Shown: positions 1-63,130, counted from the first letter of the whole stretch. The stretch is 63,130 nucleotides of DNA, filler included, from Globobulimina sp. (GCA_003354225.1; 20 parts of 20 records of this genome joined end to end with filler, not necessarily neighbours in it); one strand, 5' to 3'. Notes: a model not told the origin generated them from the letters alone. Made by a program: numbers and translations.

Positions 1-666
1 CAGTATGATTTCTTAAAACAGTGGGGAAATCCTGATTTCTTGCATGTAATATTTCGCCTTTTGCTGTTACACAAACAATTGCATCAGTATTGCGGAAGTT
101 ACAAGCATTTTGATTTTGGCGATTAGTCATCTATACTGACAAAATCTCAAACAAGTTCCATGTGTTTGGATTCAAAAAAGATGAAATGAACGATTTACAA
201 TTATTAATGAACGAACTCATTGGTTTTGCACCATTTGTAATGAACCAATGTTACAATGATGAGGAGAAAAAGGAGACTGTAAATAGGAAACAATTAATAT
301 TTCAATATCAAAATGATTTTGATGTGAATGGCATTCTTTATTGGCTCGGAACGCAAAGAGGAAAAACAAATAATTGGATTATATAACCCAAATGACTCAA
401 AAGATGTCATTGTAAGCAGTAGTTCTTTGAGCTGTGGTACTTTGTCCAAAATGATTGGCCGCCAATGGTCCAATGTATACACCAGCAACGCGCACAAATC
501 ATGGATTTCAATTGATTTCAAAGGATATGAGATCAAACCAAATAAATATACACTACGCCATGGCAGTAACAGTAATTGTTATGCAATGCATTGGAGCATA
601 GAAGCAAATAAACAGAATTTAGCGGTTTCAGGTTTTGAAATTTATGGAATATTAAAATGTATTTAA
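1..666 (+). pseudogene. 3' part of a protein with a C-terminal discoidin/F5-8-like domain (HECTD1/BTB-associated type), apparently disrupted
   Basis: DFDVNGILYWLGT...NP...SWISIDF...IKPNKYTLRHG...SGFEIYG. Frameshift near 375-385, and the segment between WSIEA and LAVSGFE seen in the paralog at 26551 is missing. Confidence 0.6.
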
Positions 667-964
667 TAGAATCGTCATCTTTATCAAAATAATTTGAAAT
701 AAATAATATTGACGTACATATCATATGACATTAATTATCCATCGATTTGTAAATTTGTGTTAATTTTAAGGGTCCAGATCTAGACTTTTGCAGTTCGTAG
801 ATCACCGTGGTAAACAACTGAAATTAAACTCTGAGGTGAGCACTTTTCAAAATCTAAAAATCAAAAAATAAAACCTTCTTAACTTCAAGTAATCGCCTTT
901 GTTTCCACTGAAATTTGGTATTGCCAAATTTATACAAATCGTCCACATTAAAAATTAGATTCAG

Positions 965-2893
965 ATGGACGCATTAGAAACAACCAAAACAAGGAGCAAC
1001 GATGAAGCAAATATAAATGATATAAAGGTAGATCGTCGATTAAATTATATTTATTTCCAATGGTTTTTTATAATTTTTTTTACATTAATTGCGGTGATTG
1101 ATCGTTATACATTAAATATGTGGCCATTATGGGTATGTAATCTGTACATTACATAATATATAATATTGGTATTCATTGCAATATAAAATAAAATTAAGGT
1201 TGATTCGCCCGGTCCCACCATTCCAGGAAATTTTGGTGTCTCTGTTTTTGCCGTAATTGCGTGGGTCTCGTCGCGAGTATTGATTGTTGGGAGTAGCTAT
1301 ATTTTCTTATTTCAGACGCGCATTTTTTGGAATTGGTTTGGCGAATTAAAAATTGTCAATAAATATTTAAAGATTGGCGATATTATGCATGACAACATCC
1401 AGTTACATTATCGAGTGGGTTGGATGTTAATTGGTGTTCCCGTTTGCTTACATGTTTGGGCCATTGTATTTGCCGCGGCCTTTGAACAAAATTCAGTGGT
1501 TTTATATGGTTTGCTCTTTCTATGTAATGTTATATTTGTATACAAATAAATAATAATTTGATTCTAAGACTCGTGGATGCGACCAAACAATCCAGAAACT
1601 GGCAAAAGTATACCATTTTATGCAAACAATTTATTATCGTTGGGCATCAATGACGTTTATCGAATCGTGTCGACTTCGTTGACCTTCTTTATCTTAATTC
1701 CGTATTCAATCGTAAGATTTTGCAAAACTTGGAATTGGTCCTTGGCGCAATGGGTCCATTTATTTGGCGCCGCCATTTATACGGTGGACTTAATTCGAAT
1801 GAAATCGCATCCGCATTGCTGGGTTTTTAATCTCCCATTTATTTTGTGGTGGATTTGTGATCGATTATACGGTATCTTTATTTATCGACGCTGTGTGGCC
1901 ACAATTGTGAATAAGAGACGATTGGACAACGATTACTTGGTTTTGTACTTACGAATTAGCGACGAGTTGCATAGTTTGGCCAATATCGGAGATGTATTTT
2001 ATTTAAACTTATTAGAGTGTCAATTCGATCGAAGCCATCCTTTTACCACTTTTCAGAATCGTGGCTTTAAACGGCCACTAATTCGTAGTCAAGAATCATT
2101 ACATTTTGCTTGGAGTGGCCATAAATTTGCGATCAACAAAACAGCGCAGGATAATGAGGATTCGGTGTATGTAATGTCGCGCGATTCGACGGTATCGACG
2201 CAAATCGAGATTAATCCGCAGCAATTCGAGGATGAAGAAGAGGTGAAACGTGATGAAAATGCGGGCGCTGGCTTGCCGACAGCTGATTGTGACTGGAATT
2301 TGGGAGTAATTATGCAAATCCATCCAAACCGAGTGGCCGCCTGCAAAGGTTTGAAACGCAATACGTGGACTCAGAGAATTGAAGAATCAAATCAACGCTT
2401 TGTTGGTGGCTTACGTTGTTGGGGGCCGTATCGAAGCGAATATCGATTGTTGATGAAAGAGGAAGCGATGAAACGATATCCGGAGACAGAGGTCGTTTTA
2501 ATTGGCACTGGCTGTGGTTGCTCGTATATGGTGGACTATTTTTTGTATATTACAGCGAATGACATTCGATTGGATAACAAAGTGACAATGTATTTTACTG
2601 CTCGCAGTGTGCCGATGTTCCAATGGTTTACAGATATTACTTGCAAACAGCATTACGACAATTTTTATGTGAATGCGCATTTAACATCGCATCCAAATGT
2701 GGCATATGATAAAAAAGGAAAAGTAAAATCGCGAGATTCAAATATCGGGAGGTTATCATTTACGGAAATATTGAATATTGCTGCTCCAAATACCCATGTC
2801 TTTTTTTGTGGCAATCCGTCCGTTCAACAACAAGTGGAAAAATTGTGTAAATCACAAAAATTAAATTATCATAAAGGACATTCATTTCATTAA
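965..2893 (+). CDS. Ferric reductase / NADPH oxidase-like flavocytochrome (exons 965-1132, 1199-1508, 1569-2893)
   Basis: GT-AG introns join three ORFs in frame. His-bearing TM helices, FAD motif SHPFT, GPY, IGTGCG and FFCG NAD(P)-binding motifs. Confidence 0.8.
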
Positions 2894-3065
2894 GACTTTT
2901 AAAAAAAAAGCGTAATATATTAAAATATAATAAAATTAAATATTAATCAAATACGTATCGGTATGCAGATTGTAGTTATCTTTTAATTTTTTTATTTTCT
3001 TTTTCTAAATACAAATATCTGACTATTACCGTACGTTTTTGATCTAATTTCATGTTAATTTACAA

Positions 3066-3165
3066 NNNNNNNNNNNNNNNNNNNNNNNNNNNNNNNNNNN
3101 NNNNNNNNNTTAATTAATTAANNNNNNNNNNNNNNNNNNNNNNNNNNNNNNNNNNNNNNNNNNNN
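3066..3165. other. Artificial contig-joining linker (first of 19; the others start at 6230, 9394, 12557, 15720, 18883, 22046, 25208, 28370, 31531, 34692, 37853, 41013, 44173, 47333, 50493, 53653, 56813, 59972)
   Basis: Identical N-run + TTAATTAATTAA (stops in all six frames) + N-run roughly every 3.16 kb; flanking sequences are unrelated and genes are cut at the edges. Confidence 0.99.
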
Positions 3166-3446
3166 CTTTATTGTTTGACATGATGATCGAGCTGAAAGTT
3201 TCTCCAATGACCGCCTTCCCCGATTTTATGCAATTGGTAGACGAGAGACTGTTCCATGGGTGCGCCGAGTGGTCTAAAATATATACGCTGTTCGCCTTTT
3301 GTGGCAAACTTTGCATTAGTTGTCTGGACAAGGGTATACCTCAAGTAATCGGCAATGTGGCCGATTGGCTGGCCATCTTTTTGGACAGCAAATTAACAGA
3401 GTGGGTAGCAAACAATGGCGGTTGGCAGTATGTGATAAAAGAGTGA
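3166..3446 (+). CDS. Bcl-2 family protein, 5'-truncated, with no C-terminal TM anchor
   Basis: BH1-like LFHGCAEWSKIYTLFAFCGKL and BH2 LTEWVANNGGW; stop 6 residues after BH2. Confidence 0.85.
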
Positions 3447-3546
3447 TCAAACGTTGTTGTTGTGTTATTTGGTTTTATATTTATACATAAATAACTTTTT
3501 ATTCTAATATTGTATCCATATAACATATATAAAAATAGAATTTTTC

Positions 3547-4005
3547 TTAAAATTTATCGCCTCTTATTCTTCTAGCCAATTGCATATCCTTAGACATGAT
3601 TGTTACACGTTTGGCATGCAGAGCGCACAAGTTGGTATCTTCAAATAGACTGACGAGGTAGGATTCGCTTGCTTCCTATAATAGGAGGTCTAACAATTAT
3701 TGTTATACATGATATAGTTATACCTGCAAGGCGGCCAAAGCTGCGCTTTGAAATCTTTTACCAGGACATATATCCTCAGCTATTTCTCGCACCAGACGTT
3801 GAAACGGTAATCGTTTTATCAGACGCTCTGTCGATTTTTGATATTTTCTAATTTCCCGAAGTGCCACGGTACCCGGTCTGTATCTGTGGGGTTTTTTTAC
3901 TCTCGCTACATCGACCGGCGACGGTTTTAAGACCAATTGTTTTCTTGGGGCTTTGTTGGGGGCTCGGGCCATATTTTGTCTGACAATTTGTTTGGTACGC
4001 GCCAT
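3547..4005 (-). CDS. Divergent histone H3 (H3.3-derived), 136 codons; exons 4005-3724 and 3675-3547, 48-nt intron 3676-3723
   Basis: MARTKQ...[23 protein letters not shown]...[16 protein letters not shown]...[48 protein letters not shown]. The second exon is not in the ORF track. Minus-strand AATAAA at 3498-3503. Confidence 0.95.
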
Positions 4006-4207
4006 AATGATGATGTTGGGGGAACGTACAAGCAAGGACCGACCGACGACCAGACTGATGGATTTTTAAAAAACCCTGAGCTATCCAATACTATTTAAAT
4101 GGGTCAGAACAGAAATGTTGTCGCGGTGCAGTAGTAAATAAAATAAACACAGTTTTTATTGCATAAAGAATCGTATATCAATTCATATAAACAACAAATA
4201 TATATTT

Positions 4208-4612
4208 TTATGAATCTGAAAGAAATACATCTAGAAATCTTTGTCTGTATTCGCTGTCAAATTTTAATCTGATAATAGGGTCCCAGGCCCCTGACATCAA
4301 ATAATCGAAAACTTCCTTATATGTAATAATTGGATCAGCCCGAATCCATTGGGCGAAAGTTTCCATTATAATTCCCCGGTTCATTTCATAGACCAGATTT
4401 GTATTTTCTATGAACGCAGTCACTTTGTCTTTGTAGGAGGGGTCTTGTTTTATGGTTTCTGGGGCATCGATACAAATACGTTGTTTGACAGACTTGAAAA
4501 ACAAATTTTCTATTTTTCTTTCTGTAGCCAAGAGACATTCCTGACATATGCAGTAGGACAAAGCTTCACTACACATAATTTTTGATACGAATGAGTCCTC
4601 CGTCGTCGTCAT
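4208..4612 (-). CDS. Hypothetical protein of the Polinton-like element (CxCxxC near the N-terminus)
   Basis: Open frame with probable start MTTTED at 4612; minus-strand AATAAA at 4155-4160. Confidence 0.6.
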   Translation of the reverse strand: MTTTEDSFVSKIMCSEALSYCICQECLLATERKIENLFFKSVKQRICIDAPETIKQDPSYKDKVTAFIENTNLVYEMNRGIIMETFAQWIRADPIITYKEVFDYLMSGAWDPIIRLKFDSEYRQRFLDVFLSDS

Positions 4613-4726
4613 TATTTTTATGATAAAGGATATGAAAAAACCGGTTTGTGTTAGCCGGGTCAATAAATACAATACATTGTGAAAACATATAAAATTCTAT
4701 ATACATATATGAGAATAACGGGTATT

Positions 4727-5188
4727 CTATTTGGTTAAACGTATCGATTCCAGCATGGTGCGCAGTTTAGCATTTTGAACAATAAACAAAGGTACGACGG
4801 TAGCTAATCCGAGCAAATACAGAAAATTTTCTAAACCGATAGGATAATGAGACGGTTTCAGTAAGTTATTATGCAGGGCAGACATTAGTTCGACAAAATT
4901 CGATCCCGATATTATACGCTTGTCAATAACTATCTCCATGGTACCCGGCATAATCCTGAACACATCGTCGGATAGACGGGCCAAGTATTTCATAATTATT
5001 TGAGCATTTCTACGATAATTTTTGGGCATTATTAGCAAGATATCACGCCAATCGGAATATTCCGGGCTGGGACTTCTGGATTTTGACTTTTTCACTCGTT
5101 CAATATTTACATTGTTGACAACACTGCTGGACAATCTGTCAAAACTTTCGGGGCTGACCAAACGATAACGTTTAACGACGGTAGACAT
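4727..5188 (-). CDS. Conserved Polinton/adintovirus-type hypothetical protein
   Basis: Pattern IL...PKNY...A......L...EIVID...I.GSNFVEL...P.GLE.F...L....VP...V.N resembles an ORF common in Polintons; starts 3 nt after the ATPase stop. Confidence 0.65.
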   Translation of the reverse strand: MSTVVKRYRLVSPESFDRLSSSVVNNVNIERVKKSKSRSPSPEYSDWRDILLIMPKNYRRNAQIIMKYLARLSDDVFRIMPGTMEIVIDKRIISGSNFVELMSALHNNLLKPSHYPIGLENFLYLLGLATVVPLFIVQNAKLRTMLESIRLTK

Positions 5189-5191
5189 TTC

Positions 5192-5911
5192 TCACGGAGT
5201 GACGTAACAAAATTTTTCCTCCTCTTCTAGGAGACCAGTTTTGAGTCGACACCGCCTGGGACACTGGACAGTACAATCAATCAATAGATAGCCATAGGGA
5301 TTGGCGTTATGGCGTAATTGATCACGTATAGCCATTTCGTAGGCCTCGGCCACATAATTCTTACCACCGGGACCGACTTTGGGATATAGCTGTCGATTTA
5401 GATGTTGGAGAACAGACATGTCTCGCGGCGACTGAAACAGGACGATCATCGAAGCGTTTCTACTGCAAGTTATCCAATTCACATGCCGACTTCCATACAA
5501 TTGATGAGCAACAATAAATAAGCATATTTTAAGGTGATGGACCCCACCCACGGCGATACTGGTCAGCAGAGGTTCCGTTATACATTCGTGCAGACAATCG
5601 TCGATTATAATCATGGCGTATCCCTGCTCAGGTTTTCCTATATATTCTGGTTCAAGAACTTTTTCATTAAATTGCCTCGTCATTATCAATTTATCTCCAA
5701 AATGTTTTCTGAGCGCATCGTAGCACGGCTGACCACTAAATTTATGTACCAGTATTACACGTCTGATATCGGATGTAGGAAAAATATCGTTCCAATTTAA
5801 TAAAAGTTTATTCAGAAATTCGGACTTGCCCACCATGCTTGGCCCACAGATTATCATCGTAAAGGGAGGTTTCGGGAGTACGGACAAAGTTAAATCTTTT
5901 ATATCGTCCAT
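5192..5911 (-). CDS. A32/FtsK-HerA family DNA packaging ATPase (Polinton type)
   Basis: Walker A PFTMIICGPSMVGKS, Walker B IIIDD, HH-containing motif, RNASMIVLF.SPRD, PYGYLLID. Confidence 0.92.
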   Translation of the reverse strand: MDDIKDLTLSVLPKPPFTMIICGPSMVGKSEFLNKLLLNWNDIFPTSDIRRVILVHKFSGQPCYDALRKHFGDKLIMTRQFNEKVLEPEYIGKPEQGYAMIIIDDCLHECITEPLLTSIAVGGVHHLKICLFIVAHQLYGSRHVNWITCSRNASMIVLFQSPRDMSVLQHLNRQLYPKVGPGGKNYVAEAYEMAIRDQLRHNANPYGYLLIDCTVQCPRRCRLKTGLLEEEEKFCYVTP

Positions 5912-5920
5912 TTTTACTTG

Positions 5921-6229
5921 TCAAAATTTACATCGCAACATCCTGTCAGGTGTCAAAACAGAGGCCAATGGCGGATGGGCCACCCTGTTTATAAACCAGC
6001 TGTAAATGCTTACGTCATTCCACTGCGGCTCAGCGAACCATGAAATCACATCCTCAAAGGAGTATCTCATGGATAGGTAGAGGGAGAAGAAGATGCAAAA
6101 CATACCGCACAAGCAGGAATTAGGTCCTTGGAGCCTTTTTTCATTAAATTTCACAGATTTATTATTATCCGCTATAAATGTTTTAATTTCAGTAGGGATT
6201 TCATCATAATCCGTACCGACGGGATCGAA
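5921..6229 (-). CDS. Adenain-like (clan CE) maturation cysteine protease, 5'-truncated
   Basis: Frame open to the contig edge: FDPVG...NEKRLQGPNSCLCGMFCIFF, containing the catalytic Asp, oxyanion Gln and Cys motifs. Confidence 0.88.
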   Translation of the reverse strand, partial: FDPVGTDYDEIPTEIKTFIADNNKSVKFNEKRLQGPNSCLCGMFCIFFSLYLSMRYSFEDVISWFAEPQWNDVSIYSWFINRVAHPPLASVLTPDRMLRCKF

Positions 6230-6470
6230 NNNNNNNNNNNNNNNNNNNNNNNNNNNNNNNNNNNNNNNNNNNNTTAATTAATTAANNNNNNNNNNNNNNN
6301 NNNNNNNNNNNNNNNNNNNNNNNNNNNNNCTAGTTTATTATAATCTGTTTTAGTTTGCGCAAATACGCATTCTTTATCTCCTAAAATCTGTTTTTACAAA
6401 TCATCATTATTAATATACACATCATCCCATCCCTGATTATCCCCATTATAACATAGATTATTATAATTAT

Positions 6471-7778
6471 ATGGAGTATAAAAAAGATCAGGACGATCTT
6501 AATACGGCCATCAATGGGAATGTATCACGTAAAAAACGATCAGCAGCAAAGATTAGCTATTACCGTCTATGCACGACAGGAGGTGCGCCATTAACGGATT
6601 TATTACGTTATTTCGCCTTAATTGGTGAGATTGATTGGTCGCGAAATCACACAACGATCGACGCAGCAATTAAAGCATTCCAATTAGATTACAATGCGAC
6701 ATATAAATGTGTATTGATGATATCTTCAACAATCGCAGAATTAGCAGATATCCATAGAAATAAATCTGAGAAATTAGAAACGTTGACACAAAGCGCTTAT
6801 TTAACGGCACAAGGTTTGCAGTGGCAGAAATTTGCCAAATTTATTCAGCATGAATTACCAGATACATTACAGGGCAATGAAGGCCTTAAAGCATTCAATC
6901 ATTTTTTAATGAAACGGCGAAAGAAAGTGTTGGATCGAGGGTTGAGTGCTGGCGCCAATTTAAGTGATCGCAACATTTTAAATGAATGGAAACTCTCTAT
7001 TTTATCAAACGAACATCATAATACTAAAGAATCGCGATCATACGATGTTGGTATAACAAATTCGAAACCAATCAATAATATTACTCAACCAACTCAAAAT
7101 ACGACGAATTACATTCCACGGAGACAAAACATAAGAGGTCATAGAGGCCGTGGTCGGTACAGACGAAGATACCGTCATCGTGGAGGCAGAGGTAATTATG
7201 GTGGACGACAATATGGTGATCACAATAATAATTATAACGGTGAGCCACAACGTGGCAATTTTAGAGGAAGATATCACAGAAACGGTAGAGGCAATTTTAG
7301 AGGCAACAGAGGTGGTAATTCGCGTGGCAATTACCACGGAAATAATAATCAACGATCATATAACAATCATAACGGTGAAGGAGAGGGTGATTACAACCCT
7401 TCTCGTTATGAACACATGTATCAACCACCGAATAATCAACAACAACAATATACGAATCAACCACCATTTAAACGACCGAGATATAATCAAAATGGATATC
7501 AACAAAATGGATACAAACAATATAATCAAAAGCCAATGGAAAAGAAAGTCAATACACGAAAAATGAATTGTTATCATACAAGGAACGGTGTATATTATGG
7601 CGGCCCAGAATTAGTACAATATATTTGTGGTTTTCGTGAGAAAGGAAGATGTTTTTACAGTGCAGAACATGAGAAATGTGATTGGCATCACATGTGCAGA
7701 TTTTGTTTCATTGTCGATCGTCATATCTCGGATAGATGTGATAACAAAGGAAGTGGCAACGTATATGGATATGGATAA
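6471..7778 (+). CDS. Gag-like nucleic-acid-binding protein
   Basis: RG/RGG- and N/Q-rich region; C-terminal tandem CCCH+CCHC knuckle (ICGFREKGRC...CDWHHMCRFC...H....C). Confidence 0.7.
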   Translation: MEYKKDQDDLNTAINGNVSRKKRSAAKISYYRLCTTGGAPLTDLLRYFALIGEIDWSRNHTTIDAAIKAFQLDYNATYKCVLMISSTIAELADIHRNKSEKLETLTQSAYLTAQGLQWQKFAKFIQHELPDTLQGNEGLKAFNHFLMKRRKKVLDRGLSAGANLSDRNILNEWKLSILSNEHHNTKESRSYDVGITNSKPINNITQPTQNTTNYIPRRQNIRGHRGRGRYRRRYRHRGGRGNYGGRQYGDHNNNYNGEPQRGNFRGRYHRNGRGNFRGNRGGNSRGNYHGNNNQRSYNNHNGEGEGDYNPSRYEHMYQPPNNQQQQYTNQPPFKRPRYNQNGYQQNGYKQYNQKPMEKKVNTRKMNCYHTRNGVYYGGPELVQYICGFREKGRCFYSAEHEKCDWHHMCRFCFIVDRHISDRCDNKGSGNVYGYG

Positions 7779-8255
7779 AATTTGATTAATTATTTATTTT
7801 TCATTACATCTATTGATTCAATTCTTTATTTTATATTATATAAATTTGTACACTTATTATTACTTATATTTATTATATATTTTATATATTATTTTGATTT
7901 GTCGACAATTTATTTGAATTTGGTTTATTAATATTTGATTTGTGGACTAATTTAATTTTAAATCTTTGAATTCCACATTAAATTTGATATTAATAACTCA
8001 GGGATGGATATTATTTAAATCATACGCAATATTTACAAGGTATTGTAATATTTCGTAACGTTTACTTTATTTTTGAAGTATTAACTTAAAAAACTTTAGT
8101 AACTTTATTTCGTAAACTAGTAAAAGACACACTTTCAGGACACAAGACTTTTTAACTGATAAACAATTCAAATAAGTATCATTTTTTACGTCCGACGCGT
8201 AATATGTACAAATGATCATAATTAAATTCATAGTATACTCATACATCATTACCGG

Positions 8256-9393
8256 ATGTTATTGAGTCTCTGTATACAAATATATATTCACTGTAAATGT
8301 AAACATTATATAGAATTGTATTTAAATCCATATTTATGGAATAATATTTTGTGGGACATAGTAAAATGTAGATTTAACAAAGCAATCAAGAATTTTAAAT
8401 ATGTGAAATCTAAATTGCATCGTCAACCGTATAATCAATTTGTTATTCATGCAATTAATCAAATTCCCATAGGAAATGATAGAAAATTACACATTTTGAT
8501 CAATCAAACCATCATTTGCTTGAAACATGGATGGAAATTAGGCATAACAAACAATGATAATATTAAAATGAATCAAAAAGTCAAAAGAATGCAAGATTTT
8601 AATATTTTAGAATTGATAGAAGTGGGTCGAAACTTATCTGAACAGATTGAATTAGGAAAGATTGGCCCGAGACAAATATTATTAAATAATGAAAAAATTC
8701 TCAATTTCATTCAATTAGTCGCTGTGGATAAGAAAACAGGCAAACCTGTCACAATTAAAATGCAACGATTTAGTAAAGCCAGAATTTGTAGACACGCTAC
8801 ATTCTCATCCTTGTGGACGTATAGTATCAATGCATTGACAGCGCCAATTGATTACAAAATGCAAGTCCCACTTTGCAAAGACTTCTGCAACAAATTAATC
8901 ATTATGGGGCGCTTTTGTCTCATGTTTAAGACAGATGGAGCGGATGCATTCAGACAATTGGGTATGACCCAGAGTCAATGGAAGTATATGGGTTATAAAT
9001 TTATGGGAATGGAGTTAGTTGACACCTGTGACATCTATGGAAGCAAAGGGGCGTCTAAACATTCACAAGATTTTGGAAATGTATTATTATTGGCGTTTAA
9101 AACATGGATCAATCCATTTTTATTGAATAATGAAAGAATTGATAATTTGGTATATATTGATGACCATATTGGGTTCATAAAATCATATCCTTTTTCAGAT
9201 AGAAATCGTGAAACATTTTTGATGAATAAATTTTTTGAATTTTTACGATTATGTGGCTACATTGAAAAGGCTGAAAAACGGAAAATAGTATCTTGGATAA
9301 TGGAAGTTTGTGGTTTAATTTATGATACAGTAGTGTTCCCGATAAGAGGTACGCATATTAGTACTAATATATATATATTAGTTACTAATATAT
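8256..9393 (+). CDS. Reverse transcriptase, DIRS-like, 3'-truncated
   Basis: KARIC, FKTDGADAFRQL, D.CDIYG at the LPFG position, YIDD, L...G....EK, E.CG...DT. Confidence 0.8.
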
Positions 9394-9493
9394 NNNNNNN
9401 NNNNNNNNNNNNNNNNNNNNNNNNNNNNNNNNNNNNNTTAATTAATTAANNNNNNNNNNNNNNNNNNNNNNNNNNNNNNNNNNNNNNNNNNNN

Positions 9494-10163
9494 ACTGGGT
9501 CGTAACACCGGCAAACCCACTCAGTCCAACAATGCTTACCATTGCCGCAGTTCCTTTGACCGGATCGTTATTATTTGCTAAGTGTCCGAGTCCGCCATCA
9601 TGCATTTCAAAGGTATGATATTCCATCAACAATCCACCACAGCATAGCAACAATAAAGCTCTCCATTGATTACAAGACAATTTCTTATTTAATATTACAA
9701 CACAGGCGATTGCTGCAGATAAGATTTTCATTTGTTGCAACACAGAATACACACAAGATGAGAGGTTCTCAGATGCGATGTATTGCAAACTATTCTGGAC
9801 AAAGTAGCAAGTGCTTGGGATATACGTGTAACCACTGCTTTTCATCAAATATAGCATACAGTCTGCAATGCTTTTATCTGACACAAATATGGCCGATGCG
9901 CCCAAATCACAATAGATAATCAATGAACAGACAAATAATTTGCAACATTCAGTCATCAAAACAACTGAACCAGGATGGTAACGTTCCATTAATACACCGC
10001 GTGAATATCTCATCAGTAATGTTTGCGTTGCATTCTATTTTTTATTTTCTTAATTTTTATACTTCCACTAAGCAACACAATTAAATATACATACTTGTAA
10101 CACTAACAAAGCCAGCACACATACTTTTTGTTTGTGCGTGATTTCAGTGCTTCCATGTATCAT
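9494..10163 (-). CDS. Nucleotide-sugar transporter (SLC35A / CMP-sialic acid-UDP-Gal type), 3'-truncated; intron 10035-10094
   Basis: LALLVLQ|NATQTLLMRYSR, E..KL, P..CYFVQNSLQY, Q.KIL..A, QW.AL.LL..G, SGFAGV. Confidence 0.9.
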
Positions 10164-10286
10164 ATTGTAAGAGTTTTTTTGTTAAGTGAGTTAAAGTTTT
10201 TTCATCAAGAGACGTGTGGTACAATTCTCAAATTCTCAAATTCGGTTGATTCGTGATATCGAGTTTGAATATTTAGTTTTCAAAAA

Positions 10287-12556
<2,270 letters not shown>

Positions 12557-12889
12557 NNNNNNNNNNNNNNNNNNNNNNNNNNNNNNNNNNNNNNNNNNNN
12601 TTAATTAATTAANNNNNNNNNNNNNNNNNNNNNNNNNNNNNNNNNNNNNNNNNNNNCTACGCCATCTGCGTACGATCAAATCCAAAATTGAAAAGTAGTG
12701 TTAGATCAGCCTCAGCCTCACCATCTAAATCTCAGTAACCTAACAATTTATATATCATTTGTCAATGTTTATATGTATATACAAGTTAGTTTTTGTACAT
12801 TATCGATCAAATTATTATTTTATTTATTATCAATGAGGTTAGACTATGTTTAGTAAATTGTTTTATGCAAAATTAATAGATGCATGAGA

Positions 12890-14158
12890 TTACTTCTCTC
12901 CATATTTTTCTGTGACTTTAGTGTTGTTGTCTAGATCTTGTGAATCAGTGGTCACACTAATATGGCGATTATGGTCATTATCAGCAAGATGCAGCATACA
13001 TTTATGTGCTCGTCTATGTTTTTTTGGAACACCAAACTCATAATAAACCAGAACACCAATTACAGAAAATATAAACGAAATAATTAAACACCATTCGTTC
13101 CACAATGAAGGGTCAAATGAATCCAAATATGTTCCACCTTTTCTAGGATTTGTTGCAATGAAAATATTAATAAACCATACAGGAATCATAGAGAATGATT
13201 TGAGCAATTTCTTAGCCACTGACGATACATGAATTTGTACCTCTGTCGTAACATAACTTTTTAAATATAACATAACTGTGCTAATCATAAATACAATGAG
13301 CAACAACTTATTACTCATTAATTTGACACAAAAATCAGCAAAATCTATGACTGTGCATGTATCATTCAGCGGAATAAAACTTAAAATCACAATTAATAAC
13401 ACACACAATGGCAATGCAATAATACCATTGACACCCAACCAAAATGGAGTCTTCATTGCTGATTTCTGATTCCATTTTGTGTCAAAATGTTTGTTCATTT
13501 CAGAAACATAATCAACTTTGCAAACATATTCAGCCATGATGTTGGTAAATGTGCTGCATAGACAATTTACAAATTCAGCTGTAATCCCTATAAAATAGTC
13601 TCGGTTTTGTATCGTCATCACTTGTGTTTGGGTATTATTTGCGAGTTTGAATGGAAACAACCAAACAATACTGACGATTAAGAATATTATTCCGAGATAA
13701 TCTGGTTTAAACAACTTTTTTTTAAACAGTAATTTCTCAGAAACACATACAAATATTATAGATAACGCATTCATTAATGATTTAACAATAATTCCTAAAG
13801 TCCATAAAGATACATAATGGAGACATGTTTGAATCAATGCAATAATTTGATTGAATATGATTAATAACAGATGTTTGGTTGGTAAATCTTTCCAAATCGA
13901 TTCTTTTTGAGTAAAATAAGTAATAAACATTAATAACGGTGTCTGCAAGCACAGGAACAATACATCTGGGCCTTCGATGTATGATGGAAAACCATTCTTA
14001 TCTTTTGTTTGCAACAGATTTAAATATTGATCAGCATAAATAACAATGATCTGAATAATGATAAAAATGCAGGACACAACAATTCCTTTGGTAGTGATAT
14101 GATTAATAATCGAATTATGTTGGGTATGCATGTTATCTTTATTCTCACGTGGTAGCAA
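12890..14158 (-). CDS. Multi-pass membrane protein, DMT/SLC35-like transporter
   Basis: About 10 hydrophobic helices with EamA-like spacing. Confidence 0.6.
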   Translation of the reverse strand: MLPRENKDNMHTQHNSIINHITTKGIVVSCIFIIIQIIVIYADQYLNLLQTKDKNGFPSYIEGPDVLFLCLQTPLLMFITYFTQKESIWKDLPTKHLLLIIFNQIIALIQTCLHYVSLWTLGIIVKSLMNALSIIFVCVSEKLLFKKKLFKPDYLGIIFLIVSIVWLFPFKLANNTQTQVMTIQNRDYFIGITAEFVNCLCSTFTNIMAEYVCKVDYVSEMNKHFDTKWNQKSAMKTPFWLGVNGIIALPLCVLLIVILSFIPLNDTCTVIDFADFCVKLMSNKLLLIVFMISTVMLYLKSYVTTEVQIHVSSVAKKLLKSFSMIPVWFINIFIATNPRKGGTYLDSFDPSLWNEWCLIISFIFSVIGVLVYYEFGVPKKHRRAHKCMLHLADNDHNRHISVTTDSQDLDNNTKVTEKYGEK

Positions 14159-14270
14159 AGCATTTCATGATTAGCAAAATGAAATGTAGTGGAGTTTGGA
14201 AATTAGAAAAACCAAAAACATTTATGGTGAGAACAACTGACAGTTATAACTTATAAGTGGTATGATATCA

Positions 14271-15414
14271 TCATTGTATTTTCTTTCCGTTGTTCACACG
14301 ATGTACATAAGCAAATTTCCCACAGTATTTCAACTGTGTATGTGGCTCATTACAAATGATTCCATATTGTAAATACGCGACGCCTATGCCATAATTATAA
14401 ATTCCAATTTGTTCCAAAATATGTATTGTAACGTGCAAATAAGGAAAACATCCAAATGCATTTGCATTCTCCCGACTAAAGCTCAATTCTACAAAACTTA
14501 CAGCCATAGCACAACATAACAACAATGCTGCTCTCAATAATATCCCATAAACGTTTATCATTCTTTTCCGCATCTTCTCCTCATTTGTATCTTTATATTT
14601 TATTTCCGACAGCTTATTTAATTGCAGATATACCATCAATGTGGCAAATAATACCGCCGGTGTTTGGACATAGGTCAATGTTGGAACACCCCCATATTCT
14701 CCCAACATGTATGGCAATTTAATGACAGAATAAATAATAACTGACTGTGCAACGATGCAAATAGCAGCTCTTATTAATTGCGATTGTAAAAAGGCAATCT
14801 TTGTGACCCATGAATATTGATAAAATGTATAAACACCGTTGGTCAATACGGAAGTCAATGTAATACTCATTACGAGCGGGGAGAGAGTGGAATGTGCTGT
14901 GAAGGCAAAGGAATACATTGCACAAATAATACAGTATAATCCAATCACTTTATAATGTCCAATATTTGCGTACTGGTATTTCCACGCATTGTACATTAAC
15001 AAAGTTCCGGCAAATGGTATTGCAGTAAGCACTGAAAACAATTCGCAAACCCAATGGAAGAATACATAATTTGGTTCTGTGTTTTTTTTTATTGTCAATT
15101 TATAATGGTTTATAATAATATTTCAAACTAAAAAAATCTATGAAATGTTATGTATGATTCTTGTCTGAATTCGAGCAGTGGAATAAAATGTAAATTCCAT
15201 TTCATAGATTTTCTTGTATGAGATTTCATACATTTTCAAATTGACGGAATTACACACCAGGATGGTCCCAAACAGACGGCAAAAAGCCCCAAAAATCATC
15301 ATTAGAATGAGCCGGATAAACATAATGTGATACTACATACAATAATGATCCATACAGACAAGAAACCAGTGTGACTACACCAACAATTTCTGTAAATTTC
15401 AATTTGTCAGTCAT
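14271..15414 (-). CDS. Alkaline ceramidase / CREST-family 7TM hydrolase-like protein (intron about 15078-15256)
   Basis: Spliced FWG..PSVWDHP|EPNY..FHWVCELFSVLT matches the ceramidase N-terminal motif; S...HSTL and H...H metal motifs. Confidence 0.65.
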
Positions 15415-15538
15415 TTTCACATTAGCAAAACTGTTCAAACTCAATTTTCGAAATATTTATCACAGCACAATTGGCTTCAAAGGGAATCTATACACCAACA
15501 GTTTATTAACTGTCACAATATAATAATAATTCAGCGAG

Positions 15539-15719
15539 ATGCCTCCAAAGAACACAGCAAAGAAAAAGAAACAAGAACAATTAGCAGAAGAAGTAAAGAA
15601 AATTCGCCGCGATCCTGATCACAACAATTTAATCTGTGCAGATTGTCCCGTTCGTTCAACGCCATATATCTGCATCAATTATTCCTCATTTACATGTACG
15701 GAATGTTCAGGCATTCATC
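15539..15719 (+). CDS. ArfGAP-domain protein, N-terminal fragment
   Basis: N..CADC...P.Y......F.CTECSGIH zinc finger. Confidence 0.9.
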
Positions 15720-15883
15720 NNNNNNNNNNNNNNNNNNNNNNNNNNNNNNNNNNNNNNNNNNNNTTAATTAATTAANNNNNNNNNNNNNNNNNNNNNNNNN
15801 NNNNNNNNNNNNNNNNNNNAAGGGGGAGGGGGGTTAACTTTGAGAATATAGCGTTAACTGTTTTGTCACGCATTTGAACTAGA

Positions 15884-17020
15884 ATGTCAATACACTCTTC
15901 AGACAATCGCAAAAAGCAAATGCTCATCATACTGGTTGTAATGATGCTATTCTCCACTCTGATATCCATTAATTTTTATTCCGATATCCAAGTGATTCTA
16001 CCAGTAACTTTGAATCGCAATAATAATAACAATAAAATCAACATGTTCAAGAAAAGTGAGCAGCCATCATGTTTAAATAACATATTTGATGCAATATTTG
16101 TTATCTCAATCCGAAAACGAATGGAAACATTAAACATAACCTTATTTCAACTGTATACTGAAAATATTCAATTCATATTATGGGAAGGACATTCAATGAA
16201 TAATGCATATTCAGTTTATTTACATAAAAAACTTACAAACTACATGGACATCGCACATATTAATCCATATATATATGGCAGAGCGAGAGACGGCGAAAGT
16301 AATTCAGCATATTTTAATGCAAACGTATTCTTTTTAAGACAAACACAAATTGATATCATCAAATATTCAGCAAAAAAGAAATTGGATAAAATTCTGATAT
16401 TTGAAGATGACATTTTATTATCAAATCCATATTATATAAATATGTTTTGTTTAATTGAACCAAATATTCGCGAGTGGTATGTTTTAAATCTTGGAGTGAA
16501 TGGATCTCCGAAAGAAATAAAGTTATTAAATGTAGCAAATCATGAAAATGAAGAAATGAAACTATATTACAAACGGAGGGATAGCTGGGGAGCGTTTGCT
16601 ATCGCGTTTTATAAAGATGTGTACAAATATTTTGTTCAGAAATTTGATGTTGATGATGAAAAGAATACTATTTCTGTGAGCGAGTCACATGTTTATCCAT
16701 TGGATGCATATCATGTTGTTCTTGGCCACCTATATTGGGCACAATATAAATGTTATAATATTCATCCAATACTGGTTTTGCCAGATATCACATCTTCTGT
16801 AATTCGAAAAGAACAAAAATATGGAGCTAATGTTGTTGAGTGGATGTTGGAGAGAACCACTGATCAAAATATATCACGTTTTTCAAAATATTGGAAATTC
16901 AGATTTTCAAACAATACTCAAATATATAGCCATCAAATACGTAATATAGTGCCAACATTTGATGAACTTCTCATAAACTCGCCCTCAAAGTTATACTTGA
17001 AAAAAAACTTTACAGTCTAA
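15884..17020 (+). CDS. Type II membrane glycosyltransferase, GT25-like
   Basis: N-terminal TM anchor, IFVISI..R, ILIFEDD, W..LNLG, SWGAFA, PLD. Confidence 0.75.
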   Translation: MSIHSSDNRKKQMLIILVVMMLFSTLISINFYSDIQVILPVTLNRNNNNNKINMFKKSEQPSCLNNIFDAIFVISIRKRMETLNITLFQLYTENIQFILWEGHSMNNAYSVYLHKKLTNYMDIAHINPYIYGRARDGESNSAYFNANVFFLRQTQIDIIKYSAKKKLDKILIFEDDILLSNPYYINMFCLIEPNIREWYVLNLGVNGSPKEIKLLNVANHENEEMKLYYKRRDSWGAFAIAFYKDVYKYFVQKFDVDDEKNTISVSESHVYPLDAYHVVLGHLYWAQYKCYNIHPILVLPDITSSVIRKEQKYGANVVEWMLERTTDQNISRFSKYWKFRFSNNTQIYSHQIRNIVPTFDELLINSPSKLYLKKNFTV

Positions 17021-17048
17021 GATTTAGTGTCGACGAATCGGAAACTTA

Positions 17049-17561
17049 TTACATCTGCCTACGTGTATACAATGATAAAAATAGCACTATTATTGTGTCT
17101 AAGTGTTGAATATGATGAGCAATTGCATCGTTCTTAGAAAACATTCCTCCATTGCCATGATATAATGTGATCGATTTGTTGATACAATAATCAATCGATT
17201 CCACTGTCATTGATTCTATTTTTGTGCATAATTCCTTTATTGTAAAATCTTTATCAATTTTAATTTGAAAATCTGGGAATGCAAATGCTGCCTTGTTAAA
17301 ATCACATGATTTTATCTGCAATGTGATTATGTTATATCCATAATATATGAAAATAATATTTCTTGCTACAATGTCATGCATATTGACGTATTGATTGGTG
17401 TCCTGTCGACTGTTACAAAATATTTCGTTTTGTTGTTGTCGAAGATAGCCATCCACCAAATATTTGAATTCAATGCAGATGGTTTTCAACATTGTAAACA
17501 TGCTGTTTGTTTTGATTACATTGGAATTCTTATTCTGACTCATTTCAGACAACATCGACAT
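17049..17561 (-). CDS. Hypothetical protein (LVDGYLR-type N-terminus, possible ubiquitin-like C-terminus)
   Basis: 170-aa ORF; TIKELC.KI...I.L.H.G pattern. Confidence 0.45.
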   Translation of the reverse strand: MSMLSEMSQNKNSNVIKTNSMFTMLKTICIEFKYLVDGYLRQQQNEIFCNSRQDTNQYVNMHDIVARNIIFIYYGYNIITLQIKSCDFNKAAFAFPDFQIKIDKDFTIKELCTKIESMTVESIDYCINKSITLYHGNGGMFSKNDAIAHHIQHLDTIIVLFLSLYTRRQM

Positions 17562-17734
17562 AGTCCACTTTGTGAAAGGACCTGTGTTTTTCGGAGATAC
17601 TTTTTCCTTAAAAACTAATCATATGATTGTCTATAAACCCCACAATAAAATGAAAGAAAGAAAGAAATATATGAATTTAAATAATAACAAAAAACAAAAA
17701 AAGAAACAAAAAAAGCCAAAATTTACTCCAAACA

Positions 17735-18787
17735 TTACACGTATTTATCAAGAAAATATGTCAATCTGTTTGTTGTATTGGTCAATCCCAATTCTTCCCT
17801 CTCTTCTTGGGTCACCCAACAATGTAAAACATAAATATCATCCATCGCAAGCGTAGCATTGCCATCACAATTACGTACAAAGTGTTTCTGTGGCAGAGGA
17901 ATTATAAAAAAATTACGCTTTTTGTATTTATATTTAGCAACAGCTATATGTTTATGTTTATAGTCATTAGCTTGTTTTATTCGTTTTAATTTTTTATAAA
18001 TATAACAATTGAATGGCAGTTGGTCACTTCCAGTCAATTCATTTTTTTTTTGCAAAGATTTCCAAAAATTTGATATCAACAAATTGCTTGATTTTGTATT
18101 TCGAAAATGAATGAAACCCATACATAAATTCTGTGGATTATACGATTCATAATTTGTTTCATATGTTTTTAATGAATGGCAATTTTTTGGATATGTTCAT
18201 GTCGACGATATTATATCAATGGCATATTTATTATCAATATTATGTATTTTGAAGTAATGAAAGGGATTTTTTAACCAAATTGCATCGATATCTGTCATTG
18301 TGACGGATTGTGAATGAATTAAAAATGTTTTAACCACACAATGCCTAAAACGAGCTAATTTTTGTTCTTCATCAAAGAATTTGTCATGGAATGGAGGGAT
18401 ATTACATGATGCAGAAACATTTACTTTTAATGCATTTATAATTAATATGTTTGATGCGTTTGTATCGATTTGTTGATAGAATAAATCGTAGGATTTGTTA
18501 TCCAATGCCATTAATATTAATACATAATCGCTATCAGTAACTAACTCTGTTAATTTTATGTAATATGAATACCACAAATTGAATACATTAATGAATTTAT
18601 CATTGCAAAATGTTAAAATTATATTTTTATTCTTTATGTCCAGATAAAATTCGAATGGTACTGCGGTTGTTTTTTTCTTTATAATTTGTTCGTTGTTGGA
18701 GTTGTGATACGAAATATCCATTGCAATACATGAATAAATATAGAATGATGCAAATAAAAAGAATGATAGTATGAACAGTAAATTCAT
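17735..18787 (-). pseudogene. Nucleotide-diphospho-sugar transferase (GT77-like) interrupted by one in-frame TGA at 18197-18199
   Basis: TM anchor and TDIDAIWLKNP, then IISST*TYPKN...LCMGFIHFRNT...DQ..FN...LP...F.R.C...VLHC, all in one frame. Confidence 0.7.
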
Positions 18788-18982
18788 TTTGTGTTTCCGT
18801 GGATGTAACGTGCACCGCATGGTTGTCGTGGTTTAATAGAACAAACAAATGTAAAAAACCTCAACTTGACTAGTGCTAACTANNNNNNNNNNNNNNNNNN
18901 NNNNNNNNNNNNNNNNNNNNNNNNNNTTAATTAATTAANNNNNNNNNNNNNNNNNNNNNNNNNNNNNNNNNNNNNNNNNNNN

Positions 18983-19470
18983 TCAGGTAGCACCTCATCC
19001 ATGTATTCAATACGGGGCATTACAGCTGATTGAATTCGTTTCGCATATAAAATACTATCTGTTATAGCACTATGCTGAATATCAAGCTGGTCTCGTTGTG
19101 TCGTTATTTCTTCGTTTTGTGATTTTAACTCTTCGCTTTGCTGCTTTAACTCTTCATTCTTTTCAGATATTTCTAAAGTCCTTATTTTCACAATTCCTTC
19201 CAGTTTTTCTTTTTCCTTGCGCAAATTTCTTATCCTAATTCTGGTATAAGACCAGATTGCACTTACAAGTACCATTATCATGGCAATTCTAAACCACCAT
19301 GTAGCCCAAAATGGAGGTAGAATAATGATTCTTATCGAAATTCCTTCCTCATTCCAAATCCCATCACAGTTTGCAGCTTTTACCTTCAAAACATATTCGC
19401 CATGTGGGAAACTTTTAAAAGAAATATAATTCTGAGTCCCTAATTCAATCCACTCCTTATCATCTTTTGT
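18983..19470 (-). CDS. Bacterial (Bacteroidota-type) Y_Y_Y domain + TM + coiled coil + start of a SpoIIE/PP2C sensor protein, fragment
   Basis: W..LG...ISF...P.GEY.LKVKAAN.DGIWN...I.I.ILPPFWATWWF...LE..V..RT.EI...ITDSI.YAKRIQ.A. Confidence 0.9.
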
Positions 19471-20091
19471 ATTGGCTTTGTGAATAACAATGAGGTGAAT
19501 TTGAATGAGCTTCGCTTTTTGTATTGTTTGGGCGGTGATGAGTACCATCGGTTGGAGGAGATTGCGAGGAATAAGGACTGCTTCGTAGTGTACCAGGGCT
19601 CGCATGGGGACGCAGGCGCGCGTATTGCCGACGTGGTGTTGCCGGGCTGTGCGTGGGTCGAAAAGAACGGGACTTTTGTCAATATTGATGGCAGAGTGCA
19701 GCGGTCCAAAGCTGCGCTGACACCGCCTGGCCAGGCCAGGAATGATTGGCAAATTATTCGCGCCTTATCGGAGATCTGTGATGCTCAGATTGAGTATGAT
19801 ACGATTGAGGAATTAAGGGAGCGGATGTTTGGCATTGCTCCGCATTTGGAGCGGGTGGACAGTATCGAAGCGAATATGTTCAATATTTACGATGAGAAAA
19901 TATGTCATGGCCAGCGAGGGGATGGATCGGTGTCGGTATCGGATTCGGATTCGGTGAGTAGCAATGTGATGAATGAACCGTTTGAGAAATATTATTCCAA
20001 CTATTTTGCGACTGATCCCATATCGCGGTCATCGCTTGTGTTGAAAAAGGCTGCCAAAGATTTACCAAATTCTGCAAATAGTTGGTGTTGA
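19471..20091 (+). CDS. NDUFS1: Complex I 75-kDa subunit (NDUFS1/NuoG), C-terminal part
   Basis: FVVYQGSHGDAGARIADVVLPG.AW.EK.GTFVN.DGRVQ...PPGQARNDWQIIRALSE...NYFATDPISRSS; AT-rich eukaryote-like 3' flank. Confidence 0.93.
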   Translation: MGFVNNNEVNLNELRFLYCLGGDEYHRLEEIARNKDCFVVYQGSHGDAGARIADVVLPGCAWVEKNGTFVNIDGRVQRSKAALTPPGQARNDWQIIRALSEICDAQIEYDTIEELRERMFGIAPHLERVDSIEANMFNIYDEKICHGQRGDGSVSVSDSDSVSSNVMNEPFEKYYSNYFATDPISRSSLVLKKAAKDLPNSANSWC

Positions 20092-20204
20092 TGTACATGT
20101 TTTTTGACTAATGAATGATTCTGAATTTTTTAATATTGACATTCTTCATATTGATTATATTGTTGCATACAACTAACTAAAAGTTTTTGAGTTTTTTGAA
20201 AAGA

Positions 20205-21195
20205 ATGGCTAAACCTTTAGCGGAGAAGAAAGAAAACGATGTAAAAGCACCACATATTGGTTTTGAATATTTTGAAAGCAGAGAGTATCTAAATATGATA
20301 CCAGAGGATAATCCGAATTGGATGCACTCAGAATTAGATAAAAGCAGATAAATATGATCCAACTGTCTTAGACAATTTCAGTCCGCCAAAATGTGACACA
20401 CAGCATCCATATTATCATGATATCATATCCGCATTGGATATATTTAAAGAATGGAGAAATTTGAAAGAATCGAAGAATAAAAAGGAGAAAAACAGTTGGA
20501 AATATTTGAAAACTGTGGATGATAAATTAGATATTTACTGGACACGCATTGGCAATGAGACAATATCTGCAATAAAAAGCAGAATGATCGTACCCTATTC
20601 TGTGCCGATAATGGCGGGAATAGTCTGCAATGATGAACAAGTTTGCAAATATGACACAATGATCCAACAACAACAGCAAATAGAAAATTTATCAGCAAAT
20701 AATTTAATCCGCCATTGCAGTCATAAGAAACCCATCGCATTTATCACATCGAGAGATCTGTTAACTGTTCGTTTTATTTATATTTTAGCGAATGCCGAAG
20801 TAATTTATGGGGAGCGGAGTATTCAAAATCATCCAAATGATGAATGGAAAAACAATAAGAAATATGTGCGTGCTGAGTGCACTTTGAGTTTATGGCATAT
20901 TCGGCCGTATTATGCAAAAAAAAATACACATTCACTTGTCACATATTATGCTCATTTAAAACCAAATGGTTATATTCCGCAATGGTTAGTGGATCAGAAA
21001 ATTGCTCAAAAAGCGGAAACTATTTTAACTGTCACAAAATATATTGATTCCATTCAAAATATGTTGCATAAAAAAGGAATATTACATATTCCACATCCTT
21101 TGCTGGAAAAAATGAGAAATACATTTCAGTTTGAAACTGGGGATGTGTATGTGGGTGGATGTGGAGGTGGTGGTGGAGGTGGAGAGGATGTGTAG
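20205..21195 (+). CDS. START lipid-transfer domain protein (1-nt frameshift in the A-run at about 20340)
   Basis: W...., YD, SRDLL.VR, SI.NHP, YVRA, VTYY..L.PNG.IP.WLV; the upstream ORF from 20205 joins if one A is removed. Confidence 0.8.
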
Positions 21196-21276
21196 GGTGT
21201 GGGTGGTGTGTAGGGTGTGGAGGGTATGGGTGGCTGTGTAGGTGAAGGCGGTGGAGGAGGAAGAGGCAAAATTTAT

Positions 21277-21342
21277 TGTGATAGCTCAATGAGAGCATCT
21301 TTTAATATTAAAGAAGATTTGGGTTCAAATCCCATCATCACA
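21277..21342 (+). ncRNA. tRNA-like element (pseudo-tRNA or tRNA-derived SINE head)
   Basis: A-box TAGCTCAA, D-stem GCTC/GAGC, stem TCTTT-7nt-AAAGA, B-box GGGTTCAAATCCC, then a T-run; acceptor stem and U33 are imperfect. Confidence 0.45.
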
Positions 21343-21480
21343 TTTTTGTATTTTACTTTTTGTAATTCATTATTTGCTTTTTGAATCTCAAAATTCTGTT
21401 TTTGTTTCTATTTTATTATTATGGTTATTTATCAAAAAGTCGTACAAATTAAAAAAATGAAAAAATGTTAAAAATCATGA

Positions 21481-21743
21481 AAATCCATGAAAAGTATACT
21501 AAAAAAATGAATATTTATGCAATATTTGCAAAATTCAAAAAAATATGGAATCCTGTCAAAAATATCGCATTTATTTTGATGATCATTCGGTGTTTTCATC
21601 AATTTTGCAAATATTGCATAAATATTCGTTTTTTTAGTACTTTTCATGGATTTGCATACCTATACAATAAAACAGTGGTTTTCAACCTAGTATTCGAAGT
21701 TGACCTAGTTTTTGAATCCTAGTATTCAAAGTTGAAAACCACT
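21481..21743. repeat. Two adjacent inverted-repeat structures (arms about 21481-21536 / 21601-21652; 13-bp arms 21674-21686 / 21731-21743)
   Basis: aaatccatgaaaagta..aatatttatgcaatatttgcaaaatt and its reverse complement; agtggttttcaac...gttgaaaaccact enclosing a cctagtattc(g/a)aagttg direct repeat. Confidence 0.75.
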
Positions 21744-22264
21744 CTAGCTAACCCAAAACCTTGCCAATCACAAAAGAAGTGTTTAGAAGTTTAAGCCTAA
21801 AAAGTCAATTGCTTCGATTTTTAATTATACATATTTTCATAATCATTGTCGTTCATGTTTTAGTCACCCAGCAATTCATTTCTGTATAGACACAAAGTTC
21901 TAAAATCCTGGAATTCCTTAAAAACTACAATGATTATGAAAAGAAACTGAGCGACAATGATTTTGACAATTAGTATAAACATGCAATTAAATCCAAACAA
22001 TCCAGCGTTGAAGATTGAATTTTTGAACACGACAAAGATCCGATANNNNNNNNNNNNNNNNNNNNNNNNNNNNNNNNNNNNNNNNNNNNTTAATTAATTA
22101 ANNNNNNNNNNNNNNNNNNNNNNNNNNNNNNNNNNNNNNNNNNNNGTCATAGAAACGTTACCGTCCCGTATACAAACCCTGAACTCAAGCCGTTACAACA
22201 TATGCATTAATTATATTAGTTTTGTACTGACTGGAAGTAGCTAGTTTCAGTATTAAAACTGTTA

Positions 22265-22560
22265 TTGTTTTGGAAAAAGTTGTGTATGGATGATTCGATC
22301 TGATATTTGAGGTCCACTATGTTGTTGTATTGGAAAAAGTTGTGTATGGATGACTCGACCTGAACCACCTGATATTTGATGCCCACTGTGGTTTTGTATT
22401 GGAAAAATTTGGTGGATGACTCGATCTGAAATTGTGATACCTATTATGGATTTGTATTTATTTGTGTGTGTTACACTCTGATATGTATTGGAAACTAGCT
22501 GGGAATGTATCAGTCGATCTCATATTTGAGGTCCACTATGATATGTATTTATTTGTGTGT
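22265..22560. repeat. Degenerate tandem repeat of about 60 bp (ttggaaaaagttgtgtatggatga.tcga.ctga..tttga.g.ccact)
   Basis: 3-5 imperfect copies visible directly. Confidence 0.75.
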
Positions 22561-23343
22561 TACTCAAGTTACTTACAAAAACTACTCAAAGCATGGTCTT
22601 CCAAAATTTGAGTTGACCAGTTGATCATTTACATGATCAGCGATCAATCTATCTAACAATTTGGGATTCTCTCGCATCAGTTCATATATCGCAAAAAATG
22701 GTGGATTAATAAACTGAAATCCGAAATCAATGCATTCCAGACATATCATAAACCATTCACAAACCCGAAACTGATAAACCAAATCATTTTCAACGCTAAC
22801 AATATACCTCCCTCATTCATTACTGACCAATATACCATTAATATATATTATAGGTATCAAAAATCAGTTGCAGCTTACATCCACAAACACTAGCAAACTT
22901 TAATTTTTTGTTTACAGTACCATCTTTTTGTTTACGGTACTATCTCGCAAGTGTTTTTCGCAAATGTTTTCCCACAAATTTATTCAATACTTTTTATTTA
23001 TTTTGTTGTACCTATTTAATACTGGTACGTGTTTGTTAATATAATAGCACATGCATTGTCTTTGCTATTAATGTTTTTCCACACATATTTTGTGTCGTTA
23101 GCTTATTTCAAGTGACTCGGAAGTAGTGCAGAAAACGTTTGCAGATATCCTCAACTACTGGTCGGTTTTTGCAGATTAATGCGAGCTTTTTTTGTGTGCG
23201 CTTCTACTGTAACTAATGTTGCCACCACACAGACACAATTATGTAATCATTTTGCAAATCAAACGCAGTCACACCACAATATCACAGTGTATCGCACACG
23301 TTTGAGGATCAGTCGCACAGTATAGCTACGAATAAATTCCGAA

Positions 23344-24830
23344 ATGTGGAGAGCAGCATCCCAAACACAGATGAAACACAAACCATTGACTAATTAATAT
23401 TATTGGCACCAAAATACTCAAATCAATTTACGCAAAGCAAATAATAATGACGATCGCAATCAATATACTCGTCCATCAATGAAGAAAGAGATTACATCGC
23501 AATCAATGCATTTGTGAAACTATGTTTTCATTTTCAGAATCCATCAAAGGTCGCATTGGTTTGGAATGATATCAATGGATTGCCACCACAAAGGGCAAAG
23601 CTATTATTCCCTCATTTGCTCAAGTGTTGCATTGATAGCAATGACATCGATCTCAAACAATGCTTGGCAGTGTTGGCAATGACAAAGGAGTGCGATTACG
23701 CCATGCACATTCACGAGTCATGGACTGTCAAACGAATATTGAAAAGCAGTCATAATTTATTGGCTTTGAATGGAATCAAAAAACAATTCATCGATTCATA
23801 TGATAGCAAAAACTTAATCCCAAAGACACCACTGATAAATGGGTTTGGCAAGTGCGGAGGGATTGACTATGCACTGAAAGTCTTCAAATCCATTGCGGAC
23901 AGCGATAGAGATTCACAGAGTGTGTCTGCACTGATGAAAGCATACATTTCTCACCAATGCAATGAAGAGTGCATTGCCTTGTATGAGATGTATGACAGTC
24001 TCAACGATAGTGTCTCTGCGTGTACGAACATATATATACGCGCGCGCAAACAGTGGTATTGTATAGAAAGGCATAAAAATACATTGGAAATTGAAATTGA
24101 GTGACAGTGACACTAATCTAAAAATCAAATGTGCATTGATCAACTTTTATGGGGTGTGTGGGGAGATCGATAAAGCGTTGAAATTGTTTGAATCGAATAC
24201 AAATAAAAACAATATTGTTTTGGTCAGTGCAATGATGAGTGCGTATCTCTGCAATGGATTGAGCAAAGATGCCTTGGAATTGTATCAAAATATCGATATT
24301 AGCGATACTCACATCAAAAAAGATGTCATTTCTCACTGTTTGGCATTGAAGGCGTGTATGGAATGCAATAATTTTGAAAGTGGAAAGAATTTGTGCAAAC
24401 ATTTCGAATTTGAATTTGAAAAGGGCAATATTCGAATGCAGACTGCCCTCATCGAATTCTATGACCACTTCGGTGAGATATCATCACTGCAATGATGCGC
24501 GGATATATCACTCATAAGTCATACGTGAATGTCAGAGATTTGTACAAAGCAATCGAGAATGCACAGATGTGACGGCATCTGAATGATATCTCTCACATTT
24601 TGGTATCATGCGCACTCAAACCCGCTCTATTTGGACCCGCTCTATTTGGACATCAAAGCCAACATTCATATATCTGATTATCTCCGTTCAGTCTGTATCA
24701 AATCTCAGCCTTTCACTGTCCCGCACAGTTTATCATAAGTGACAGAGTGCTTGTGCAATGTCGAGCCATCGAAGAGCACACCAAAGACACGATCTGTGTT
24801 GGTGCAATGATGAATCGGTGAATTGCACTG
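23344..24830 (+). pseudogene. Pentatricopeptide-repeat (PPR, PLS-like) gene, broken by stops and frameshifts
   Basis: TPLINGFGKCG.IDYA.KVF..I...D..SVSALMKAY; ALINFYGVCGEIDKALKLF....N.V..SAMMSAY..NG....ALELY; TALIEFY.HFG. Confidence 0.8.
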
Positions 24831-25364
24831 TCACCGAATTTGAGTCAACACACAGTATTTGACAAAGAAATCTGAGTCGGCAATGTATGCAATGATGAAT
24901 AGTGATGAGTGCATGTGTTTTATGGCATTTAGGAGCAATTCAAAGGCAGAAAATCGAATCGTGACTGTACCTACCCACACAAATAATACTCGCACAAACC
25001 TGCAATGACCACTGCTGCTTTTGAGCCATTTTGTGGCTATGTTTTAATATTATTTATTTTCAATCTTTTGTGTCATTTTCCGAAAACGTAACTACGAATC
25101 AAACCTCGCACTTGAGTTTTCACTCTGAAAACGTTTCTAAAAATTTATGCGAAGCTGGCAATTGTGGTTCGATCCAAGAAGAGTGACAGTATTTTATAAT
25201 TTGTTCTNNNNNNNNNNNNNNNNNNNNNNNNNNNNNNNNNNNNNNNNNNNNTTAATTAATTAANNNNNNNNNNNNNNNNNNNNNNNNNNNNNNNNNNNNN
25301 NNNNNNNACTCAAAGATTTAGTACTTATGATTCAATCGAAAACTATTAAAAGATAGAGAGTCGT

Positions 25365-26486
25365 TTATAAATAATCTTGTTTGCCAAGGATGCGTTGTAT
25401 AATACTTATTGATTCATTCCACAGTTGATTACGTTCAGCCTCATCAGATATAATTGGATCAACACTGTCGGATTTATCATAAACTCCTCTATAAAATGCA
25501 CCATTGGCAACATACTGTTTCTCTGTCAATGCACAAAATATTTGCGTTAAAGCTAACTGACCGACTGAGTCCAATAAAATATCAATACACAACAGTTTGC
25601 GAATACATTTAACACAACATATATTCCATGGATTTGACACCACATTTCCTTCACTATCTTTATTTGTCACCAACTCTGTTTGTCCAACCCCTGGATGCAA
25701 AGTTAAACAATATATTTTTGAGCTTTCCAACGGATATCGGTACACAAACTCTGCCACAAACATTAGCGAACATAATTTTGAATGGCAATAAGCATTCCAC
25801 AATGAATGATTGTTTAATCCATTAATATCATATCTATATGTTTTACAGCATAAACACATTGGCCTTTGTAGATGCGCGTGGGCGCCGGTAATGACAATAC
25901 GCGAATATTCATTGTCAATATTATATGTTCTCGATAACAATGCCCGCAATGACAATATTAAATGCATGTTTCCAATATGGTTTACTCCAAAAGCTAACTC
26001 CAATCCATCGTCTGTTTTTAAATCCTTTTTGTAAGGACTGACGCCAGCATTTGCCATTAATATATGCAACTTGTTATATTTGCAGCAAAATTCAGTTATA
26101 AATTCATTGATTTGCTTCAAATTTGATAAATCTAATTTCATTAAAAAAATGTTTCTGTTGCCACTTTCCTCAATTATTTCATGCTGGATTTGTTGTGCTT
26201 TTCTTAAGTTCCTGCAGGCCATTATTATGGTAGCATTTGTTTTTGATAATACGCGCGTTGTCTCTCTACCAATTCCCGAATTAGCACCGGTTATCAATAT
26301 TATTTTATTAGTTAAATCATAGGAGCCTTTCAATACAAATTGTTCAGCTTCGGCACAATGATTTGTCACTGCTCTCATCATTGATATGCAACATATTAAC
26401 AGTAATATTATGAAAACCAATAAGCCACAAACTACATAAAGAATCAATACAATATGTTCTTCTAAATGCAACCCAAAAAACCACAT
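25365..26486 (-). CDS. Short-chain dehydrogenase/reductase (retinol dehydrogenase 11/12-like) with an N-terminal TM helix
   Basis: ITGANSGIG, IIMACRN, LDLS, NAGV, FGVNHIG, Y.HSKL, LHPG. Confidence 0.95.
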   Translation of the reverse strand: MWFFGLHLEEHIVLILYVVCGLLVFIILLLICCISMMRAVTNHCAEAEQFVLKGSYDLTNKIILITGANSGIGRETTRVLSKTNATIIMACRNLRKAQQIQHEIIEESGNRNIFLMKLDLSNLKQINEFITEFCCKYNKLHILMANAGVSPYKKDLKTDDGLELAFGVNHIGNMHLILSLRALLSRTYNIDNEYSRIVITGAHAHLQRPMCLCCKTYRYDINGLNNHSLWNAYCHSKLCSLMFVAEFVYRYPLESSKIYCLTLHPGVGQTELVTNKDSEGNVVSNPWNICCVKCIRKLLCIDILLDSVGQLALTQIFCALTEKQYVANGAFYRGVYDKSDSVDPIISDEAERNQLWNESISIIQRILGKQDYL

Positions 26487-26550
26487 AATTTTGGATCAGT
26501 TTTGTATTTACAGTTGATACATCAGGTTTTTTTTTAAATACTGGCAAGTA

Positions 26551-28369
26551 ATGGCAAGTCTACAAGAAACGGTCAATAACCAAATTCAAGGTGAAAGGGA
26601 TGATTTTAATTTTGAGAAATGGATCAAACAAAACCATCTCGAACAGGCCAAACAATTCTTGGTAAAACATGATATGACGGATAGAGATTCCATATCAATG
26701 AGTTCTCCTTCATTTATTAAATTAATATCAGATTTGTCAGCATTTCAACCTTTATCCATTCCATTGGTAATTTCTGCGATTCAAACTTTTTCCTCATTGC
26801 CACAAAACACAGCAAAACCAAAACATATAATCGTATACGTAGCAGACGAAGAACATAATGTAATCGATAAAATAACATCAAATTTAAAAGAAATTGATGC
26901 GTTTGAAATTAATATAAATTCATTAAACAAACAATTCCCTGCAAGTTTACAGAAAATTAAAACAGAAAAATTAAAACAAATTAAAAATACTAAAAAAAAG
27001 ACCAATGATTCATTCAATAAAATCAAAGAAAAAATAATTTTTTGTCAACAACAAATAGAAAATGAGTTAAATAAAATTCAATTAAAGACTGAGAAAAAAG
27101 GAGAATTTGAAGAAAAGAAAGAAAATCAAATATTGAGAGAAAGTGCAAAAATAATGCAATCAAACCGAGTTTATTTAGCTCAAAAATTAAATGATTGTAA
27201 ACACAAAATTAGTTCGATGGGAAATGACCAAAGACAGCAAAGAAAACAACAAATTATTGATATTGGAAAAGAAACAGATGAACAATTTGCTAAAAGCCAA
27301 AAAAAATTAAATGACAATATTAGAAATGTGCAAAATGCAGTGGCTGAAAATAATAAATCAGTGATAAAAATTGATTATATATTAATTGAAAAATATAATA
27401 AAAAATTATTAACAGCAATTCAAAATATTGGATTTATTGTAAATGAACAATGTCAGCCTCAGTCACCACCAGATACACAATATGATATTAAAGCGGATGA
27501 CGATGACTTTCGTATTGAACAATTACAGCAAAAATGTAAAAAATTAAAATTAATTCAATCACAATTAAAAAATGAGAATAATGCATTACAAAAACTATTA
27601 GAACAAGAACGGAAAAATCGAAAAAAAATTAACGAAAAACAGCAAATTATTCAAAAAAATATAAATGGATATAAATCAATGATATCCAAATTAAAAAATG
27701 ACAATAATTCATTGCGAGAAAGCAGAAATAATGAATGTAACGAAAAACAGCGAGTTATACAGGAAAAGCAAAAATTAGTGGCTGAGAATAATAAATTAAA
27801 AAATGAGAATAAGTCTTTAATGAATAAATGTAATCAAAGTATTTCCTTTGCAAATAATGGTAAATGGAAATATTTTAATGCGAACTATTTTGTGTATAAA
27901 TATGATTTTGATACAAATGGATTATGTTATGCCTTGGGGTCGAATTTTGGAGAAACAAAATGGTCAAATCCTGTGGATAAAGGTGTTGTTACTATTTCTT
28001 CATCGGGATGGCATTGCTATGGCGGTGATATTAAAAATGTTGTAGCGAGAGAAGCTGTGGGTAGTTGTTTTACAAAGGATATACCGAATGGATGGATTTG
28101 TATTGATTTTAAAACAATAAAAATTAAGCCAACAAAATACACACTGAGACATGATATGAATGCAAGTCATTATCTTCGAAATTGGACTTTTTTAGGAAGT
28201 GTTGATGGATCAAATTGGGAGCTTCTCAGAAAACATACAAATGATACAACAATTAATGCTGCAAAGCAATCTCATACATGGAGCATTTCAAATTGTCATA
28301 AATCACATAGAATGTTCAGAATATCTATGACAGGATCTAATTCACACCAAAGTGGTAGTAGTCGTTATT
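26551..28369 (+). CDS. Coiled-coil protein with a C-terminal discoidin/F5-8-like domain, 3'-truncated
   Basis: Long K/E/Q coiled coil; YDFDTNGL.Y.LG...W.NP...WI.IDF...IKPTKYTLRH...RNW...GS.DG.NW..L..H.ND...FRI..TG. Confidence 0.8.
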
Positions 28370-28469
28370 NNNNNNNNNNNNNNNNNNNNNNNNNNNNNNN
28401 NNNNNNNNNNNNNTTAATTAATTAANNNNNNNNNNNNNNNNNNNNNNNNNNNNNNNNNNNNNNNNNNNN

Positions 28470-29029
28470 GAAAAATCAACAGAGTCAAATTCGGTGTCGC
28501 ATTGTTTGAATTCAAAGACTAACACTAATTTGGCATCGGCTGCGGTGGAGGTCCAGTTATAACCAAATAATTCAAACGTATATTCTAAGCCATATTGGGT
28601 GGCATCGACAGGGGAGGTTGTCACTGAAAATTCAAATCGCATGGAGGTAAATGCAGCACCCGATGGATCTGTTGGTACGCCCTCGATTACAAAAGATTTG
28701 TTATCTGCACCTTTGGTATACGTCCATGTCACATCATTTTGAAAATCAATCTCTGAATCGTCGACTTCTTCGTGTTTGCCATACTCAGAGTCATTATATA
28801 TGGTATTATAAAAACTCGCTTCGAACATCTCTTCTAATGTTAAGCAATAAACTTGTGAGTAACGATTTAAATCGGAGGCTAACACAATTTCTGGCTCGTC
28901 GTTCTCGTCGGATAACACTAAAACTACCATTCCATTCCAGTTATTCTCGTCTTCATTGTCGTCAAGCGAAAATTCCTCGTCGCTCGCTACATTTAATATG
29001 TATAACGCAGATAATAAGAAATATATCAT
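28470..29029 (-). CDS. Secreted acidic hypothetical protein, 3'-truncated
   Basis: Signal peptide-like N-terminus; frame open to the contig edge. Confidence 0.6.
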
Positions 29030-29313
29030 TTTTTTGCTAATTGCTACTTGTTTTATAGTTTATAATATAGTTTGGTTGTAGGGCAGAAAGATGTTTTAGG
29101 AAAGGAAAGAGGAGTACAAAGTAGAGTTGTTACAAAAAACTTCACTTACAGTATAATTATAGCATCTTTTGTTGTTTTGAATATTTGATAATATGAAATA
29201 GATTTCTCATAATCATAATTATAATACTATATATACAATAATTAATTCATTTTTAACTTTCACTAATTTACTTCACCATTTTTCTCTCACATCACAGTCA
29301 GTCTAAGTATGCA

Positions 29314-30351
29314 ATGCAGTCGAGAATATTTTTTACAATTCTTTGTATGTATTTATGTAAATGTTTTGGTATTAACGCACGAACCCGCATCGTAAACGGA
29401 ATTCGAACCACAACAAAAACAAATTATCCTTGGATGGTCTCAATACAATACAGTTACAAAAATGATAAGTACAATAGGAAACATTCTTGTTCCGGATCCC
29501 TGATAAGGAACACTTACCCGGCGGCCGTGTTGACTGCAGGTCATTGTGTGGGACCAAAAATCTTTGGTGAAACCGGTAGAATCTATTATGCAGACATTGG
29601 CAGAACGTATCCTCATCATATCAATAAATCCGGTGATAATTTTACAACATTGCGAGCTTTTTATTATTATACAGCTGCGGCATATTTGTCTCAACAAATT
29701 GGAGCTACAACAAACTTATTAACAGATTATGATTTGGGCATTCTTTTGCTAGATGGTTCTGTTGAGGACATCGAAGTTATTCCCTTATACGACCCAACAA
29801 ATCTGCAACATACATCGCAATGTTGTGAGGATAACCAAGTTGTGAGAGCCTTTGGTTATGGATATGTGAATAATGATTATAAAAAAAGTGAAACGTTGAG
29901 ATATTTGGATATGAGGTATATGAGCAATGTTTATAATTGTTCAGAACTTGTGATTGAATGCGTTGAGGAAAATAGCGGATTTCAAGATACTTCTTATAAG
30001 GATAATATTGCCACGGATGGCAGCGCAGTCTGTGCGTATTCAAAGGGTGCTGGTATTTGTCAAGGTGACAGTGGTGGACCCTTAGTGTTTTACGATAGGG
30101 ATAATAATATAGTTCAAGTTGGTATTGGCTCACAAAGTTGTTGCATGCCAGGAGTACCAAATATGTTTGCTACGGTTGATTTTTTTTACGAAACAATTCA
30201 ACAAGCTCTCGATGATGAGACTGGATGGCTTGATTATTTGAATAATAATACATTGGATGTTTACAATGGTACGAACACAAATGGCTACGTGGAGGCTATC
30301 AAACTTATTCATGCGTGTTTTGCAATAATCTTAGCCGTATTATTGCAATGA
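29314..30351 (+). CDS. Trypsin-like S1 serine protease with signal peptide and hydrophobic (GPI/TM) C-terminus
   Basis: RIVNG, CSGSLI, LTAGHC, DLGILLL, CQGDSGGPL. Confidence 0.95.
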   Translation: MQSRIFFTILCMYLCKCFGINARTRIVNGIRTTTKTNYPWMVSIQYSYKNDKYNRKHSCSGSLIRNTYPAAVLTAGHCVGPKIFGETGRIYYADIGRTYPHHINKSGDNFTTLRAFYYYTAAAYLSQQIGATTNLLTDYDLGILLLDGSVEDIEVIPLYDPTNLQHTSQCCEDNQVVRAFGYGYVNNDYKKSETLRYLDMRYMSNVYNCSELVIECVEENSGFQDTSYKDNIATDGSAVCAYSKGAGICQGDSGGPLVFYDRDNNIVQVGIGSQSCCMPGVPNMFATVDFFYETIQQALDDETGWLDYLNNNTLDVYNGTNTNGYVEAIKLIHACFAIILAVLLQ

Positions 30352-30456
30352 ATTTTGCGGTACTTTGTAGGAAATCCGTGGGTTAAATCACCTGATAATA
30401 TCTCAGAAACTCAAGTTCAAGTTTTTTTTGAATGTGTAGAGAAATAATTAGAATAG

Positions 30457-31492
30457 ATGGCCTTGCCAAAACGACCCGTTTCTTTAAAGTCAAACCACTC
30501 CAATTCTGGTAAAATACGAGAATGGAACACAAAAAAAGTGGCAGATTGGATGAAAAACGTAAATGATGGATTATTTGCAAAATATGTAAGTAATGTAATA
30601 GCTTTAAACATAGACGGCACAGCTTTACTCAATTTAAGCCAAATTGATATGACAACAAAGTTAGACATAACTATTCCAAACCACATCACCACATTGTCCG
30701 CTGCCATTGAGCGATTAAAGAAAAATCCCAGACGCAGAAATAAAAAAGATACGGATGGAAAAACGAAACCAAACTTTGATATAATTGATACAATACCAAG
30801 TTATAAAAAAGATACAATGGATCGCAGTCCAACCCCAACACACAAAAAGCCCCCAAAACAATCGCTCCATAAACATAAATCAATGCCATTAACATATTCT
30901 GGCAATTACCAACAAGATATGAAACAGGAATGCAATGACGAAGACATACAAAGAGCACAAACACTACAATACCCATTATCGGACACTGTTACATTAAAGA
31001 AACAGTTGACACAAAAGAATGCTGCAAATAAAAAGAAAGACAAATATTTATACAAAGACCTAGGCAAAAAACTGGTATATTTATCACTATTTATATGTAT
31101 TGCAAAGTGCAAGGATATGATATGATGTTTTTGTTTGTATACATATGTTTTTATAGTGGCCAAATGAGACCAGCATGATAGTGAACGAAGGATGGATGAA
31201 GAAAAGAGGAGTTCGTAGATCAGGATTTAAGGAGAGATGGTGTGTATTGCGCGACAATGGACATTTATATTATTTTGAAAAGAGACCCGCAGTGAATAGC
31301 AATAGTGATTTGCCGCAAGGCATGTTAGATTTGGACATTGTAAAAAGCATCGAATATGTCGAAAATGAAGATCCCAACACATTCAACATCAAAACGAAGG
31401 ATAGAGATTGGATTTTCAGTGCCATGTCTGGCGGACAGTTGGTTGAATGGATGAGTGCGTTGAACAAAACTATTAAAGCAATACATGAGTAA
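30457..31492 (+). CDS. SAM + PH domain protein (intron 31075-31156)
   Basis: SAM W...VADWM...Y......IDG..LL.L; PH EGWMKKRG....FKERWCVL...LYYF...FNI.T.DR...W...L. Confidence 0.88.
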
Positions 31493-31789
31493 TGTAGACA
31501 GCTGTTTCACTTAATAAATTGTCGACATATNNNNNNNNNNNNNNNNNNNNNNNNNNNNNNNNNNNNNNNNNNNNTTAATTAATTAANNNNNNNNNNNNNN
31601 NNNNNNNNNNNNNNNNNNNNNNNNNNNNNNAAAAAACAGATTTTTACGATAAAGCAAAAATGCCTATTGCATTTCTTCATATTTCTGGTCTAGTTTTTGT
31701 GTGCAAGGATCGCGCAGTTAAACTCTGAAAGAATTGCTTAATAATAATAATTAATATTAATAATAATATAAAAAAAAATTGATATACAA

Positions 31790-33243
31790 CTATTCTCTCA
31801 CCAATTGGGCCATTAATTTAGTCAATTTATATGTAAATTGAGTTCCAGACATAGAATCCATGGAAATATCAAAGCCAAAAGCACCACCCAATTTTTTTGA
31901 TTTTGCAAAATTAACAACGGCGGAAACAGTATCCGTATCTTGGTAAGACATCCAAACACCTTTTGCGGTAAAACCATCCTTTGGATTCACCGCATATCCG
32001 ATATTACTGCCCGTAACACTGTCAAAACAGGTTTCAAATCCCGCTTTTTCGATCTCTGAATACATATAAGTACCACACAATTGTGAATATTGCCCGTATT
32101 TGGCACCCATTGTTTGCGCAAAAGGACCGCAACACTGTCCCTGTTTCGTTGCTTTCAATCCAAATTTACACCAATCAGATTGTTGGGTTAAGCCCGGAAC
32201 ATACCATGCATGGCCATAATAGGCAACGCCTACTGCCATCTTTGCGGCCGGAATACCTAATTATTAATATATAAATATATATATTGTGCAAGGATAAATA
32301 AAATGTGCGATACCGGCAGCTAAATACCCATTGATTGTATTCGACACACTGTCATTCCATATACCGGTACTCGCCGGCGCAGGATACAAATTTTCATTTG
32401 GTGCAGTAATGGGCGAATCGTCGAGATCAGACACTGTATAATCATACGACATTAAGTTAAACATATCAATATATTGAAATAAGCCTTTGATGTCTTCATC
32501 GTTGGCCTTATCCATATCCGCCTGCGATGCAATAGTGATAATTTTATTTGCACCAAAAGCTTGCCGCATTTCTTTAACTAACTGCACGAAATTAACACCG
32601 TCTTGCGGACTGCCGCCGGCATCCTCGGTCGTGTCGAATTTCTCACACGTTATTTTCACTAAATCTGTTCTCGGCGGTGATCTATAAACATATATATGTA
32701 CAGTACATAATTGTATATAAACATGTATAAAAGCTGCTATATTAACTTTGGAAATTCCCAGTCTAAGTCCACGCCGTCAAATCCATGCTGACTCATAAAG
32801 GATAAACAAGATTGAATGAATTTGCTTCGTGAGCCCTTATCAGACACCATTTGCGAAAAGAAATTGGAGGGAAAATTCCAGCCACCGATGGAGATGATCA
32901 CTTTTAAGGCTCTGTTTTGTGATTTCATTGCAACAATTTGCTGATAAAATTGCGGGTCTTTGGGTTCAAGACTGACGACATCAAACGGCTGTTTTCCTTG
33001 ACAGAGATTCAATTCGGTCACCCAGTATGGTTGAACCATGGATGAGTTTGGACAAAAATACGCGAAACCATAATATAATACATTGATGGTTGTGATTATC
33101 CCTTGTAACTGGGTTGGTGTATACGTGGCGGGTGGCTGCCGATATTGCGCCCAATTCGGAAAATATGCGCCAATCACTGGTGATGGCAACTGACAATTTG
33201 CACCATTTAATAATGCTAATACGGATAATACTGCAGCCAACAT
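31790..33243 (-). CDS. Secreted GH18 chitinase (introns about 32258-32313 and 32682-32746)
   Basis: Signal peptide, YF.NWAQYR, K.IISIGGW, intact DGVDLDWE, NLMSYD, GV..YG, LGGAF. Confidence 0.95.
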
Positions 33244-33761
33244 TTTGTCTGGTCTGGACTCTGGAATTGAGGAAAATAGATCTAGAGTAAAAGTTTAGTT
33301 TCTTTAAAGTGCACAAAAACTGTAATATATTTGCATGGCAACTATATAAATTCAACTAAAACGAAATCAACAAACAATAAAAAAAACCAAGGAAATAGAA
33401 ATTCAAATTTTCATTTTTTCCAGATATTTGTCAGAAATTGTAAATGTATTTGGTACAACACAAATAAATGGAAAAATTGAAATCTTTTATCATGGAATAG
33501 ATAAAGATATGATATGATATGTTGTTTGAGTGTACGTCAGCATATATTTATATAGTGTGTTATCTACGACATCTTCGTTTGAAGTCGCTGCACATTTTAC
33601 CAATAACAATGGCTTAGTTTTGCAATTATCGCCTCTCCAACGTATTGGTTACAATATATGCATTAATATATGGACCAGCTTTCGAAGATTTGCTCTTTCG
33701 AAGTGACTGCCATCTTTGAAATGAACAGTCATTTTTGGTCCCCTTTGCTCTTTTAACTTAA

Positions 33762-34661
33762 ATGGCAAACATAAGAGTTGAAGAAGAGATCGAAGCATTA
33801 AAAAAATTCATAAAAAAACTGGGTCAACGCAATGAGAAAGGACAATATGTGGTGACATTTGGTGTATTATTCGATGATGATGAAGCAGCGAATACATTTG
33901 AAGCCATGGTTGGTACATTACGTTCTGCGAAAAAAAGGAAAATTATTAAGTTCAAAGGTCAAATGTTATTAAAAGGAATGCATGACAACGTACCTATTAT
34001 TTTATTGCAAGGCGACGACGATTACGAGGAGGAGAATGGTGATGATACCAAAACTAATATGAATGCTGTGTCTGTTGCAGATAATGCCATTAATAAAACT
34101 AAGCTTAATATAACTAATAAAAAGGCAGCAACCACACCCATTAAAATCATGCCACAGCCACAACAACAGAAGTTAGAGAGTGTTAATAATAATAATGGGA
34201 ATAAGATGGTTGAAGCGAGAGGTCGTTGCAATGAAAGTGGATGTAAATGCGATGAGTATGTGGAGAATCCCAGTAAATGGAGCAAAGGCAAATGTAAGAC
34301 CTGTAACCATCCACCAATTCGGCACAAACAACAATGGATAAAAGCTGGTGACATCGAATCCGCAGTAAAAGGGCAAGAACAAGAACAAGGAGCAGTGGCA
34401 GCGGAATCTGATTTAGAGAATAAATGGGGTCAAGCATTTACGGCCAAATTAGGTGAATGTGTGAATGATACATTTGAATATGATGAAGAATCTATATTGC
34501 CGGCGAAATATTTGCTGTATTATCTTAAAAAAAGAATTGGATTTGATTTTGGTGGGCAATCGCAGCAAGCCGAAGCTTTGAAGTTTGTGTTTGTGGATAA
34601 GTTTGGATGGAAAATTGTACATAAATGGGGATATAGTGTTCGTGTCAGACGTGTCTTGTGA
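33762..34661 (+). CDS. Costars/ABRACL-domain protein with a C-terminal Cys/His zinc motif extension
   Basis: VEEEI..LK..I..LG......V.FG.LFDD...N.FEA.VGTL.SAKKRKII.F.GQML..G.HDNV.I.LL; later C...CKC..Y..N..KW..GKC..C.H....H. Confidence 0.88.
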   Translation: MANIRVEEEIEALKKFIKKLGQRNEKGQYVVTFGVLFDDDEAANTFEAMVGTLRSAKKRKIIKFKGQMLLKGMHDNVPIILLQGDDDYEEENGDDTKTNMNAVSVADNAINKTKLNITNKKAATTPIKIMPQPQQQKLESVNNNNGNKMVEARGRCNESGCKCDEYVENPSKWSKGKCKTCNHPPIRHKQQWIKAGDIESAVKGQEQEQGAVAAESDLENKWGQAFTAKLGECVNDTFEYDEESILPAKYLLYYLKKRIGFDFGGQSQQAEALKFVFVDKFGWKIVHKWGYSVRVRRVL

Positions 34662-35229
34662 TTTAATTCATTTTCTGTGATTTTACAAAAANNNNNNNNN
34701 NNNNNNNNNNNNNNNNNNNNNNNNNNNNNNNNNNNTTAATTAATTAANNNNNNNNNNNNNNNNNNNNNNNNNNNNNNNNNNNNNNNNNNNNTAGAATGGA
34801 TCCAAAATTAGCGGCAATTATGAAGAGACAAAATAATAATAATAATAGTAACAAACCACGCAGACAATCACGAAGTGGGCATAAAAATAAACACAAATCA
34901 ACGAGATCTAGAAAAGTGTCAAATGTTGAAATTACAGAATCTGTGATAACGGATATAAAACTATCGGCAGTTGCAAAGAGAAGAAAAGCTTCATTGCAAA
35001 ATAAAAATAAAATATTCAAAAAAAAATTAAACAAAAAATCAAGTTGGTTTGGATAAATATAAATATATATCGGTAATATTGTAATTTTATTGTATTTTTA
35101 TTCATTTTTCTTTTTTGTGTTTGGTTTCGGATTTTTTCTTTCATTCCGTTTTCGTTTTCCATTTCAATTGAGCCCCACAAATTATCTTCATGTCTTAATT
35201 AATTATTTTAACCACTCACAATTGCAAAC

Positions 35230-36087
35230 ATGACAACTTTAGGAATAGAGTTGTTCAACAAGCCTCCCATAGAAGGTATTGAACAGAAACGCAATGAATT
35301 TAAATTATTGGTCCAGAAATACAAAAACGAATATGACAAAAGCAGCAAACATAAATTATTGATGAAAAAATGGGGGTTATCTGATTATTCTGTTGAAATT
35401 TTAGACTCGAAACATAAAGATGAAGCATTGAATATTTTATCATATCAATTTTCTTCAATGGGAGGCACAAATACAGCCAAAATATTAATGATATCGGTAC
35501 TTGATACATATAAAAAGTTATCAGAAGAAGTTGATCATGCAATAAAAGCTGGAGTTGGTTTGGTTTTGTTGGATAAAAATAAACATGTTGTGAGTGTTAC
35601 GTATGGTTTCGATCACTGTGACCAACCAACATTTGATTGGAACACAATGAATTTAAAAGTAAAATATAAAAACATATTATGTGCAGAAGCGTTATGTCGT
35701 TTGCCTGCATTTTATAAATTTATCAAAAATGATGAAATTAAATATATGGAAATGTTTTACGGCGCTAAAGGGGCCACAATACCATCTGCAGAGAAAAAGA
35801 AATATGTGGCGCTACTGCTCGTAGCTAGACATTATATAAATTATCATTTAGGATATAAATATGGTTATGGTACAGCAACAAATGCAATTACTATCGCATG
35901 GATGAAAGGACCTAAAATTAATAAATATTTATTTAATTTTTCAAATTTTCAATTTGAAGATGGAACAATTCTCAATGATCAGTACTTTGAAATGCTGCAA
36001 AATAAATATGGATTTATGGATATTGATAAATTCAAACAAAATGCGCTTATTTGTGCTGCAATGTATCCGATATTGGCTAAGCTATAA
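35230..36087 (+). CDS. Hypothetical protein with a PTS1 peroxisomal signal (-AKL); possible GNAT-like fold
   Basis: 285-aa ORF ending AKL-stop. Confidence 0.6.
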   Translation: MTTLGIELFNKPPIEGIEQKRNEFKLLVQKYKNEYDKSSKHKLLMKKWGLSDYSVEILDSKHKDEALNILSYQFSSMGGTNTAKILMISVLDTYKKLSEEVDHAIKAGVGLVLLDKNKHVVSVTYGFDHCDQPTFDWNTMNLKVKYKNILCAEALCRLPAFYKFIKNDEIKYMEMFYGAKGATIPSAEKKKYVALLLVARHYINYHLGYKYGYGTATNAITIAWMKGPKINKYLFNFSNFQFEDGTILNDQYFEMLQNKYGFMDIDKFKQNALICAAMYPILAKL

Positions 36088-36490
36088 TTGTGATACACAT
36101 GACTTATGACGCTACATATTGTGACTTAACACACTATCCTATACTAATACTATCCTATACTAAGTATTGGTTTCTTAAAGTTTTGAAGAGATTTCTAAGT
36201 ATTTTGATGCATAAAAATCTGTAAATTGTTTTTGTTTACTAATTGGAATTCGGATTTATTATGTCAACCATGTATACAATAATCTCAATGAAAAAACGGT
36301 CATTTAATTAAATAAAAGAAGAAAAAAAGAAAGATCACCAATTTGCCAAAAAAAACACAAAAGACAAAACACAGAAACACTCACACACAGATTATAAAAA
36401 TACAATAACAACTAAAAAGAAAATATTTATGTGATAATAAAATTATCATTCTTTTTTTTTCACTCATTATTTATGTTCAATAATTATAGT

Positions 36491-37852
36491 TTATTGCTTT
36501 TCAAACATATCTCTCAATTTAACCACATCTGCGATTTTACCTTTAATAATTTTAAATTTGCCAGAAGCATATAACTGAGCTGGTGTTGTTTGTGTGGCAC
36601 ATATCGCATCGCGGAACACCTGCTCGCTGCACAAAGTAACAATTTTAGCTTTTGAATGACACTGTTTACGGCTAATAAATCTAGTAATATATGCTTCGTT
36701 AATTAGTGCTTTTGTTGTATCATCTACCTCACTCTCAATATTATAATTTGAACCTTTAAAAATCTCAACAATACCATCCCTAATCTCCAATAAATACCAC
36801 AAATCTTCAAAATCATGACACACCGACACATTTTTAAATGGTTCTGAAACCACATCAACTTTCAATCTGACGCGCAACATTGCTATGACCTGATCGATCT
36901 GAACATTATTCATCACAAATTCTTTCACTTCATCCCAAACTACAATGTTTGAACCTGTTATTTCTTCCAAAGCAGAGGTTAAATAATAATTTCTCCCATT
37001 GGCAGAAGTCATAAATGAAGCCATGCACTGCAACGCATGCGTACGCATATATTTTGCTTCTTGCTTTTCTTCCTCATTTAATTTTGTAGAGTGCAAAAGT
37101 TCAGTCGCTAATTGTAAACCCCATTGACATGAATTTCGATCCTCTTTTTCTTCGATAATACCTTGGATTACACCAAAAATATGCGCAATATCATTATTTA
37201 ATAAATCAATCAGTCGATCACCCAAATCACTCTAGAATAGTATTAAAAAAAATATATAACAAATTAACACATGTGCATTAACAAAACTTTTGGTAGCGGG
37301 AATAAATCAGCAGCATCACCACTAAACCAACCTAAATATGAATGGAATATGCCACGTACACTCCAATCCATAGTACCATACATTTCCTGTAAATATGGAT
37401 GATTTTTCAATCTCTCCGGCATATTTTCATGAATCAACGGAAGCATCTCGTCGGGAGTTAGACCCATATTCATATACCGGATGGTTTGGTCATGCGTATA
37501 ACTGATCCCATCTCTATACACAGTTAAAAGTTCCTGTATTTTATCTTCACCATAAACAGGTCGCATATGAGCTGGTACTAATATCAATGGCGCGGGTTCC
37601 AACGATCGCATTGCATCCAACGATTTGGTCCAATCTCGTGCATCACGGGTCGGCGTACCCCGTATTGCATAAATATTAGGAAATGTTTGATAAATATTGT
37701 CAGCCGGTAACAATATGCGTTTTTCCGGTAAATATATAAATATTTGATCTGCAAAAACGAAATAAAGCACAATATACAAAGAAATGTATAAAATAAAATA
37801 TTTACAAACCAGCAGTCTCGCCGGGAGCATGCACAATTTCCATCTCCACGCC
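36491..37852 (-). CDS. Alkyl sulfatase (SdsA1/BDS1-like: MBL fold, dimerization domain and SCP2-like domain), 5'-truncated, with introns
   Basis: H.PGET|DQ...ADNIY..FPNIYAIRGT..RD...W..SLD...H.RP..G...YRD.I...HDQT.R.MN.G...YG...W.VRGIF..YLGWFSG. Confidence 0.9.
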
Positions 37853-38001
37853 NNNNNNNNNNNNNNNNNNNNNNNNNNNNNNNNNNNNNNNNNNNNTTAA
37901 TTAATTAANNNNNNNNNNNNNNNNNNNNNNNNNNNNNNNNNNNNNNNNNNNNCGGTTGATACATATCGTTTTGCACTCGTTGAAAAATGACGAGGGGATG
38001 G

Positions 38002-39363
38002 TTAGTTTAGTGGGTGGAGGGGAAATTGATTTCTTAAAGTTTTGAAGATGTCCCGATCAATTTCTGCAGGATCAACAATTGTGATTCCTTGCGGATATGC
38101 AGGACCATCGCTATTCCCACTATGACGTGCTTTGCATGTTGAGGTTGCACTGAAATCCGTACAACTCATTATAACACCGACCGCATCAAAATTATATCCA
38201 TCACTCGTTGTTGAAATTGTTAAAGGATCGCGTCCCGCTCTATTATAAACCGGGTTGCTCAGTAACATTACTTTTCCATTTGGCAACACTCGGGAATTCA
38301 AATTTGCATTTACATCTGGAATATTTGTAAGGGTCACAGCTGTCCAATTTCCAAATATCTTTTTATTATCATTCATTGTGAAATTTCTCATTGATGCATA
38401 AAACCTTTTTTCATGACTATTGGCGCGATATAACAGTACGTCGCCATCATTAGACGGCAATGTATAATGCGTTAATTCATTCGCAATGCCTAATCTTTCA
38501 TCGATTGTGCGATAATCTAAAATGCCATTCTCTACAACTTCACATTTTAAGGTTGCATTCTCTTTGTTTTTGCCATTACAAAATCCATTCATTTGTTTTG
38601 TTAACAATGCAATATCATTTTGTGTCTGTTGATCCATCTCATTCACTGTTGGGATATTGAACATTTTCGTTGCTTCTGCAAAATCAATCGGCGCTGTGCT
38701 TGAAGCCCAGAACATTTTGCCCAAATTCCCCATTCCAGACAGTATTTCTCTCATTAACAAAGTGTTATTTTCTTCATTCAAAATATATTTCACATATTTG
38801 TATATATATTTTGTTAGTAATATTTTACTGTACATACCTTGTCCAACCTTTCCTTGTTGACTGGCAGGACCACAATTTCTTGGATCGAGTGGTTGTGGGT
38901 ATAAACAAAACTGAGCGCCTTGAGCTGATTGGTCGTTGGATGTGTTATGTTTCCCTGCAGAGGCACCAACATATTGCCTTCCATTAATGATAATTGGTGG
39001 ACCCACAAACAATGTGGCTGCCATTGTCGGAGTGGTTAGATTTCCAAAAAATATATCTGCAGTATTCCATTGTTTACCATCGCTAGATTGACTATAAAGT
39101 ATTCGTTGACCATTACAATCTTCAGTTATCTGACAATTTTTCCATAACACAGTCAATACGTTATAATGATATCCAATCATCGCAGCGTGATTATATGCTC
39201 CATTCGCAAGAGTACCCTCAAATACTTGATAGTTGGATCTATTCGGCAGAAATGAATAACCTCCCAATGGTGCCGTTGCATTTGGCCATGGAGCACTCCA
39301 ATACGGTATTGTTTGAGAATTAGACGCTATAAAACACAAACACAAATAAAGAAAGAGTATCAT
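38002..39363 (-). CDS. Secreted BNR/Asp-box (sialidase-like beta-propeller) protein
   Basis: Signal peptide, YNH.AM, ED..GQR.LYSQS.DG..W, TNIPD, LPNG...L.SN, R.PL.I..S.DG..FD, GP.YP; probable in-frame intron about 38775-38836. Confidence 0.75.
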   Translation of the reverse strand: MILFLYLCLCFIASNSQTIPYWSAPWPNATAPLGGYSFLPNRSNYQVFEGTLANGAYNHAAMIGYHYNVLTVLWKNCQITEDCNGQRILYSQSSDGKQWNTADIFFGNLTTPTMAATLFVGPPIIINGRQYVGASAGKHNTSNDQSAQGAQFCLYPQPLDPRNCGPASQQGKVGQGMYSKILLTKYIYKYVKYILNEENNTLLMREILSGMGNLGKMFWASSTAPIDFAEATKMFNIPTVNEMDQQTQNDIALLTKQMNGFCNGKNKENATLKCEVVENGILDYRTIDERLGIANELTHYTLPSNDGDVLLYRANSHEKRFYASMRNFTMNDNKKIFGNWTAVTLTNIPDVNANLNSRVLPNGKVMLLSNPVYNRAGRDPLTISTTSDGYNFDAVGVIMSCTDFSATSTCKARHSGNSDGPAYPQGITIVDPAEIDRDIFKTLRNQFPLHPLN

Positions 39364-39410
39364 GTTTTTGTTCTGATTTGATAATTGTTAGTGACTACTC
39401 GAGTTAAACC

Positions 39411-40934
39411 ATGTTGTCCAAATGTCCTTTGCATGCAACTGCATTTAAACCAGTGACATACGCATATGCCTCAATCCGTGCTGTCCATTGGTATCATGAC
39501 GCGAAAACAGTGGGTGCCACCAAGGATCAGTATGAATTATTTAACCGGCAACGCGAATTCGGGCAGGGTGAAATTGACGATAAGGACCGGTATCCCCATT
39601 TATATTGGAATTTATGGAAGGGACGAACTCATCTTCAGCGCGTAGTGCAGCAATGGGGATATTCAAAGGATCACAAACCAGATTATTTACGCCGCGAAGC
39701 CGAGAAAATGGCCTATTTTATGAAGTTGGATGATTTGGATTTCCTGGAACAAACCCGTCCGGAATATAGTTTCATTGATGATGACGCCAAGAATGCAGTC
39801 GGTTATATCACGGATGACGAAGACGATGAAATATTAGAACACAGAGATTATGGCAAATTATACGACGATGCCTGCGCTGAATATCGCAGCATGATTTTGG
39901 AGGATCATTGCGATGGTCGGCCGGTGTATGAATGGCAAGTTCCATATGGCTTAAATGAAGCGTATGGATACCAATCAGTGTCGACTGCAGTGGATGTAAT
40001 CTGCAATGAGAAGACATTGGAAAATATTGCAATGGGATGGAAAATAAATGCGAGTGACGGCGCAAACGGAATAATATTACAAAACGAAAACACGCAGCAA
40101 GAAATATGTTTAATTGAGTCAAGTTCTGCAGCGCAACGCATTAAAAACTGGAGTCCGTCCACTGTTGTGATCCAATGTGGTTCGGAGCGACTTTTAACGC
40201 AAATGAAACATACATTTTCTGCCACGAATGCAACGGATGTGTATGGATGCGGGGTCTCCTTAGCATGGAGCACTGCCTTTTATTTATCATCGCTGTGGCC
40301 GGTAAATCCAATATTATCTGTCATGACTGCGGCGGGTCTGATTTGTATGAATGGCACGTTCTTATTTCGTACCTTTATGCATCCACAGGACCAGTTATTA
40401 AAGAATGTGTTTGGTGCCAGTAAGAAAAGCAAAGCGAATTTGGTTTTGGGTGACTGGTTATTGGATGACTATGATGAGAGATTGAACCAAGTGGAATATT
40501 TCGATGATTTAGGAGCAAATATGCATAATACAGCTAATGCATTGTCGGCTGTGTCGGTGTCTGATTTGGATGGATTTCAACAAAAGGAAAAGGAAGGCAC
40601 ATTTAAGGAGTTTATGAGTAATGTTAAGAATTTAGGATCGGGCACGAGTTTGCATAGAAATAATTTAGCATTGTTGAATTTGGATGATGTGAGCGGTACA
40701 AATTGGTGCAAATCTTATCGAGATGTGGTGAATAATCGGAGAATAGATTTATTAGCACAAGTGTTGAATAATTGCGAAGGAGAGAAGATATTAATGAGTG
40801 TTGATGATGTCGATAATATTAAATCTCCCATTGTTTCACACTTAATTCAACGAAGATTAACGGGGCAAGTTGATATTGGAAAACCTGTTTTGAAATATGA
40901 TACATATTATGAAAGGGTGCAAGTTGATATTTGA
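39411..40934 (+). CDS. Probable mitochondrial protein with a degenerate TraB/TRABD-like domain
   Basis: Presequence-like N-terminus; I....P..VV...C..R, A.LVLGD and V...R...LA..L motifs. Confidence 0.5.
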   Translation: MLSKCPLHATAFKPVTYAYASIRAVHWYHDAKTVGATKDQYELFNRQREFGQGEIDDKDRYPHLYWNLWKGRTHLQRVVQQWGYSKDHKPDYLRREAEKMAYFMKLDDLDFLEQTRPEYSFIDDDAKNAVGYITDDEDDEILEHRDYGKLYDDACAEYRSMILEDHCDGRPVYEWQVPYGLNEAYGYQSVSTAVDVICNEKTLENIAMGWKINASDGANGIILQNENTQQEICLIESSSAAQRIKNWSPSTVVIQCGSERLLTQMKHTFSATNATDVYGCGVSLAWSTAFYLSSLWPVNPILSVMTAAGLICMNGTFLFRTFMHPQDQLLKNVFGASKKSKANLVLGDWLLDDYDERLNQVEYFDDLGANMHNTANALSAVSVSDLDGFQQKEKEGTFKEFMSNVKNLGSGTSLHRNNLALLNLDDVSGTNWCKSYRDVVNNRRIDLLAQVLNNCEGEKILMSVDDVDNIKSPIVSHLIQRRLTGQVDIGKPVLKYDTYYERVQVDI

Positions 40935-41187
40935 TTTCCGTATTATTGATGATTTTGAATGCAATTTATGTATCCTAGCACTCTAAACTACTTCAACTAT
41001 CCTTGCACATACNNNNNNNNNNNNNNNNNNNNNNNNNNNNNNNNNNNNNNNNNNNNTTAATTAATTAANNNNNNNNNNNNNNNNNNNNNNNNNNNNNNNN
41101 NNNNNNNNNNNNGAATGCGCCGCAAATGATTTAGAGAGTGGTTCGTGTGCCAATTGGATACACGACGCACATTTAGAAGGAGTATCA

Positions 41188-41634
41188 ATGAACAAATATC
41201 AACAAAAAGGAGCAGAAGCATATAAATGGTATTGTTATGAACATGCGTTTATGCGCAAAAGAGTCCATTTTATGGTGGATGAAAAAAAAGAGAAAGACGG
41301 TGATGATGAGGGCGATAACGTGCCTCCTCACGCCAATTTATATAATTTGCGTTCAAAGAAAACTGTATCAAAGACAGTAACAAAAAAACGCAATTTTACA
41401 GCAGTATTTGATCAGAAATTGAATGACGGCGATAATGAGTGCGATGCTGCCAAATCAGATTCAGAATTAGTTATTTTAAATGAGAATAAGAATAAAAAGA
41501 AAAAAGAAACAGAAAATGTGTCAGATTCAAGCGAAGAAGATTTAAAATGGCGGGTATTTACCTTTGAAAAATATCCAAAAAATAAAGGCACTATTTTTGC
41601 GGAACATAGTTGCGGAGTTTTTGCAGACTTGTAA
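41188..41634 (+). CDS. Hypothetical protein fragment
   Basis: 148-aa charged ORF at the contig start. Confidence 0.35.
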   Translation: MNKYQQKGAEAYKWYCYEHAFMRKRVHFMVDEKKEKDGDDEGDNVPPHANLYNLRSKKTVSKTVTKKRNFTAVFDQKLNDGDNECDAAKSDSELVILNENKNKKKKETENVSDSSEEDLKWRVFTFEKYPKNKGTIFAEHSCGVFADL

Positions 41635-42325
41635 ACGTATTAACTTCTCCTCTCCATTGTTTATATACATTTTCTTCCGATTCAACATAATAATCTGCAA
41701 GTTCCAAAGGCACGTCGTCTCCCGAAAAAAATGAAATATTGTACTCAGATACTTGAACAGGTTTATGATATCCCTCTAAACTCAACTCACCATCCGGCCA
41801 CATATAAACGAAAATGTAATGTTTGAACAATAATAAGTAACAAATGTCGTTGCGGAAAGTAAGGCGGATGATACTAGTATTCTTGTACTGATATCCGCCA
41901 CTCTGAACCACTAACCTTACTCGCAAAGAGCTAGAATCTTTTTTTTTGAATGCAATTACATTCTCAGATGGCTTGAATTTTAATACACCGCCATCATAAT
42001 TATGGCCATGGATTGCAGCTCTTCTTTGAAACTCTTGTTGTGTGAATTTGTGAAGCACGTTTGTTGGAAAATGTTGATTTGATTTGTTCACCATTTGGAT
42101 AATGTTTTGTAATTGAAATAATGACAATTGTTCTAATGCGCCTGTTCTTTGCGATAATGTTTTTATTGATTGCATGCGATAGGTGTTGCTTACAGATAAG
42201 GTGCGTGTCAATAAGTCATTGGTACTTAAATGATGAAAGGCTACATTTAATACATCGGGATCGTTGATTGCATGTGTTGTCATTGTGAGGATTGTGGACA
42301 TGCAAATAAAAATATTAATCATCAT
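41591..42325 (-). CDS. Hypothetical protein with an F-box-like N-terminal motif
   Basis: PDVL..AF.HL...DL...LSVS..Y pattern. Confidence 0.45.
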   Translation of the reverse strand: MMINIFICMSTILTMTTHAINDPDVLNVAFHHLSTNDLLTRTLSVSNTYRMQSIKTLSQRTGALEQLSLFQLQNIIQMVNKSNQHFPTNVLHKFTQQEFQRRAAIHGHNYDGGVLKFKPSENVIAFKKKDSSSLRVRLVVQSGGYQYKNTSIIRLTFRNDICYLLLFKHYIFVYMWPDGELSLEGYHKPVQVSEYNISFFSGDDVPLELADYYVESEENVYKQWRGEVNTFTSLQKLRNYVPQK

Positions 42326-42493
42326 CTATAGTTTAGGATTTTAATTCAAACGTACTGTATGACTCTGTATCACCGTTCGCGAAATTGCGCACATACCAAA
42401 TTCCGATTGACAGCTGCATCACAAAACAAATGCGGAAAAAACCTTTCTTTAAGTCATCCTTTCGTATATTCTAAATTGTTTTTGGAACATTAT

Positions 42494-44172
42494 ATGAATT
42501 CTAATGTTTACAATCATCACAATTCAGTTGCAATGGAGCAAAATAATGAGCACAATAACAATTACAATCAACATCATCGCAGATCACCTAATTCGCCTTA
42601 TGCCAATGTTAAGGATAAAGTGGAACAAAACGTGCATAGATTTAAACCGCCGCGATTTAATAATCCCACAAAATCACCGCCAAAAATACGTCTCTGTAAA
42701 ACAGTATCATTGCCGGCCGATACATCGCCAACAAAACACCCAGTACAGAGAGCAAATTCTGATATGTCCCCCATCGCCAATACACACAATAATAATAATA
42801 ATAACAACAAAATAATGAATGGATTGAAAGCATTTAATGACGAAAACTTAGACAACAATAAAGTGAGGAATGAGTTTGAATTTGCAGTGCCAAGCAAACA
42901 TATTACACTCTCAAACCATAAAAAATCTCACACACAAAATCAAAATGCAAACAACAAAGCAAGCAATGTACACACAAATAATATGGAGATAAACAGAGCC
43001 AACAATGGAAGAATTAATCAGAATCAGAATTACATAAATAACGGATACCCACACAAACACAACAATGGTTTCAATCAAAGCAGGAAACAAAACCATTACA
43101 ACAATAATAACAATCGGAATAAATCCAATAATAACAATGTCAATGTCAACCAAAACAGTCACAATAAAAACGTGTCATTTGCTAACAATCTCAAAAATGA
43201 GTGCAAACCGCCAACGATAACTGACCAAAAGCGCAATAATATCAATCTCAAAGAGATGCATGCTTTGTCATATTGGGGCTTACCGTCAATATTATGTTCT
43301 GGCTACGAGGTGGAAGGAATCAAATCTTTGTATGACTGGCAAGTGGAATGTATGAATAATGTGTCCGTGCTACGTGGCGGCAATTTGGTGTACAGTGCGC
43401 CAACCGGCGGCGGCAAGACCTTGGTGGCTGAAATATTAATGTTGCGCAATATACTGCGCACCAAAAGGAAGGCCATATTCGTGTTACCTTTTGTGTCCAT
43501 CGTGGTGGAGAAGGTGCGCTATTTTAATAAGATATTCCGCAGCGCCAAGATCAAAGTTAAAGGCTTTTATTCAAACAAAGGTTGTGCTGCGGGCCTGGGC
43601 AGGAATTGCGACATTGCAATCTGTACGATCGAGAAAGCCAACTCCATCGTAAACAAACTGATTATGAACAACAAGTTGATGGATACGATTGGCATTGTGA
43701 TATTGGACGAGATGCATATGATTGGCGACGGGCAACGTGGCTATATTTTGGAATTGCTATTGACGAAAATTCGCTATGTTCAGGAGAAGATTAGTCAGCA
43801 ATACCGGGCCTCCATCGAGAAACAAGTGAATATGCTGCAGCATAGTTATGTGAATTTGTGTGTGCATTTTGTGGCAAACGTATCAATATTTTCTACTGTA
43901 AGATGACGGCGAGATGCTGTCCCAACAATGCGACGATCAAATCCACGGATTTCCATCCCTGAATCCTGAAAATGACGACGCCAGCAACAGAATACAAGTT
44001 CAGTAGACATGTCAATGTTTTTCTTTTTTGTAAAATTAGAAATTAGGCACCACCATGTTTCAGGTAGTTGGACTCAGCGCAACATTGCCGAATTTAGACG
44101 TAATCTGCAACTGGCTATCGGCCACGAAATACATTACAAATTACCGGCCAATCCCCTTAACCGAATACATCA
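42494..44172 (+). CDS. POLQ/HELQ (Ski2-like) DNA helicase N-terminus, 3'-truncated, with introns near 43848-43900 and 43998-44063
   Basis: Y...[72 protein letters not shown]. Confidence 0.92.
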
Positions 44173-44310
44173 NNNNNNNNNNNNNNNNNNNNNNNNNNNN
44201 NNNNNNNNNNNNNNNNTTAATTAATTAANNNNNNNNNNNNNNNNNNNNNNNNNNNNNNNNNNNNNNNNNNNNTTCGATCAACCGCTAGTTCCTAAAAAGA
44301 AGGAGAAGAA

Positions 44311-44556
44311 ATGAGTAAATTAGAAGCATATGAATGTGATAGTTGTGGAAAATTATTAAAAACAGATAGCGAAGATCTTAGAACGGTATATGGTAATATT
44401 TGTGTTGGTATAAACGGTGGTATTGTTGGTAATAACCTTAAAGCCGGTAAAGTTATCACAGAATCACATTACTGTGTTGATTGTTTAGTTAGAATTGTTA
44501 AAGCGGAATCAGTTAGTAGAAGTCAAGAATCAGCATTATTTAACGCATTTGATTAA
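44311..44556 (+). CDS. Phage hypothetical protein (CxxC...CxxC)
   Basis: RBS AAGGAG upstream; zinc-ribbon cysteines. Confidence 0.75.
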   Translation: MSKLEAYECDSCGKLLKTDSEDLRTVYGNICVGINGGIVGNNLKAGKVITESHYCVDCLVRIVKAESVSRSQESALFNAFD

Positions 44557-44566
44557 AGGATAATAT

Positions 44567-44800
44567 ATGAAATATTACGTAATTGAGACTAATGATCGTG
44601 AGACTAGTGTAACTGAAATGGATAGAGAATTATTAATGGACTTCATCCAACCAGAAGAGTGGTGCGATGAGGAGCATAGAATTTTTATGACACATATAGA
44701 TAATACTATTACAAAATATTGGAAAATCAATGGAGTCCTTATCATTAAGGGTGAAATTGTTACACCAATTCCTACTAAAATTGTAATGGATATTGATTAA
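44567..44800 (+). CDS. Phage hypothetical protein
   Basis: RBS AAGGA; tight packing. Confidence 0.7.
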   Translation: MKYYVIETNDRETSVTEMDRELLMDFIQPEEWCDEEHRIFMTHIDNTITKYWKINGVLIIKGEIVTPIPTKIVMDID

Positions 44801-45001
44801 ATGAAGAATAAAGAAGACCTATACGAAGAATTTTACAGTGTAATTAGTTGTTTATTAGCGGAAGGTGTAGAATTCATGCTACCGGATGACTTATATTATG
44901 CTATTAAAGAAGAATGGGAAAAATATAACAAACTTTTATTACACAAAGATAAAATAAACAAACTTAATAAGGAGAGGTTAAAGAATGAAACGAACATTTG
45001 A
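44801..45001 (+). CDS. Phage hypothetical protein
   Basis: Abuts the previous stop. Confidence 0.6.
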   Translation: MKNKEDLYEEFYSVISCLLAEGVEFMLPDDLYYAIKEEWEKYNKLLLHKDKINKLNKERLKNETNI

Positions 45002-45275
45002 TAGAGATTTTCTAGTAAAAGAATTAGGATTACCATATGATGAATTTGATGGTGTTGAAATTATTGTAGATGATATTATTGATACATCTAGGTGGTCAAC
45101 AATTCATAATTTAATTTTTAAATATGAAGACAAATTTTACCAGACAGAATATTCAGTTGGTGCTACTGAATGTCAAGATGAAAGACCTTGGGATTATAGC
45201 GATACGGTGGATTGTACAGAAGTCCATAAAGTAGCTGTACAAACATTTGAATGGAAAGCGGTAGAGGGGAAATAA
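44985..45275 (+). CDS. Phage hypothetical protein (RWS...FY...Y..GATE.Q..P motif)
   Basis: RBS GAGGT; overlaps the upstream gene. Confidence 0.75.
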   Translation: MKRTFDRDFLVKELGLPYDEFDGVEIIVDDIIDTSRWSTIHNLIFKYEDKFYQTEYSVGATECQDERPWDYSDTVDCTEVHKVAVQTFEWKAVEGK

Positions 45276-45276
45276 T

Positions 45277-45576
45277 ATGAAAAAAGGATTTAGTTTAATT
45301 GAATTGATGATTGTAATTGCGATTATTGCAATTTTAGCGGCAGTTGTAGTAGGACTTTTTAAAAGTGACGAAGGCGTTACCACACAAGAAACCAGACAAA
45401 CAAATACACAAGTTTTAAACCTTAATGGATATAAAGTTATTGAAATTGATAAATGTCAATATATCTATAAAACTGATAAAGAAAGAATGATGGCTGAAAG
45501 AGGCTATGGATATCTGGCTCATAAGGGCAATTGTAATAATCCTGTACATGTTTATAATGATAGAAGAGGTGAATAA
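45277..45576 (+). CDS. Phage protein with a type IV prepilin N-terminal cleavage/methylation motif
   Basis: MKKG|FSLIELMIVIAIIAILAAVV; C-terminal IDKCQYI...HKGNCNNPVH. Confidence 0.85.
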   Translation: MKKGFSLIELMIVIAIIAILAAVVVGLFKSDEGVTTQETRQTNTQVLNLNGYKVIEIDKCQYIYKTDKERMMAERGYGYLAHKGNCNNPVHVYNDRRGE

Positions 45577-45866
45577 TGTTTAAAAAATGGATTAGAAATT
45601 GGTTAGGAGTTGAGACAACCATAGACGAGGAAAAAATAGACAAACAAATAAGAAAATTGATTAAGATTTCATTTATCGAGGCATTTGAAGAAGAGCTATA
45701 TTCATATTTTTGGGATAAGCATGAATGGAGGGATCTTCGAAATACGTTAAGTTGTACAATAGCTAAAAAGGCTAAATATCACCTTAAAGAAGAATTTGAA
45801 AAACTTAATACAGCAGAAAAATTCATTGACGATGTTGTTCATAGAATTAAAATAAAACAATTGTAA
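45576..45866 (+). CDS. Phage hypothetical protein
   Basis: TAATG overlap; RBS GAGGT. Confidence 0.7.
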   Translation: MFKKWIRNWLGVETTIDEEKIDKQIRKLIKISFIEAFEEELYSYFWDKHEWRDLRNTLSCTIAKKAKYHLKEEFEKLNTAEKFIDDVVHRIKIKQL

Positions 45867-45952
45867 TGAAAAATAAACCAAAAGTAGATCTAGATTTAGA
45901 TGAATGTTTATATATCGTTATACTAATTCTTATAATATTTTATATATGGTGA
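45866..45952 (+). CDS. 28-aa single-TM phage microprotein (below the ORF track cutoff)
   Basis: TAATG overlap; MKNKPKVDLDLDECLYIVILILIIFYIW*. Confidence 0.5.
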   Translation: MKNKPKVDLDLDECLYIVILILIIFYIW

Positions 45953-45957
45953 TTGAA

Positions 45958-46200
45958 ATGGTAACAAGAAAAACATGGAAAGAATTCCAAGATACAAAAC
46001 TTCTATGGTGGATCAACAGAATTCTTCATACTTTTGGTTGGGCCATTATATTAGAAATGGATGGGTGTGATATTGTTAATGTATATCCAGCTAGAGTTAA
46101 ATTCAGAGGTTTTGATAAAAACTCAGAAGAAAAGGGATTCATTGGTATTACACAATATCTAACTGATAATGTAGAAGAATTAAACGAAGAGGTAAATTAG
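45958..46200 (+). CDS. Phage hypothetical protein (W.EF....LLW.IN..LH.FGWAI...YPARV.FRGF)
   Basis: Likely start MVTRK, 5 nt after the microprotein stop. Confidence 0.75.
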   Translation: MVTRKTWKEFQDTKLLWWINRILHTFGWAIILEMDGCDIVNVYPARVKFRGFDKNSEEKGFIGITQYLTDNVEELNEEVN

Positions 46201-46201
46201 T

Positions 46202-46609
46202 ATGAAAGTATTCATATCTGACGAAACATTTACAGTTAAAAATAGTAAAAACATTGGATTCGAATTCTACAATGCCGATATCACAGATTTTAAAGATACT
46301 GTAGACGAAATTGTAAAAGTTGATGGCAAATTCTATAGAGTTCGTACATTTGGCACTTGTTTTAAAGATGAAACATGTTGTACTAGGTGTGTATACATTA
46401 CTACAGAACCTATAGACTTCAAATATATTTGTTTAACCGATAATCTAGTTCATAATGCTTTATCAGTAGGTATGGACTTAGAAGACATTATTATTGAACT
46501 AGTAATGACTAAAAATGAGTTATTTGATGAATTAGTTGATATTCGTAGGAATCAGGTTAATCATTATGTAATGGTGTCTCCTAGAGCTGTCTACGAAAAT
46601 AACCCTTGA
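46202..46609 (+). CDS. Phage hypothetical protein
   Basis: RBS GAGGT; tight packing. Confidence 0.7.
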   Translation: MKVFISDETFTVKNSKNIGFEFYNADITDFKDTVDEIVKVDGKFYRVRTFGTCFKDETCCTRCVYITTEPIDFKYICLTDNLVHNALSVGMDLEDIIIELVMTKNELFDELVDIRRNQVNHYVMVSPRAVYENNP

Positions 46610-46655
46610 CATACCAAAATTGATATGCTAGACTGTACCAAGACTTAAAGGAGGT
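46606..46655 (+). promoter_or_regulatory. Sigma70-type promoter and RBS
   Basis: TTGACA (46606-46611), 17-nt spacer, TG-n-TAGACT (46629-46634); AAGGAGGT before the ATG at 46660. Confidence 0.8.
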
Positions 46656-46659
46656 CAAC

Positions 46660-46917
46660 ATGAGTTACTATTATTTTATGTCAGTGTTAGCTGGAGTATT
46701 TTCAGTAGGCTTGATGCATAATATGGGCTATAAATTAGCACGAGATTGTGGCGAGTATTATACAATTACGATTTTTACCACATTACTATCTGCTACCTTT
46801 ATTTTCACACCCTATTTAAATTTTTATGTTAGTGTTATGAGTGTGTTATTTTACATCGCTGTAACACTGTACGAATTATTAAATATACCAATTTTTACAA
46901 TAAATAAAAGGAAATAA
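46660..46917 (+). CDS. Phage small membrane protein (3 TM)
   Basis: Strong RBS; hydrophobic sequence. Confidence 0.7.
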   Translation: MSYYYFMSVLAGVFSVGLMHNMGYKLARDCGEYYTITIFTTLLSATFIFTPYLNFYVSVMSVLFYIAVTLYELLNIPIFTINKRK

Positions 46918-46918
46918 T

Positions 46919-47239
46919 ATGAATAATATAGAGTATTTCAACATCCCTTCTTACTTTAATAGTAGAAGTTGGTTTAAAATTAACAAAGAACAAAATACAA
47001 TATTAATAGTGAAGGCTAGTATAGATTGGAGATATACGATTGCTAACACTACATATGAAGATTGTATTTTCAAGGTTGATGAACTTAAAGCAATCGATAA
47101 AGAAGAATTCGATAATGCTTATGACATGGCTATTCATACTTTAGACTCTTTATACAAAGGTTGTAACCCAAACCCCGTATCGTCTAGAATCTGTAGTTTG
47201 GGAACTAAATGTTGTAATATGGAACATGGAGATGAATGA
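46919..47239 (+). CDS. Phage hypothetical protein
   Basis: Tight packing; RBS AAGGA. Confidence 0.65.
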   Translation: MNNIEYFNIPSYFNSRSWFKINKEQNTILIVKASIDWRYTIANTTYEDCIFKVDELKAIDKEEFDNAYDMAIHTLDSLYKGCNPNPVSSRICSLGTKCCNMEHGDE

Positions 47240-47432
47240 TGGTAAGAGTGGGTTATATATCAGAAATACACCACTGTTTCGATTGTTTTCAACTCAAACA
47301 TGAGTGTAAATGTGGAGAAGTTATGGGAATATNNNNNNNNNNNNNNNNNNNNNNNNNNNNNNNNNNNNNNNNNNNNTTAATTAATTAANNNNNNNNNNNN
47401 NNNNNNNNNNNNNNNNNNNNNNNNNNNNNNNN

Positions 47433-49432
47433 TCCGCTGATTTGACCACAGATATTTGATAATTGTAGGACTTATCGGTTGCGTCGAACAGAGGCTGTTG
47501 TAATGGCATTCTGTCAATGCAAGAGATCCATGTTCCGCAATTAAAGTCATTTTTTCCGGTACAATGCGCGATATGATCCACCGGGTAGATTGGATAAAAT
47601 ACATCAATATATTCCGTTGTTGGTGTCAAAAAATCCTATGTATTCAGATCAGAATCCAACAGCAGCACATTTTAAGGTTTTGCATTTGCTAAAATAACGT
47701 ACAAAGAGCATCCAAACTTAACTACTTCTTCAAATTTAAACGATAATGAAGCATTGGCACACATTCCATTTACAAATTTAAAATCCAGATAAAAAAAAGA
47801 TGAGTCAGTAGCTAAATCCTCAGTGCTTTGAATAATTTGTGTGAACGAGATTGTATCGTTTGGTTTATACAATGTCATATCAAATGTGCTATTTGCTCCA
47901 ATATAATGGCCAATTGGCGTCGGATATGGTGTGGGAACCGGCGGAAGAGCTATTATATAAATATCGGCGATGGTGGTTTGTAATCGCATGGCAAACAACT
48001 TAACTGGGCGGAGGCGTGGGATACGCATCAATGCCAATAACGTCAACAGACAGATATGCAATGTCATAAACAGCAGCACCATCATATAAACCACCACTTG
48101 CAAACATAATATTATTCGCAGAATCATACCACGGAGAAGAATACTCAGCGTTGCTTATGGTCGACGCATATTTAACGGGGACATTTGTTGATATCATTGT
48201 ATTGTTTCTTGTATCAAAGATCTCAATGTTTGCTCGATTGCCGCCAATGATCCACAATCTATCTTTATTATCAATTAATACTTTATGCCCTATTCGTGCA
48301 TTGGCTAAATTATTATTGTCATTTGTGGATATCATCGTATTTAGATCCAATGCTTCAATGTTATTTGTTGCTTGTTTGTCATACATTGTGTAGCCGGCAA
48401 TAGCATATAACATATTATTGGCAGCAGCACAGCCACAGTGCGTACGTGGTACAATCAGTGAGCTAAAGGAAGACATCCATTCATCATTGACAATGTCATA
48501 GGATTGGATGTTATGATATGGTGACAATGAGACGGAATCTCGACCTCCAATGATAAACAAATGTGTGTTATTGTTTGTGATGCAAATGTCTGATAATAAT
48601 ACTGCGCTTTGAGCTGAATACGTAGCTGTATCAATCCATGCGGATTGATTTAAATTATATTTTAGGTTGTATAAATGTATAAAATACTGCCAATTTGCGT
48701 GGAACACTGACTGTTGCAAAAGAAGGAAACATTGTTATTCAATATCTGCCAGGAAGCTGTGGCAAATTGTAATGAATTTCCTGTTGAATTGCTGTCTGTG
48801 TACGGTGTGATGATACGTTTATATATATTGTTATTGGATGAATTTGAAATATTGCCACCGATTACGGTTAATATATTGCCATAATATGCAGTAATATGTC
48901 CATATAACTTTATTTTTAAATTATTATTTTTCATTACATGCCATATGTGATATTGTTCGTGGCCGCATTCGATTGTTATGTTTAAATTCATTGAATATCC
49001 ATCACAAAATGCATTTATTTCTCCTGATTTTACAATGTGTATTTTAATAATTTCGCCATCGTCAAAGAATTTTCGTTTATTAAAATCAAAATTATTAATA
49101 CATTCACTAAAATTGCCACAATTTTCTTGATACTTTCCACTGCAATTCGCGATAATATCCGATGATGAATATACAAGAAAATATTCTTCAATGTCGTCAA
49201 AATCAATCTCTTCAAATATTAGTGATAACTTTGGATCATAACATCGTCCATTTAAAAAAGAGAATGAAATGTTTAAAATCTCATCATTGTATGTATCAAT
49301 TGTTGATTTTACATTAAATGTGTTATTTGAAGATAAAAAATCATTTGCTACATTAAACGATTTAAAAAATGAAGATTGTGCATTGCAATTGTAAACATAT
49401 CCTGTTGCACTTAAAAATAATAAAATCCACAT
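47433..49432 (-). CDS. Large secreted kelch-repeat protein with repeated Cys-containing domains, 3'-truncated
   Basis: Signal peptide; kelch motifs LFIIGG, LYAIAG, LWIIGG; PTPYPT linker; a repeated F.NG.C....LS..FEE.DF....EY domain; GT-AG introns join the ORFs near 48004 and 47720, and an intron or frameshift near 48665. Confidence 0.8.
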
Positions 49433-49531
49433 AATTTATTTTTGCTCGAAACACCGAAAAGATGGTCACTTCACTTCAATGTTAGAAAATCCTTTTTTTT
49501 ATATATATTAAATACACAAAACATCGCATTT

Positions 49532-50492
49532 TTAGTTTAACTTCAATGTTAAAGAGTTATTATTTGGAGCAGTTGATGATCTTCGCATTTTATGCACGTA
49601 TTGCTTGACTTCACCATTCATTGTTTGACTTTCTTGATCCTCATCTGATTGATTGTTAAACGTATATTTTGTTCCAGTTTCATCAATCATAATCAATAAA
49701 TTCTTCAATGGATATAATATAATAAGTAACTCAACGAGACCTAAACAACCAGCAACAATAAATGTGATACATTCCAAACCTACTTTTTTAAAACATTCAT
49801 ACATCACAGCAAAGAATATAGGGGCAACAATCCATGTAATTGCGCGGACTGCAAAAATTACACCAAATCCAATGCCTTGTTCCTTTTCATCCAAATATTT
49901 GGTAACCAATCCATTCGAAGCAGGAAATGATAGCATTCCTAATGTTAACAACATTCCACTTAAACTAACAAGAGCTAAATGAGGAAACCATGAAATAAGA
50001 GACATAAAAAAAAATGCAATTACAGATAACCCGCAACCAATACATAATATATTAATATCTGACAATTGTAATTGTTGTAATTTTGGCAAAATATATAAAT
50101 TTCCAATTAATAATCCCATAGCAGCAGAAATTAAAAACAAACTGCTTATTTTTGTTGATTCAAAGTCGTTATTAATACCCATTTGATCTAAAATAAATGT
50201 AATCGCAATTTCTAAAACTCCGGTTTCAGGCAAAGACGCAAAAAATTGAACGACAGCAATCCAAGCAACAACTGGATGTGCACGCATTTTAAATAACGGT
50301 TTTAAAGGATTAAAAAATTTTTTTTTGTTAAATTTTTTGCGGAGATTAGGTGTCAATGATTCGTGAACAAAAAAATAGACATAAACAATTTGCATTATAT
50401 TAATTATTGTGATAATAAGAAAATTTAATTCTGTATAAAAATAAAGCTCGACTAAAACAGAGATAACTGTACCAACAATTAAAACAATCGCC
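49532..50492 (-). CDS. MFS transporter (HIAT1/SLC46/TetA-like), 5'-truncated
   Basis: F.HESL, FNPL.PL, S.P....L.......EQG...G....VR.....AP. Confidence 0.85.
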
Positions 50493-50594
50493 NNNNNNNN
50501 NNNNNNNNNNNNNNNNNNNNNNNNNNNNNNNNNNNNTTAATTAATTAANNNNNNNNNNNNNNNNNNNNNNNNNNNNNNNNNNNNNNNNNNNNCA

Positions 50595-50690
50595 TTTTTC
50601 TTTATCATGACATATATTTTTTGTCATAACTTTTTTCTTTGTCATGACTTTTTTTTCCTTATCATGACTTTTTTTTTCTTTGTCATGACA
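50595..50690. repeat. Minisatellite of about 20 bp (ttttt(c)ttt(g/a)tcatgac)
   Basis: About 5 imperfect copies at the contig start. Confidence 0.8.
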
Positions 50691-50862
50691 AACCAACATT
50701 TGAAAACTCTGAAAATCTCCACTGTGTATCGAGAACTAAACTAAAAAGAAACACAAAAAAACAAACTAATATTTTACACAAAACAATGAGAAGATCTATA
50801 TAGAAAATAAATATTAAATTGAATTTTTTTTGTTTTTTTGCATTTTAATATTGATATTACCA

Positions 50863-52445
50863 TTAACCACCGCAGCAACATCCATCACCACACTCACAAC
50901 CACACTCCAATTGGTCAGCAAAACATAGCGGCATACAAATTGCTATCACATATCCACCCAATCCCGCAATAAATGTATACATTAAAAATGTCGTTTCACC
51001 CTTTGTCAAATATAAAAAATCAGCGTTTAACCACACCGCGCCCCAAAATGGTGATAATACCAAAAAAATAAAAAATAATCCTAATAATACTCCAACCACT
51101 ACATATAATACATTTTTCCACCAGGGATATATTAATATTTTCTGCAAATCGAAATTAAACAATCTTATTCCATACAAACCACTAAAAAATACACTCAAAA
51201 ATGAGAAAATAAAAAATATTTCAACGACAGAATCGCGACTCATTATGGCAACAATGTTTGTGCCGCCGGTATACGACACTAAATCTACTGAATTCCTATA
51301 TTCTTTTTTATCTAATCCTAATATACAATCACTTCCACCGTTACTTTGCTTATAAATGCTAAACATAATACCTATTATGCACTGAGTCACGTCTTCAAAT
51401 ACGTGAAGAAGCAACATAGCCACTATGAAAAGTGTAAATTCGTCCTGGTTTATGGTATCATCCGGTTGGTATTTGGCTCTCTGCTTTGGTTCCTCCCCTA
51501 ACAAAACGAAGAAAAAACCACATATAATATTGCAAAAAACGAAAAACAAATCCTGTCACAAAAACGTGTTTGCTTTTTAGAAATTATACCTTTAAAACAC
51601 CATAAATATGATCTTTTGAGGTCTTTGTATCGAACTTTACATCCACTGCACAAACCGCATACTATCCAAATACCAGAAATAACAAAAAACACAATGCACG
51701 AATTAGCACAATGCGTAAAATATGAATCCATGACATTATCAGCGATGTTTTCCGCCATTTTGGTAGGTGAACAATATTTTTCTTGCTCTTTCCTATCGTT
51801 TATATCGTTATATAGCTGAAGGGAATATAAATGATATGCGCTATCGGATAAATATAGACTATCTGACGCACATTGTGCACATTGTAAACATGTCGAATTA
51901 ATATCGCTTGAATAATCCATACATGCGTTATATTCAATATTTGTTGTAGTCCATGGATACGTTGATAGATGGCTACAATTCCAATTTGGTGAGGTATTAT
52001 CAATATAATTACATTGACATTGCGTGTCTGATGTTGTATTCATTAAGAATTTCTCAAAGGAATTTAATGAATTTTCTCCGTTAAACGTACACGTTAAGAT
52101 AGTGATATTTGTTTTGGCTGTTTTTATGTTGGAATGCGCATTATTATAATCATCGTGTGTGGATTTTATAAATAGCCATAAATTAAAATCAGTGTAATAA
52201 TTTATAAATGTTAACAGAAATGGCCATAAAAATAATAATAAAATGACTAAGAAGGCCATATAGGGTAAACATGAATTTTCTTCTGTTGGTTCAGGTGTTG
52301 GTGGCGAACTTGTGTCTTCTTCTTCTTCAGGGAATTCTGCATCGGGCAATTCTGGCTCAGTGTCTTGGTTATTGTCAAAGTTTTGATTTACTTGTACTTC
52401 TAATTGTATTTGATTGGGATTTGGTGCAACTGTCGTTGTTGCCAT
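50863..52445 (-). CDS. Multi-pass membrane protein with a Cys-rich extracellular loop; frameshift near 51545
   Basis: Two overlapping ORFs continue the same TM pattern; LH.FED..Q motif. Confidence 0.6.
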
Positions 52446-52750
52446 TGTGTCAAAGTAGTTTGTATAAAGTTTTTTTAATTTGGTGATCTGTTGTTCACAA
52501 ATAGATAAAAACAGTAAAAAACTGTTTCTGTTTGTTATATATTATAATATATTGGAAAATTACTTACTTTTAATGTACTGTACAATCATTTACAATTATT
52601 GAAAAAAATAAAGAAATAGCATCAATTATCAAAGCACTATAAAATACGTACAAATATATAAAAACAGCATAAAAAATTAAATAAATAGTGAAAGAAATAA
52701 ATAAACAATCAATGATGTGCAGTCCGGCCAATTAAATTGTAAAAATATTA

Positions 52751-53628
52751 TTATATACTGTCATAACGTCGAGGAGAGGAAAAAAATGTATTTTTATATC
52801 CATTTGTTGGTTGATGTTTTGTTTTATATTGTTTTGACACAGCGGACACGCTTTGAACATGCTTCGTTTTATGTTTTGTATTTGCATGTTTTCTCAATTT
52901 ATTGTTAATATTTGCATTATACACACTGTAGTTTTCGTCGTCGTTTACTAAAATATTTATTGTTAATATTTGTGGCTCTCTTTTAATAAAATATGGTTTT
53001 GGTCCTCCAAATAATTCTGTGTCTGTTTTTTCTAAATGCAATCTCGTTTGTCGGTGTTGTAAGTTATGTTTGTACTGTTTTCGTTTTCTCGATTTACGTT
53101 TGTCCATTAACTTATTGTTATTTTTTACATTTTTCTGAGTACCTATTGATGAGAATGGATTTGAGAGCTTAGTTAGTTGTCTGTTTGACATTTTGTAGTG
53201 ATTTTTGTGAAGGACATTTTGAAGTAATGACGGCTCAGAATAAGAGTATTCGAGAGAGGGAACCACAATGATTTTATCAGATGATTTGTGGACTGCTTCA
53301 TGGAGAAGCACAATATTCTTCATTCCTCTTTGACTGAACGATGGATATTCTTCATTCGATTCTAATTGTTCTGGAGAATCAAATATATGCGTCGGCGGTA
53401 TCTGTATATTCAAAGACTAGTTATAAATACTTATAATCAAACTGTTCTGTATATACAGAGAACATTGCTTACAAATGTGGCTGGTGCTGAACGGGATTCT
53501 ATCGGTGAGAGTCTTGTATGATCCATACTGTACTGATTGTTTGGTAAATTTTGCACTTAAACTTTCTACGTCTAAACTCTAGCTCAGTGTAACCATGGAA
53601 TCAAGATCAACCTCTTTTGACACTGACA
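52751..53628 (-). CDS. Hypothetical low-complexity protein, probably spliced
   Basis: 220-aa ORF plus a probable upstream exon. Confidence 0.35.
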
Positions 53629-53752
53629 TATACTTTTTTGTATGATCATCAANNNNNNNNNNNNNNNNNNNNNNNNNNNNNNNNNNNNNNNNNNNNTTAA
53701 TTAATTAANNNNNNNNNNNNNNNNNNNNNNNNNNNNNNNNNNNNNNNNNNNN

Positions 53753-54223
53753 TTAGATCCAGCCTTAGCGTATGCGGATTTTTCCAAAATTGGCGTATTT
53801 GGACACAGTATGGGTGGAGCAGCAACAGTGCATGTTTCTGATCAAAAGACTTTGAATATTGTAGCATCCGCGCCTTTACATCCCAGTGTGGCGGATGATA
53901 AGGATAAGAGTGAGAGCCGGAACGTGGCGTGTCCTGCTTTATGGTTTACGGGAAGCTCAGATGTCATTGTACCACCCAATGGAGTGTATAATGGATGGTT
54001 ACAAGACCCTAAATTACCAAAAGTATTTGCCGAGATTAAAGGATCAACGCATAACAATCATGTCAATAATGAAGGACCATATGTGGCGCAATATTTTGAT
54101 TGTTTAATCAAAAAAAGTGCCACTGCTTGTAATTATTTTAAACCTGGTAATCCTAGTTATATTTGTACCGGCGGTATGGCAATGTCAAGATGTTATGTAA
54201 ATGGAACAGTTGGTGTTATGTAA
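53753..54223 (+). CDS. Alpha/beta hydrolase (chlorophyllase/cutinase/PETase-like), 5'-truncated
   Basis: KIGVFGHSMGG nucleophile elbow, P.LW.TG..D.IV (Asp), EIKGSTH (His), C-terminal cysteines. Confidence 0.85.
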   Translation, partial: LDPALAYADFSKIGVFGHSMGGAATVHVSDQKTLNIVASAPLHPSVADDKDKSESRNVACPALWFTGSSDVIVPPNGVYNGWLQDPKLPKVFAEIKGSTHNNHVNNEGPYVAQYFDCLIKKSATACNYFKPGNPSYICTGGMAMSRCYVNGTVGVM

Positions 54224-54568
54224 ATAAATGACATATAATATTTTTTTACTTTTGTAGAACGTAAATATAAATATTAAGCATCTAAATAGTGACGTTAACG
54301 GAATGTAATCAATGTATACAACCCCTCATGTGATGAAGTTATATGGCCATAGCTCTATAGACATATATACTATGCCCTAGCCCTTAACAAACACATGCAC
54401 TGCTATATGCCTTTACCGTATCTCGTATGATTCAAATTGTGCGAGGATATAAGTAACAACACGTTTCTAACTTCTAAGGTTACCCTGATTCTTAAAGTTT
54501 TGAAGAAGAAGCACGTTTTCACAAAGATAATATTCTAGTTAACTTGATTTTTTTCTAAACAGCACATA

Positions 54569-56346
54569 ATGTCATCGATGCATCGGCGCAAGCTGCCTTT
54601 CTGGTCATACCAGTGTTATCAAAATCAATTGTTATTTCATGGTTATATTAGAAAAATTGGTAGCAACTTCCTACAGTTAGATATCATTGATCTGAGCTTA
54701 AAATACTATACGGGTTCCAGACCATTATTCAATGAAAAAAGCTTTTGGTTGAATACTGATGACGAAGTAGAAGAAGAAGACAATATTATTGATCCTGAGA
54801 CTATATTTGTTTTCCCACAACATAGCGATCAAAAAAAATACAAACATATAATTGAGCCACACTCTCAACACAAATGGTGTGCACAACCAACAATGAGGAT
54901 AAATAATAAAAACTATAACTTACAGTACGAATTTTGTGTTGAATGTGTGGAAAACATGTTAAATGGTGGTGATAAAATTGAAATTGGCATTAGATCCAGC
55001 AATGATAAACACAACGATTCGATTGCGTATTTCATGCGATGTCTGCCTTGGGATCCTGATAAATATATATTTATATTTGATTCTTATTTGACGCAAACTT
55101 ACATAACTGACGATGTCGACGATACGATGACTGTTTGTCATAGGAATGGCAACATATCAATTCCGAAAATAAAATATGATAAAAACGTTATGATCTCATT
55201 AATTGTGCAATGTTCCAGAAAGAAATGGATGCTGCATTTTGCGTTTAATGATGGCATTATTCATTCCATAAAAGTGCAAGCAAATAAATGCTACATTCCG
55301 TGCATACAAATACATAAAAACAACAGGAAACTGTACGCTGGGGAATATAGGATAAAATGTAGAATATTATCAATGAAATACTGTCTACGAGCACACGGTA
55401 TGTCGAGTAAATACAGGAAAATAAAAGACAAAGATAGATATATATATATTTGCTTTGGATGACGCCCAGCAGCTAATTATGGGCAGAGTGCATTTTGTAC
55501 GTACTTCAAACGATGTGCTTGATTTATTATGGCGAGGATATAAATTGTTATGTTTCGATAAAAATAAGGTTAACAAACATAAGATGGAAACACGTCCATT
55601 GTATATGTATATTCATTATTTTCCAGGCTTCATTGAAAAGAAAATGTGTACTCTGCTGGAAATATATCAATTGTTTTGGCGAGAATGTAATGAGTTTATT
55701 GGAGATATGTTGTTAAAGAGAAAGGGATTCGGCAGCAGATATCTGGGAAATGTAGAGAATACGCATGGGTTTAAAATTGGTGCCATTATAACTGAATATG
55801 TTATCGATGATTATAGTTTGGATTATAAAGAATATAGAAACAGTGACAAATACTTTGGTGACACTTTTCAATCTCTTTTATATGATGGCGATGGCTTTGA
55901 TTTATATAAATTATGGGAAGGTTGTTTTACATGTTGTGGGCCGCCGACTAATATGGATAAAACTTAAGATTAATGTTGTGGGCCGTCTTAAGATTAATAC
56001 AGCAATTAAGTCATTTGAGATTAAATTGGAAAAAGAAAGAGCAGAAAAGGAAGAAGAAATGTATAACGAAACGTTAATTGAATTAGCACAATATTATAAT
56101 TTGATGAAAAATAGGTTTTTAAGTAATGAGATAAAGAGAAAATGGAAGCAGAAACGAAAGGAGCGCAGCGGATACAAATATAATAGAAGAAATCGTTTGA
56201 AACCACAGCAAAATGCCTGTCAAGTAATTGAATGTTTAATTCGTATCTTTAAGCATAATAAACATGAACATGAATTAAATACATTTCTAAATGAAGAGTT
56301 TTATGGATATCTCAGTTTTGAGTCTGATAATTCATATATATCTTAA
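54569..56346 (+). CDS. Hypothetical protein(s) in three overlapping ORFs (LFHGYIR N-terminus, SPRY-like beta region); possibly one degraded gene
   Basis: ORFs 54569-55462, 55455-55967 and 55798-56346 overlap in different frames; local duplications at 55930-56000. Confidence 0.4.
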
Positions 56347-56912
56347 TGATGAGTTCCGACAGCTAACACATATCCCTACGTGGTCGGATAACCTATCTGC
56401 AAAAGTCTAAATATCATCACCACAAACATGTGTATATAAATCGGATGTGGCTTATATATCGGAACTCATCGTTTAGTTTTGAATCGTGGCTGGGGAGAAT
56501 GAGAATGCATGATAGAATTAATTTTTATAACACAGACAAAAAAAGTGTGTAAGCCGTTTCATGTCATTATTTATAATTACAATTCATATCAATTATCAAT
56601 TTTAATTGAATCCGATTTCAATAATGAAATCAGTTACAAATATAAAATTGACATTGATATTAAAAATCAACATGAAATAGCACACAACAACAAAAAAAAT
56701 GCAAAAAAAGCAAAGACAATTTAACAAAATTATTTTACGAATTTGTATAATTTGATTACCAAACAGTTAACGCACTTACTAATACAAACGAAACAAATAC
56801 TTTTAACATACTNNNNNNNNNNNNNNNNNNNNNNNNNNNNNNNNNNNNNNNNNNNNTTAATTAATTAANNNNNNNNNNNNNNNNNNNNNNNNNNNNNNNN
56901 NNNNNNNNNNNN

Positions 56913-57446
56913 GTTAAAAAGGAAACAAATTAACATAACTTCTAAAAGTTGCGGCGATTTTGCAGTGTTTGACAACAATGCTAACGATTCTTCGTTTTCT
57001 CTTTCATCAATTTTGCTGCTTTCTATTTGCTTTATGATTGTTTTAAAATTACGAAATATTTTTCCGTTATTTTGCCGCAATGCATTATCGGATATTTGCA
57101 ATAGTAAATGAATGATATTTGCATAATTTTCATCATTGTGATCCTGTGTTTGTTGGTAATGATGGAAGCAAGTTTGTAATGCGTTGTGTTTGTTGGCTTG
57201 TCCCTGAATTTCAAATTTTTCAATCATTCTATATTTCGGTTCAAAATACATTGCGGAGTTATTTGTTAAATAAAGGAGTGTATATATAATATATTTGAAA
57301 TACCCATTCATTTTCTCGACAACATGATGAGATTGGATCCATTCTGTTGAGTGTTTTTCTAGTGTCCGATATGAAAGTTCTTCCGCTTTAGGATCATCAC
57401 AAAAGGATTGGATAAGGGATTGGATAAGTTGTGCTTTCTTAGACAT
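56913..57446 (-). CDS. Hypothetical protein, possibly PUB-like, 3'-truncated
   Basis: LLLQI..N.L.....K.FR.........L..L...F pattern. Confidence 0.4.
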
Positions 57447-57503
57447 GGCAACGGAAGTGCTGTTTTTTTGTGATGCTACATTTTCTGGCCCAGCTCTAAA
57501 AAA

Positions 57504-58940
57504 ATGGACAAAGAATCAACGAAATATATGATAACTCAACTTTTTAGTGAATATAAAAAAGAAGAGATTTTCAATGGAATTCAAAACGTGAATGCTCGAT
57601 TACTATGGGATATAAATTCATTTTGTAGCATATATTCTCGATCAAATAATAAATGGTTTCAAGGGGAAATTACAAAAATAATAATTGAAGCTGAAGAATG
57701 GTTAATTGTCACGTATAATAATGGTAAAAATAAAAAAATTCAACGATTTTGTTTTGATATCAAACCAGTTAATTTAGAATATGATATTAATAATAATTTA
57801 GAAACAATTATTAAATTTATTGCGGAACAATTAAGCGGAAAAACAACAGCAAAACAACAAAAACTAAACAACACAGGAATTGGTGGTGAGAATGATGAGA
57901 ATATATTGAATGTGAAAACAAAATATGGCGATAACCGATTAATTACATTGCATGTGAACACATTCAGAGATATTGCGCCAAAATCAAAATTCGCAATGGT
58001 CACAGATCTCGACAATACTCTTTTTCCTTCGAATCCAAATCAAACACAATCTCAACACAAGTTATCTAACAAAAATATACAGCAATTTAATGACATTTGG
58101 TGCAATGAATATGGCATAAAAAACTGCGTATTAATATATGCGACGGGGCGTAATTTTGAGCATTATAAAGCGGCAGTTAGTCGTTGGGATATACTGAAAC
58201 CAGATATACTTATTTCTAAAGATGGAGCACAGATTCATTGGTTCAACAAATCGCTATGTCACAATGAGAGTTTCCACGCCATGGATGACGCACACTTTGT
58301 ATGGGAAGATAGTTTATGGACTGCTCAGTTGTCACAAGGATGGAATCAAGAATTTGCTGAACAACTTTATGATGAAGTTATTGATAAATATGGTCATAAA
58401 TTATTAAAATGGCCAAGAAATGCGGCAGTGCAACAATTGAGAGTTGGTGTGTTGTGTAAAGGACATGGCATAGCAACAGAAATTGGGCAATATTATGTGC
58501 AGAGAGTCGGTGAATATAATGAAACGAATTTGCGTACGAATAGGCGAGGCTTTGTTGCAATGAATATACATTCATTTGCATGTTTGGAAGGTAAAATGTA
58601 TCAAAATGAAGGATATGCTCCGTATTGGAGTGCATTTACAACAGCGTCAGCAGGGAAAGGATCGGCTGTTGAATTTTTGAGGAAAAGATTAGGTTTAAAG
58701 AGAAGGGATATTATTTGTATGGGAGATTCTGGGAATGATATAAGTATGTTAGGCATGGATGGATATAATAGTGTCATATTATAAATGAAAAATTCATCAC
58801 AGGAATTATTGCAATTTTATCAACAAAGGAATGGTGATAATAATAGAAATATGATAAAAACAACAAAACCAAATACATTGGGAGTTATTGAGGGATTACA
58901 ATATTTTGGATCTCGTTTATTCAAAAATGTTCATCAGTAA
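57504..58940 (+). CDS. Sucrose-phosphatase-like HAD-IIB hydrolase with an N-terminal Tudor-like domain; in-frame TAA at 58782-58784 before the last 51 codons
   Basis: MVTDLDNTL, LIYATGR, PDILI..DG, AGKG.AV.FL, CMGDSGND; continuation MKNSSQELLQFY...GVIEGLQYF. Confidence 0.85.
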
Positions 58941-59302
58941 TAAATATAATCTCAGTCAGTCATTTATTTTGTTGTTATATATCATTTACGCACCTTTTTT
59001 TGTTTAACGATTGTTTTTTGAATATAAATATCACATCAATTGTTTTTGTTAAATTGATGGATGATATTGAACATTTCTTTTGCTTTTAATTGTTTTTTTT
59101 TGTTTCAGAGCGTAGATGGCATTTTAGTATTAATGTGCTGTATACGTAAATGACCGTTTGTTGCTTTGCTATTTTATATTATTATATAGTTGTTGGAATG
59201 GCACAAAATATCATGCTCGATCTGCGCACTTTACCTCAAGAAACAAAACATCACAACACAACTGACAGAAAATTACAAATATTAAAACTAAAGTGATAAA
59301 CA

Positions 59303-59971
59303 TCAGATTAAAGGTTGCATTTCAGCATATTCCTCATGTCCACCATCATCAAAATCAAATTTGACTTCCTCATCATCATCTTCCTCAAATGTATATTTTG
59401 GTAAAATATCCTGTTGATACATTCTATGACAAAAGCATTTGCTTAAAAAATAATAGCCAATGAGTCCGCCATTCATTGCCAGTGCAACACCAAACAATGT
59501 TGCATCATCAACCACCATTATAAAAAAACAAACGCCCACAGCTATCAATAAAGTTATTACCGTTATCCATCCGCCAATTTTGCCAAATGGTATCTCAAAC
59601 GTTCTCGGTGCGTTTGGCTCCATATGTTTCAAAATCAAATATGCCATCAGCTCAATAATAAACTGTATAAAATATGTAAATAAATTAAATTCAATCAACT
59701 GATCAAAATCCAAATATATATTCGTCAACGCAACAAACAGCGTAATTACAACCGCCGCATATATCGCACTTCCGGTTCTTTCAAATAATTCACCAATGAA
59801 CTTCTTGGGCAATATGTTAATAATTATCGCAGTGGTGCCTGCATCAAACATCCCCGACATTGAAGTCAGCATAGTTCCATCACTCAAATATATGACACAA
59901 ACAATATTATAATTAATATATTTGAATATAAACATATGAGGATTGCATACCGAGCAATTTCAAAGTATGGC
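59303..59971 (-). CDS. APC-family amino acid/polyamine permease, C-terminal part
   Basis: LP..F......TG....A...., FDQL.E, E..AYL.LK..EP...R.F.IP.G..G. Confidence 0.8.
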
Positions 59972-60169
59972 NNNNNNNNNNNNNNNNNNNNNNNNNNNNN
60001 NNNNNNNNNNNNNNNTTAATTAATTAANNNNNNNNNNNNNNNNNNNNNNNNNNNNNNNNNNNNNNNNNNNNAGTGATCAGTTATTATTACAATTAGGAAT
60101 TTTGTATTTTAAAAATATTTTTTTAGTATTATAGTATTGTACAGTATAGTAGAAGCTCCTAAAGCTAAA

Positions 60170-60507
60170 GTGCCCCGACCCTATTTTTCTGAGGGGGGAA
60201 GGGAACTGTTATTAGTAATTCCAGTTTTGTAGTAGTAAAATGTAAAGTAATAAATGCACTTTTATGTTTTTATGTTTTGTTTGTTGCATGTTGTGCTGTC
60301 CAATCTTGCATGATTTAAAAAGCTTAATAAGTGGTCAGCTTAAGGTAAGTAGTGACACAAAGCAACCAAGAGCATTCGAATCAACGTCAAGGAAGAGAAT
60401 TCATCACTCGGTAACATCAAGTATCAAATAAGCTACCAACTTATCACAATGCTTTGACTTTTATAAATTGTCCCATTAGGACAGTAAAAAGATACGTAGT
60501 GGTAACA
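60170..60507 (+). mobile_element. Possible 3' end of a second LTR element (PPT + LTR)
   Basis: GAGGGGGGAAGGGAA (60191-60205) directly before TGTTA (60207); TAACA at 60416 and 60507; AATAAA at 60249. Confidence 0.45.
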
Positions 60508-60643
60508 TATGTGGAGGTTGAGTTTATTTTTATTTTTTGTAATGAATTAGATCAAATCGATTCTATTTTCAGTTCGTTAAGCACTATCCTATCAGCCAGA
60601 GGTACGGCAAGGACTACAAAACAACAGGAGGAGCAGGAAGGCA

Positions 60644-63130
60644 TGTAATATCAAGTGCTTGAATTACACTTAGCAAGTCGATCTGCGTACAATCAACGCT
60701 ACACTGCCAATATTCAGCTACAAAGTTGTTAAGATCCGTCATTTAACAAGTCCTTCAAATCTATTGACGAGCAAGACCGATGCCAAAAGACTACGGTAGC
60801 CGTTCAGATTACAAACGAAATAGACGTTATTTGACGCGACGTCAGCCTTCCCTTGCGTCACTTTGCCGTCTCATTATGAAGAAATAATATTTGCATATTA
60901 TTGTCTCAAGTTGTGCAGTGCCTTATCGAACTGTAAACCGTCCATTTATTGTTTGATACGAATTCTCATTCTTGATATTAGATCTCGATTGTTATTTGTT
61001 GGTAATTGAAGCTCATCATTACTTTATTGCTTTTATTATTCGTGTTATTAAAGAAAGTCATCGAATTATCAGGTACACCTTTTTACCATGCAATATAGTT
61101 TAGTATTGGTTAAGTGAGCCGATCCTTTATCATCGTTCTCGGTTTCGCAGGATCGCTAGGCATCATTTTAACAGTATTGTGCGGGTTATCTACCAGCGTG
61201 TAAAGACCGTGAACTGAGTTCTGGAGTGCTTTGCCGTTGGTAACGTCACTCATCCGTATAGTACTGTTACAGTGGTGGCAGCTAACTTGCGTTGTTTTGT
61301 GTCATCGACGGGCTTCGCAATTGGAGTACCTTTTATGCTGACCTATTACCCATAGCAATTCGAGATGTCCGAAACACCTCAAAGTCATTTGCCTCGTCCC
61401 CGTACACGTTCAAATATGTCACGATCGTCCGAAAGTTTAGCGTCCGGTTTGCCAGAAACGTCGAAGGCAAAACGTCAAGAAATAATCGCGAGTCGTAGAG
61501 AAATGCCGTCAGAAATACTTCACGCAGCGAGTGAAAATTTACCGTCAACAAGTAGACCTGACAGTACGGATGAACTTTTACTCGATACATCCGAAACTTT
61601 GCAATTATCGCCTAGTGCAACGCCAAAAGGAGACGGAGATATTGAAACGCAGTTTAGTACTTGCAGAAGGCCTGAAGATTTAGTAGAGAAAGTAGATCGA
61701 CAGGAGAAAAATCCTGACGAAACGTCTGCAGTTTTCGGACCGACTAGCGCTGTCAAACCAACTGGAACATCGACCAAATTGGGTTTTGTAGATGGTTTTG
61801 CAGGTGCCATGACAAATTTATTTCGCCCTACGCGTTCAGGCGCATCATCACGTAATCAGCCAGTCGAACCTAATCTGGCCGAACAATCAGTAATTTCGGC
61901 GACCGAATTACAAGCTCAAAAGAAAGCCGATCGTTTGCAAAAAGAAAACGAGAAATTAAAACTTTTGAATGCGCAAAATCGTACGGATTTATGTAACGCG
62001 AAACAGAGCGAAAAGGATACCGATGCGATGTACCAAGATTTATTAATTTCGCATGCGAAAGATACTGGCAAAATGCAGCGTGACAAAAAGGTAGTCGAAT
62101 CAGAAAATGGTCTTTTAATGCGAAACCAACAGGATTTACTGCAAAATCAATCACGTTTGGCTGAGAAAAATAAAACAGCCGAAACGGTGGCGAAACACCT
62201 TGCGCTTGAAAATGCAGAGTACAAATTAAAGTTGCAAGCGTCAGAACATGTTGTACAGACATTAGTTAATGACCCAAACGTACAAGTAATGCAAACTTCT
62301 TTTAGGAGTGAACCACCAAGATCACAATCGTCACAAGACTATTTGGGTAAGAATATTATTCCTGGAAATGTGCGCAAGCCTCAATTTCAAACGGGTTTAT
62401 TAATTGGTCAACATTTTTCTCAAGAGACTCAACATTCGTCTCGATCACTTCATGGCACTCAACCGATTGATCCAACTGTACATGACTCAGGTAAATTACG
62501 GGGAAAGTCACCTCAACAGATACAGATCGAAAAGCAACTACCCCCTTTGTATGAGAAATTTACAGGAGAGCGTCAACCGCGAGATCGTAGCCATCAAAGT
62601 CAGTCAGTACCTATTCATTTGGGTCCTCAGGCACAAGTATTACCAATGCCAGTAACCAAGTCACGCCAGGAACGTGAACTGCCAACAAAAGGTTACAAAA
62701 ATACAAGTCGGGACGGTTCAGAGAGATATTATCGATCAAAAGGGGCGCAAAGTTATTCGCAATACGATATTCCGGCTGAAAGAAATTCAAATGATTTTCG
62801 CGATCGTTCCAAAAGTCGAGTTAATGTTAGTGACAATTGGGAAAAACCAGAATTGTCCTATCATAACGATAGAGATCGTACAAGGGGCGACAGTCAAGCC
62901 GACCACACCCAATTTAGAGAAAATGCGCCGCGAAAACAAACCCCACATCCAACGGGGGCTCGAGTCGACCAAACCATCGATCGAACCGTTTATCTGGACA
63001 AAGTACGTACACGATTCGATCATCGTGTAGTGACACCTGAATTAATTTTTTCTGGCTTACAGGAAGAAAATTTAGAGTCTTGGATCCAGAATTGAAAGCC
63101 GATTATGATGCATGGATGTATTACAATCAG
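60644..63130 (+). mobile_element. Gypsy-like LTR retrotransposon 5' end: LTR about 60644-61271, PBS 61273-61282, gag from 61365
   Basis: TGTAA...TTACA termini, ATTAAA at 61047, TGGTGGCAGC primer-binding site 1 nt after the LTR, then a long ORF. Confidence 0.75.
61365..63095 (+). CDS. Gag-like polyprotein N-terminus (disordered region, coiled coil, start of capsid)
   Basis: Ends in P..IFSG...ENLESWI, a typical retrotransposon capsid start; appears to continue in the -1 frame (ELKADYDAW). Confidence 0.7.
   Translation: MSETPQSHLPRPRTRSNMSRSSESLASGLPETSKAKRQEIIASRREMPSEILHAASENLPSTSRPDSTDELLLDTSETLQLSPSATPKGDGDIETQFSTCRRPEDLVEKVDRQEKNPDETSAVFGPTSAVKPTGTSTKLGFVDGFAGAMTNLFRPTRSGASSRNQPVEPNLAEQSVISATELQAQKKADRLQKENEKLKLLNAQNRTDLCNAKQSEKDTDAMYQDLLISHAKDTGKMQRDKKVVESENGLLMRNQQDLLQNQSRLAEKNKTAETVAKHLALENAEYKLKLQASEHVVQTLVNDPNVQVMQTSFRSEPPRSQSSQDYLGKNIIPGNVRKPQFQTGLLIGQHFSQETQHSSRSLHGTQPIDPTVHDSGKLRGKSPQQIQIEKQLPPLYEKFTGERQPRDRSHQSQSVPIHLGPQAQVLPMPVTKSRQERELPTKGYKNTSRDGSERYYRSKGAQSYSQYDIPAERNSNDFRDRSKSRVNVSDNWEKPELSYHNDRDRTRGDSQADHTQFRENAPRKQTPHPTGARVDQTIDRTVYLDKVRTRFDHRVVTPELIFSGLQEENLESWIQN

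Follow-up and report, generated by a model that had tools for sequence, protein, structure and literature searches.

The locus at 3166..6229 places genes of virion morphogenesis beside a histone H3 gene and a Bcl-2 homolog, which raises the question of whether all of these genes belong to a single mobile element and, if so, in which host it resides. The window analyzed here, a stretch of 63,130 nucleotides from the Globobulimina sp. assembly (GCA_003354225.1), consists of 20 contigs of 3059-3065 nt each, joined by N linkers. The locus is exactly one of these contigs (3064 nt), with runs of N and TTAATTAATTAA linkers on both sides. Since the contigs are merely joined by linkers, other sequence in the window is not the genomic context of this locus. 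Our reading, to which we give a probability of about 0.7, is that the contig represents part of an adintovirus-like, integrating dsDNA virus of the Polinton/Maverick class, or of an element derived from such a virus, with accessory H3 and Bcl-2 genes.

The minus strand carries PRO, ATPase, ORF153, ORF154, and H3 in this order, and the Bcl-2 gene on the plus strand converges on H3 (Table 1). The spacers among the minus-strand genes measure 9, 3, 54, and 202 nt, the widest lying between ORF154 and H3, and the stops of Bcl-2 and H3 are 100 nt apart (3447-3546). The first-pass annotation had described five co-oriented minus-strand genes from the protease to H3, a Bcl-2 gene facing them, and tight packing within 3 kb. 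Pfam matches, alignments, and coordinates bear out the gene series, and so does the 100-nt interval for the facing gene; coding sequence and intron together make up 88% of the contig. The same annotation was silent on the H3 intron and on the truncation of PRO and Bcl-2 at the contig ends. When 11 ORFs from a related locus, L001, were compared with the 20 contigs by tblastn, PRO alone matched, the rest giving E values of at least 0.04, and the other 19 contigs contained no further piece of the element.

Table 1. Features of the contig, in coordinates of the window
Feature	Position	Strand	Remarks
Whole contig	3166..6229	.	Element fragment; genes cut at both ends
Bcl-2 homolog, C-terminal 92 codons + stop	3168..3446	+	Open at contig start; BH1 and BH2 covered
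Spacer between Bcl-2 and H3 stops, 100 nt	3447..3546	.	Minus-strand AATAAA for H3 at 3498-3503
H3 exon 2 (EASESYLV...RGDKF + stop)	3547..3675	-	Pfam Histone, 6.6e-16 over profile positions 85-122 (of 122)
H3 predicted intron, 48 nt, GT..AG, phase 0	3676..3723	-	GC 0.25; in-frame stops; follows ALQ codons
H3 exon 1, 94 codons	3724..4005	-	Pfam Histone 6.4e-19
TATA-like TATTTAAA/ATTTAAATA, putative promoter element	4092..4099	-	About 90 nt 5' of H3 ATG; sequence only
AATAAA, putative poly(A) signal closing the upstream unit	4155..4160	-	About 50 nt 3' of ORF154 stop
ORF154, 134 aa from first ATG 4612	4208..4672	-	Cys motif C-x6-C-x-C-x2-C; fast-evolving, lineage-specific
ORF153, conserved partner of ATPase	4727..5188	-	70% aa identity to L001
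Genome-packaging ATPase, A32/FtsK-HerA type	5192..5911	-	Walker A GPSMVGKS, Walker B IIIDD
PRO, putative cysteine protease of adenain-like type (clan CE), 102 C-terminal codons	5921..6229	-	5' part beyond contig end

L001, the one locus found in the metagenome search, is a public contig of 8.6 kb that shares the PRO-ATPase-ORF153-ORF154 order with 74% nucleotide identity over 1509 nt. The PRO fragment of our contig retains the active-site Asp, Gln, and Cys, the His position lying beyond the contig end. The L001 protein (202 aa; 71.6% amino acid identity) contains GHF...FDP...QGPNSCLCG, with His, Asp, Gln, and Cys in order, and its weak match to residues 111-130 of PDB adenain 1avp (E 0.34) falls exactly on QGPNSxxCGxFC. 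The Pfam matches of both proteins, to Peptidase_C5 (E 0.01 for the contig, 0.043 for L001) and to C48 (0.024 and 0.03), are all below the curated thresholds. The contig ATPase, like PRO, is under the Pfam thresholds when taken singly, reaching E 0.061 only with Pox_A32. It has 1614 relatives at E<=1e-3, and among the 60 aligned phmmer relatives Pox_A32 was matched in 43, Adeno_IVa2 in eight, and FtsK_SpoIIIE in six. G28, K29, and D105, the Walker residues, are invariant across 60 sequences; the ATPase profile, searched against PDB sequences, returned P-loop matches only. From its relatives and the invariant Walker residues, the protein is assigned to the packaging ATPases of the A32/FtsK-HerA type. 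More distant relatives sit on contigs of 0.6-1.5 Mb and are thus apparently integrated in genomes; among viral contigs, searches with the ATPase, P0286, P0011, and Bcl-2 yielded no relative.

ORF153 shares one reading frame with the ATPase in the relative P0011, and its AF2 model (pLDDT 52.1) is too low in confidence to use. ORF154 is 33% identical in amino acids to L001 5694-6053 (E 3.5e-23). Neither ORF matched a Pfam family above threshold. The dN/dS values between the contig and L001 are 0.07 for the ATPase, 0.20 for ORF153, and 0.14 for Bcl-2; these three genes are under purifying selection.

L001 extends the picture beyond the contig. A set of capsid-like ORFs of about 500 codons, in an interrupted frame, lies 5' of the block. 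Its ESM Atlas neighbours are double-jelly-roll clusters, with DJR-like_dom in 39% of the top-cluster members, a lead whose recognition value (1791) is below the 2300 mark. Pfam found no capsid family in L001, and the single-sequence AF2 model of the N-terminal capsid ORF has a pLDDT of 28.9. L001 also encodes a C2H2 ORF and two minus-strand ORFs (7743..7207 and 7283..6735), which by their motif pattern we take to be Maverick-integrase-like; the two parts lie in different frames and are unmatched by Pfam rve at E<=1. PolB was found in neither the contig nor L001, and terminal repeats or a target-site duplication were seen in neither, neither contig spanning both ends; the best inverted repeats in the two are 26-28 nt long with 75-77% complementarity. 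The Polinton-like virus origin claimed by the first-pass annotation is nonetheless supported by the ATPase relatives, the adenain motif, and the homologous block in L001, and we consider it very probable that the contig derives from an element of the Polinton/Maverick class.

The Bcl-2 assignment is secure by Pfam (3.5e-17; 63.2 bits, the cutoff being 31.4). The fragment is 81.5% identical in amino acids to the full-length, 156-residue homolog of L001; four further relatives are 56-64% identical. In the PDB, the L001 homolog is closest to Bcl-xL (1.5e-17, with an alignment that runs through BH1 and BH2). Viral Bcl-2 homologs are known from herpesviruses, poxviruses, asfarviruses, and, as the E1B-19K type, adenoviruses. 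Like these and like cellular Bcl-xL, the contig protein is of the Bcl-2 fold family and has BH1 and BH2, but it differs in two respects. There is no membrane anchor, since the stop follows six residues past the BH2 GGW in all four complete C-termini (contig, L001, P0161, and P0162), and the BH1 motif is EWSK or DWSK instead of NWGR, so BH3 binding is not assured.

In L001, too, the Bcl-2 gene follows the block, in opposite orientation and within 3 kb of it. Because Bcl-2 is linked to the homologous block in both of the two loci, in differing arrangements, the comparison of sequences supports Bcl-2 as cargo of the element lineage rather than a chance neighbour. We consider it probable that Bcl-2 and H3 are both element cargo. 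Ordinary cellular H3 and Bcl-2 genes could alternatively flank an integrated Maverick-like element that ends between ORF154 and H3. The H3 gene has an intron and its own TATA-like element and AATAAA, as in a cellular replacement-histone gene, and the widest spacer falls exactly at the presumed edge; L001 has no H3, so that the linkage of H3 to the element rests on one contig, and the L001 Bcl-2 gene adjoins a tRNA-Leu gene and could be host DNA. However, this explanation would require two independent insertions beside Bcl-2 paralogs, which is unlikely given that Bcl-2 lies near the block in both copies despite their divergence in DNA sequence. H3 itself is placed, in this contig, between ORF154 and Bcl-2, both of which are element-linked in L001, its GC3 (0.40) equals that of the element genes (0.39-0.49), and it is a rare variant rather than a canonical host H3. 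Moreover, an element boundary between the ATPase block and H3/Bcl-2, which the first-pass annotation had named as decisive against its view, did not emerge from the search for inverted and direct repeats, in which all pairs were short and weak. We therefore regard flanking host genes as quite improbable.

The continuity of the contig was followed in sequencing runs. Logan contigs of run X1, which may be the source data of the contig and hence not independent, cover all 30 bins of it, and X1 also contains the L001-type Bcl-2 flank. By identity, the 26 pieces comprise 14 at >=99%, seven at 95-99%, four at 90-95%, and one below 90%; a single run includes several diverged copies. X2, a run of another study, contributed three pieces of at least 95% identity (3464-3595, 3931-4099, and 4943-5186), and runs X3 and X4 had no pieces matching the contig; no RNA run was listed with contig sequence. 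The first-pass annotation had asked for spanning reads at two junctions, and the answer is divided. The Bcl-2/H3 junction (3446-3547) is bridged by one X1 Logan contig, the product of a second assembler, which reaches from Bcl-2 into the H3 intron (3258-3727), whereas the ORF154-H3 junction (4005-4208) has depth but no bridging piece among the 11 pieces listed.

These data also bear on an assembly or amplification chimera, in which a viral fragment would have been joined to unrelated histone and Bcl-2 DNA. The contig is short, the assembly is fragmented, and the Logan pieces break near 4016-4022 and 4172-4224. The breaks, however, coincide with listed variant sites (4016, 4022, 4173, 4198, 4204, and 4224), as expected where copies differ, and a loose end at 4176, differing from the contig at two of 30 letters, reveals a variant copy with the same ORF154-H3 spacer. 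Together with the second assembler's join, the H3 and ORF153 pieces in X2, and the recurrence of the Bcl-2 linkage in L001, this makes a chimera very improbable.

Having preferred the element with cargo, we turn to its histone. The two exons cover positions 7-122 of the Pfam Histone profile, and the ARTKQ tail is present. Identity to cellular H3s is 68-72% for exon 1 and 67-83% for exon 2 (five cellular H3s were aligned for the tail). The intron may occupy the position of an animal H3.3 intron. P0165, the sole close relative of this H3 among 8000 scored, breaks off where the contig gene has its intron, between ALQ and V. The tail retains K4, K14, K18, K23, and K36/37 and has a three-residue insert; position 9 is Q in the contig and R in P0165, and a deletion has removed the ARKS stretch with K27 from both variant members. 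Such a loss is not rare, as ARKS in its strict pattern is missing in 14 of the best-scoring 114 H3 matches starting with ARTKQ. Metazoan replication-dependent histone genes differ from this gene, which has an intron and an AATAAA 3' of the stop and in which a histone 3' stem-loop was not found (no Rfam match at E<=1). Judged by its sequence, the gene encodes a single, genuine H3 that is a divergent variant rather than one of the canonical or replacement H3.1/H3.3 type.

How does this gene set compare with known systems? The adintoviruses, for which the family Adintoviridae is proposed, have an adenain-type protease, an FtsK/HerA-IVa2-like packaging ATPase, and an adenovirus-like virion module. 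Accessory anti-apoptotic Bcl2 and IAP homologs of adintoviruses are already in print (Starrett et al., 2021, PMC8502044), and the Bcl-2 half of our finding is therefore not new. A nuclear, integrating lifestyle would be a further likeness, and the zinc-finger "Ziftr" genes described in some adintoviruses in the text of Buck et al. (2024, bioRxiv 10.1101/2024.03.25.586562) recall the C2H2 ORF of L001. The same preprint text defines Adintoviridae by a PolB that carries an OTU domain and by a Hexon that BLASTp can recognise; this defining PolB is absent from the contig and L001, and the L001 integrase is a candidate. No histone appears among the Adintoviridae genes reported in the texts of these articles, and in the literature searched we met with no core histone described for elements of the Polinton/adintovirus class, Polintons/Mavericks included, although supplementary tables or figures could list one. 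Polintons/Mavericks (polintoviruses) resemble our element in the core A32-type ATPase and, if the assignments hold, in the PRO and the neighbouring capsid genes (the latter in L001), in the integrase-like candidate ORF near the end of L001, and in the multiple diverged copies in one sample, but they have TIRs, a 6-bp target duplication, pPolB, and an rve integrase, none of which is demonstrated in the contig or L001.

Core histones of large DNA viruses comprise the Marseilleviridae doublets, those of other Nucleocytoviricota, and a polydnavirus histone (survey, bioRxiv 10.1101/2021.11.30.470311). They are likewise virus-borne histone-fold genes that presumably act on viral or host chromatin. 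In our case, however, the carrier is a small Polinton-class element, and the protein is a single H3 whose identity to cellular H3 is about 65-70%; its gene contains a spliceosomal intron, and K9 and K27 are missing from its tail. The adomavirus "Histoid", by the account in the preprint text (bioRxiv 10.1101/2024.03.25.586562), is only remotely histone-like, in contrast to the bona fide H3 predicted here. In IMG/VR, 48 H3-bearing viral loci have 47-78% identity to the contig H3 exon. Strong matches to the contig ATPase family were found in none of the 48 within the fetched flanks; two gave weak ATPase matches (E about 4e-5) on contigs of 72-112 kb, one of them GVMAG-labelled.

Next, we considered the host. 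To our knowledge, the Bcl-2 family is confined to animals and their viruses, and in the ESM Atlas the ATPase and the capsid ORF have neighbours that carry the labels Nematoda, Arthropoda, Mollusca, and Preplasmiviricota. The first-pass annotation had called the element an animal-infecting virus; general knowledge of this family range and the Atlas labels, as leads only, do not establish that claim. We lean slightly towards an animal host and regard a protist host as quite possible. Nor was the proposed source, a co-sampled invertebrate, confirmed: compatible with it, but no proof, is only that the L001 record set is, by the text of PMC6783311, what remained unbinned in a foraminifer-associated metagenome, its authors having placed it in none of the foraminifer bins.

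Residence of the element in the protist itself appears to us possible rather than probable; it would then be an endogenous, multi-copy Maverick-like virus of a unicellular eukaryote, would not stem from a co-sampled animal, and would have obtained Bcl-2 by earlier gene transfer. The contig belongs to the protist assembly, several diverged copies occur in one run, and Polinton-like integrations are common in protists by the text of PMC10120064; the range of the Bcl-2 family, the Atlas labels, and the place of L001 outside the foraminifer bins stand against it. The tetranucleotide comparison with host contigs suggested by the first-pass annotation could be made but was not decisive at 3 kb. With a mean r of 0.41 to the other 19 contigs, where most of these 3-kb contigs reach 0.5-0.6, the contig is only a mild outlier; it ranks level with contig 8 and clearly higher than contigs 15 and 20, which agrees with residence in the protist. 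Its best match is L001 (r 0.67) rather than a fellow contig, which does not.

For the element with accessory genes, we propose the following scheme. PRO, ATPase, and ORF153 may form the end of a virion morphogenesis module that supplies a maturation protease and a genome-packaging motor, and the Cys-rich ORF154, the H3 variant, and the Bcl-2 homolog without a tail anchor would be accessory genes downstream. H3 would have been captured from cellular genomic DNA, as its spliceosomal intron is kept, and may be expressed separately, as a unit with its own polyadenylation. The histone could enter nucleosomes on the viral or proviral genome or in host chromatin. Without K9 and K27 it would be unable to receive the silencing marks H3K9me or H3K27me, and with these marks blocked the element might stay transcribable, the Bcl-2 homolog perhaps holding off mitochondrial apoptosis in the infected cell. 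Of the "host-takeover cassette" of chromatin and apoptosis genes envisaged by the first-pass annotation, the linkage of Bcl-2 to the element stands in two of two loci, whereas a takeover role is what we infer from the genes. The silencing-resistant H3 is a doubtful mechanism, and the complete scheme, in which a small integrating virus with a host-derived, intron-bearing H3 would form unsilenceable nucleosomes and keep the cell alive by a soluble Bcl-2, is unlikely.

The histone H3, not Bcl-2, is the unusual part of the element. Viruses of the Polinton/Maverick class are nuclear and integrating and therefore face host chromatin silencing, to which a virus-borne H3 barred from H3K9me and H3K27me would, if our reading is true, be a simple and testable counter-measure. 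If the carrier is a protist, the occurrence of Bcl-2 beyond animals and animal viruses would be notable in itself. The pairing of H3 with Bcl-2 would suggest that small elements gather host-control genes much like large DNA viruses do, and virus-encoded core histones would extend from giant viruses down to elements of 15-25 kb. If true, this would be the first core histone in the Polinton/adintovirus class and a new route of epigenetic escape.

Twenty unrelated contigs, each 3059-3065 nt long, make up the 63,130-base window; they are ordered by size and separated by N runs around a TTAATTAATTAA linker. Positions 3166-6229 are exactly one of these contigs (3064 nt, GC 0.395); the sequence on either side of it in the window is therefore not its genomic context. 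Window ORFs running into 'XXXX...LIN' are artefacts of the linkers. Genes are cut at both ends of the contig, the Bcl-2 gene being open at its start. The six genes of the cassette proposed by the first-pass annotation are all present, PRO, ATPase, ORF153, ORF154 and H3 on the minus strand and Bcl-2 on the plus strand, and genes fill 88% of the contig. The coordinates also bear out the distance of 100 nt between the Bcl-2 and H3 stops; the remaining spacers measure 9, 3, 54 and 202 nt. Only four close relatives of the ATPase were found in a collection of 5.8 billion proteins, one of them on L001, a related public contig (PJEL010007397.1, 8629 nt), which is set beside the window contig in the table.

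Features of the contig at 3166-6229 (window positions) and of L001 (its own positions, features from left to right)
Contig	Feature	Position	Strand	Remarks
Window	Bcl-2 family protein, C-terminal 92 residues	3168-3446	+	Pfam Bcl-2 3.5e-17, 63.2 bits vs cutoff 31.4
Window	H3 exon 2	3675..3547	-	ends ...RGDKF; Pfam Histone 6.6e-16
Window	H3 intron	3723..3676	-	48 nt, GT..AG, in-frame stops
Window	H3 exon 1	4005..3724	-	ends ...ALQ; Pfam Histone 6.4e-19
Window	ORF154	4672..4208, first ATG 4612	-	
Window	ORF153	5188..4727	-	
Window	ATPase	5911..5192	-	Pox_A32 E 0.061 (Pfam, single protein)
Window	Adenain-like protease (PRO) fragment	6229..5921	-	reads FDP...QGPNSCLCGMFC; Pfam Peptidase_C5 E 0.01, C48 E 0.024
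L001	Two unknown ORFs, then 273-aa ORF and 119-aa basic ORF			
L001	~500-codon ORF set	2360-3860		one frame change and one stop break the frame
L001	PRO			72% aa identity to window PRO
L001	ATPase			84% aa identity to window ATPase
L001	ORF153 homolog			70% aa identity to window
L001	ORF154 homolog			33% aa identity to window, E 3.5e-23
L001	Small C2H2 zinc-finger ORF	6327-6539	-	Pfam zf-C2H2_jaz 2e-6; between ORF154 homolog and integrase-like ORFs
L001	Two overlapping integrase-like ORFs	6735-7743	opposite to ATPase block	different frames
L001	Bcl-2 homolog, complete			156 aa; 81.5% aa identity to window fragment
L001	tRNA-Leu(UAA) gene	8397-8481	-	76 nt past Bcl-2 stop

The ATPase belongs to the packaging ATPase family of Bamfordvirae-type viruses. 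An exhaustive phmmer scan returned 1614 relatives at E<=1e-3, of which 214 reach E<=1e-10 and 6 reach E<=1e-30. From 150 matches listed, together with the close relatives in the protein collection, we aligned 58 mostly full-length sequences with the window protein and its L001 ortholog. Among these 60 sequences, 43 matched Pox_A32, 8 Adeno_IVa2 and 6 FtsK_SpoIIIE, and the Walker residues G28, K29 and D105 were invariant throughout. The neighbours of the ATPase in the ESM Atlas, which serve as leads only, were Pox_A32-bearing clusters labelled Nematoda, Preplasmiviricota, Arthropoda and Mollusca. One relative, P0011 (380 aa, on an ENA contig of 8658 nt; 46% identical), has the ATPase and an ORF153 homolog called as a single protein, which shows that the pairing of ORF153 with the ATPase is conserved within the lineage. 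When the full-length L001 protease was compared with adenain (1avp), adenain residues 111-130 aligned over QGPNSxxCGxFC with a weak E of 0.34 at the active-site segment, which contains adenain Gln115 and Cys122.

In L001, the first 298 codons of the 500-codon set found 'double jelly roll-like' Atlas clusters (Mollusca, Nematoda, Arthropoda) as neighbours, followed by Sputnik-MCP and NCLDV Capsid_N, with a recognition score of 1791, under the 2300 mark. Pfam detected no capsid family in L001, and a single-sequence AlphaFold model of the capsid-like ORF reached a pLDDT of only 28.9. This set probably encodes a capsid protein. The two integrase-like ORFs gave no match to Pfam rve and are putative integrases by their likeness to the Maverick integrase pattern. 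Unless assembly errors are responsible, the interrupted capsid-like frame and the integrase-like sequence spread over two frames suggest partial decay of the L001 copy. The tRNA-Leu gene could be host flank marking the end of the element, or viral cargo. The zinc-finger ORF recalls the 'Ziftr' genes that Buck et al. describe in some adintoviruses (bioRxiv 10.1101/2024.03.25.586562). According to the same authors, the defining features of adintoviruses are an OTU-PolB, a recognisable Hexon and a chromodomain-bearing rve integrase (bioRxiv 10.1101/2024.03.25.586562). The contig at 3166-6229 is most likely a fragment of a Polinton/Maverick-class, adintovirus-like element, although the set of membership features is incomplete: it carries the packaging ATPase expected of that class, its protease is a candidate maturation protease, the putative capsid and integrase come from L001, and neither PolB nor terminal repeats were seen in either contig.

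The identity of the Bcl-2 homolog was examined with the full-length L001 protein: among the 139 distinct PDB sequences that it matched at E<=0.01, Bcl-xL ranks first (1.5e-17) and is aligned through BH1 and BH2. Where Bcl-xL has NWGR in BH1, L001 has DWSK and the window protein EWSK, whereas the BH2 pattern (W-x3-GGW) is kept. In the window, in L001 and in the two relatives P0161 and P0162, the protein ends 6 residues past BH2 and therefore has no tail anchor. Besides the L001 protein, only four Bcl-2 relatives were found (56-64% identity), all on contigs shorter than 1.5 kb.

The DNA of the window contig and L001 aligned in two places: PRO-ATPase-ORF153, at 74.3% identity over 1509 nt, and the Bcl-2 coding region (285 nt, 85.3% identity), whose relative orientation is reversed and whose match stops about 4 nt beyond the stop codon. 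A Bcl-2 gene thus lies less than 3 kb from the ATPase in both copies despite their divergence and differing arrangement, and the simplest reading is that it belongs to the element. The dN/dS values between the two copies (ATPase 0.07, ORF153 0.20, Bcl-2 0.14), obtained with synonymous sites near saturation, are low, so that these genes were kept functional while the copies diverged. L001 has no counterpart of H3 (tblastn, E<=1e-2). In the window, H3 sits between ORF154 and Bcl-2, each of which is linked to the element in L001, and it therefore lies inside the element, provided that the contig is collinear. Its GC3 of 0.40 is similar to that of the element genes (0.39-0.49); that of Bcl-2 is 0.55. 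A terminal inverted repeat or boundary separating the ATPase block from H3 and Bcl-2, named in the first-pass annotation as telling against its reading, was looked for in the contig and none was found, the best pairs being 21-26 nt at 77-86% complementarity.

Collinearity was assessed in public sequencing data. One run, X1, contains 81% of the contig's sampled words and is possibly the source of the window itself, hence not independent. Logan contigs of this run cover all 30 of 30 bins, and a single 473-nt contig bridges 3258-3727 from Bcl-2 across the spacer and H3 exon 2 into the intron. Of the two intervals that the first-pass annotation proposed to check for spanning reads, 3446-3547 is accordingly bridged, while 4005-4208 is unbridged among the pieces listed. 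This ORF154-H3 junction has depth throughout, and the pieces listed break at 4016-4022 and 4172-4224, which are sites of variant letters and small indels. One loose end, at 4176, has 2 mismatches to the window in 30 letters and points to another copy that carries this ORF154-H3 spacer. A second run, X2, a marine metagenome from another study, gave three short pieces (3464-3595, 3931-4099 and 4943-5186; two at >=99% identity, one at 95-99%), so H3 and ORF153 parts co-occur outside X1 too.

X1 also holds diverged copies. Among 26 placed pieces, 14 were at least 99% identical to the window, 7 at 95-99%, 4 at 90-95% and 1 below 90%. In a 973-nt contig, a match to Bcl-2 (165 nt, 19 differences) gives way to sequence equal to the L001 flank downstream of Bcl-2; window-type and L001-type arrangements are therefore both present in this run. 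In another contig, agreement with H3 exon 1 begins at 3827 and extends to higher positions, and the sequence before it, at 3797-3826, is diverged yet H3-like, hence at least one further diverged copy of the H3 variant. The copy divergence and the interrupted L001 frames fit a multi-copy, partly decaying integrated family, although a diverse viral population could also lie behind the diverged copies.

The two H3 exons together cover positions 7-122 of the Pfam Histone profile. Among 8000 scored candidates, the sole close relative is P0165 (99 aa, from a 1898-nt Logan contig), which shares 87% identity with exon 1 and stops at the corresponding point, between ALQ and V; other full-coverage matches reach at most 68%. 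Aligned with five cellular H3s, the two variant proteins retain ARTK4Q, K14APRK18QL, K23 and K36K37PHRY. Identity to cellular H3 in the fold region is 67-83%. In both proteins, K9 is replaced by Q or R and S10 by N, a 3-residue insert is present, and the A-R-K27-S stretch is absent. Loss of ARKS-type motifs is not unique to this variant: of 114 ARTKQ-starting hits among the matches listed, ranked by likeness to the variant, 76 have two strict [AT]RK[ST] motifs, 23 have one and 14 have none, a lysine still being kept in some of these 14. The gene has no histone 3' stem-loop (Rfam, 0 matches at E<=1), an AATAAA lies 44-49 nt beyond its stop, its ATG is preceded at about 90 nt by a TATA-like ATTTAAATA, and another AATAAA probably closes the ORF154 unit upstream. 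Because of these signals, H3 looks like an independently transcribed, spliced and polyadenylated gene in the style of a replacement histone. In IMG/VR, H3 relatives occur at 48 loci (47-78% identity); none has a strong match to the contig's ATPase family within the fetched flanks, and two have weak ones (E about 4e-5), on contigs of 72-112 kb, one labelled giant-virus (GVMAG).

The evidence on the host points in two directions. The known range of the Bcl-2 family is animals and their viruses, which points toward the animal host that had been proposed, as do the Atlas labels of the neighbours of the ATPase and the capsid-like ORF. The L001 record set is the unbinned remainder of a foraminifer-associated metagenome, outside the foraminifer bins (PMC6783311), and this too points toward an animal. 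The contig's place in the Globobulimina assembly points toward a protist host, as does its tetranucleotide composition, which departs only mildly from that of the others (mean r 0.41 vs 0.5-0.6 for most contigs) and much less than that of contigs 15 and 20; the closest profile is that of L001 (r 0.67). Contigs 15 (44273-47332) and 20 (60072-63130) have mean r values of 0.03 and 0.21 to the other contigs, and more than one organism may have contributed DNA to the assembly. Elsewhere in the window, the contig at 9494-12556 carries a gene for a CDC48/p97 AAA ATPase (CDC48_N 5e-16, AAA 1e-45) that is split by short introns; its GC is 0.47, compared with about 0.32 in most contigs. The contig at 6330-9393 has two long ORFs, one Arg/Gly/Asn-rich with a Cys/His-rich C-terminal stretch and the other with a YIDD motif; on visual inspection both resemble retroelement ORFs, and neither matches a Pfam family at E<=0.001.

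Bcl2 and IAP homologs have been observed in adintoviruses (PMC8502044), so the apoptosis half of the proposed cassette has a precedent. As to histones, adomaviruses and a tailtomavirus are described as having a 'Histoid' that is remotely histone-like (bioRxiv 10.1101/2024.03.25.586562), and a survey of viral chromatin genes gives histones in several giant-virus families and Polydnaviridae and only chromodomains in Adintoviridae (bioRxiv 10.1101/2021.11.30.470311). A full-text literature search found no Polinton-class element with a core histone; supplementary material may differ. Bcl-2 is thus known cargo, and an intron-bearing H3 variant without K9 and K27 was not found reported for the Polinton/Maverick class. 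The first-pass view of a Polinton-like virus with chromatin and apoptosis genes is partly supported; the takeover mechanism is one that we only infer. A viral H3 without K9 and K27 would be resistant to silencing, a role that we consider rather unlikely, and the Bcl-2 homolog would block apoptosis.
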